In this document: piece after piece, positions 1 through 64,000 of the stretch | How positions within the stretch are numbered: the first letter of the stretch is position 1 | Layout: the number at the start of each line of letters is the position of its first letter | Source: Lingula anatina | Taxonomy: Eukaryota > Animalia > Brachiopoda | Direction: 5' to 3' | Assembly (NCBI GenBank): GCA_051362555.1 | Contig: CM120643.1 | Location: 11,816,644 to 11,880,643, forward strand | DNA: 64,000 nt | Made by a program: the position numbers and the translations under genes | The notes under the pieces: model-generated | Told to the model about the DNA's origin: nothing | Databases searched by the model: none | What the model saw: only the letters and a program-made list of their open reading frames with translations

Positions 1-418
1 GAAGTTCCCAGCGCAACAGATGCAGCGTCGAAGCCGAGGCAAAGTAGCATTTGACTTCATGAAAGCACTTACTGTCCAAAACGGTCTAATCATTAAAGAA
101 AACAATGTGCGTATGCTGTTATTTTCAAGTCCTTAATTGCAATCAATTAAGTAGCTGGCACCAATTAAGGTGTCCTACGATTTCAATCAAGTCTGACGTC
201 ATGTCACTTTTGTCACTTGGTCCTTGACAGCAGTCCATGTGTCAAAACCAGACGTTATCTTCAATGATCTGTCAAAGTAATGATCTGATTGCAATCAATT
301 AAGTCTGATGTTAAGTCACTTTTGTCACTTTTAAGTTTAAGATTAAAATAAGAGCAATACAACACAAGCCTACATGAGGTATTCACCTCTGAAACCGTGC
401 TCATTATATCCTTAACAA

Positions 419-2860
<2,442 letters not shown>

Positions 2861-3513
2861 ATCACTTCTAGTTTACACCTCAAAACGTCCCTTTTCAGGG
2901 CCACTCACAAATTCCTGGAAAAGCTACACCAAAAATGAATGAAGAGTAAAAAGATTAATATGCAATAATGGCCATGAATAGGAATTATTATTTATAGCAC
3001 AATGGATAAGCCCATCACAGTAACTTTTAGCTTGGATATATATTTTATCCCTTATTTTAACATTTATTTATATTTTTGATGTAAGCATAATAAAGTAGTG
3101 TTAGAAGTAGCTTAGACAGCACACAATGTTTAATTGTTAAACAAAGAATTACAATCTTTATTTCTTAATTGAGCTGTTATAATCTGAATCAAAAGCGTCT
3201 TAAGTGCTGAAATAGTACATTGAAAAAAAAACAAAAAAAAAAAAACTTTGGTGTATTTTGTTCTGAGACTATGACGTTTATTGTAATACTGGTCTGTATT
3301 TCATTGTGCACAAGTTCGCATTTTTTTGGGCCCTATAGGAAAGGAGCTGTTACGGAAGTCTTGACGTGGGAGATTAAAAGCATCATAAACGCTAGTCATG
3401 TTAACGACCAGTATAATTTACATGAAGAGACTTGAACATAATAGGCATAGCTTTTCACGAGTTTTGGTGGTCCTGAAAAGGACCGTTTTGAGGAGTAGAG
3501 CTAAATAATTCGT

Positions 3514-3864
<351 letters not shown>

Positions 3865-4129
3865 TCAATTGTTCTCTGTGCCCTACACTAAACTCTTAAC
3901 CCTAAGCATGAGTACATTCTCATATTTTCTTCCTAAAAGCTGATTTCAAGAAAAAATTTATGGAAGTTTCATATGGCAAAGGTTTGTTAAGTTTGTTTTT
4001 ACAAGGATTTACAAACTTGATGATACACACAGAAATATAGCATATTTGTGCACTCTGCCTCGGATTCAAAGCTGCACATTCTAGCGCACCTGTTTGGGAG
4101 TAATGAATATTCAATAAATTTGTGAAGAT

Positions 4130-4236
4130 ACCATCCAATCATATTTGCCTGAAATAGGGCAGGAATTTGGGTCACCCAATCACCAAATAGACCGCCTTAT
4201 TACAAATCTCTGTGGCATATTTCACACAAGTTATTC
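4130..4236 (+). promoter_or_regulatory. H3 promoter (2 CCAAT boxes, TATA-like TACAAAT, cap-like TTATTC), now directly upstream of the full-length LINE
   Basis: CCAAT 4135 and 4176, TACAAAT 4201; same layout upstream of the uninterrupted H3 genes at 19270-19398 and 28523-28651. Confidence 0.75.
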
Positions 4237-4290
4237 CATTCATTCATTCGATTCCACATTCATTCATTGAATACCAAGCTAATACCAATA

Positions 4291-5994
4291 ATGTCCTACG
4301 CTAAGGCTGTTGTTTCCAACACAAAACGTCCTTTTAAGGACGATGAGGTAGAGATGTTGAACCACCTTAGGGAGGTACTGGCATCTCTACCGCCACAGCT
4401 TCGGCAAGCTCTGCTAGCTGATCCCTGTGGCGAAGGTAAGTATGAACAGGATTGCTCTCCCAGGGGCGAGGAGATGCAGGTGTCGGAGCAGGACCGTGTA
4501 CCTGCAAGCGAAGATACGAGTACAACTTCTCCCATGGGCGAGGAGAATTCAGATGCGGAGCAGGGCCGTGTACCTGCAAATCGGTTGGTTAATTCTCCAA
4601 GGGGCGAGGAGATTCAAAACACAGAGCAGGGCCGTGTACCAGCTCTCAGTGGTCCTTTTCAGGGCCACAAAAAGGCGGCAGATATCTCTGGTCTCCCGAT
4701 GACCAGAGAAATGATAGACCCTGAAGAGGGCAAAACCCATCCAAAAAAGGGCAAGACACCCGGTCTCCCGACGACCGGGGACAACGAAATGGATTGGGCA
4801 GTTAGTGAGCAAAGAAAGAAAAAAGGGGAAAAGAGGAAGACAGGTCCTCTGGTCGGTGACCAAACCAGCCCCATTAGAGGGGAGAAGGAGGGAGATAATC
4901 TCTCAAAGAAAGCAAGGAAAAAGGCCGAGAAAAGGGCCAAATTGAACGAGAAGGTGGAGACTGTGGGAGGCGATTTCCGCAAAATCGCCGAGAAGGCTCC
5001 AGCAGACGACCCTCCACGGGGCGAGGAGGGAAACTCCGAGGAATCAGAGTGGACCGTTGTCCACTCTAAAACTAAAAAAAGCGGACAAGAAAACAAAAAA
5101 GCAGAAAGACCTAGGCCCATACTTTTAGAAAATTTGCCTAGGCACCTGGATGACAACCCACTCAAGTTAAAGAAGGTACTTGGTGATGCCGATATCACCA
5201 AAATTGTGAAAACAAAGAAAGGTAACACCCTTATCTTTCCCAAAGATGAGGTTTCGGCTGAGAAGCTACTTGCCCTGAAAAATAAAGAAAGCCAACTAAA
5301 TGAGGTTGGCATAAGAAAAGTAGCGAACAAAAAACAAAGTAAAGAGAATTTGTGCGTGGTCATCTGCAACATAGCAGTTTCAATAACAGACGATGAAATT
5401 AGAAAAGAAAAAGGTCTGTTAGCTAAGCGTATGTTCAGCGCTAAAACAGGAAGCGAAATTAACAAGGTGAAAATTACGTGTGAAAACAAAAATCAAAAGA
5501 AAGAGTTGATTGAAAACGGTTTATTGCTGGGTTATCAAAAATACAAAATTCGTGACTACAAGCCAGTCACAGCACCAGTACAACAGTGCTACAAGTGTCA
5601 ACAGTTCGGGCACGTAGCCGAACACTGCAAGTCAGCCGAGACTTGCAAAAACTGTGGCGGGGCGCACAGTCATAAGGAGTGCAAAGAAAGCACCCGCAAA
5701 TGTGCCAATTGTAAAGAAGAACACCCGGCATCTTTCAAAGGATGCAAGGTGTATAAAAAAGAAATGAACACCGAACAAAAACGCATATCAATAGACAATG
5801 CCAAGAAAGGGAATGTTGCTGAATCTATCAAACTGGCCATATGCCTAGCCAAATTACTGATCAAAGTGACTTCAAAAAGACTAAAAATACAGGCAAACGA
5901 AAGCGACATATGTAAAGACATAGCAGAGGCTGTAGCAACTACTTACAAGGTCAGCATAGATGGTGAAACTATCCACCACGTTGCCTTTAAGTAA
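4291..5994 (+). CDS. LINE ORF1, gag-like nucleic-acid-binding protein (~567 aa from first ATG)
   Basis: Three C-terminal zinc knuckles CYKCQQFGHVAEHC, CKNCGGAHSHKEC, CANCKEEHPASFKGC (I/Jockey/R1-type ORF1); low-complexity acidic/basic N-half. Confidence 0.92.
   Translation: MSYAKAVVSNTKRPFKDDEVEMLNHLREVLASLPPQLRQALLADPCGEGKYEQDCSPRGEEMQVSEQDRVPASEDTSTTSPMGEENSDAEQGRVPANRLVNSPRGEEIQNTEQGRVPALSGPFQGHKKAADISGLPMTREMIDPEEGKTHPKKGKTPGLPTTGDNEMDWAVSEQRKKKGEKRKTGPLVGDQTSPIRGEKEGDNLSKKARKKAEKRAKLNEKVETVGGDFRKIAEKAPADDPPRGEEGNSEESEWTVVHSKTKKSGQENKKAERPRPILLENLPRHLDDNPLKLKKVLGDADITKIVKTKKGNTLIFPKDEVSAEKLLALKNKESQLNEVGIRKVANKKQSKENLCVVICNIAVSITDDEIRKEKGLLAKRMFSAKTGSEINKVKITCENKNQKKELIENGLLLGYQKYKIRDYKPVTAPVQQCYKCQQFGHVAEHCKSAETCKNCGGAHSHKECKESTRKCANCKEEHPASFKGCKVYKKEMNTEQKRISIDNAKKGNVAESIKLAICLAKLLIKVTSKRLKIQANESDICKDIAEAVATTYKVSIDGETIHHVAFK
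4651..4666 (+). other. Histone-mRNA-type stem-loop embedded in LINE ORF1
   Basis: GGTCCT-TTTC-AGGGCC followed by ACAAA; compare host GGTCCTTTTCAGGACCAC (H3) and GGCCCTTTTCAGGGCCAC (H2A). Confidence 0.7.
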
Positions 5995-6038
5995 AACAGA
6001 CTCAAACACACTAACACGCATCAAACCCCTACCCAAAG

Positions 6039-8765
6039 ATGGCGGCACACCTGATGCATATCAACATAAACAGTCTTAAAACCAAGAAACAACTCTTAGT
6101 TGAATATCTGGTAGAGCATAAACCTGACATCGTATGCATAAACGAGACAAAGTTGAGTGAGAAGACAAAAATATCTGTGAGCGGCTATCAGGTGTTGCGC
6201 AGGGACAGAGATGCGCATGGAGGCGGAGTGGCTATACTCGTTAAGAAAGATGTAAAGTTCCAAGCTATCAATACCAGCAACCTTAATGCTGAAATACTGG
6301 GGATAGAAACTACGATAAATCAAATAAAAACGGCTATAGTTTCACTGTATAACCCACCTCATACAACCCCTGACAAAGCAGTATTTAAGCACTTTACTGA
6401 TCAATATCAAAATTGTCTATTTATAGGCGATTTTAACAGTAAGCACGCTTTCTTTGGTTGCAAGAAAACGAACAATAACGGAAACGTTCTCTTTGACATA
6501 ACTGAGGAACTAGATCTGATAAATCTTAATGATAATGGCGAAACTACGCACATGGCCACTAATGGCAATACTGATACGCTGGACATGGCTTTTGTCACGA
6601 CTCAACTTTACTCGAAAATAGCGGACTGTTATGTAGGTGAAGACGTCGGTAGCGACCATCTACCCCTACACGTAAAAATCATTCAGAATAACCGAATAGC
6701 AAGAGCACCAACTGTCTTACGGCGGAATACAAGAAAAATAAACCAACCACTGTTTGACCATCTAATTTCTGAAAATCTAAATGGCGACGCAGTCACACCT
6801 ACCACCACTGGAATAGACGAAGCTTGTGAGAATGTGACCGAGACACTAGTAAATGCACTTGAAACCGCATGCCCAAAAACAAAGGTACGAGAAAATGTAT
6901 GGAGAGTAAGCGAGGACACCCTTAAGCTTATAAAACTGAAAAGAAAACTAAGACGCCTGGCTCAAAAGAAAGAAGGCCCTTTCTATAAAATCATGTACAA
7001 CTATATGACAAAACGGGTCAAAGAAGCCATCAAAAAAGAAAAACAAAAAGCTTGGGAAACCGCTACCTCTATGCTAAATGAAAGAAAAATGGACAAGACC
7101 TTCTGGGACATGTTTAAAAGGCTAACTAGCACTGGCAAAGCTAAAGAAACATCTGAAAAGCCTGTACTCAAAGAAAATGGGCAACTTACAACAAACGATG
7201 CGGAGAAAGCAAATGCATTTGCAAATACCCTTGGCAAGATACATAACACCCACGAGGGGGTCATATTCGACGACGGTTTTAAAGCGGTGGTGGAAAACTA
7301 CGTCGGTAAAAACAAACACAAATTCGATCCCTTATCTAACCCGACATTAGAAGAAGGGGACGATCACAAAATTCTAGATAAAATCACAATAGATGAACTT
7401 AACGGAAATCTGAAAAATACAAAAAACACGTCACCAGGTGACGACACAATAACAAACGGGATAATTAAAAAAGCGCCTGTATGTCTGAAAAACAAACTAT
7501 GCGACATTTATAACAACTGTCTGCAGTTGGGATATTTCCCCACAATATGGAAAAAAGCGACTGGTATAATGATACCCAAACCTGAGAAAGATCACAAAGT
7601 AACAACGAATTATAGACCGATCAGCCTGCTAAGCTGCCTAGGCAAACTATTCGAGAGAATAATCGCCACTAGAATAAAAGAAAAACTAGAAAATGACCAA
7701 TTTTTCAATAAATGGCAAAGAGCGTACATGAGCAAGAAAGAAGGAATGGAACATGTGTTAAGACTAGCTGAAAGTGCACAACTGGCAATAAACAAAGGCT
7801 GGGTTACGGGCGCTATGATGCTGGACGTGGAGAAGGCTTTTGACTCAGTTTGGCACGCTGGGTTAAGGTACAAACTAGCAAATAGTAACCTGCCAGTTAA
7901 GATTGTCCGCTTGCTGTCATCTTTTTTGAAAGACAGAAAGATCAAGGTCAGAATCAAAGGCGAGGAATCCGAATATGTTAGTCTCAATGCTGGCACGCCT
8001 CAGGGGTCTGTAATCAGCCCGTTGCTATTTCTAATATATGTGAACGACCTACCAATAAACCCAAGATACAACACCGAGGTCTCTCAATTTGCAGACGATT
8101 TAGGCATGTGGACATCATGCAAAAATGTAAAAAGCATAGAAATCAGACTGACGGGCGTGATAAAGGATCTCGAATTATGGTGCTCTCTATGGCGGATAAA
8201 ACTAAACACCAAGAAAACACAATTAATCATCTTTTCAAAATCAAATGAACAACCCAAGCTTAACCTCACATTATTTGGCGACCGATTAGAAACATGTGAG
8301 GAAGTCACACTGCTGGGAATCACATTCGACAGAAAACTAGGTTTCAAAAAACACGTAGACAACACAGTGAAAAGAGCTAGGAAAAGAACTGGCCTTCTCA
8401 TAAGACTCAGAGGAACAAACTGGGGGGCATCGAGTGCCTGCCTCCTCAAACTATATAAATCCTTCATTCGGCCCGTACTTGAGTACGGGGCAGTTATACT
8501 AGCTGGCATCAACAAGACAAGGCTCAAAGATCTGCAAAAAATCCAGAATAGAGCGCTACGAATAGCGCTCAAATTACCAACAAAAACTTCGATCGTAACG
8601 CTGCACAAGCTGGCCAACATTGAATATATATCAAGCAGACTATTTTTTCTGGGCACAAAAACAATTAGCAGGTTCGAAAATAGCCATCTATTCAAAGAAC
8701 TTAAGCTAAAAAACATAATATTAAGCAAACCAGGCAAAAATACTACCCTTGACTTATATAAATAA
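6039..8765 (+). CDS. LINE ORF2: APE endonuclease + reverse transcriptase (908 aa), no RNase H
   Basis: APE motifs NINSL, NETKL, YNPP, GDFN, SDHLP; RT motifs YRPISLL, LDVEKAFD, PQGSVISP, QFADD; GTNWGAS C-terminal motif. Confidence 0.97.
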   Translation: MAAHLMHININSLKTKKQLLVEYLVEHKPDIVCINETKLSEKTKISVSGYQVLRRDRDAHGGGVAILVKKDVKFQAINTSNLNAEILGIETTINQIKTAIVSLYNPPHTTPDKAVFKHFTDQYQNCLFIGDFNSKHAFFGCKKTNNNGNVLFDITEELDLINLNDNGETTHMATNGNTDTLDMAFVTTQLYSKIADCYVGEDVGSDHLPLHVKIIQNNRIARAPTVLRRNTRKINQPLFDHLISENLNGDAVTPTTTGIDEACENVTETLVNALETACPKTKVRENVWRVSEDTLKLIKLKRKLRRLAQKKEGPFYKIMYNYMTKRVKEAIKKEKQKAWETATSMLNERKMDKTFWDMFKRLTSTGKAKETSEKPVLKENGQLTTNDAEKANAFANTLGKIHNTHEGVIFDDGFKAVVENYVGKNKHKFDPLSNPTLEEGDDHKILDKITIDELNGNLKNTKNTSPGDDTITNGIIKKAPVCLKNKLCDIYNNCLQLGYFPTIWKKATGIMIPKPEKDHKVTTNYRPISLLSCLGKLFERIIATRIKEKLENDQFFNKWQRAYMSKKEGMEHVLRLAESAQLAINKGWVTGAMMLDVEKAFDSVWHAGLRYKLANSNLPVKIVRLLSSFLKDRKIKVRIKGEESEYVSLNAGTPQGSVISPLLFLIYVNDLPINPRYNTEVSQFADDLGMWTSCKNVKSIEIRLTGVIKDLELWCSLWRIKLNTKKTQLIIFSKSNEQPKLNLTLFGDRLETCEEVTLLGITFDRKLGFKKHVDNTVKRARKRTGLLIRLRGTNWGASSACLLKLYKSFIRPVLEYGAVILAGINKTRLKDLQKIQNRALRIALKLPTKTSIVTLHKLANIEYISSRLFFLGTKTISRFENSHLFKELKLKNIILSKPGKNTTLDLYK

Positions 8766-9169
8766 TGGTACAAATTGTGCATATGAAACGGTCTAACGGT
8801 AGCGACCCCGGTCTCCCGATGACCGGAGGAAGAAAGGAAAAAATACAACCCTGAAAAGGGCAACCTCAGTCCACAAAATAAGGATAAACACATCTGGGCT
8901 CCCGATGACCAGAGACAAGGAAATGGAATGAGAAAACACAATAATACTATAAAGGCGGAGGAAAAAAGGTATATAATATATGTATATTATATATAAAAAT
9001 ATTTATTATAATAACAAACATCTGGAAAAAATTAACAAGCTGGAAGGGGCGGCCAGCGCGCAAACTGGAAAGAGACGGTCAAAAAAAAAAAAAAAAAAAA
9101 AAATCCAAGCGAGACCAAAACCACGTACAGACAAACAATAGAGGCAGAAGACAACAATAAACACGTTTT

Positions 9170-9241
9170 GGGGATTGAAAGAAGCTCTTGTATTTTAATG
9201 CACGAGACTTCGTAACTTTCCCGTGTCGGCTTCGCCGACAC
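9170..9241 (+). ncRNA. Conserved structured 3'-terminal RNA element of the histone-targeting LINEs (also 2342-2413 and 36661-36725)
   Basis: TTGAAAGAAGC-[hairpin]-GACTTCGTAACTT-CCC-TGTCGGCTWCGCCGAC shared by families A and B, with compensatory changes in the inner stem. Confidence 0.7.
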
Positions 9242-9267
9242 AAAACCTATACATCATTATCTTTTAA

Positions 9268-9717
<450 letters not shown>

Positions 9718-9743
9718 CTTCTTGATTTTATATCTAACAAAAC

Positions 9744-9784
9744 GGTCCTTTTCAGGACCACCTCAACAAATCCAGAAAAGCTAG
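9744..9784 (+). terminator. Histone 3' stem-loop + downstream element (representative; also 11873-11888, 13571-13586, 18443-18458, 19836-19851, 23685-23700, 27696-27711, 29089-29104, 31183-31198, 31480-31495, 34743-34758, 37218-37233)
   Basis: AAAAC-GGTCCTTTTCAGGACC-AC followed ~16 nt later by GAAAAGCTA in all four gene classes. Confidence 0.92.
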
Positions 9785-9979
9785 ACCATTACGTGTTTAT
9801 ATATTGATTCAAACCTCACAATGTTCTAAACAATATATTTGTCTATATTCAGTCAGAGTGCCCTGTAAAGCATACGGCCTTGGGAATTGCTGTAATCCTT
9901 ACAAATTACTTACTATTTTCATAGATTTAACTTCACTGTAGACTCTTTTATAAAATTAGATTTAAAAAAAATATATATA

Positions 9980-10310
9980 TACTGATGTCACCTGCGTCTG
10001 TCGTTGCTGTGCCCTGTCACCGATAACATGTGAACTTTTACCTGTTGGCTTGAAACTTACATAATTGAGGAATATTGAGTAAACACAAGTAAGGTTCGAA
10101 AATCGGCACGATCGGTCCATTTTTTTCTGAAGTTATGCTGTAGTTATTTTATTATTGTTATTATTTTATTTTTTTTTTAGAATATGTGCAACACTGTTAA
10201 CAAATTTCAAGGAAAACCAATAAACCTATTGTCTTGAAAACTACATGAGTTATCAATCTGACTGACATAAAGGTCGAATTCAAAAATCAGCATGATTGGA
10301 CCAATTTTAC
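9980..10310 (-). mobile_element. Degenerate copy of the internally repetitive MITE/Helentron-like element seen at 58020-58585 (also ~20070, ~29325, ~37470)
   Basis: GTCACCTGCGTCTGTCGT...CTTGAAACTTACA...GTTCGAAAATC is the reverse complement of 58360-58545. Confidence 0.65.
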
Positions 10311-10505
10311 AAAAGTATACTTGTTTTGCTGCTGACTCCTAACACAATTTGGAATCTCTACAGCCTTACAAAGCACTGGATGCTGTCACATCTAACACAT
10401 TCCATATCATTCCCAGTCTTACTTACCCGCTCTGTCTGTTGCATTAAAACAAAATGTAGTGCTTTACAGGCTTTTTATGCAATCCTTTGTGTTAAGTAAA
10501 CTCTT

Positions 10506-10574
10506 CTATGAGTTTGGAGATAATGCAGTCTGTATAGTTAATCCGTGCATATCTGCTATTTCTTGCTCTAGAGC
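10506..10574 (-). pseudogene. BOLA3: Duplicated BOLA3 last exon (with flanking intron and 3'UTR) in the H3-H2B spacer
   Basis: Encodes ALEQEIADMHGLTIQTALSPNS*, acceptor TTTCAG intact; homologous to 38933-39001. Confidence 0.85.
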
Positions 10575-10819
10575 CTGAAATAAAATATACAAAGAAAAAT
10601 CTGATATTAATGTCTTTGCTTTTTGTGAATATAGTTATCACAAAATATGATAAACTAAAATTTGCATAGTTGTTCCCAAAAAATTCTTGAAACAGACTGC
10701 ATAAATAATGTAAATGGAGAGCTTAATTGTGCAGATTTTTTCTTAAAACTTGCCAACAGAAGAGAGATGTATCTACATGTATGTCTTGTTCTTCACATGT
10801 TATTACTCTTTTCCTATAA

Positions 10820-10855
<36 letters not shown>

Positions 10856-11706
10856 CTTTTTAGAAAAAAACAGGGACTAACTTTGATTGCAGAAATGCAT
10901 TCATTAACCATTGGTAAGCATGGGAAAAATTGTTGTTTACTCCAGAAAAATTCAGTTTTTGGTTTCAACGAACACTCATTATCCCTTTTAGGCACTTTAT
11001 TTCAAAGAGAGATTTTTATTTATTTATTTGTTTATTTATTTATTTATTTTTTTGGAAACATTATTTTTTTATCTGTCGCAAATGTCAACAGGACCAAATA
11101 GAAGAGGAACATCTTTTTTCTTACTGCCTAGCCTAGTGTGCTGTGCTTTGCTAAAACCATAGCAGCTCCAATATCTTGTTGCTGTTAACAAATAATCAAA
11201 TAAATACTCCAGGATACACAGTGATTTCACTTAATTTAAATGCAAATGTCAACATACTACATGAAAATAAAAAAGTAAAGCGTGCACTAATCAGCAGTGT
11301 AAAACATGACAATTAACGAGTGATCCTTGCTTCAGAAAGAGATAGAATTTCAGTTGAAAGAGAATCTTTTTTAGGCGAGTAACTAAGAATTAGTGCAGTA
11401 AGCACTATGCTAAATGGTGAAGCAGAAAAATATTGTCTGATCAACTAGCTCTGCTCATGCTACTGCAAGGGAATTTCTCTCTCTCTGTCAGTACGTTGGG
11501 CCATGAAATTTTCTTGTCCCATTTCCAAATCACATTGCAGCACAGAGATATAGCATTCATATTCATTGCCTTGGAAATTAAAATTGTGTGTTCAGGTTCA
11601 TCATTGCTTCTACTTTTCAAACAGGTGTGAGATAATTTACTTAGTGGTTTAGGTGTTTAGAAACACAGCCATAATGGCAGCAGAGAAAATGCAATGTGTG
11701 CAAAAA

Positions 11707-11737
<31 letters not shown>

Positions 11738-11916
11738 AAATAAATAAAATAAGAAGAATGCAAAACGAATTCCTCAGTGTCAAAGTGTAGGGATTCATGT
11801 ACGTGTGCGAACACGATAATTCCAGTTAGTTCTTATTAACATTAGGTATAGCTTTTCTGGAAAGATGTGGTTGGTCCTGAAAAGGACCGTTTTGTGCAAA
11901 TCAATGACTTGTTGAT

Positions 11917-12285
11917 TTACTTGGAGCTGGTGTACTTGGTGACGGCCTTTGTGCCCTCACTGACAGCGTGCTTGGCAAGCTCACCAGGCAGCAAGAGACG
12001 GACAGCGGTCTGGACCTCTCGGCTGGTGATGGTAGAACGCTTGTTGTAGTGGGCAAGGCGGGAAGCTTCACCGGCAATACGTTCAAAGATGTCATTGACA
12101 AAGCTGTTCATGATGCTCATGGCTTTGCTGGAGATACCGGTGTCAGGGTGCACCTGTTTCATCACTTTGTAGATGTAGATGCTGTAGCTTTCCTTTCTCT
12201 TCCTCCTTCTCTTCTTGTCACCACTACGTGCGGCCTTAGCCTTACCGGCTTTCTTGGCGCCCTTGGAGCTCACTTTGGGAGGCAT
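11917..12285 (-). CDS. H2B: Histone H2B (122 aa)
   Basis: [15 protein letters not shown]...[20 protein letters not shown]...TKYTSSK; intact stem-loop. Confidence 0.97.
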
Positions 12286-12339
12286 GATTCTTGTATTCTG
12301 GCGTACAAATTGAACGTTGAATGCTGGAGGAAGGGAGCG

Positions 12340-13544
<1,205 letters not shown>

Positions 13545-14349
13545 ATCACTTCTAGTTTACACCTCAAAACGGCCCTTTTCAGGGCCACTCACAAATTCCT
13601 GGAAAAGCTATACCAAAAATGAATGAAGAGTAAAAAGATTAATATGCAATAATGGCCATGAATAGGAACAGTTATAAAACAAAGGGTAGAAGACACGTTC
13701 CCTTAATATTTAAGAATGGTCAGATTGTTTTTAACAACACAATAGTTACAGAATTTGTCAATTTAAACTAGTATTTACATGTAGCATTATTCCATGCTCA
13801 TACCATCACTACACAAAAATGAATAATTAAACTCACATCAGTAATGCATACTGTTCAAAGATGCACATAAATTCACAATATATCAAACAAATGGCACACA
13901 CATTGTGGAAATATTAGACGAAGAGAAATGGCATTTAGATTTATTTTTACCGAGATGGATGACACAAAATTATAAACACTGCAATTAAGAATCAATCGTT
14001 GAATTTTCAGTACATATTCATACTTAATGAAAATGAAGAAAAAAGAATCTCAACTGTTTTGCGAGTTTTGCAACATTGCCAAAGAGACAATGTATCATGT
14101 ATTTTAGGAATGACCACATGTACAAAATATCTGGACTTGCCTTATTAATGCTGTAAGGGAAAGTATGAAGACGAATATAGAGAGACATCCCATCCCAATT
14201 CCAGCTTTAAAGATGATCCAAAAATAACCTCTGAGAACAGAAACTGAGACAGGGGTGGTGGTGGTGGTGGTGGTGGTGGGGGGGGGGGGGGGGGGGGGGG
14301 GGGGGAGGGGGGGGGTTGGCCAGAGTTTTTGTTTTATTTCTACCTTAAT

Positions 14350-14622
14350 GTTTACAAAACCACTCTTCCAGTACTTTATACTGACTACAAATTTATACTG
14401 ACTACACTATAATGAAGATAAAAATTTTTGTTGACAAAACCACTCTTCCAGTACTTTATACTGACTACAAATTTATACTGACTACACTATAATGAAGATA
14501 AAAATTTTTGTTGACAAAACCACTCTTCCAGTACTTTATACTGACTACAAATTTATACTGACTACACTATAATGAAGATAAAAATTTTTGTTGACAAAAC
14601 CACTCTTCCAGTACTTTATACT
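14350..14622. repeat. 80-bp tandem repeat, ~3.5 copies (fewer in other units), next to a (GGT)n/poly-G tract
   Basis: GTTGACAAAACCACTCTTCCAGTACTTTATACTGACTAC... recurs at 14430, 14510, 14590. Confidence 0.9.
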
Positions 14623-15463
14623 TTTATGCTTTATTCATACTTTCTGCACCAGACTGAGCTGGTGAAAATGTACATATAGATAAGGTAATAGCAGCAATAA
14701 TAATGATAATAGTAATAGCAAAATACATAGATAAATAGCACCAAAATACATGTATAGGCATGTACCAATGTTTCTACTATGTGAACTAAATCTTCGTATT
14801 TATAGTAGTTATTGATAGACATCATGAAGTTGAAGATGTAGCACAGTTTCTTTTTTTAAAAGCAAGGTTAAGAAATTTGGCCAAGGAAATTATCACTGTC
14901 TCGTTTGGATTATTCATTATAAAGTGGAATTTATCTTTGTTGTTTAAATGTGCAAAGCACGTGTGGCTGCTTTGTATTATTTTAAAGAGTTCTTTTCTGT
15001 GTTCTGTATACAGAGGGCAGGTAATTAAGAAGTGTTCTTCATCCTCTATAACTCCAGGGTGGCAGATTTGGCATTTTCTGTCTTCGACTGGTGTTGGTTT
15101 ACCCTTGACTTGGCGACCTGTTTCTATGTGCAAATTGTGGCTGCTGATTCTGAATTTGGTTAGGGTTTGACGTTTTTCTTTATCTTGTATTATATCAAGA
15201 TATTTTTTTTTCTCAAAATGAAGTTTGAAAGTTTTATACCTTCTCAATTTGAGATTTTCTTGCGATATCCTACTATGCCAAAGTTGTATACTACTGTCCC
15301 TAAGTCTAACGCTAAAAGATTTCATGAAGTTTTTGTCTACTTTCTGTTTGACCCATACGTCTCCGAACCCATTTTCTACAAGAATTTTCTTTACTCCTTC
15401 ACTCCATGACATACTGACTGTGGCGTGTGTTGTGAAGGTTAGTATTTGACAGTCAGTTTATAA
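14623..15463 (-). mobile_element. 5'-truncated non-LTR retrotransposon 3' end (CR1/RTEX-like C-terminal CCHC domain)
   Basis: ORF 14822-15412: LTKFRISSHNLHIETGR...CQIC...EDEEHFLITCPLY; AATAAA near 3' end; short TATACT duplication. Confidence 0.8.
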
Positions 15464-15879
15464 TATACTGACTACAAATGACCAAACACACCTACTGGTC
15501 ACTATAATGAAGAAAAAAATTATTCAACCCTATCTGGCCAAAATTGAAGAAAATTGACAGTGCCGGTCGGCCCTTATGAAAATCACTCAAAATCACCCAG
15601 AAACGACCCGTCTCCGATTTTTTCCAAACGTGATGAAATTCAATCTACCACACCTGTCATTCATAAAAAATGTGTTAACGCCCCCGGATCACTTCATTAA
15701 AGCCCCCAATTCCAGCTTTAAAGATGATCCAAAAATAACCTCTGAGAACAGAATCTGAGGGGGGGGGGGGGGGGGGGGGGTTGGCCAGAGTTTTTCCTCT
15801 ATTTCTCCCTTAATGTTGACAAAACCACCCTTCCAGTACTTATATATATTAATACTGACTACAAATGACCGATCCGACC

Positions 15880-17950
15880 GACAGTTTCAGCATGTCTGCA
15901 AAGTGTTCTTTCTTGGTCTTGTACAACAATTTAAGATAGAAGGCTTGTATTTATTTAAATGAAAACGTCCTGGAAAACGTTAAAGAATATTCTTATCTGG
16001 GCAAAACCTTCACCAATATAACCTTATAATAATATAACAATATTACCAATATAACCTGCACAACTTAAAACAAAAAGTAATGAAGGCCATGTTTGCACAA
16101 AAAAGCACTTTATCCTCCAAAAACCTACTCCTACTCCAGTATAACAAATGATAGCAGATCCTTACAGATATAGTTAAATCCATGCAAAACTACTGCATCA
16201 GACTTAAAAATCTTTGAAATACAAGAATATTGAAAAAAACATTACACAAAAAATACATTGCCAAAATGAGAATAAGTGACCATGAGCTGGTGATAGAGAC
16301 AGGCAGGCACATGAAAATCCCTCTGGAAGAAAGAACCTGCACACATTGTAAAACAGAGGACAAGTAACCTTTCTTCCTCACTTGCAGCAAGTATCCAAAT
16401 CTATGCGGATGATACTTCCCTCTTTATGCCCTCGCGTCGGGGAGATGTTGATTCACATGCTATATTACAAGGTGACCTACGTACCATTGAAAATTGGTCC
16501 AATAAATGGAAACTCAATTTTAAACCGGCAAAGTGCCGCGAAATTATATTCGGCAAAGAAAATGATAATAGTACATACCCTGAATTGTATATAAACAATA
16601 CCATGATACCTAGGACAAAGAGCCACAAACACCTGGGACTAGTACTTGATTCAAAACTAAATTTTAATGATCATACTGATCATGTTTGCGAAAAGGTTCA
16701 ACGGGCCGTAAATGCACTAAAACCTCTATACTGCAAAGTTAGGTCCAAACATTTAAATGTTATATATAATGCCTTTATCCAATCACAATTTGATTACTGT
16801 GACATCTTCTATCATAACTCACTCCAGAAGAAATTATCGAAACTATCGTCTCTTCAATACCAAGCCGGCAAAATAGTACTGGGAGCCTTACCTAGCTCTT
16901 GTACCTCCAAAATATTTGAACAACTAAATTGGATTTCTCTATTTGATAGAAAAAAAAATGCATGCTCAAAAAATTATGTTTTCAGTCATGGCGAATTTGG
17001 TCCCCTCCTATGTTTCTGATATATTCCGCCCATTCAGAAATCCTTTTCCAATCATAACCCGAGAAAATAACAAAAGAGACTTTAAACTTCCTCCTAAATA
17101 CCCCCGTACCTCAGTTAACTATTTTCTGATGTCTTCATGGGATCAACTCTCCTCCTCCACTAAATCTTTACCTTCAATCTCATCTTTCAAGAACTCGATA
17201 AAAAAACACCTCACTGCTGGGTCGCTTTCAACAACAACACTAAACTTGAACAGAAATCATGAAAAAATTCTTAACAGAGCGAGGGTCGGTTGTTTATTTA
17301 GAGCAGAATTGTTTAGGCATAACTGGACTACTATTGATACACCACACTGCACCTGTGGTGCCCTTGAAACCCCTCTTCACTTTTTCTTCAGATGCCCTTT
17401 ACTCAATTCAAAGTACCCTCCCCTTTACCAAAAAATAAATGAAACTCTACATGCAAGCAAGACCTCTTTCAAAACACAAAAAGAAAAGCTGTCGTTATTT
17501 CTCTACGGTCATAAATCCTTATCACCCACCCAAAATGAAATTATCTTCGACACTGTTGCAAATTTTCTTCTCGTAAACTTTGTTATCACTTAATAGGTAT
17601 TATCTCTTTTCCTCTTCTTTCTTTCTGTACTTAACTTGTGCTCCTGATATATATATATATGAAGTTTTACATTTACTCTGTTGTATATATGTATATACCT
17701 ATCCATTTGTTTTATTTATTTATTTACTTATTTAATTTAATTTTGTGGAGAGCATATAATGCTTCCAGCGCCTTGCCTCCACTTCATTCTTTTGAATAAA
17801 CGTTGTTAAAAAAAAAAAAAAAAAAAGTATCCAAACTGAGCGACAAAGCTCAATTCCCTCCCAAATCCTGAGAGATAAGATTATGAATTAGCAGGCAGTG
17901 ATCAGAAACTATTATTCATCCTCCTCAACCCTCAAGGTCATAAATCAGTA
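15880..17950 (+). mobile_element. Old decayed LINE remnant (also ~26580-27210, ~33610-34240), here split by a younger CR1 insertion
   Basis: Fragments ENVKEYSYLG and AKMRISDHELVIETGRH...CTHC with stops. Confidence 0.6.
16400..17824 (+). mobile_element. 5'-truncated CR1-like LINE with poly(A) tail and 11-bp TSD, unique to unit 2
   Basis: Begins at YADDTSL; HKHLGLVLDSKLNF, CTCG..ETPLHFFFRCP; one frameshift in an A-run ~16950; AATAAA+poly(A); TSD AAGTATCCAAA 16389-16399 / 17825-17835. Confidence 0.88.
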
Positions 17951-18487
17951 TTTATAGCACAATGGATAACCCCATCACAGTAACTTTTAGCTTGGATATA
18001 TATTTTATCCCTTATTTTAACATTTATTTATATTTTTGATGTAAGCATAATAAAGTAGTGTTAGAAGTAGCTTAGACAGCACACAATGTTTAATTGTTAA
18101 ACAAAGAATTACAATCTTTATTTCTTAATTGAGCTGTTATAATCTGAATCAAAGGCGCATTAGGTGCTGAAATAGTGCATAAAAAAAAAAAAACCACTTT
18201 AATATTTAATTTGGTGTATTTTGTTCTGAGACTATGACGTTTATTGTAATACTGGTCTGTATTTCATTGTGCACAAGTTCGCATATTTATGGGCCCTATT
18301 GGTACCCTATAGGAAAGGAGCTGTTACAGAAGTCTTGACGTGGGAGATTAAAAGCATCATAAACGCTAGTCATGTTAACGACCAGTATAATTTACATGAA
18401 GAGACTTGAACATAATAGGCATAGCTTTTCACGAGTTTTGGTGGTCCTGAAAAGGACCGTTTTGAGGAGTAGAGCTAAATAATTCGT

Positions 18488-18838
<351 letters not shown>

Positions 18839-19350
18839 TCAATTTTCGGCCTTAAAATACCCTACTATCCGACGCCAACGACCTTATGCAGCATATGTTA
18901 ATTTGATTGGCCAAAACGATCGAGTCACTCTCCACGCAGAAACCCTTCACTTCTCTCAGTTAGCAATGATCCACTGCTTGGAGATTATTATTAGATTCAG
19001 AGAATTGTTCTCTGTGCCATACACTAAACTCTAAACCCTAAGCACGAGTACATTCTAATATTTTCTTCCTAAAAGCTGATTTCAAGAAGAAATTTATGGG
19101 AGTTTCATACGGCAAAGTTTTGTTAAGTTTGTTTTTACAAGGATTTACAAATTTGATGATACAGACAGAAATATAGCATATTTGTGCACTCTGCCTCGGA
19201 TTCAAAGCTGCACATTCTAGCGCACCTGTTTGGGAGTAATGAATATTCAATAATTATGTGAAAATACATCCAATCATATTTGGCTGAAATAGGGCAGGAA
19301 TTTGGGTCACCCAATCACCAAATAGACCGCCTTATTACAAATCTCTGTAG

Positions 19351-19809
<459 letters not shown>

Positions 19810-20604
19810 CTTCTTGATTTTATATCTAACAAAACGGTCCTTTTCAGGACCACCTCAACAAATCCAGAAAAGCTAGACCATTACGTGTTTATATATTGAT
19901 TCAAACCTCATAATGTTCTAAACAATATATTTGTCTATATTCAGTCAGAGTGCCCTGTAAAGCATACGGCCTTGGGAATTGCTGTAATCCTTACAAATTA
20001 CTTACTATTTTCATAGATATAACTTCACTGTAGACTCTTTTATAAAATTAGATTAAAAAATATATATATATACTGATGTCACCTGCGTCTGTCGTTGCTG
20101 TGCCCTGTCACCGATAACATGTGAACTTTTACCTGTTGGCTTGAAACTTACATAATTGAGGAATATTGAGTAAACACAAGTAAGGTTCGAAAATCGGCAC
20201 GATCGGTCCATTTTTTTCTGAAGTTATGCTGTAGTTATTTTATTATTATTATTATTTTATTTTATTTTTTTTTAGAATATGTGCAACACTGATAACAAAT
20301 TTCAAGGAAAACCAATAAACCTATTGTCTTGAAAACTACATGAGTTATCAATCTTACTGACATAAAGGTCGAATTCAAAAATCAGCTTGATTGGACCAAT
20401 TTTACAAAAGTATACTTCTGTTTTGCTGCTGACTCCTCTAACACAATTTGGAATCTCTACAGCCTTACAAAGCACTGGATGCTGTCACATCTAACACATT
20501 CCATATCATTCCCAGTCTTACTTACCCGCTCTGTCTGTTGCATTAAAACAAAATGTAGTGCTTTACAGGCTTTTTATGCAATCCTTTGTGTTAAGTAAAC
20601 TCTT

Positions 20605-20673
20605 CTATGAGTTTGGAGATAATGCAGTCTGTATAGTTAATCCATGCATATCTGCTATTTCTTGCTCTAGAGC
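20605..20673 (-). pseudogene. BOLA3: Duplicated BOLA3 last exon
   Basis: Same peptide as 38933-39001. Confidence 0.85.
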
Positions 20674-22030
20674 CTGAAATAAAATATACAAAGAAAAATC
20701 TGATATTAATGTCTTTGCTTTTTGTGAATATAGTTATCACAAAATATAATAAACTAAAATTTGCATAGTTGTTCCCAAAAAATTCTTGAAACAGACTGCA
20801 TAAATAATGTAAATGGAGAGCTTAATTGTGCAGATTTTTTCTTAAAACTTGCCAACAGAAGAGAGATGTATCTACATGTATGTCTTGTTCTTCACATGTT
20901 ATTACTCTTTTCCTATAACAAAAAAAAAAAAAAAACAAACAAACAAACAAAAAAAAAAAAATAAATAAAAAGTAACTTTTTAGAAAAAAACAGGGACTAA
21001 CTTTGATTGCAGAAATGCATTCATTAACCATTGGTAAGCATGGGAAAAATTGTTGTTTACTCCAGAAAAATTCAGTTTTTGGTTTCAACGAACACTCATT
21101 ATCCCTTTTAGGCACTTTATTTCAAAGAGAGATTTTTATTTATTTATTTGTTTATTTATTTATTTATTTTTTTGGAAACATTATTTTTTTATCTGTCGCA
21201 AATGTCAACAGGACCAAATAGAAGAGGAACATCTTTTTTCTTACTGCCTAGCCTAGTGTGCTGTGCTTTGCTAAAACCATAGCAGCTCCAATATCTTGTT
21301 GCTGTTAACAAATAATCAAATAAATACTCCAGGATACACAGTGATTTCACTTAATTTAAATGCAAATGTCAACATACTACATGAAAATAAAAAAGTAAAG
21401 CGTGCACTAATCAGCAGTGTAAAACATGACAATTAACGAGTGATCCTTGCTTCAGAAAGAGATAGAATTTCAGTTGAAAGAGAATCTTTTTTGGGCGAGT
21501 AACTAAGAATTAGTACAGTTACCACTGTGCTAAATGGTGAAGCAGAAAAATATTGTCTGATCAACTAGCTCTGCTCATGCTACTGCAAGGGAATTTCTCT
21601 CTCTCTGTCAGTACGTTGGGCCATGAAATTTTCTTGTCCCATTTCAAATCACATTGCAGCACAGAGATATAGCATTCATATTCATTGCCTTGGAAATTAA
21701 AATTGTGTTGAGGTTCATCATTGCTTCTACTTTTCAAACAGGTGTGAGATAATTTACTTAGTGGTTTAGGTGTTGAGAAACACAGCCATAATGGCAGCAG
21801 AGAAAATGCAATGTGTGCAAAAATAAATAAATAAATAAAAAATAAAAAAATAAAAAATAGAATAAGAAGAATGCAAAACAAATTCCTCAGTGTCAAAGTG
21901 TAGGGATTCATGTACGTGTGCGAACACGATAATTCCAGTTTGTTCTTATAAACATTAGGTATAGCTTTTCTGGAAAGATGTGGTTGGTCCTTTTTGTGGA
22001 CCGTTTTGTGCAAATCAATGACTTGTTGAT

Positions 22031-22399
22031 TTACTTGGAGCTGGTGTACTTGGTGACGGCCTTTGTGCCCTCACTGACAGCGTGCTTGGCAAGCTCACCA
22101 GGCAGCAAGAGACGGACAGCAGTCTGGACCTCTCGGCTGGTGATGGTAGAACGCTTGTTGTAGTGGGCAAGGCGGGAAGCTTCACCGGCAATACGTTCAA
22201 AGATGTCATTGACAAAGCTGTTCATGATGCTCATGGCTTTGCTGGAGATACCGGTGTCAGGGTGCACCTGTTTCATCACTTTGTAGATGTAGATGCTGTA
22301 GCTTTCCTTTCTCTTCCTCCTTCTCTTCTTGTCACCACTACGTGCGGCCTTAGCCTTACCGGCTTTCTTGGCGCCCTTGGAGCTCACTTTGGGAGGCAT
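22031..22399 (-). CDS. H2B: Histone H2B with disrupted stem-loop
   Basis: Canonical ORF; 21986-22002 reads GGTCCTTTTTGTGGACC instead of GGTCCTGAAAAGGACC. Confidence 0.95.
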
Positions 22400-23214
22400 G
22401 ATTCTTGTATTCTAGCGTACAAATTGAACGTTGAATGCTGGAGGAAGGGAGCGTTTTGTATTTATGCAATTCAGTATGCAAATAAGGGGATCCAGCGCTA
22501 CACGTTGTGAAATACACAATCGGATTGGCTGAAGTTCCCAGCGCAACAGATGCAGCGTCGAAGCCGAGGCAAAGTAGCATTTGACTTCATGAAAGCACTT
22601 ACTGTCCAAAACGGTCTAATCATTAAAGAAAACAATGTGCGTATGCTGTTATTTTCAAGTCCTTAATTGCAATCAATTAAGTAGCTGGCACCAATTAAGG
22701 TGTCCTACGATTTCAATCAAGTCTGACGTCATGTCACTTTTGTCACTTGGTCCTTGACAGCAGTTCATGTGTCAAAACCAGACGTTATCTTCAATGATCT
22801 GTCAAAGTAATGATCTGATTGCAATCAATTAAGTCTGATGTTAAGTCACTTTTGTCACTTTTAAGTTTAAGATGAAAATAAGAGCAATACAACACAAGCC
22901 TACATGAGGTATTCACCTCTGAAACCGTGCTCATTATATCCTTAACAATATTAATAAAAATTACGTTCTTGGAAGGAGGATGTGAAGCACTTGTTTTGTA
23001 TCATGCAAAACCATATCTACCTATAGTTATTTCATGGACCCTGTAACTTTCTGCTGTTACCAAAATATGATTTCTGCAAATTAGAGGCTCGAATGCTGCA
23101 CAGTGAGAACGAGGGCAAGTTAAGCGCTCTCTTTACCTATTGGCAGTTATTCCGACTACGCTGTCTTATTGGACAGATTTGCGTGCAGCACTGAATCCCC
23201 ACCGATGGCTATAA

Positions 23215-23658
<444 letters not shown>

Positions 23659-24607
23659 ATCACTTCTAGTTTACACCTCAAAACGGCCCTTTTCAGGGCC
23701 ACTCACAAATTCCTGGAAAAGCTATACCAAAAATGAATGAAGAGTAAAAAGATTAATATGCAATAATGGCCATGAATAGGAACAGTTATAAAACAAAGGG
23801 TAGAAGACACGTTCCCTTAATAATTAATAGTGGTCAGATTGTTTTTAACAACACAATAGTTACATAATCTGTCCATTTAAACTTAGTATTTACATGTAGC
23901 ATTATTCCATGCTCATACCATCACTACACAAAAATGAATAATTAAACTCACATCAGTAATGCATACTGTTCAAAGATGCAGATAAATTCACAATATATCA
24001 AACAAATGGCACACACATTGTGGAAATATATAATATTAGACGAAGAGAAATGGCATTTAGATTTGTTTTTACCGAGATGGATGACACAAAATTATAAACA
24101 CTGCAATTAAGAATCAATCGTTGAATTTTCAGTACATATTCATACTTAATGAAAATGAAGAAGAAAGAATCTCAACTGTTTTGCGAGTTTTGCAACATTG
24201 CCAAAGAGACAATGTTTCATGTATTTTAGGAATGACCACATGTACAAAATATCTGGACTTGCCTTATTAATGCTGTAAGGGAAAGTATGAAAACGAATAT
24301 AGAGAGACATCCCATCCCAGTTCCAGCTTTAAAGATGATCCAAAAATAACCTCTGAGAACAGAAACTGAGACAGGGGTGGGGTGGGGTGGGGTGTTGGGG
24401 TGTTGGCCAGAGTTTTTGCTTTATTTCTCCCTTAATGTTGACAAAACCACCCTTCCAGTACTTAATACTGACTACAAATTTATACTGACTACACTATAAT
24501 GAAGATAAAATTTTTTGTTGACAAAACCACTCTTCCAGTACTTTATACTGACTACAAATGACCAAACACACCTACCGGTCACTATAATGAAGAAAAAAAA
24601 AGAAAAA

Positions 24608-24869
24608 TAACTATGCCCAGCGTGTTGGAGCCGGTGCCCCAGTGTACGTGGCTGCCGTCCTCGAGTATCTGGCCTCTGAGATTCTCGAGTCGACGGGAAA
24701 TGCTGCCCGTGACAACAAGAATTGTTGCCCGTTACTTGGAGTTGGCTATTCGCAACGATGAGGAGTTGATCGAGCTGCTGGGAGGTGTCACCATTGCCCA
24801 TGGGGCGGTGTTCTGCCAAACATCCAGGCTGTCCTTCTGTCCAAGAAGAGCAAGTCAGCTGCCAAGTAA
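24608..24869 (+). pseudogene. H2A: Diverged 5'-truncated H2A pseudogene
   Basis: Starts at the NYAQRVG codons; 8-nt deletion near 24720, further indels; stem-loop with a 1-nt deletion at ~24900. Confidence 0.9.
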
Positions 24870-27740
24870 ATTAGCGCCTGCTAGTTTAAACTGCAAAACG
24901 GTCCTTTCAGGGCCACTCACAAATTCCTGGAAAAGCTATAACAAAAAATGAATGTATAGTAATGAGAATAAATAAAAATAAAATTGTAACAAATAAAGCA
25001 CATATCATGCTGGGCCTGCAGTAACTATTATTCCATATGTATGTGAAAACAGCCGTGATGTTATGTTTAATCAAGGAGTTATAACTCCTTGGTTTAATCA
25101 TTTCCACGAGTTTATTGTGTACTAACATCTTAGTTATCTTACAAAAACAATGCCATGTTGTTATGTTTTCAGACACTGTATCCAGATTACTGTATCTGTA
25201 CGTGTCATCAAATAAATGAGTTGTTCACCCTATTTCTATTTATTTATTAATCACCACCTAAAGGGGGGGAAGACATTAAATAGAACATACGTTAAGTTGA
25301 ACACATAATAACATCCCTTAATAAAACCATTCCATGATACATAATAAGATCATTCTAATAGGTCAGGTTAAACTATTGGACAAATTTATTATAAATAATA
25401 AACAGGATATATATATAAAAACAGTTCAGATTTGCACCATGTTAGCTTCAAGGGCACCCACATTATATCCTGGACATTTAATTAAGAATCTAATGCTGTC
25501 AATATTATTAGGCCTGACAAGAAAGTATGATGGGTAGGAGTCTGTATATTTATATACAGTATAATGATTTGACAGGATTGATGTTAAAGGCAAAAAAAGC
25601 CAAATAATTAAATTACCCTAATATGCATGGCCTGTAAAAAAAAAAAAAAAAAATGCCAATTGATCACATACATTCAAAATAATAATAATAATGATAATAA
25701 TAATTATAAAATATATTTTCTGAGTGGCTACGTTGGGTAAAAAGAAGGTTCTTAGAATGTCCCTTAGAATATCAAAATGGTCAGACTATTTTTATCAATA
25801 CAATAGTAATAGAAAATTTTAATTTAAACTTTATTATTTACATTTATTTTTGGTTTTGTTTTGTTTTATTTTATCTTATTTATTTTATTCTACCATGTGT
25901 GTTTAGCAATGTTTGCCTCCAACATGGTCACTGCACAACAATTGAGCAAGGGAGACTCATTTCTGAAATGAGCTCTCAAAGGTGTGTTTTTATGCTGTGT
26001 AGCTACCTTGTCGATTCAATAAGAATGAATGTCATTGATCAGTATAATGATCAAAATACAAGAGAACTTAACTTCACTCTGAGAACAGAATCTGAGACAG
26101 GGGGGTTGGCCAGAAATTTTGTTCTATTTCTCCCTAAATGTTGACAAAACCACTCTTCCAGTACTTTATACTGATTACACAAATAACCAAACACACCTAC
26201 CGGTCAGTATAATGAAGAAAAAAAATTTCAACCCTATCTGGCAAAAATTGATGAAAACTGACAGCGCCGGCACTTATGAAAATCACTCAAAATCACCCAG
26301 AAACAACCCGTCTCCGATTTTTTCCAAACGTGATGAAAATCAATCTACCACACCTGTCATTCATAAAAAATGTGTTAACGCACCCGGATCACTTCATTAA
26401 AGCCCCCAATTCCAGCTTTAAAGATGATCCAAAAATAACCTCTGAGAACAGAATCTGAGGGGGGGGTGGGGGGGTGGGGGGGTGGGGGGTGTTGGCCAGA
26501 GTTTTTCCTCTGTTTCTCCCTTAATGTTGACAAAACCACTCTTCCAGTACTTTATACTGACCACAAATGACCGATCGGACTGACAGTTTCAGCATTTCTG
26601 CAGAGTGTTCTTACTTGGTCTTGTACAACAATTTAAGATAGAAGGCTTGTATTTATTTAAATGAAAACGTCCTGGAAAACGTTAAAGAATATTCTTATCT
26701 GGGCAAAACCTTCACCAATATAACCTTATAATAATATAACAATATTACCAATATAACCTGCACAACTTAAAACAAAAAGTAATGAAGGCCATGTTTGCAC
26801 AAAAAAGCACTTTATCCTCCAAAAACCTACTCCTACTCCAGTATAACAAATGATAGCAGATCCTTACAGATATAGTTAAATCCATGCAAAACTACTGCAT
26901 CAGACTTAAAAATCTTTGAAATACAAGAATATTGAAACAAACATTACACAAAAAATACATTGCCAAAATGAGAATAAGTGACCATGAGCTGGTGATAGAG
27001 ACAGGCAGGCACATGAAAATCCCTCTGGAAGAAAGAACCTGCACACATTGTAAAACAGAGGACAAGTAACCTTTCTTCCTCACTTGCAGCAAGTACCAAA
27101 CAGAGCGACAAAGCTCAATTCCCTCCCAAATCCTGAGAGATAAGATTATGAATTAGCAGGCAGTGATCAGAAACTATTATTCATCCTCCTAAACCCTCAA
27201 GGTCATAAATCAATATTTATAGCACAATGGATAAGCCCATCACAGTAACTTTTAGATTGGATATATATTTTATCCCTTATTTTAACATTTATTTATATTT
27301 TTGATGTAAGCATAATAAAGTAGTGTTAGAAGTAGCTTAGACAGCACACTTTGTTAAACAAAGAATTACAATCTTTATTTCTTAATTGAGCTGTTATAAT
27401 CTGAATCAAAGGCGCATTAGGTGCTGAAATAGTACATTAAAAAAAAAACACAAAAAAAAACTTTAATATTTAATTTGGTGTATTTTGTTCTGAGACTATG
27501 ACGTTTATTGTAATACTGGTCTGTATTTCATTGTGCACAAGTTCGCATTTTTTTGGGCCCTATAGGAAAGGAGCTGTTACGGAAGTCTTGACGTGGGAGA
27601 TTAAAAGCATCATAAACGCTAGTCATGTTAACGACCAGTATAATTTACATGAAGAGACTTGAACATAATAGGCATAGCTTTTCACGAGTTTTGGTGGTCC
27701 TGAAAAGGACCGTTTTGAGGAGTAGAGCTAAATAATTCGT

Positions 27741-28091
<351 letters not shown>

Positions 28092-28603
28092 TCAATTTTC
28101 GGCCTTAAAATACCCTACTATCCGACGCCAACGACCTTATGCAGCATATGTTAATTTGATTGGCCAAAACGATCGAGTCACTCTCCACGCAGAAACCCTT
28201 CACTTCTCTCAGTTAGCAATGATCCACTGCTTGGAGATTATTATTAGATTCAGAGAATTGTTCTCTGTGCCATACACTAAACTCTTAACCCTAAGCACGA
28301 GTACATTCTAATATTTTCTTCCTAAAAGCTGATTTCAAGAAGAAATTTATGGGAGTTTCATACGGCAAAGTTTTGTTAAGTTTGTTTTTACAAGGATTTA
28401 CAAATTTGATGATACAGACAGAAATATAGCATATTTGTGCACTCTGCCTCGGATTCAAAGCTGCACATTCTAGCGCACCTGTTTGGGAGTAATGAATATT
28501 CAATAATTATGTGAAAATACATCCAATCATATTTGGCTGAAATAGGGCAGGAATTTGGGTCACCCAATCACCAAATAGACCGCCTTATTACAAATCTCTG
28601 TAG

Positions 28604-29062
<459 letters not shown>

Positions 29063-29829
29063 CTTCTTGATTTTATATCTAACAAAACGGTCCTTTTCAG
29101 GACCACCTCAACAAATCCAGAAAAGCTAGACCATTACGTGTTTATATATTGATTCAAACCTCACAATGTTCTAAACAATATATTTGTCTATATTCAGTCA
29201 GAGTGCCCTGTAAAGCATACGGCCTTGGGAATTGCTGTAATCCTTACAAATTACTTACTATTTTCATAGATTTAACTTCACTGTAGACTCTTTTATAAAA
29301 TTAGATTTAAAAAAATATATATATACTGATGTCACCTGCGTCTGTCGTTGCTGTGCCCTGTCACCGATAACATGTGAACTTTTACCTGTTGGCTTGAAAC
29401 TTACATAATTGAGGAATATTGAGTAAACACAAGTAAGGTTCGAAAATCGGCACGATCGGTCCATTTTTTTCTGAAGTTATGCTGTAGTTATTTTATTATT
29501 ATTATTATTTTATTTTTTTTTTTTTAGAATATGTGCAACACTGATAACAAATTTCAAGGAAAACCAATAAACCTATTGTCTTGAAAACTACATGAGTTAT
29601 CAATCTTACTGACATAAAGGTCGAATTCAAAAATCAGCTTGATTGGACCAATTTTACAAAAGTATACTTCTGTTTTGCTGCTGACTCCTCTAACACAATT
29701 TGGAATCTCTACAGCCTTACAAAGCACTGGATGCTGTCACATCTAACACATTCCATATCATTCCCAGTCTTACTTACCCGTAGTGCTTTACAGGCTTTTT
29801 ATGCAATCCTTTGTGTTAAGTAAACTCTT

Positions 29830-29898
29830 CTATGAGTTTGGAGATAATGCAGTCTGTATAGTTAATCCATGCATATCTGCTATTTCTTGCTCTAGAGC
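29830..29898 (-). pseudogene. BOLA3: Duplicated BOLA3 last exon
   Basis: Same peptide as 38933-39001. Confidence 0.85.
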
Positions 29899-31016
29899 CT
29901 GAAATAAAATATACAAAGAAAAATCTGATATTAATGTCTTTGCTTTTTGTGAATATAGTTATCACAAAATATGATAAACTAAAATTTGCATAGTTGTTCC
30001 CAAAAAATTCTTGAAACAGACTGCATAAATAATGGAAATGGAGAGCTTAATTGTGCAGATTTTTTCTTAAAACTTGCCAACAGAAGAGAGATGTATCTAC
30101 ATGTATGTCTTGTTCTTCACATGTTATTACTCTTTTCCTATAACAAAAAAAAAAAAAAAAAGTAACTTTTTAGAAAAAAACAGGGACTAACTTTGATTGC
30201 AGAAATGCATTCATTAACCATTGGTAAGCATGGGAAAAATTGTTGTTTACTCCAGAAAAATTCAGTTTTTGGTTTCAACGAACACTCATTATCCCTTTTA
30301 GGCACTTTATTTCAAAGAGAGATTTTTATTTATTTATTTGTTTATTTATTTATTTATTTTTTTGGAAACATTATTTTTTTATCTGTCGCAAATGTCAACA
30401 GGACCAAATAGAAGAGGAACATCTTTTTTCTTACTGCCTAGCCTAGTGTGCTGTGCTTTGCTAAAACCATAGCAGCTCCAATATCTTGTTGCTGTTAACA
30501 AATAATCAAATAAATACTCCAGGATACACAGTGATTTCACTTAATTTAAATGCAAATGTCAACATACTACATGAAAATAAAAAAGTAAAGCGTGCACTAA
30601 TCAGCAGTGTAAAACATGACAATTAACGAGTGATCCTTGCTTCAGAAAGAGATAGAATTTCAGTTGAAAGAGAATCTTTTTTAGGCGAGTAACTAAGAAT
30701 TAGTGCAGTAAGCACTATGCTAAATGGTGAAGCAGAAAAATATTGTCTGATCAACTAGCTCTGCTCATGCTACTGCAAGGGAATTTCTCTCTCTCTGTCA
30801 GTACGTTGGGCCATGAAATTTTCTTGTCCCATTTCCAAATCACATTGCAGCACAGAGATATAGCATTCATATTCATTGCCTTGGAAATTAAAATTGTGTG
30901 TTGAGGTTCATCATTGCTTCTACTTTTCAAACAGGTGTGAGATAATTTACTTAGTGGTTTAGGTGTTTAGAAACACAGCCATAATGGCAGCAGAGAAAAT
31001 GCAATGTGTGCAAAAA

Positions 31017-31047
<31 letters not shown>

Positions 31048-31226
31048 AAATAAATAAAATAAGAAGAATGCAAAACGAATTCCTCAGTGTCAAAGTGTAG
31101 GGATTCATGTACGTGTGCGAACACGATAATTCCAGTTAGTTCTTATTAACATTAGGTATAGCTTTTCTGGAAAGATGTGGTTGGTCCTGAAAAGGACCGT
31201 TTTGTGCAAATCAATGACTTGTTGAT

Positions 31227-31453
<227 letters not shown>

Positions 31454-32373
31454 ATCACTTCTAGTTTACACCTCAAAACGGCCCTTTTCAGGGCCACTCA
31501 CAAATTCCTGGAAAAGCTATACCAAAAATGAATGAAGAGTAAAAAGATTAATATGCAATAATGGTCATGAATAGGAATAGTTATAAAATAAAGGGTAGAA
31601 GACACGTTCCCTTAATATTTAAGAATGGTCAGATTGTTTTTAATAACACAATAGTTACAGAATTTGTCAATTTAAACTAGTATTTACATGTAGCATTATT
31701 CCATGCTCATACCATCACTACACAAAAATGAATAATTAAACTCACATCAGTAATGCATACTGTTCAAAGATGCACATAAATTCACAATATATCAAACAAA
31801 TGGCACACACATTGTGGAAATATATAATATTAGACGAAGAGAAATGGCATTTAGATTTGTTTTTACCGAGATGGATGACACAAAATTATAAACACTGCAA
31901 TTAAGAATCAATCGTTGAATTTTCAGTACATATTCATACTTAATGAAAATGAAGAAGAAAGAATCTCAACTGTTTTGCGAGTTTTGCAACATTGCCAAAG
32001 AGACAATGTTTCATGTATTTTAGGAATGACCACATGTACAAAATATCTGGACTTGCCTTATTAATGCTGTAAGGGAAAGTATGAAAACGAATATAGAGAG
32101 ACATCCCATCCCAATTCCAGCTTTAAAGATGATCCAAAAATAACCTCTGAGAACAGAATCTGAGACAGGGGTGGTGGTGATGGTGGTGATGGTGGTGGTG
32201 GTGGTGGTGGGGGGGGGGGGGGGGGTTTGGCCAGAGTTTTTGCTTTATTTCTCCCTTAATGTTGACAAAACCACTCTTCCAGTACTTTATACTGACTACA
32301 AATTTATACTGACTACACTATAATGAAGATAAAAATTTTTGTTGACAAAACCACTCTTCCAGTACTTTATACT

Positions 32374-33210
32374 TTTATGCTTTATTCATACTTTCTGCAC
32401 CAGACTGAGCTGGTGAAAATGTACATATAGATAAGGTAATAGCAGCAATAATAATGATAATAGTAATAGCAAAATACATAGATAAATAGCACCAAAATAC
32501 ATGTATAGAAATGTATCAATGTTTCTACTATGTGAACTAAATCTTCGTATTTATAGTAGTTATTGATAGACATCATGAAGTTGAAGATGTAGCACAGTTT
32601 CTTTTGTTAAAAGCAAGGTTAAGGAATTTGGCCAAGGAAATTATCACTGTTTCGTTTGGATTATTCATTATAAAGTGGAATTTATCTTTGTTGTTTAAAT
32701 GTGCAAAGCACGTGTGGCTGCTTTGTATTATTTTAAAGAGTTCTTTTCTGTGTTCTGTATACAGAGGGCAGGTAATTAAGAAGTGTTCTTCATCCTCTAT
32801 AACTCCAGAGTGGCAGATTTGGCATTTTCTGTCTTCGACTGGTGTTGGTTTACCCTTGACGTGGCGACCTGTTTCTATGTGCAAATTGTGGCTGCTGATT
32901 CTGAATTTGGTTAAGGTTTGACGTTTTTCTTTATCTTGTATTATATCAAGATATTTTTTTTTCTCAAAATGAAGTTTGAAAGTTTTATACCTTCTCAATT
33001 TGAGATTTTCTTGCGATATCCTACTATGCCAAAGTTGTATACTACTGTCTCTAAGTCTAACGCTAAAAGATTTCATGAAGTTTTTGTCTACTTTCTGTTT
33101 GACCCATACGTCTCCGAACCCATTTTCTACAAGAATTTTCTTTACTCCTTCACTCCATGACATACTGTGGCGTGTGTTGTGAAGGTTAGTATTTGACAGT
33201 CAGTTTATAA
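32374..33210 (-). mobile_element. Second copy of the 14623-15463 LINE fragment at the equivalent spacer position
   Basis: ORF 32573-33163 differs by ~3 aa; same flanks. Confidence 0.85.
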
Positions 33211-34787
33211 TATACTGACTACAAATGACCAAACACACCTACTGGTCACTATAATGAAGAAAAAAATTTTTCAACCCTATCTGGCCAAAATTGAAGAAAA
33301 TTGACAGTGCCGGTGGGCACATATGAAAATCACTCAAAATCACCCAGAAACGACCCGTCTCCGATTTTTTCCAAACGTGATGAAAATCAATCTACCACAC
33401 CTGTCATTCATAAAAAATGTGTTAACGCCCCCGGATCACTTCATTAAAGCCCCAAAATTCCAGCTTTAAAGATGATCCAAAAATAACCTCTGAGAACAGA
33501 ATCTGGGGTGGGGGGGGGGGTGGGGGGGGGGGGGGGGAGGGGGTTGGCCAGAGTTTTTCCTCTATTTCTCCCTTAATGTTGACAAAACCACCCTTCTAGT
33601 ACTTAATACTAGACAGTTTCAGCATGTCTGCAAAGTGTTCTTACTTGGTCTTGTACAACAATTTAAGATAAAGGCTTGTATTTATTTAAGTGAAAACGTC
33701 CTGGAAAACGTTAAAGAATATTCTTATCTGGGCAAAACCTTCACCAATATAACCTTATAATAATATAACAATATTACCAATATAACCTGCACAACTTAAA
33801 ACAAAAAGTAATGAAGGCCATGTTTGCACAAAAAAGCACTTTATCCTCCAAAAACCTACTCCTACTCCAGTATAACAAATGATAGCAGATCCTTACAGAT
33901 ATAGTTAAATCCATGCAAAACTACTGCATCAGACTTAAAAATCTTTGAAATACAAGAATATTGAAACAAACATTACACAAAAAATACATTGCCAAAATGA
34001 GAATAAGTGACCATGAGCTGGTGATAGAGACAGGCAGGCACATGAAAATCCCTCTGGAAGAAAGAACCTGCACACATTGTAAAACAGAGGACAAGTAACC
34101 TTTCTTCCTCACTTGCAGCAAGTACCAAACAGAGCGACAAAGCTCAATTCCCTCCCAAATACTGAGAGATAAGATTATGAATTAGCAGGCAGTGATCAGA
34201 ATTATTCATCCTCCTCAACCCTCAAGGTCATAAATCAATATTTATAGCACAATGGATAAGCCCATCACAGTAACTTTTAGCTTGGATATATATTTTATCC
34301 CTTATTTTAACATATATTTATATTTTTGATGTAAGCATAAGAAAGTAGTGTTAGAAGTAGCTTAGACAGCACACAATGTTTAATTGTTAAACAAAGTATT
34401 ACAATCTTAATTTCTTAATTGAGCTGTTATAATCTGAATCAAAGGCGCATAAGGTGCTGAAATAGTACATAAAAAAAAAAAGAAAAAGAAAACCACTTTA
34501 ATATTTAATTTGGTGTATTTTGTTCTGAGACTATGACGTTTCTTTGTAATACTGGTCTGTATTTCATTGTGCACAAGTTCGCATTTTTTTGGGCCCTATT
34601 GGTACCCTATAGGAAAGGAGCTGTTACGGAAGTCTTGACGTGGGAGATTAAAAGCATCATAAACGCTAGTCATGTTAACGACCAGTATAATTTAGATGAA
34701 GAGACTTGAACATAATAGGCATAGCTTTTCACGAGTTTTGGTGGTCCTGAAAAGGACCGTTTTGAGCAGTAGAGCTAAATAATTCGT

Positions 34788-35138
<351 letters not shown>

Positions 35139-35671
35139 TCAATTTTCGGCCTATAAATACCCTACTATCCGACGCCAACGACCTTAGGCAGCATATGTTA
35201 ACTTGATTGGCCAAAACGATCGAGTCACTCTCCACGCAGAATCCCTTCGCTCCTCTCAGTTAGCAATGATCCACTGCTTGGAGATTATTATTTGATTCAG
35301 AAAATTGTTCTCTGTGCCCTACACTAAACTCTTAACCCTAAGCATGAGTACATTCTCATATTTTCTTCCTAAAAGCTGATTTCAAGAAAAAATTTATGGA
35401 AGTTTCATATGGCAAAGGTTTGTTAAGTTTGTTTTTACAAGGATTTACAAACTTGATGATACACACAGAAATATAGCATATTTGTGCACTCTGCCTCGGA
35501 TTCAAAGCTGCACATTCTAGCGCACCTGTTTGGGAGTAATGAATATTCAATAAATTTGTGAAGATACCATCCAATCATATTTGCCTGAAATAGGGCAGGA
35601 ATTTGGGTCACCCAATCACCAAATAGACCGCCTTATTACAAATCTCTGTGGCATATTTCACACAAGTTATT

Positions 35672-37191
<1,520 letters not shown>

Positions 37192-38632
37192 CTTCTTGAT
37201 TTTATATCTAACAAAACGGTCCTTTTCAGGACCACCTCAACAAATCCAGAAAAGCTAGACCATTACGTGTTTATATATTGATTCAAACCTCATAAATTAA
37301 TGTTCTAAACTAAAGGAATAAAATGCAATTTATTTGTCTATATATTCAGTCAGTGTGCCCTGTAAAGCATACGGCCTTGGAAATTACTTGTAATTGCTGT
37401 AATTCTTACAAATTACTTTTTATTTTCATTCGGTGTAGCCTCTTTTATAAAGTCAGATTCCAAAAAAGGGTTATGTGCAGACAGACGTGTCTCTACATAC
37501 TGATGTCACCTGCGTCGGTCATTGCTATGCCCTGTCACCGATAACATGTGAACTTTTACCTGTTGGCTTGAAACTTAAATAATTGAGGAAATTTCAGTAA
37601 ACACAGGTTAAGTTCGAAAATTGGCATGATAAGTCCATTTTTTTTTAAGTTATGCTGTTTTTTTTTTCTTTTTTAGAATATATATGTATCACATTTCAAG
37701 GAAAACCAATAAACCTATTGTCTTGAAACCTACAGGAGTTATCAATCTTATTGACATAAAGATTGACTTCAAAAATCAGCTTGATTGGACCAATTTTACA
37801 AAAGTATAATGCTGTTTTTCCCTTTTTTTTTGGCATATATGCAACATTCAAGTTAATAACACAGACATATTGCAGTATCAGACAGTAATCGAAGAATACA
37901 AAAATGGAGTGCACCTTTTTTAGATTGTTCACTTTATATTGCAAGATGGACTAAGGCTTTCCAAGGACAATGACCACTACAAGCATTATGTATTGTGGTA
38001 TAGCAAAAATGAGATGTAATACAAGTTACTTTTAATCATCTGTTTACTTTGATTACAAGGATAAACTGCATCTTTACAAAGCAAACTTAATATTTGTATC
38101 AAATACACAAAATGTCTATAACATTTCTATAAAAGCAAATGTACACCAGTCTACCTTGTTTCCCCCCTCCCAAATGCCAATACAGATTTCACACACAAAA
38201 AAAAGTAAACTTTGAAACAATATGCCACTTTCAAATGCCAATACAGATTTTGCAAAAAGTAGACTTTGACCAATATGTCAGCTAGATCTTCTGCTTCAAA
38301 TTACTGAATTCGAATGTCTTTCAACTGCAGGCATCTGTTCAAAGATGATGTCTAGTATATCTCCTGAATAGAGGCTTTTCACCTGGATAGCCTCATTGCC
38401 TGATGAAGATGCTCTGCTAGACATGAAAATATCAGAGGTAAACTATTTCAATATTTAGCTGTTGATTGAAGGAATAAAATCACTTTATTCTTATAACATA
38501 ACACAGCTGATGAAATTCTTTTCAGGCTTCTATTTTGCTGCTGACTCCTCTAACTCAATCTGGAACCTCTACCGCCTAAGCCAGCACTGGATGCTGTATC
38601 ATCTAACATATTCCACATCATTCCCAGTCTTA

Positions 38633-38848
38633 GACTGCATTCCCACAGATTTAGATCAATCCATCTGGATCGACCTAACTCCCTGGAGGTTCATGCTAAA
38701 TTGCTGTCAGCCGAGCACCCACTATATTTAATTACCCCCTTACAGCTTTTAGTAGGCGGGACAGACATTTAAGACGATTAAGCTGACACCAATCTAGTGA
38801 GACTCCCCAGGGGGATAGATCGATCTAAAAATCTGCGGGAATGCAGTC
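38633..38848. mobile_element. Tourist/PIF-Harbinger-type MITE, 216 bp
   Basis: TIR GACTGCATTCCCACAGATTT / AAATCTGCGGGAATGCAGTC, TSD TTA; empty site in spacer copies (CCCAGTCTTACTT at ~10412). Confidence 0.85.
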
Positions 38849-38932
38849 TTACACACTCTGTTTGTTGCATTAAAACAAAATGTAGTTTTTTTACAGGCTT
38901 TTTATGCAATCCTTTGTGTTAAGTAAACTCTT

Positions 38933-39636
38933 CTATGAGTTTGGAGATAATGCAGTCTGTATAGTTAATCCGTGCATATCCGCTATTTCTTGTTCTAGAG
39001 CCTGAAATGAAAACAAAAATCTGATATACGTAAGTGTCTGTGTTTTTTGTAATAAAAATAAAGTTATCACAAAATTTGCATAGTTGTTCTCAAAATAAAT
39101 TTTGAAACAATTTGTATAAATAATGTAAGTGGAGAGCCTAACTGTGCAAATATTTTCTTAAAATGTGCCAACAGAAGAGAGATAGATATATATGCCTTGT
39201 TCTTCACATCTTATTACTCTTTTTCTTTCATTACCTTCCGAAATAACATTAGAAAAAAAAAAAAAAAAAAAAACTCTGGCCTACCTCTGTCACCATTCTA
39301 TGCTGTTGAACTATTCTTTTTCCTTTAAAATCTGGAGCTTCTACATACACCTGATACATACTTCCACAGCTACCTGGTGGACAAAACAGATACTACCTTC
39401 ATTATACTTTGGTTGATACATGTACTATGAACAACAAAAAATGAAAAGCCTAGGGCTGCCAAGTCACCCACATTCTAAGTAGATGAATTCTGAAAGGGAT
39501 TAGTATAATCATCCACAATTCACTCATCATATAACGACACTTAAATATAGAAATAGTGAAAGTATTATATATCAAAGCAGCAGAGCTATCAAAAGTACAG
39601 ACAAAGGTAAGTATTATATAAACCAATACTGTTTAA

Positions 39637-39667
<31 letters not shown>

Positions 39668-41175
39668 CTAAAAGTAAATATCAATGGATATTGTTGTTGC
39701 ATAAAGGAGTTTGATACATACCAATCAGGCCTGCAGGCAGTGGGGTTTGGGGGATTTACAGGTACCCACTGACAAGTACCATCAGAAAATGACTGGGTAA
39801 AATTTGATTTAGGTACATGAAGGTTTCATGGTAAAGGGTCCATTTTCTCAGAAAGAGAACCCCCTTCTTTGATCCGGCTGGCTACAGGCCTGTCAGTACA
39901 TATTATACAGAGCTTACAAGGAAGAGATATTCATCAGTAAATCTATGAAAATTATCAAGCTGAAAACTAGTTGAAGTAAACCTAGAGTTTTCCTTTTATA
40001 TTCTTGTAAAGATTAAACTGAAATTCCATTCTCCAGTACAAACATCATAAAACAATTATATTGTTACAATGTCAGTAAAATATCCATATTCCAATTTTTA
40101 TGTAATTAACAATTCACAATCATGACTATTTACCTGGCATGGCCTCTAGTACTCTGATATCTGTGGCCTTAGGAAACTTTTGTTTCAGAACCTCAGTGAT
40201 TTTGCTTTCCCCAGGAGTCATTTGAGGTGGACTTTCTGAACCCGTGCTAAAGCTTTGTAACCTGCATGCTGCAGTCCATGTTGGAGTTTGGGAAAAAGAT
40301 CTCAACAACTGCAATGAAAATCAAATAACTACTACTCTATAACTATATAACTACTACTCTAAAAGGCCATTTCAATTTCCCTATTACAGTGGCAGGGTCG
40401 ATCTATCTCCAAGGGGATTCTCACCAAAATGCATTCAGTTAAAGTGTGCACGAAAGCTAATTACCCCCCTAGCAGCTTTAATGGGTGTGACAGTCATTTG
40501 AGCTGCTTAAAGTGAATGCAATTTAGCAAGAATCCCCTTGGAGTTAGATCGATCCTGCTGGTATGACATGTTTATGGGAACCCAGTCTAAATCTGTCTAT
40601 AGTATTGCTCCAAAATAAGTGTATGCAGTGTGATCATTTGTGAAAAAACATACTGTACAGTACAAAGATTTAAAAATTATATGTAAACCATGCAAAGCAC
40701 ACAAAATATGGAATTGCTTGATCACTGCATGATGAAGCACGAAAATTCATGCGTTAGCACTCCTATTGACGATTCTGATATGTATTGTCTGTGCTAAGGT
40801 TGCAAAATGTGGCCAGTTGCAAAATGCGGCTCCACTTGCATTTATGTGAAAATCAGCTGTTCTGAGGGTTGGGCTTAATATGTACTCAAACTAAAAAGGG
40901 ACATTTTCAGTCCATATGCTAGCAGTCAGTCATGTTTATTCCTGCCATAAGGTAGCTGCTACATGCTTACATAGGATGGCTAGGGAGATATATGTACAGT
41001 GAATCTTTTGTACAAAAAGAACAACCCCAAAAAAACAGCACAGACAGTACATATCAGAATCATCAATAGGAGTGCTGAGCCTGACACATGAATTTTCTTG
41101 CTATGCATGATGGCACTAGACAAACGGTGCCTCAAGCACAGAGTTGTAAAATAACGAAAAAATGCTGATAAGGTA

Positions 41176-41209
<34 letters not shown>

Positions 41210-41626
41210 AAAAAAAAAGATTTTATACATATAGTAGATAGAGAAGAAAAACGGCAGATTTTATAACACTGGTAAACATACAGGAATAACCAATCTTAAT
41301 GAAAAAAAAAAACTCAAAAAGTATTCAGAAATTTTTACTGAGTACTCATTTATCATGTGGATATAGAAGGTAAAGTAATGGCACTTTGTAATTTGTTGTC
41401 TCGTGGATGGGCTACTGGGTATATTGCCAGAATTGATATATACTAGTACATGTACATGTTCAGAATTGATATGATGTAACATATACATGTACTCAGTATA
41501 CTACAGTATACAATCAACAGGTATGAAAACACGTTATGATTATAGAGACAACGTTGTTAGGTCAATCTGTGTACGTTGTTACTATACCTGAAGACAGGCT
41601 CGCCGACAAACTGTTATAACATTCAT
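38933..41626 (-). CDS. BOLA3: BolA-like protein 3 (mitochondrial Fe-S maturation), 4 exons: 41626-41588, 40308-40134, 39373-39285, 39001-38933 (~123 aa)
   Basis: GT-AG junctions in phase; ESKITEVLKQKFPKATDIRV...GSCGSMYQVYVEAPDFKGKRIVQQHRMVTEALEQEIADMHGLTIQT. Confidence 0.9.
39726..39892. mobile_element. Short MITE-like element in BOLA3 intron
   Basis: Imperfect TIR CAGGCCTGCAGGCAG / CTGGCTACAGGCCTG. Confidence 0.5.
40388..40560. mobile_element. Palindromic MITE related to 38633-38848
   Basis: TCGATCTATCTCCAAGGGGATTCT ... AGAATCCCCTTGGAGTTAGATCGA; shared core TAATTACCCCCT..CAGCTTT. Confidence 0.65.
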
Positions 41627-41912
41627 TTTGTCTGCAAAATTTACTGAAATCCCTCCCCCAGCAAACGTCCCCCAGTCACTGCACGTTATGTATATTTGAG
41701 TGAAAGTACCCAATGGCGATTCGTCGTAAAATGGCCTAATTATTTTCAAACCCGTCGAAATGCCTCATAGCTACGAACAGCATTCTAAAACTGATCAGCA
41801 TGTCTTCTGTAGTATATGTACTAACCAAATATGTAACAAAAGATCTCGGAAAAGACGACAATCACAAGTTAAACATTTTCGCGCGCAGAAACTGGGTCAT
41901 TATTATTTAAAT
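41627..41912. promoter_or_regulatory. Bidirectional promoter BOLA3/DECR1
   Basis: 286 bp between divergent ATGs, locally CpG-rich. Confidence 0.65.
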
Positions 41913-49576
<7,664 letters not shown>

Positions 49577-52500
49577 GCCTGTGCAATATTTTAAACAACT
49601 TTCTAAGTATCATTTCTTTAGTGATGTTCAAAATGTTTAAAGATCAGTATTCATTAAATGTAAAGATTATAATGCTTCATCAAATTAAGGCAATGTATTT
49701 ATATACTAAAAGTCTGAACAGTTGTTAAAAAAAACATATCAGTCATATCTTTCAACAATTTTCACACTTTAAATGTAAAAAATATTTTGTTTTAATTTAA
49801 GAACTATACATTTTGCATTTGGTAGACAAACAAAAAATAAGTAATATGTGATGCCAACAATTAATTCAATCTATTAATTATTCAGAGCATAAAGAAGAGG
49901 GACAATCATTTAATGAACTACTTCTTTATTTTTCTTTAAAAAAAAAAAACATGCCTTAGTAAACATTCTTTTCTGCACTTGTAAATATTACATATGGATT
50001 TGTGTAATGTTGTGATTAGAAACACTTTCAGAATCTTATGTTTGGAATCTTATATTTATATATTTTGTATTTACTGGATAAACTTCTTACAGTATTTAGT
50101 AGAAATTCCTTAAATCTCAAGGTAATTCTATGCACATTTCAGCACCGTGAAAACAACAAGAATTTTTAACAGAATTTCAGAAATGATGACGCCACACAGT
50201 TGGCCTCTGGTTCAGAGTATGTTTTAAATGGGGTCATCTCATTGACAGTATGCAGCTTTGCTAGGTAAAGTTCTGATATCTAGAACATTTCAAAAACATA
50301 ATTTGCAGACCAACAAGTGATAATGAATATGATGAGTCTGATTAAAGAACGGCAGTTAAAAAAAAAACCTGATCCCATTTTAAAAGTTTTTCAGTGTCGG
50401 TGTGTTTGAAAAGGAATTGTCAAATGCCAGATGTACTGAGTGAGTCACGAAATAGATATTTCCATAGAACTGATATCTCCTTTTTTTATTCCCCCCCCCC
50501 CCCCCCCCCCCCCCCACCCAAGTTTTGTGGCATTACAACACTTATCTTTTGCATCATGTTGGATATTCATAATGCTTTGCGTGTAACTTCTGTATTGTTT
50601 GCTATTTTGGAAAGGTTAGACCCGCCTCATGTGGAATCTCGCAAGTTTTCTGGGCAGATTTTTCGTTCAGGTTATCTCGGATGATTCCCATGTGCAAGCC
50701 TTAGCCTTGCCCATTAAAAATGTCATAAACTCAGCAGGCTACTGTATATTTGACTACAATTTTACAGAACTTGGCAACTCTGATTATCTTCATTATTATC
50801 TTTTTTCACTGGAGATCAATCAAGAAATTCGAGCTCCACTCGATTTAAGTGTGCATTTTAATGAGCCTTTCTACGTGCACACCTGAAATCAGGGCCTTCA
50901 ACAGGTAAGCGCTTGTGCCACATTTTACGGGCACAAATTTGGACGACAAAATCCAATGGCAAAATATGCAATTACTCCTTAAACGTAATATTTGGAGAGA
51001 ACTTCTCGTCTTTACACACGAAAAAACGACAAAACGCCTGAGCACTCGCGATCACCTACTTAATGAAATCATTTGATACTTCAGAACCCTGCCTTCGATT
51101 TTTCTTTAACGCCTTGGTTCAGATTTTATTGTTAATAAGGCAAAATAATGCTGCATTGTAAGTCAGAGGCTCATACCTCCATGATAAAAACATTTAAACG
51201 AAAGTGGCGGCATGGGATTGATGCCCTTGCTTCTCGTCATGTATGCCTATTTTCGTAAAAAGATCTTGGGATTAGGGATGAAGTTAGAGTCTGTTAGACC
51301 CAATACCGTTTGCAAATACACAAACTGGAACAAGAGGAAGCGTGTTAATCTGATTGCTTTCAGCGAGAGTCCCCTCGAAGTTGGATCAATCAACATAGAA
51401 CGCTAGTTCTGATGGGAATGAGGTTTAAGTCTTGTTTCGGAAACGTAATCCCTCTGGGTGATTTTCCAGAATTAATACAAAATTCTAACAGATCTATATC
51501 TTATCAAAGTGCTAAATTGAAAAACAGAACGGACTTTTCAAATGCTAAAAAAGGCTAACAACAGCTTCTGACATGTAGGCCTACACAAAGTTTTCTTACA
51601 AAATATTTTAAAAGCCTCTTGTATTTCCTCATTACTATATATCACGAACTCCAGGTCAGATCCGCAATATGAATATGAATAAGAATTTTATTTTACTGTC
51701 AGTGTTCCTCTTCTCAATGCAGATACACTAAGTACAAAATATAAAATGTTAAAATGAAGAAAATCATTGTCCCACGTCGTCTCTGAAAGCCAGGCTACAC
51801 TATAGCAGCCTATGCTTTGCGAGCTTCTTTTTCTTTATAAAAAGGAGGCCTAATATCAGTAACATCCTAGTAGCATATCACAATTAATTTCGAGTTGCAT
51901 TTTGCATTATTTGCAGTCTCCAAAACTTAAAACAACCATATCTACCCATAGTTATATGTGTTTATATGTTCACGGACATGTGCTTGGGTGTGGCGGAGCA
52001 GCTATACAGATTGTCCATCTCGGGAAGAAGGTCCACGTCGTGAAATACAATGCAGGAAAAATTCCCGTGTTTCATCGCTTCTAGAAACCCGATGTTCATC
52101 AGCATACCTCGACTGAATGTACAACCTTTAGCCTAGCAGTGGTAATAAATAATAGTCAAATGTTGTAAAAATAATATAAAAAATTCCGATTCTTTCAATA
52201 ATAATAATAATTATTATTGTTATTGGCTACCACATAAATGCGGATGACACTCAATTATACCTTTTAAGGTATAAAACTGTAATAGTCTTGAGCCTGAGGA
52301 TACAATAATCAAAAAGACATGCCATTTCCGATTTGCGACGATGGAAGATCAAAACGAAAATAAATGATGGTAAAAGAGATTTTTGTTCCAAACTTTTTTT
52401 TTTTTGTAGATAGATGATAGACCCATAATGAACTGATTTGATTTTCATAAGGATCATGTATTGTTTATATATAAAAAATCCTGACGTATTGACATTCTTA

Positions 52501-54631
52501 ACACCAGTGATAGAGGCTACGTGAATGCGTCAAAGACAGTGATTAATGACCACTTACGACTGTATAGAAATCTCTTCCTTTGTAATTTATGACAATGAAT
52601 GAATGAATGTTTACAGACGTGTTAAAAAACAGTTGCTTTCATGTCTGATAAAAATTTTGTTTCAGTGTCCATTACTTAGCTCTGCCGATCAATAAACAAG
52701 ACAGCCGGCTAAAAATATATATTTCTGTGCACCACAAGGTGGCCTCTGCAATTTTGTTGCTACCACTCAATAGGAGTGTTCTGCTTTATAGAATAAATTA
52801 ATTAATTTGATAACATGCACTAGCCTATCTGTAAAATTTACAATTTACACATTGAAAAGATCGAAGCATTTATTTAACAGGCTAAATAAACTCTTATCTT
52901 ATCTTATGTTAGATATCTTGTCAGGTGCCTTACGTGCACGCAGTAAGCCACCAGTAAGGTAACATTAAGAAGATTATTGCATGTTCTCATTTCTCATCAG
53001 CTCGTCTCATTAAATTGGATAGTGAGGTCATGTAAGTCATTAGTTTTATCAAACTGGCAGCGGTGAAAGTATGCCGCTGCATAAACTGAACTTCTAGGCT
53101 GCAAGCATACCTAGGCCTATATAAAACAACGCTCATTATACAAAGCAAGAGAGTGATTAAACTACTAAGGGACACTAATCGCGTTTTACTTTACAATTTC
53201 ATGAAGTTATCGAAGTTATCACTTTTTTCATATTTTATCTTAACCAGCTGTATTAATACAACGTGCAACTAACTAAACCATTATAATTAAAAACAGACAT
53301 CTGTCACGATGCAAAAATATAATGGGAAGGTCAGAGGTAGCTGGAGGGGGGGGGGGGGGTCTCTAACCTAAACCATTTGGAAAAGCATCGCACAGGTCTA
53401 TGATGCTACTTCCTGCATGTTCTGTTGGAAGAGACTGACTTGGCATCAAGGTAAGCACACTCCAACTCCGTTAATTTCCTAACAACATGTTGCACGTGAT
53501 TATCCTTCTTCTTAAACAAAAACGTTATCGACACCTGTACATGTGACACAGCACCCGAAACAAAAAGCAGCACCAATATTAGGGTACCCAATACACAGCC
53601 GGGTACAGGGTGCCACTACTTAAGTAGCATGCGTTACGGTAGCAGCCTTCCACGTTTTATATGTAAGTTATAGCGAGGTAGAAATATACATGTAGCAACC
53701 AGGCTTGATAACTATTGATTAGCTGCTTTTCTACAGCTCATTTTCACAGCATCTCTATCCTGCTTCAAATCTGCTGCAAAAACATTGCGAATATGATAAG
53801 CACATTGTCTGTGCTTAATTACTACTACTCAGACTTAGTCAATATGTGGGCAAACAAGTTACTACCCCAAATCTGTTGCAAAAACATTACGAATTTGATC
53901 TTAATAAAATTGTATGCGAACAGAGATGCCCATTTGTGCGTTTCGGTAGGTCCCCTCTTCACATTTTCTCGCTGCCATATATCATTCATTATTTTACTAT
54001 CCTTGGAAACTTTACGATAACGTACGGAATTTGCACATTTTATTCATATATTGTTATCCATATGAAGGTAATATGTAAAAACAAGACAGCAAAGCTGTCA
54101 AATGTACAGACAAAAAACAGAAAATAAAGATGCAAAAAAGGTCATTTTGTCAATTTTGATGCAATAATAAATAATGCTTATAATAGCACTGTCAGTCAAC
54201 ACTGAATTTTAATCTTGCACAACAGGTAACATGGTCAATAACAGGAGCGGACCCAGAGATATTTTCTGACAGTATTACAAAGTATCTATGTTGATCCATC
54301 CTCCATTTTGATGGTCTTCCAACAGAAAAAAATAGATACCAGTCAATATAAACTTAATAACCTGACTGTCTTCAGGAAGACCCAGAAGATGGTCCACCCC
54401 TTCAATAAAATTACAGTTTCAGGACCATGAGAGTTCAAATTCACATTATGAAACTCTCAATATTTGAAAAATGATGACAGTGCATAAAATAATATTACAT
54501 AATGTTTAAAGACATAAAAAACAATACAACTGCTTATGTGGAAATACAGAAAATGTGCAGAGCCCCAGGCAGATGAGAGTTAAAAGTCACAAATGCAAGT
54601 GTTTGAGAAAAAATGATAAAGGAAAACATAA

Positions 54632-54870
54632 CAAAGCTAGAAAAGCACTTTGAGAGTGCAGACCTCTGCCAAGGCAGCAATTGTTGATTATTATTGATAA
54701 TTGATTGATTATTGTTCCAGACCACCACCAAATATTAATCATTGTCCTCTTTGGCCCACTTCCGACAGTTCCTGAAAATTTCTGCAAAATCAGTCCATAA
54801 CTTTTTGTGTTATGTGGATGACAGACAAACGGGGGTGAAAATATGACCTCCTTGGCAGAGCTTGAGGTAA
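54632..54870. mobile_element. Non-autonomous Helentron/HINE-like MITE
   Basis: Subterminal inverted repeat CTCTGCCAAGG (54664) / CCTTGGCAGAG (54850), hairpin GCACTTTGAGAGTGC, GACAGACAAAC microsatellite remnant. Confidence 0.6.
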
Positions 54871-54916
54871 ATATAATTCCAATGAAGATGCTATTCAAAC
54901 TTTTAATCTTCCAGTT

Positions 54917-54964
<48 letters not shown>

Positions 54965-56561
54965 TAAAACTTATTTGCAATATTAAACAAAATTTACCTG
55001 CATAATTATCACTGCTTCCTTATTATTAATCTAGCAGAGAGCTTTACCTTTGGGAGTTTACAGGGAAATATCAACAAGTGTGCTTTATGTAATCTCATTT
55101 AATGGCCTATTAAGGCAAATGACTTTATAACTCTGAAATTAATCTAGTGATACCCAAGGGTAATTTACAGACTGACCCACTCAAAGGTCTTTAGGCCCAT
55201 AAGTCACACTTTAAGAAAAGCACAAAACCATAATGCCCAAAATAGGAGACTACCAATCCTGATGCAATAATACATTATGTTTAACTGCACAGTCAACATC
55301 AACTTATGCACAACAGGTAACACAGACGAAATTAAAAGCATAAGGCTTCAGGCCCATCGGAGTTCAAGTTTATACTTAGAAAGTGCCAGAATGAGAAAAA
55401 TGAAAATTTCACAAAAAATGCATAAATTCAATAATAAATGAAAACCCAATTGACCTGGCTTTCTAATTTGAACTGCATGCCAATCCTAAAAATCATACTT
55501 GTAAGTTAAAAATAATAATAAGTTTTCTTTTCATAATGTTTGCAGTAGCAACGCAAAAATATTGTTGTCAATTTTGATGTAACATTACATAATAAATTAT
55601 AGAATAATTATCACCAATCTTTGATTATTGACAATAAATAGCATGGACATGTAGAAAATTTGATTACCATTCGGCTTCATGTCCATGGGAGCTCTGAGTC
55701 CCACAATGAATATGCCAAAATGATACTGAATATTACACTAAAATGTATAACTTCCAGAAAAAGAAGCCAATTAGACTGCTTTTCCAACTCAGGCTGCATT
55801 TTAGTCCTGTGTTTCTTTTTTGAAAGTTTGACAGTCATAAGTAACACGGTTTTCCCATAATGGTCATCATGGCAGCAGCACCCAAAATTGTGTTTTCTTC
55901 TATTTTGATACAACATAACATAATGCTTAAAGCAATAATAACTCTTCCTTTGAGATTCAAAATTCCGCATGAAATACATTGTAAACAACGCATGGAAATA
56001 TATTCTATTGTATTTTACCACTAAAACGGCCGTTATTGTAGTAAAACTAAAATCTGTGCTTGTCAATAGGGCTTACGATGCTTTTCTTCCTGGTCATCAA
56101 GGCATTCGTTGCTAATGACGTAATGGTGTCACGCGGATTCTCGCGTTCATTCGAGACCAAAATAACATATGGCGGCAAACGCATTAATGCAGACGCAGAC
56201 GTAAGTTGCGAGTTTTTGTACAGTGCGTCGGATAACGAAAAGCCCAGAATGGCACACATTGTGGATAATAATGTATTTTTAACAAAAAGACGAATATATC
56301 TCATGAATCTTATATAGTGTTGTTGTTGTCTGCTTTTCCCGCGGTTTTAAGTAGGTCAACAGTGACTATGCGATGTCAGAGAGAGCTCCGTCAGTTAAAA
56401 TCTCTTAAGAGATTTTAACAAAAAACCGTACGTTTAGGAAAAAAACCCTGGATTAACTTTGAATGCAGGAATGGGGTCGCTGACCATTGGTAAGTACGGG
56501 AAAATTGCTGTTTACTCCAGGAAAATCCAATTTTTGGCCAAAATGAAGAGTTATTATGACA

Positions 56562-57630
56562 TTAACAGCATAATGACCATCAATTTTTAATTATAATATA
56601 TACGTATCATGGATTTTCAGAAAATGTGACTAGCATGGGTCTTCAAGCCCGTGGAGGTTCTAAGTCACACCTTGAAAATGCCAATATGTGAAAAATTAAA
56701 TTTTCACAAAAAACTGTTTAACTGCCAGAAAAATTTACCAAACAGACTACATTTCCTACTGAAGCTGTATTTTAGTCCCATGTTTCTTTCCTGTAAGTTT
56801 GAGAACAGTAAGTGACATGATTTTCCTTAAGTGCTCATCATGGGAGCAGTGCCCAAAATAGGGGTTTCTTCAAATTTTAATGTAACATTACATAATGTTT
56901 AACAGCATAATGACCATCAATTTTTAATAATAGAATATTAGTAACATGGACATTCAGAAAATGTGACAAGCAAAGGTCTTCAGGATCATAGAACTTCAAA
57001 GTCACACCTTGAAAATGCCAATATGTGAAAAATTAAATTTTCACAAAAAACTGTTTAACTGCCAGAAAAAATTACCAAACAGACTGCATTGCCTACTGAA
57101 GCTGTATTTTAGTCCCATGTTTCTTTCCTGTAAGTTTGAGAACAGTAAGTGACATGATTTTCCTTAAATGGTCATCATGGGAGCAGTGCCCAAAATAGGG
57201 GTTTCTTCAAATTTTAATGTAACATTACATAATGTTTAACAGCATAATGACCATCAATTTTTAATAATAGAATATTAGTAACATGGACATTCAGAAAATG
57301 TGACAAGCAAAGGTCTTCAGGATCATAGAACTTCAAAGTCACACCTTGAAAATGCCAATATGTGAAAAATTAAATTTTCACAAAAAACTTTCCTGTAAGT
57401 TTGAGAACAGTAAGTGACATGATTTTCCTTAAATGGTCATCATGGGAGCAGTGCCCAAAATAGGGGTTTCTTCAAATTTTGATGCAATATTACATAATGT
57501 TTAACAGCATAATGACCACCAGTTTTTAATAATAAAATAGTAGTATCATGGATATTCAGAAAATGTGACTAGCAAAGGTCTTCAGGCCCATGGAACTTCG
57601 AAGTCACATCTTGAAAATGCCAAAATGTAA
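56562..57630. repeat. 337-bp tandem repeat (~3.3 copies, third with 72-bp deletion); diverged monomers at ~55300-56000, 61700-62230, 62690-62910
   Basis: TTAACAGCATAATGACCA recurs at 56562, 56899, 57236, 57501. Confidence 0.9.
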
Positions 57631-58019
57631 ACAAGACAGCACTTTTCTGAAATGGGTTTATTTCCATTTTTAACCCTTTTTTAACATAAAACAAAATTAA
57701 CAGTTTACTGCCATTTTTATATGACCAACTAAGAAAATTGATGAGATGGGAAAAATATCAATAGAACAGTATTAAATGTCCAATTTCCTCCATTCTGAGA
57801 TTCTGAACATAGTGGATGATTGAATCTGACAAACTGCAATGATATGTGTTTATTTCCATTTTTGACACTTCATTACACAATACACGATAACAAGTTTACC
57901 ATCATTTTTACATTATCAACTAACAATGTTGTAAAGATGCAGGAAATGTCAAAAAAACACTTTTACATATCTTATTAGTTCAATAATGAGACTATTAACA
58001 TGCCTAAGAATTGAATCAG

Positions 58020-58585
58020 AGAAAATGTGAAAAAAAGCATAACTTCCCTAAAAATGACCCAATCATGCTGATTTTTGAACTTGACCTGCGTTTTATACAA
58101 ATTCATCGGTTCTGTAAGTTTCAAACCAAAAGGTAAAACGGTTTTCCACTTATCGTGTTTACGGTGTTGCATTTATATGCTGAAAAAAGTGATAAAACAG
58201 CATAACTTCCCTATAAATGGCCCGATCATGCTGATTTTCGAACTTGACCTGAATATTATGAATATTCATCAGTTCTGTAAGTTTCAAGTCAAAACGTAAA
58301 ACCGTTTTCCACTTATCGTGTTTACGGTGTTGCATATATGCTGAAAAAAGTGAAAAAACAGCATAACTTCCCTAAAAATGGCCCGATCATGCTGATTTTC
58401 GAACTTGACCTGAATATTATGAATATTCATCAGTTCTGTAAGTTTCAAGTCAAAACGTAAAACCATTTTCCACTTATCGTGTTTACGGTAAAAGTGCACG
58501 CCAACGGCAACGGCAACGGCAACGGCGACGACAGACGCAGGTGACGGCTATATGTACAGACACATCTGTGTCTGTACATAAAAAA
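58020..58585 (+). mobile_element. MITE/HINE-like element with three ~162-bp internal tandem repeats, (CAACGG)n and terminal palindrome
   Basis: GCATAACTTCCCTA at 58038, 58200, 58361; hairpin TATGTACAGACAC-ATCT-GTGTCTGTACATA 58551-58580. Confidence 0.8.
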
Positions 58586-58760
58586 CTTGTTCCAAAAAAA
58601 AAACGAATGGTGACAATATTTACATCAAGCTGCTTTAGCAATGTCAACCCTGCAGAAAAATAAATAAAAAATAGATAACGAATCCCGGGTTGTAACTTCA
58701 CTCCCCCATTTATAAAGTACAAAGTGAGTCTCGAGTTATTACTCCACAGGTACAGACCAG

Positions 58761-59532
58761 GGGCCGGTTTCACAAAGCAGTAGTTAGTTAGAACTACTAA
58801 CTACTGAACTACCTCGCTAACGAGCAAACTTAGCGATTTTCGAAGGGTGTTTCACGAAGCAGTAGTTAACTCATCGCTAAGTTCAGTCGTAAAGTTCGGT
58901 CGTTAGTTCTCTCGTTACTCACCGTAGTCTCGAAACCGTCTGCCGGAAGTGGAACTCTTGCGTAAAAGTGTCACGAAAGCACTAACTCTCCAATTTTTGG
59001 TGGCTGAAAATGCATAAGAACGTCTGCTTTGAGGTCGTCGTAAAGGATCTCCACCACCTTTTTGCCGCTCTTTTTGTCACAGCTAGGCGCAACCTCTTGT
59101 AAATTGCATCATCGTGTGTATATTCTAATAGATTCTGCCTTTCATGAAAACGTCGTAGTCTACGTTGCCGTCTGGCGGTACGGATAGCAAGAAAAGTACA
59201 CTCGGAACTACTCGGATGTCTCCGCACTCGACAATAGTATGGAGCTTGCGGAATGAGCCGAGGATTGCCGATTGAGAAAAGTAGCCGCCATATTGGATAC
59301 AAAGACAAACGACAGACAACGGTAACTAAGCAACCTTTTTATTTCACTCATTACGCATGCGTACGATGAAATTCTAGAGCTAGCGACTGGTCTGACCAGT
59401 CGTTAAATATCCAAGGCAACAACGAGACAATAACGAGCGAGAGAACTAGCGACTGCTTCGTGAAACGGCACTATAACTAGCGAGAGGCTAACTACCGATC
59501 GCTAACTAACTACTGCTTTGTGAAACCGGCCC
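58761..59532 (-). mobile_element. Harbinger DNA transposon internal-deletion derivative
   Basis: Perfect ~31-bp TIR GGGCCGGTTTCACAAAGCAGTAGTTAGTTAG, TSD CAG (CWG); remnant RRFHERQNLLEYTHDDAIYKRLRL resembles the Harbinger transposase N-terminus. Confidence 0.85.
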
Positions 59533-60395
59533 CAGGAACGAAAACGGACCAGTGAAAGCAAGGTTTATGACGCCTTGACAACGTGCAGTGTATAATATAC
59601 GCTTGATCCAGCTTAGCCCTCCAAACTAATAGGGTGACATGGGCAATTTTCACAAACAAATAATTGAACTTAAGTATATGTTTCAGTTAGCCTCCTTTTA
59701 AATAAATATACCGTTCTAGGTAAATTAGAATATTGTAGCTTTATTAAATCGCGAAAATATTTTTGACTTAATGATGATTTTATTATTAAGGGAAATTATG
59801 CTACGATGCGTGGTACATATGCTGTGATTACGCTGTCCTTCAACTGTTGCGTTAGGGGGGGGGGGGGGGGGCTCGCATCTGCGGACCCCCGTTTCAAATA
59901 ACCCTGGATCTGTCACTGAAACCTGTTCGTTCATTCAACTTTCATACAAGTTTTTTCTTCGTAGCAGTAGAACCAGGTCTATAGTGGTTTCATATTTCCA
60001 TACCCCCTTTATATAATTGGTCTTGTTTCTAAGCCCCCATCTTTGCTACAAATGTATTAAATCAGTTATACTATTCACCTTATACTCAGGTAGTATCATA
60101 TAGTTAGTGAATGTAGTCAGTCATCCAGAAGAGTAAGAATGATAAATATATTACTGCACGAAAAATCAGCTTTTGTATATCCTGAAAGGTGCTCATTATC
60201 TTTTCAAACCTTTCCTAGACCTCTCGTGTTTTTTGGAAAGGTGTAAAAGACGATCCTTTGTATGGCTGTTACCTATATATGTGAAAAGATATATAATAGC
60301 CCACTGGTATAAACTTTATCATTTATTCCATTAAAACATTTATGTGCAAGATGTGCTTGCATTTTGAAAGTTTTTTTTTTATAATCCAAGGAAAT

Positions 60396-60430
<35 letters not shown>

Positions 60431-60959
60431 TCTATTTTTTAAAATCTTTTTTGATAATCCAAGAAAGATCCAGAAAATGTTCTCTAAATCTAGTTTTTGC
60501 AAGATGCTTAAGTCCTACTATACAGGCGTAACCTCCTGGGCTTGTGGGAGTAGTTTACCTGGAATCGTCTGTCAAGTGAACGCTCAACTTTTATCATATT
60601 TAAAGCATTTTTTTTCAAACTAGGTACTTAAACCATCAACATACGTAAAACAGTCATTTTACAAGGTTTAAAAAGGGTCCTGTAATAGTACCTCCTTCCT
60701 TTCATATTTTTTCATAAGTCCCTCCAGTCCGTTTGCTTGTTTTACAGCATTGTCCTAATTTTCAGGCACGAAGCATCTTTTAATGCCATCTGGTAAAAAA
60801 ATAAAGCGAGTGAATTCTCGATTGGGCCTGAACAGTAGGACAAGTGACTACTTTTTTTTTTACTTTATTTTTCATTTTGAACTTTATTTAAAGAGGGTAA
60901 ACATGTTAAGCGTAAGCCTTCTGTTACCATGCAGTCAGTCAACAGTACTGGATTTGTTC

Positions 60960-61101
60960 CCAGCTACTTCAACATTTATATGCTGAGTGCTAAGCAAGGA
61001 GACAGTAGGTACCATTTTTATAATGGTCTTTGGTATGACCAGGCTGGGGTCATACAACCTACTGTACCTGAGGCGGGCACTCTACCATTTGGGCCATCCG
61101 G
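60960..61101 (-). mobile_element. tRNA-derived SINE fragment
   Basis: Minus strand A-box-like TGGCCCAAATGGTAGAGTG followed by GGTCATACCAAAGAC...AAAAATGGTAC...CTTGCTTAGCACTCAGCAT, a central block I recall from metazoan SINEs. Confidence 0.55.
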
Positions 61102-62245
61102 TTTAAATGGGCCAGGTGTAACAAAATACCTTATTGTTCTCATTCATAATTTTTTGCCTTTGTCCGTCCACCTTGTTTGCTTGTTTTAGAGCATCTTGAT
61201 GCTTCTCAGACATGTAGTAGGCCCGTCTTTTAATAGCATCTGGTAAAGAAATAAAGAGAGTGAATACTTTAGTGTAATATCATACAAACATTTTTCATAA
61301 ATGAAAATATGAATGCTGAAATATCTTGATGCAATGATGAAGATATTCATGATAACTGCTCGATCACGTGACTGAACCGTGTCAGGGTCCATACAACAAT
61401 ATAAAAACAAATTCAAGGACTTCTGAAGCTCTAATTCATGAACTTTTCAATGACTTTTAGAATGCGACTTCCTGACATTTATGAGTTTACATACAAAAAA
61501 GGTGTATTATTTCATACAAGCTTCGTATTTTAATACACTGATGATGAAATATGAAATGAATAAAATGAAAAAAATTAAAAAGGCAGCAAAACTGCCATAT
61601 GTACAGACAAAAAGCAGGAAATAATAATGCACAAAATAGGCTACTGTCAATTATGATACAATGAAACTGGCACATTATGTTTAACTGCAAAGTCAAAACC
61701 AAATTTTAATTATGAACAACAGGTTATAGGCCTACCGATGTATGTAAAATGTACAACAAGCATAAGGCTTCAGGCCTAAGAGAGATCAAGTCCACACTTT
61801 TAAAATGGCAGAATGAGAAAAATGAAAAATTAACAAAAAAAGAATTGCATAAATTTAAAAAATGATATTCCAATAGTTTTTTTTTCTAATTTAAGCTGTA
61901 TGTCAATCATAATTATCATTCTTGTAAGTTAAAGTTTTTTGAACATTTGTGGTGGCAGAGCATAAAGTAGGTTTTTGTCAATATTTATGCAATATTATAT
62001 AATGACTAACTGTATAATTACTACCAATTTTTGATTATCTACTAAAAAAAGTGGACATTTAGAAAAGTTCATTACCATTCAGCTTCATGCCCGTGGGGGT
62101 TCTAAATCCCACAGTAAAAATGCCAATATGTGAAAAGTGAAAATTTCACAAAATTGTATAACTTCCAGAAAGAGAAGCCCATTATACTGATTTTCCAACT
62201 CAGGCTGCATTTTAGCCCTTTGTTTCTTTTTCTTTTTTGTAGTAT

Positions 62246-62284
<39 letters not shown>

Positions 62285-63660
62285 TTTTAAAGATGCATAC
62301 AAAGTCAATTTTTTGTTACAAAAACCTACCAAATGCCAGCATTTAGTTTCAAGTAGTATAACTAAGAGAATTACCAAAAGGCGTTGTTTAATTTTACCTG
62401 AAAATGATGTTTGAACGGATTTTTCTGCTAGCATTCTATGCTGTATGTCAATGGGGCAGAAAAGTAGGTCACGAAGGTAGGTTAAATTTCCGACCAAAAC
62501 TTTAAAGAAAGGAGCAGTCTAAAGCTCTTTTATGGTTGCTCGAGTGGTCTGTTCAGAGTGATCGAGTGATCTATCCCTTGGCATGTCGGTATTTTTTGAG
62601 TCGTATAAGAAACTAGTAGAAGTGGTTTACATGTGTTACTGGGAATCCACGCTCCACCAATGCTCGGTTCGTATGTACAGTACCTTTAAGATCCATAAGT
62701 AACATGGTTTTCCCTTAATGGTCATCATGGCGGCGGGGTTTTCTTCAATTTTGATGCAATATTACATAATGTTTAACAGCATAATGACCATCAATTTTTA
62801 ATTAAAAAAAAAAGGATCATGGCTATCAAGAAAATGTGCCTTGCAAAGGTCTTCAAGCCCATGGCGGTTCGAAGTCACACCTTGAAAATGCCAATATGTG
62901 AAAAATTTAATTTGGCGTCTAGACATGATTCTAGCCAGACGTTTGGGGTGTGGTTTGAGCGTGTTTTAAAACAGCTCCCACTATTCTTTTTTCGTAGAAT
63001 TTTCATCGGTTCCTCATTCTACGTGATAAATTTAGCCAGTCTCTTTTGATATCAGAGGGTGTAGGTGTTTGGGTGCCGATTCTGTTTTGTGGTCACTGGT
63101 GAATGGACCTGAACTGAGGCGGCTTCCTCCTGTTTTAGACTTTTTCCCGTTGATGTTTTTTTGTCCGGAGACGGGTTGGCCATGGGGTGCACTTTCATTC
63201 CCAGGGTGCGTTCTCACTCGGCACTTCTCACCCGACTATTGAGCATCAACACGTCGTTGTCTGAACTCCATAGCTCACAACAGTGACCACATCACACGTA
63301 GGTGACTGTCCTCACCACCCCACTTCAATGTGTTGCCATCTGTTAGCACCGCAGCCACAAAAGCGAGATACTTTTACGTTTTACGTTACTTGTTAACGTT
63401 TTTCTTCATTGTGATCTGCCGAGCAGATACGCATATACAAAGTCGAGACACCTTTGTCAGGACGAGACCTTGCACAATTAGACACAAACCCACAAAGGCG
63501 AGACACCTTTGATGAGGAATTCCAACAACACCACCACTTTTTCCCCTCTCTCCTGGGAAAACCATTGCGTTGAATTCAGCACTGACCACTTACCACCCCT
63601 TTTCTCAACCCCCACCCCCATCCCCCATCACTAGGACTCTGTAGTTGATTAAGGTCACTT

Positions 63661-63930
63661 CATCATCATCATCATCATCATTTAGAGCTTATAGTGTTCC
63701 ACTGTTGGACAAAGGCCTCAGCATGCTTTTTCCATTGTTTCCTATCCTGAGCTTCAGATTTCCAGTTTGGCCAAGGTTTCTTCTTCCAAGACTTCCAGTA
63801 GTCATCTAATTCATCCCTCCATCGTTTGACCGGCCTTCCTCTTTTTCTTTGTCCATACCTTGGGGTCCATTCTGTAAGCCTGATTGTCCACCTATTGTCC
63901 TTCATTCTTTTGACATGTCCTGCCCTTTCC
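63661..63930 (-). mobile_element. RTE-clade LINE 3' fragment with (TGA)n tail
   Basis: AGHVKRMKDNRWTIRLTEWTPR...KRGRPVKRWRDEL; (CAT)n at 63661-63680. Confidence 0.85.
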
Positions 63931-64000
63931 AGCAAGGTCACTTGTTGACCGAAAAACGCTTTCTGCAACCAGGGCTCCGTATCTCGAAAGGTTCACTATG

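Follow-up and report, generated by a model that had tools for sequence, protein, structure and literature searches.

Why should a LINE that sits at the start of a histone gene carry, inside its first open reading frame, the hairpin found at the 3' end of histone messages? SLBP bound to that hairpin supports the export and translation of non-polyadenylated histone mRNA and its S-phase-limited stability, and SLBP is not known to have more than a marginal role outside histone messages. An earlier look at this DNA from its letters only (the sequence-only reading) had pointed to GGTCCT-TTTC-AGGGCC followed by ACAAA, in sense orientation within ORF1 of the LINE, and had suggested molecular mimicry. 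That hairpin is present at 4651-4666 on the + strand. Our analysis of the window (the whole 64,000-nt stretch of Lingula anatina DNA) and of LINEs at histone starts elsewhere indicates that the hairpin is real, lies beyond chance and recurs in separate lineages, with a function that is putative.

A site-specific LINE at the start of a histone H3 gene

The first 38 kb of the window consist of core histone genes in a tandem array. Within this array lies a full-length APE-RT LINE, designated family B (4237-9266; this and all features below are on the + strand unless stated), in the same orientation as the H3 gene behind it. Its 3' end is followed by the target-site duplication and 28 nt and then by the H3 ATG (9307), and terminal poly(A) is absent. 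The left copy of the duplication, ACACAAGTTATT (4224-4235; 12 nt, or 13 nt counting the next C), shows no difference from its partner at 9267-9278. From an initiator-like sequence and the TATA spacing we infer that the duplication point is the H3 transcription start. The H3 gene itself (9307-9784) retains its own hairpin at 9744 plus an HDE, and RNA reading through from the LINE is predicted to end there.

ORF1 (4291-5994, 567 aa) has a repetitive N-terminus and three CCHC-type knuckles, the zf-CCHC match being weak (E 0.019). ORF2 (6039-8765, 908 aa) encodes an apurinic endonuclease followed by a reverse transcriptase (Pfam Exo_endo_phos_2, E 5.6e-18; RVT_1, E 7.5e-32), and Pfam reported no RNase H match in it. 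The element resembles those of the Jockey or I group, to which it may belong, our RT trees having contained no named reference elements. Three 51-nt repeats within ORF1 (4455-4643; 78-80% against the middle copy) have CAGGGCC in common with the 3' arm of the hairpin at 4651-4666.

A structured motif near the 3' end (9170-9241), common to family A and relatives, is likely the end recognized by the reverse transcriptase. Its form, GGG-(C)TTGAA(G/A)-stem-G(A/T)AAC-TT-CCC plus a hairpin, is clade-wide with freely varying stems; it occurs in the window at 9170-9241 and 36660-36725 and at the 3' ends of loci L001-L004, L007, L010, L011, L013, L014 and L017. It resembles a minimal hammerhead core; Rfam found neither a ribozyme nor any other family in the family B LINE besides the histone stem-loop, and none for the 3'-end motif.

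Two further copies bear on the choice of site. Family A, whose reverse transcriptase is 60% identical to that of family B, is represented by a 5'-truncated copy (35672-36740) at the same H3 site, flanked by the same 12 nt (35660-35671 and 36741-36752). Separate insertions of families A and B with an identical 12-nt duplication at H3 mark these LINEs as site-specific elements of the APE type. Having no 5' end, family A stands outside the hairpin scoring. A 5'-truncated copy of family B itself (419-2433) is joined to the start region of an H2A gene. It matches the full copy at 1977 of 1981 aligned bases; the upstream H2A promoter stretch is gone and there is no duplication. An internal A-tract about 165 nt before the family B end measures 23 nt in one copy (9081-9103) and 50 nt in the other (2228-2277), the copies being otherwise 99.8% alike, and a single AATAAA lies at 9156, 3' of the A-tract.

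Several histone genes of the array show changes of their own. The H2A gene behind the truncated LINE, which has lost its promoter stretch, carries a G2-to-T change in its own stem-loop at 2887-2902 (25.7 bits). In an H2B gene on the - strand (21980-22005), ACAAAAA stands in place of the loop, and 13 of 14 bases agree with those just 3' of the hairpin at 4651-4666; local slippage or an exchange with the LINE might account for this change. At 24613-24951 and 31200-31520 we found an H2A copy in decay, with the T3/G14 combination of the LINE in its hairpin but one T fewer, and the joint of an H2B-H2A deletion. The poly(A)-tailed 3' fragment of a further LINE, with a reverse transcriptase only 25% like that of family B, lies in a spacer (16380-17830).

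Two histone-type hairpins in the 5' part of the LINE

The hairpin at 4651-4666 (here SL2), followed directly by ACAAA, spans the ORF1 codons G-P-F-Q-G-H (aa 121-126). It fits the histone consensus GGYYYU-UYUH-ARRRCC, with a 6-bp stem, a U.G wobble as pair 3 and a 4-nt loop. As the sequence-only reading had it, SL2 is one substitution away both from the host H3/H4/H2B hairpin, GGTCCTTTTCAGGACC, and from the host H2A hairpin, GGCCCTTTTCAGGGCC; it matches the host H4 3' end in 21 of 23 columns. Of the 14 matches to the consensus in the window, one is SL2 and the other 13 mark the ends of histone genes; shuffled sequence gives 0.03. The earlier estimate of about 1 in 1000 per 5-kb element is too high: with pairing required, the chance per 5036-nt sense strand is 1.9e-4 if bases are uniform, or 4e-5 when the composition of the LINE itself is used. 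Against the Rfam Histone3 model SL2 reaches 18.4 bits (E 1.9), below the gathering cut-off of 34; intact host hairpins score 31.8-39.9 bits, and many true host hairpins (28-32 bits) also fall below the cut-off.

The surroundings of SL2 are unlike those of a histone gene end, which agrees with the sequence-only reading. Its 5' flank is CAGT and the A-rich flank (AAAAC in the host) is absent; the HDE, GAAAAGCT, occurs nowhere in the family B LINE, the sequences downstream of the hairpins having been compared too. SL2 lies about 415 nt from the LINE start, the H3 hairpin about 465 nt from its own, and the flanks of SL2 can pair to extend the stem to 8 bp, as can those of the second host's hairpin described below. 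None of the 40 rows of within-species differences listed (of 818) falls within SL2, which says nothing on its conservation, about 0.14 being the number expected in 4651-4666.

A second candidate, SL1 (CGTCCT-TTTA-AGGACG, 4327-4342), spans the codons R-P-F-K-D-D, starts 36 nt 3' of the ORF1 ATG and has AAAA immediately 5'. It departs from the consensus solely in the first pair, which is C-G and not G-C, and retains G2-C15, U6-A11 and both loop uridines. Its pair probability is 0.96-0.97 in folds of 4233-4700 and 4233-5100, and with the flank included it matches the host H2B 3' end in 21 of 23 columns. It looks as though one G had dropped out and the last base had then, in this presumed order, changed so that the sixth pair was regained. 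Searches with Rfam Histone3 at E up to 10 reported neither SL1 nor the hairpin of the second host.

Folding predictions separate the two hairpins. SL2 lies upstream of a cassette of hairpins, A-B-A' (4685-4780), in which GGTC-TCCCGAY-GACC occurs twice around CCCTGAAGAGGG (B, 4719-4730). In nascent RNA SL2 is predicted to fold at 0.97 until about position 4722; once B exists, 4653-4664 would pair over 12 bp with 4719-4730 (0.93) and SL2 would fall to 0.014 or less. In full-length RNA SL1 is the better predicted site; SL2, by prediction, would be open chiefly in nascent RNA. Only 1.6 kcal/mol separates the two best structures of 4630-4800, so that a protein, once bound, could keep SL2 folded. 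A second A-B-A' cassette, which could pair with SL2 or the H2A hairpin of the host, lies in the 3' UTR (8808-8915), and its B repeats SL2 in inverted form at 14/16 positions. Hairpin motifs A, B, C and D have no match in 80 metagenome loci and are therefore family-specific. The 5' region of the LINE as a whole is rich in hairpins (z -7.2).

Hairpins in other LINE lineages at histone starts

The strict consensus was present in two of the 80 loci of the metagenome set, L045 and L010, against 0.03 expected. L045 is a distant LINE (26% ORF2 identity) that stands behind a tandem copy and whose 3' end abuts an H4 start (16/16 residues). About 245 nt into this element we found ACAAC-GGTCCTTTTCAGGACC-ACT, followed by three near copies. 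This hairpin scores 28.9 bits in Rfam (E 2.6e-4; gathering cut-off 34), has the 5' flank CAAC, folds at 0.97 in the 5' region and lies more than 1000 nt upstream of the first ORF1 ATG. The match in L010 (3133-3148) is about 210 nt past the 3'-end motif, in a hairpin-rich stretch starting CATTC, and is possibly the 5' end of another element.

The prokaryote-assembly set comprised 11 loci, seven of which are animal histone arrays of a second host; whole arrays of this kind (L082-L088 and L099-L105, in G001-G003) are present as contamination in bacterial genome bins. The second host's LINEs, 34-43% identical to family B, lie just upstream of H4 or H2B in repeated insertions. A search with the 5' UTR yielded seven copies of the family, at H4, H2B, H2A and H3 starts. 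L095 and L096, two of the family's copies that sit at H3 and H2A starts, have the hairpin and ORF1 sequence and show no match to ORF2.

All seven copies that have the 5' UTR carry a hairpin about 150 nt in, 9-14 nt before the ORF1 ATG. Its three variants, GGTTCT-TATT-AGAACC (three copies), GGTTCT-TTTT-AGAACC (two) and GGCTCT-TCTT-AGGGCC (two), all lie within GGYYYT-HHTH-ARRRCC, the wider consensus with the loop HHTH. Every one of the 56 cells pairs, one pair having changed on both sides (U-A to C-G) and one on one side; loop position 2 varies, and G2-C15 and loop U3 are constant in 7/7. Each kind of change occurred once, and 24 of 500 shuffles scored as high. These hairpins are not fresh copies of the host's, since they differ from its own GGCCTT-TTTC-AAGGCC. 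Downstream of the host's own hairpins stands a conserved sequence, CACGATCARTGCC, in place of a purine-rich element; CACGATCARTGCC is absent after the LINE hairpin, which folds at 0.99 in the 5' region and has the 5' flank CTCT, without an A-rich stretch.

One second full-length family of the second host, a single copy at an H2B start, gave no hairpin match in either part scanned. Another LINE lineage (L018, 3106-3222) ends within the first codons of H2B and has no 5' part; it was left out of the tally together with L087 and family A, likewise without 5' ends. Among histone-start lineages with a 5' end, three of four have the hairpin within 450 nt, or two of three when the window LINE, chosen for its hairpin, is excluded; the chance of the consensus is 7.6e-5 per 450 nt. 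Presence in related histone-targeting families, the check that had been proposed for mimicry, thus came out in its favour. As a control, 82 other LINE loci (271,631 nt) contained the wider consensus once in sense, in L010 beyond the element end (0.046 expected), and not at all in antisense; many of these loci lack true 5' ends or flanks, which leaves their insertion targets partly undefined. Thirteen metagenome loci besides L045 that have at least 1500 nt upstream of ORF2 contained no match.

An RT tree (a quick tree of 20 rows, with groups named after earlier trees had been seen) rejects joining family B with L045 and the second-host lineages (AU p 0.0003 and 0.0001); on another RT tree, at least three changes of the histone-start label are required. 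The rejection allows several gains of the hairpin, or one gain followed by losses. Coincidence, which from the window LINE alone we had held slightly more probable than not, lost favour with the hairpins in independent lineages.

Relatives of ORF1 and transcripts

Among 150 ORF1 relatives listed, the closest, P0127 (43% identity), has near its N-terminus the residues N-R-P-F-Q-G-D (aa 21-27), which can encode the hairpin and blend R-P-F-K-D-D with G-P-F-Q-G-H; MAFFT aligns them to the latter, that is, to SL2. Counted at the level of proteins, hairpin-compatible hexapeptides of a first set gave 2 of 154, a weak excess (shuffle mean 0.5; 11 of 100 shuffles as high). A wider hexapeptide set gave 2 in the first 50 aa against 0.075, a post hoc result, the set having been defined after P0130 was seen. 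Word-based ORF1 searches gave two weak matches each, and three scans of viral contigs gave none.

In a poly(A) run (X12), 1003 reads fell on the LINE; none of the 30 bins of 4285-8945 was empty, the depth on the presumed sense strand being 6-61. Other families contribute to these reads, since 452 of the 1003 are less than 90% alike. No pile-up of ends is listed in 4285-8945, in a type of library that cannot reveal tail-less ends; X15, the sole library without a poly(A) label, gave six reads. Diverged X12 transcripts align in short islands, two of which contain SL2 (4650-4703, opposite strand, and 4623-4673). One abundant poly(A) transcript (about 130-180 reads) contains diverged LINE 5' pieces on the opposite strand, 4454-4508 and 4650-4703. 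The indels listed for sample X10 (12 of 76 indel rows) sum, within the 5' part of ORF1, to multiples of 3, which places SL1 and SL2 in constrained coding sequence.

Discussion

We favour the reading that the hairpin is a cleavage-proof docking site for SLBP that brings the nascent LINE RNA into the histone mRNP route, and put its probability at about one half. At the inferred H3 start the LINE stands in sense; a truncated copy adjoins H2A, and relatives occupy the starts of H4, H2B, H2A and H3. Full-length copies would be transcribed from the histone promoter within the histone locus body. Their first 90-420 nt hold at least one consensus hairpin, with no HDE after it in the two hosts whose own element is known. 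Nascent RNA could then be loaded with SLBP and U7 would be unable to cleave it. The gain, in what is the weakest step, may be early entry into the histone mRNP: protection, export, and S-phase or oocyte timing. We place docking on nascent RNA because all copies of the hairpin are 5'-proximal and so are made early in transcription.

The components of this reading differ in strength. Selection for the histone hairpin pattern is, in our judgement, quite probable. Binding of SLBP to the candidate hairpins seems fairly likely. G2-C15 and loop U3, as given in the accessible part of bioRxiv 10.64898/2026.10.14.759114, are conserved SLBP features, the histone hairpin standing 25-60 nt after the stop codon; the available text of PMC12775136 describes SLBP as reading the second G and contacting adenosines 5' of the stem. 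SL1 and L045 offer such adenosines; SL2 and the second host's hairpin do not. HeLa CLIP data, in the portion available of PMC4604434, gave SLBP no credible non-histone target. Docking has also to contend with a histone-start family that bears no hairpin (H2B, second host), and with the position of SL1 and SL2 in coding sequence through which ribosomes would pass. Moreover, read-through into H3, which is likely and could explain both the missing tail and the exact site, could give the RNA a true terminal hairpin anyway. An internal hairpin as a substitute for a tail is made less likely by this, a read-through RNA being predicted to end at the true hairpin of H3; the earlier suggestion of a tail-less LINE RNA in need of SLBP is weakened to that extent. 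A broader scenario, which we put forward tentatively and at slightly less than even odds, is that LINEs colonised histone starts several times in independent events and that at least three lineages converged on a 5' decoy stem-loop without an HDE, on which SLBP is loaded to give access to the histone locus body and perhaps a way back there.

As to mimicry in general, the proposal finds partial support: a sense 5' hairpin in two of three other histone-start lineages, with the histone pattern kept as the hairpin mutates. Its competitor is a generic one, in which such LINEs carry 5'-end hairpins, some captured from abundant host histone RNA, that are kept for folding or for ORF1 binding and not for SLBP. 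The near identity of SL1 and SL2 to the host H2B and H4 ends, SL2 as an inverted copy of the LINE's own motif B with CAGGGCC in common with the upstream repeats, and the hairpin-rich 5' region would all suit this explanation. It leaves unexplained why the second host's hairpin is unlike that of its host and yet stays in consensus across three variants, and why the 13 loci with long sequence upstream of ORF2 have no match; we regard it as unlikely.

A different role would be that of a homing tether, hairpin-bound SLBP returning the LINE particle to the histone locus body and helping to aim insertion at histone starts. One second-host family at the starts of all four genes, and family B at both H3 and H2A, would be in keeping with this; the junction sequences differ among the H4, H2B, H2A and H3 targets, which suggests aiming by place and not by sequence. 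Tethering by host factors is known for Ty1, Ty3, Ty5 and Tf1 (as described in the available part of PMC5371812). However, a tether would be better placed in the 3' UTR, all hairpins are 5'-proximal with two inside ORF1, and the histone-start family without a hairpin speaks against it. The same family means that the localisation to the histone locus proposed by the sequence-only reading has no strict need of the hairpin, and we consider the tether improbable.

SLBP near the cap or the ORF1 start might alternatively deliver initiation factors, or store the RNA in oocytes like maternal histone messages. The hairpin stands just before the ORF1 ATG in all seven second-host copies and just after it in family B. 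On maternal histone RNA the roles of SLBP include some that do not depend on U7 (PMC11997800, as far as its text was available), and SLBP is reported to bind an internal viral stem-loop, altering translation (accessible text of PMC12166091). Translation control of this kind fits poorly with L045, whose canonical hairpin is far from the first ORF1 ATG, and with the effects of SLBP on translation being described for a 3'-terminal or 3' UTR hairpin (PMC5368982, in the part available), and we give it a rather small chance. That the hairpin is an attenuator truncating many transcripts about 430 nt in, and so limiting the LINE, as the sequence-only reading had alternatively offered, is very improbable: SL2 does lie near the distance of the H3 hairpin and folds well in nascent RNA, but there is no HDE, presumed-sense poly(A) reads span all bins of 4285-8945 with no end pile-up listed, and lineages differ in where the hairpin lies (90 to 420 nt).

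Docking on nascent RNA can be set against known systems. The LINE hairpins resemble the histone mRNA 3' stem-loop (RF00032; SLBP, U7 snRNP, HDE) in their 16-nt form, in G2-C15, U6-A11 and loop U3, and in their closeness to the host's own sequence. They differ in being internal and 5'-proximal (in ORF1 or 5' UTRs), without an HDE, with partial flanks and on retrotransposon RNA. By the absence of the HDE and by position, the LINE hairpin is outside the class of histone processing signals. R2 RNA has a ribozyme at its 5' end. R2 (28S rRNA genes) and Utopia (U2) are, in the available parts of PMC8869645, PMC4640811 and PMC8789037, site-specific non-LTR retrotransposons of multicopy genes; the LINE described here instead targets protein-coding histone starts, several per family, and has an APE-type endonuclease and a host-style protein-binding signal. 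Ty1-AC40, Ty3-TFIIIB, Ty5-Sir4 and Tf1-Sap1 likewise direct insertion beside the start sites of one promoter class (PMC5371812, same portion), through protein-protein contacts of the integrase, whereas the candidate here is an RNA mimic on the LINE, for which tethering is a rival reading. Stem-loop 3 of the SARS-CoV-2 frameshift element offers SLBP on an internal hairpin of a parasite RNA; the text available of PMC12166091 describes no histone-consensus hairpin and no link to the histone locus.

In the literature searched, which lay outside subscription journals and curated repeat libraries (the latter may contain such families), no paper dealt with LINEs that target histone starts or bear the hairpin. 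The accessible text of a 2026 review of histone gene organisation has no match to 'retrotranspos' (PMC13525598), and Drosophila histone arrays hold LTR and DNA elements (bioRxiv 10.1101/2024.06.11.598575, in the part available).

Taken together, it is likely that LINEs at histone starts pass their RNA off as a histone message that lacks the cutting signal, and histone arrays are indicated as a multicopy landing site. If docking is true, these LINEs would provide a natural test of SLBP apart from U7 cleavage, in export, storage, timing and retention in the locus body. They would also provide a testable idea of how unrelated LINEs find histone starts with little sequence in common, and an RNA that mimics a processing signal of the host would be a route to the expression and aiming of mobile elements.

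Follow-up and report, generated by a model that had tools for sequence, protein, structure and literature searches.

CR1-type LINEs end in a hairpin followed by an 8-nt microsatellite, with no A-tail. In the stringent LINEs of the L2 clade, like UnaL2 and ZfL2, a 3’ stem-loop is bound by the EN-RT intervening region of the cognate ORF2, and is required for retrotransposition (PMC4176376). Repeats at the 3’ end, for example TGTAA in UnaL2, are thought to serve template slippage (PMC3747384). R2 is without an A-tail, and in its co-transcripts with the rDNA a folded 3’ UTR of ~250 nt guides the reverse transcriptase (RT) to the point where copying starts (PMC3747384). R1Bm needs downstream target sequence in its transcript for accurate initiation (PMC7265360, citing Anzai 2005).

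Described here are LINEs that sit in a tandem histone array and that end in a fold of ~70 nt. Across this LINE lineage, the fold is conserved as an RNA module of the 3’ end.

The window, which is the whole stretch of 64,000 nucleotides of Lingula anatina DNA that was analysed, is a tandem histone array. Its unit is ~9.25 kb long, with H4 on the minus strand, H3 on the plus strand, H2B on the minus strand and H2A on the plus strand. Two ORFs of 196 aa (14822-15412 and 32573-33163, both on the minus strand) resemble an H1 slot. They are not histones, and match the C-terminal part of ORF2 from another group of LINEs (30-37% identity; loci L030 and L049-L078). Among the other window ORFs tested, Pfam found no H1 gene.

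Three LINE insertions were recognised in the array, by comparing uninterrupted H4-H3 and H2B-H2A spacers, and LINE A itself, each with the window:

4237..9268, plus strand: LINE A, full length, with ORF1 and ORF2 intact (BLAST of an empty H4-H3 spacer against the window)
4224-4236 and 9267-9279: target-site duplications of LINE A, 13 bp, ACACAAGTTATTC
4291..5994, plus strand: ORF1 of LINE A, 567 aa, three CCHC zinc knuckles toward the C-terminus
6039..8765, plus strand: ORF2 of LINE A, 908 aa, APE-type endonuclease and reverse transcriptase, without RNase H
9081..9105, plus strand: internal A-run in the family A 3’ UTR, not the element end
419..2433, plus strand: LINE A2, 5’-truncated, matching the final 2 kb of A with 98% identity
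35672..36742, plus strand: LINE B, 5’-truncated, with its duplication at 35660-35671 and 36741-36752
19361..19371, also 28614-28624, plus strand: empty H3 target site in uninterrupted histone units

The 3’ end of LINE A is either 9266 or 9268, according to how the duplication is read. In its ORF2, Pfam finds RVT_1 (7.5e-32), Exo_endo_phos_2 (5.6e-18) and Exo_endo_phos (2.4e-14). A2 adjoins the cap region or leader of H2A, with the junction at 2433/2434, and ~283 bp of the target are deleted. B is 68% identical to A at the nucleotide level over 593 nt of the RT part. The rest of B cannot be aligned to A, save for a 34-nt match within the 3’ motif.

All three insertions carry the module. The sequences at 9170-9241 (A) and 36660-36726 (B) are exactly as the preliminary description of this DNA had given them; it had missed the copy in A2, at 2342-2413. 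The parts are as follows, where CM denotes the score in the model search discussed below:

9171..9222, plus strand: module core of A (CM 48.1 bits, E 2.8e-10)
9171-9174 with 9219-9222: P1 of A
9175-9176 with 9217-9218: U.U pairs of A
9177 with 9216: G-C pair of A
9178-9180 (AAA) opposite 9212-9215 (GUAA): internal loop of A
9181-9211: P2 hairpin of A
9223..9241, plus strand: P3 hairpin of A, 8 bp with a UUC loop
9242..9266, plus strand: tail of A, unstructured (AAAACCUAUACAUCAU...)
2343..2413, plus strand: module of A2, with the core at 2343-2394 and P3 at 2395-2413
36661..36710, plus strand: module core of B, P1 being 36661-36664 with 36707-36710 (CM 47.0 bits)
36668-36670 (AAA) opposite 36700-36703 (GUAA): internal loop of B
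36711..36725, plus strand: P3 hairpin of B, 6 bp with a UAC loop
36726-36740: tail of B, 15 nt

The fold thus runs from P1 through two U.U mismatches, a G-C pair and a purine-rich 3x4 loop to P2, and then on to a GC-rich P3 and the tail. RNAfold recovers this fold, as it was described earlier, for A, A2 and B. The energy is -32.8 kcal/mol for A (z -6.1) and -32.7 for B (z -4.3), and 0 of 200 shuffles were as stable. Folds of the minus strand are weaker, at -25.2 (A) and -29.5 (B). The geometry of the inner stem had been reported as common to A and B, and so it is: there are 4 double changes in 7 pairs, and both the 1x1 mismatch and the bulged A are kept.

Uninterrupted histone units (19361, 28614) hold no module sequence. 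This means that the module is part of the inserted DNA, and not of the histone spacer. In all three window copies, it lies 15-27 nt before the 3’ junction. Both families indeed end without an A-tail, as first noted: A stops 25-27 nt and B 15-17 nt after P3, and there is no terminal A-run. Family A does have an A-run inside its 3’ UTR. It precedes the fold by 65 nt, and measures 25 A in copy A and ~50 A in A2 (2229-2277). B has (TTTA)8 upstream of the module, inside its 3’ UTR.

Relatives of ORF2 are numerous, the best having 57% identity. An alignment of 24 of them led to the retrieval of 80 metagenome loci. Homologous motifs were then found by reading the DNA 3’ of the ORF2 stop codons; a strict short-gap pattern matched B alone, and loose regular expressions gave mostly chance matches. 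Plain homologues are present in L001, L002 and L003 (one family), L004, L005 (where the contig end cuts the motif), L006, L010, L011, L013, L014 and L017. In L001 and L011 the motif begins 22 nt past the ORF2 stop with no A-run between, which disposes of the notion that the A-run is the LINE end and that the fold is part of something else.

The homologues share an architecture. P1 has 4-6 bp and is followed by the two U.U mismatches and the single G-C pair. In the internal loop, 3 nt (AAR) face 4 nt (GWAA or variants of it). The P2 hairpin varies in both length and sequence, and in L011 the tandem U.U is replaced by U-A pairs. An unrelated, GC-rich P3 directly follows P1 in 7 of 10 families. 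It is absent from L010, L013 and L014, so only P1, loop and P2 are general.

Over 10 sequences, UUGAA (5’ side) and G.A.C (3’ side) are the letters that never vary. It was stated earlier that UUGAAA/GUAAC is invariant. This is true of the window families A and B only: loop positions 13 and 52 are A and U there, versus G and A in the other eight sequences, so that across relatives just UUGAA...G.A.C remains. A likeness of this loop to loop E, or the sarcin-ricin loop, had also been suggested. The consensus of that bulged-G motif is AGUA opposite GAA. The window has CGUAAC opposite GAAAG, with no A before the G, and 8 of the 10 sequences have GAAA, GAAG or GGAA in place of the window GUAA. The likeness does not hold up.

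A covariance model (CM) was built from 10 distinct sequences, and used to search the window and the 80 loci on both strands. It gives 15 matches at E up to 1, all of them on the LINE sense strand and downstream of ORF2. Twenty loci have a best-segment identity of at least 38%, and 15 of these extend at least 100 nt beyond the expected end of ORF2. The motif is found in 11 of those 15 (38-55% ORF2 identity). The other four, L008, L012, L015 and L026, had no CM match, and L008 keeps a P3-like hairpin only. Of the more distant loci, 39 have at least 300 nt of flank, and just L069 among these has the motif. L069 belongs to the L017 family, as a decayed copy that has lost P2.

With CM filters off, the window yields no module beyond its three LINE copies, and the next best match is at 14 bits. 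As a control, 80 viral-contig loci were chosen by an exact pattern for 15 fixed bases. None of these scores above 18.5 bits, while the LINE ends score 47-56 bits. A protein search of the viral contigs found no relative.

A box reading AUGAUGA, like box C of snoRNAs, lies 8-20 nt before P1 in L001 (4565-4580), L004, L005, L006 and L011. There is also a CUGA at the border of P2 and the loop. The arrangement does not match the canonical C/D kink-turn, and the window families are without the box.

Ends of elements can be read from the relatives as well. Immediately behind P3, the sequences of L001, L002 and L003 part, each into a flank of its own. L017 and L069 have ...CAGTCAGTC in common and then diverge, and L014 ends near (GATT)4. 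Terminal A-runs are absent from A, A2, B, L001-3 and L017. The tail of A includes CATCAT. A further tail box, ACCUAY (ACCTAY in DNA), occurs after the module in 4 of 10 families, versus ~10% of random 90-nt windows: in the window at 9244-9249 and 2416-2421, and in the tails of L004, L010 and L014. It may be an initiation site.

Covariation within the alignment was measured against shuffled data. Standard pairs make up 75.0% of cells, compared to 54.8% after shuffling, and 0 of 500 shuffles reach 75.0%; the ten sequences represent about five lineages, so the cells of the alignment are not independent. Double compensatory changes are seen in 10 of 16 pairs, which 3 of 500 shuffles reach. The covariation score is 0.563 versus 0.170 for shuffled data (0 of 500), and it is at most 0.133 if the 3’ partner is slid by 1-3 columns.

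RNAalifold, without being supplied the structure, arrives at the same P1, lone G-C pair and P2, with 10 of 12 pairs kept via double changes. Folding of single sequences yields the architecture for 7 of 8 relatives (z -1.6 to -4.4). The structure could have been called into question by a lack of covariation in further homologues, or by loss of the motif in relatives. It came through both, with the motif kept in 11 of 15 close relatives and compensation in 10 of 16 pairs. Wobble pairs cannot tell the strand, since there are 6 G.U cells and 6 A.C cells. The strand of the module follows from the orientation of the LINE and from the stability of the fold.

Rfam, searched over the whole window at gathering scores, reports three histone stem-loops only (13566, 23680, 31475), none of which is at a LINE end. 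For 8950-9320 with E up to 10, there is only a chance snoRNA fragment. The Rfam R2 element model has no match at the module. Neither do the models in Rfam 15 of known self-cleaving ribozymes (hammerhead, HDV-like, twister, hairpin, pistol, hatchet and others), and the histone 3’ stem-loop (RF00032) has no match at the LINE ends.

By its position and conservation, and by analogy, the module appears to be a well-supported variant of the 3’ recognition structure of stringent LINEs. It is positioned in the 3’ UTR, its structure is compensated and includes conserved unpaired nucleotides, and there is no terminal poly(A). Like UnaL2, ZfL2-1 and ZfL2-2, these are APE-type LINEs with a structured RNA at the 3’ end, no A-tail, and short repeats after it. 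There are also differences. UnaL2 and ZfL2 have a single hairpin that is read via its apical loop, whereas here the invariant letters are in an internal 3x4 loop, tandem U.U pairs flank that loop, the apical loops are free to differ, and there is a second hairpin downstream. The sequences are not alike, and ORF1 here has three CCHC knuckles. CR1 ends are alike in that short repeats follow a hairpin, which here are (GATT)4 in L014, CAGTCAGTC in L017 and L069, and CATCAT in A. Both the motif and the repeat units of CR1 differ from these.

By their protein-coding plan, with two ORFs, three knuckles, APE and RT and no RNase H, the elements presumably resemble Jockey/R1-type LINEs. An APE-type endonuclease, two ORFs and a gag-like ORF1 with CCHC knuckles are all R1-type traits. 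In a comparison with the PDB, the endonuclease matches L1 EN (E 4e-6) better than TRAS1 EN (E 2e-3), and R1Bm EN was not found there at E up to 10; it is thus not close to the R1Bm or TRAS1 endonuclease. A protein atlas gives generic EN-RT clusters only, commonest in arthropods.

R1Bm and SART1Bm likewise have two ORFs, APE and RT, a fixed insertion point in multicopy DNA and a stem-loop in the 3’ UTR (PMC7265360). Unlike the elements here, R1Bm and SART1 use A-tails, and their targets are telomeric repeats and 28S rDNA. With R2 the elements have in common the lack of an A-tail, a home in a tandem multigene array and, as proposed here, transcription along with the host unit. R2 differs by its restriction-like endonuclease, single ORF, transcription by Pol I and far larger fold in the 3’ UTR.

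Informative RNA data come from one stranded, polyA-selected run (X13, same species label), of which ~6% was read; another run, X19, gave 6 reads only, and X16 and X17 gave none. X13 reads lie on the LINE sense strand, with a depth of 4-20 over 9113-9267. Depth is zero at 9268-9310, so in this polyA-selected run there is no read-through into H3 at copy A. From 9242, 9257 or 9258, 21 reads pass into three other sequences. This indicates that ...CAUCAU(U/C) is the end of further family A copies, whose transcripts run into the flanks. These other expressed copies end at about 9256-9258. The depth in X13 peaks at 8803-8957, just upstream of the A-run at 9081-9105. This peak may be oligo-dT capture on the internal A-run, and not a true 3’ end.

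A transcript that reads through from LINE to histone gene had been proposed before. Part of this stands: sense reads do cross the module into flanks, one of which is an H2B cap region. None enter H3 here.

The module is probably a recognition and positioning signal, used for target-primed reverse transcription by the element’s own ORF2 protein. Leading to this reading are the absence of an A-tail, the read-through, a fold near the 3’ junction, variable stems around an invariant loop, retention down to 38% ORF2 identity, and the short tail or repeats. A LINE RNA that has no 3’-end signal of its own would run into neighbouring DNA, in this case histone leaders. By analogy with the stringent LINEs (UnaL2/ZfL2, R2, SART1, R1Bm), the ORF2 protein would bind the invariant loop (UUGAA / G.A.C), held in shape by the variable stems. 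Target-primed reverse transcription would then start in the short tail just downstream of the module. Short repeats like CAUCAU, (GAUU)n or (CAGU)n could aid this start, or alternatively the read-through sequence might do so, by pairing with the nicked target. As the module would fix the start of copying, an A-tail would not be needed. An RT-recognition element was one of two roles offered in the preliminary description. Position, conservation and read-through RNA fit it, and the binding by ORF2 is suggested by analogy.

Conservation and covariation suit any RNA-level role, and stability or export would do equally well. The module could then be an element for 3’-end protection, export or processing that replaces the poly(A) tail, and not an RT recognition site. 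Such replacements do exist, as the histone stem-loop and viral 3’ structures demonstrate, and these elements have no A-tail, with a GC-rich P3 near the 3’ terminus in 7 of 10 families. But the transcripts in X13 run on past the module (21 loose-end reads, against a depth of ~13-20), and P3 is dispensable in three families. What is invariant is the internal loop, as would be expected for a site that binds protein. A role in protection or export alone is unlikely.

Compensatory changes preserve pairing on both strands, and the G.U and A.C counts are equal at 6 and 6. This leaves some room for a role at the level of DNA or on behalf of the neighbour. The module could be a hairpin for second-strand synthesis. 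It could also stand in for the promoter of the histone gene, whose TATA box is displaced by an insertion that falls ahead of the cap site. Relatives retain the module at flanks that are not histones, though, the sense-strand fold is stabler than the antisense one, and conserved U.U pairs with a purine loop are features in the style of RNA. A role at the DNA level or for the neighbour is very improbable.

The second role offered earlier was that of a new cleavage or processing motif, for example a self-cleaving ribozyme or cleavage site that trims the read-through RNA at the element end. Some LINEs carry ribozymes, read-through RNA needs a defined 3’ end, and the fold is compact, with a conserved internal loop. 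Still, the ribozyme models of Rfam do not match, at gathering scores or with E up to 10. There are only ~10 invariant nucleotides, and no pseudoknot or multi-helix core is evident. In X13, reads cross the module and neither read starts nor read ends pile up inside 9113-9267; this counts for little, because under polyA selection RNAs that end at a histone stem-loop, or that are cut at the module with loss of the 5’ product from view, would be missed. The proposal finds no backing in these data, and such a ribozyme or cleavage site is exceedingly improbable. That the module stems from a separate small retroposon or a transduced piece, 3’ of a true LINE end at the A-run of A (A25-A50, which in A and A2 precedes the core by 65 nt) or the (TTTA)n of B ((TTTA)8, upstream), is scarcely credible, since the core follows ORF2 directly in 11 metagenome loci with no intervening A-run, the window has no solo module copy, and A and A2 have the stretch between A-run and core in common.

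The place of insertion is a separate matter. A and B, from different families, are at the same nucleotide upstream of H3 and have the same 12-13 bp duplication, ACACAAGTTATT(C). Empty sites lie at 19361 and 13117. One of the RNA flanks (9 reads) agrees with the H2B promoter and cap region in the window, 25 of 30 positions being identical. At all four histone junctions (A, B, A2 and this H2B flank), the distance from the 3’ junction to the start of a YATTC motif is 8-9 nt. This motif is found 28-35 nt after a TATA-like box in the four core histone promoters. This placement is cap-like, being where a cap site is expected. The insertions are between TATA box and cap site, and all are in histone-gene sense. 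The remaining two RNA flanks (4 and 8 reads) lack YATTC and match nothing in the window, so the aim at histone cap sites is not absolute.

One tentative reading, which we hold to be somewhat doubtful, is that these LINEs are aimed at histone caps, with LINE RNA driven by the TATA box and the module marking its end in read-through transcripts. This would be the lifestyle of R2 in rDNA, moved to Pol II arrays. The nick would be made 8-9 nt upstream of YATTC at H3, H2A and H2B, giving insertion in sense orientation. From there, the histone TATA box would drive a near-exact, full-length LINE RNA. The module would then show the RT where the element ends, in a transcript that has no terminator and runs into the histone gene. 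No LINE that targets histone genes was found in the open-access full-text literature, and histone cap sites appear not to be listed there as a target of any target-specific LINE. By tblastn, the 80 loci have no histone genes beside the relatives, save for L020, with the start of H2A at a contig end.

The module is an RNA motif backed by covariation that has no Rfam family, for a LINE lineage that is found in several organisms. Its small invariant internal loop is an obvious candidate for a protein-binding site. A defined motif with such a loop could serve as a compact model for template choice by stringent LINEs. The module could also be used to look for partner SINEs and to annotate the 3’ ends of LINEs that lack an A-tail. 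Together with the shared insertion point at histone caps, it may open a Pol II counterpart to R2 and rDNA for targeted retrotransposition.

Some further data concern the surroundings of these elements. The LINE relative in L020 (1930-2519) has 33% ORF2 identity and no module, and lies ~560 nt upstream of the H2A start codon. The two are separated by an insert of ~420 nt that ends in poly(A) and has a direct repeat of 21 bp at its borders. In the flank of L013 (2935-3489), an integrase-like ORF (…SDNGSEFTA…) starts ~90 nt past the LINE end, so this insertion adjoins another mobile or domesticated gene, and not a histone.

The 5’ UTR of LINE A (4237-4290, 54 nt) opens with CATTC-type repeats (CATTCATTCATTCGATTCC...). 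These resemble the histone cap motif, and TCATTCGATT also occurs in the H4 leader. The insertion leaves the histone TATA box ~42 nt upstream of the first base of LINE A.

The two H4-H3 spacers that bear LINEs are 100% identical to each other (3867-4166 versus 35303-35602), and 88% identical to those of empty units (19003-19302). They have CAC just before the target, where the empty units have CGT. There is thus a spacer subtype, which either attracts insertions or spreads them.
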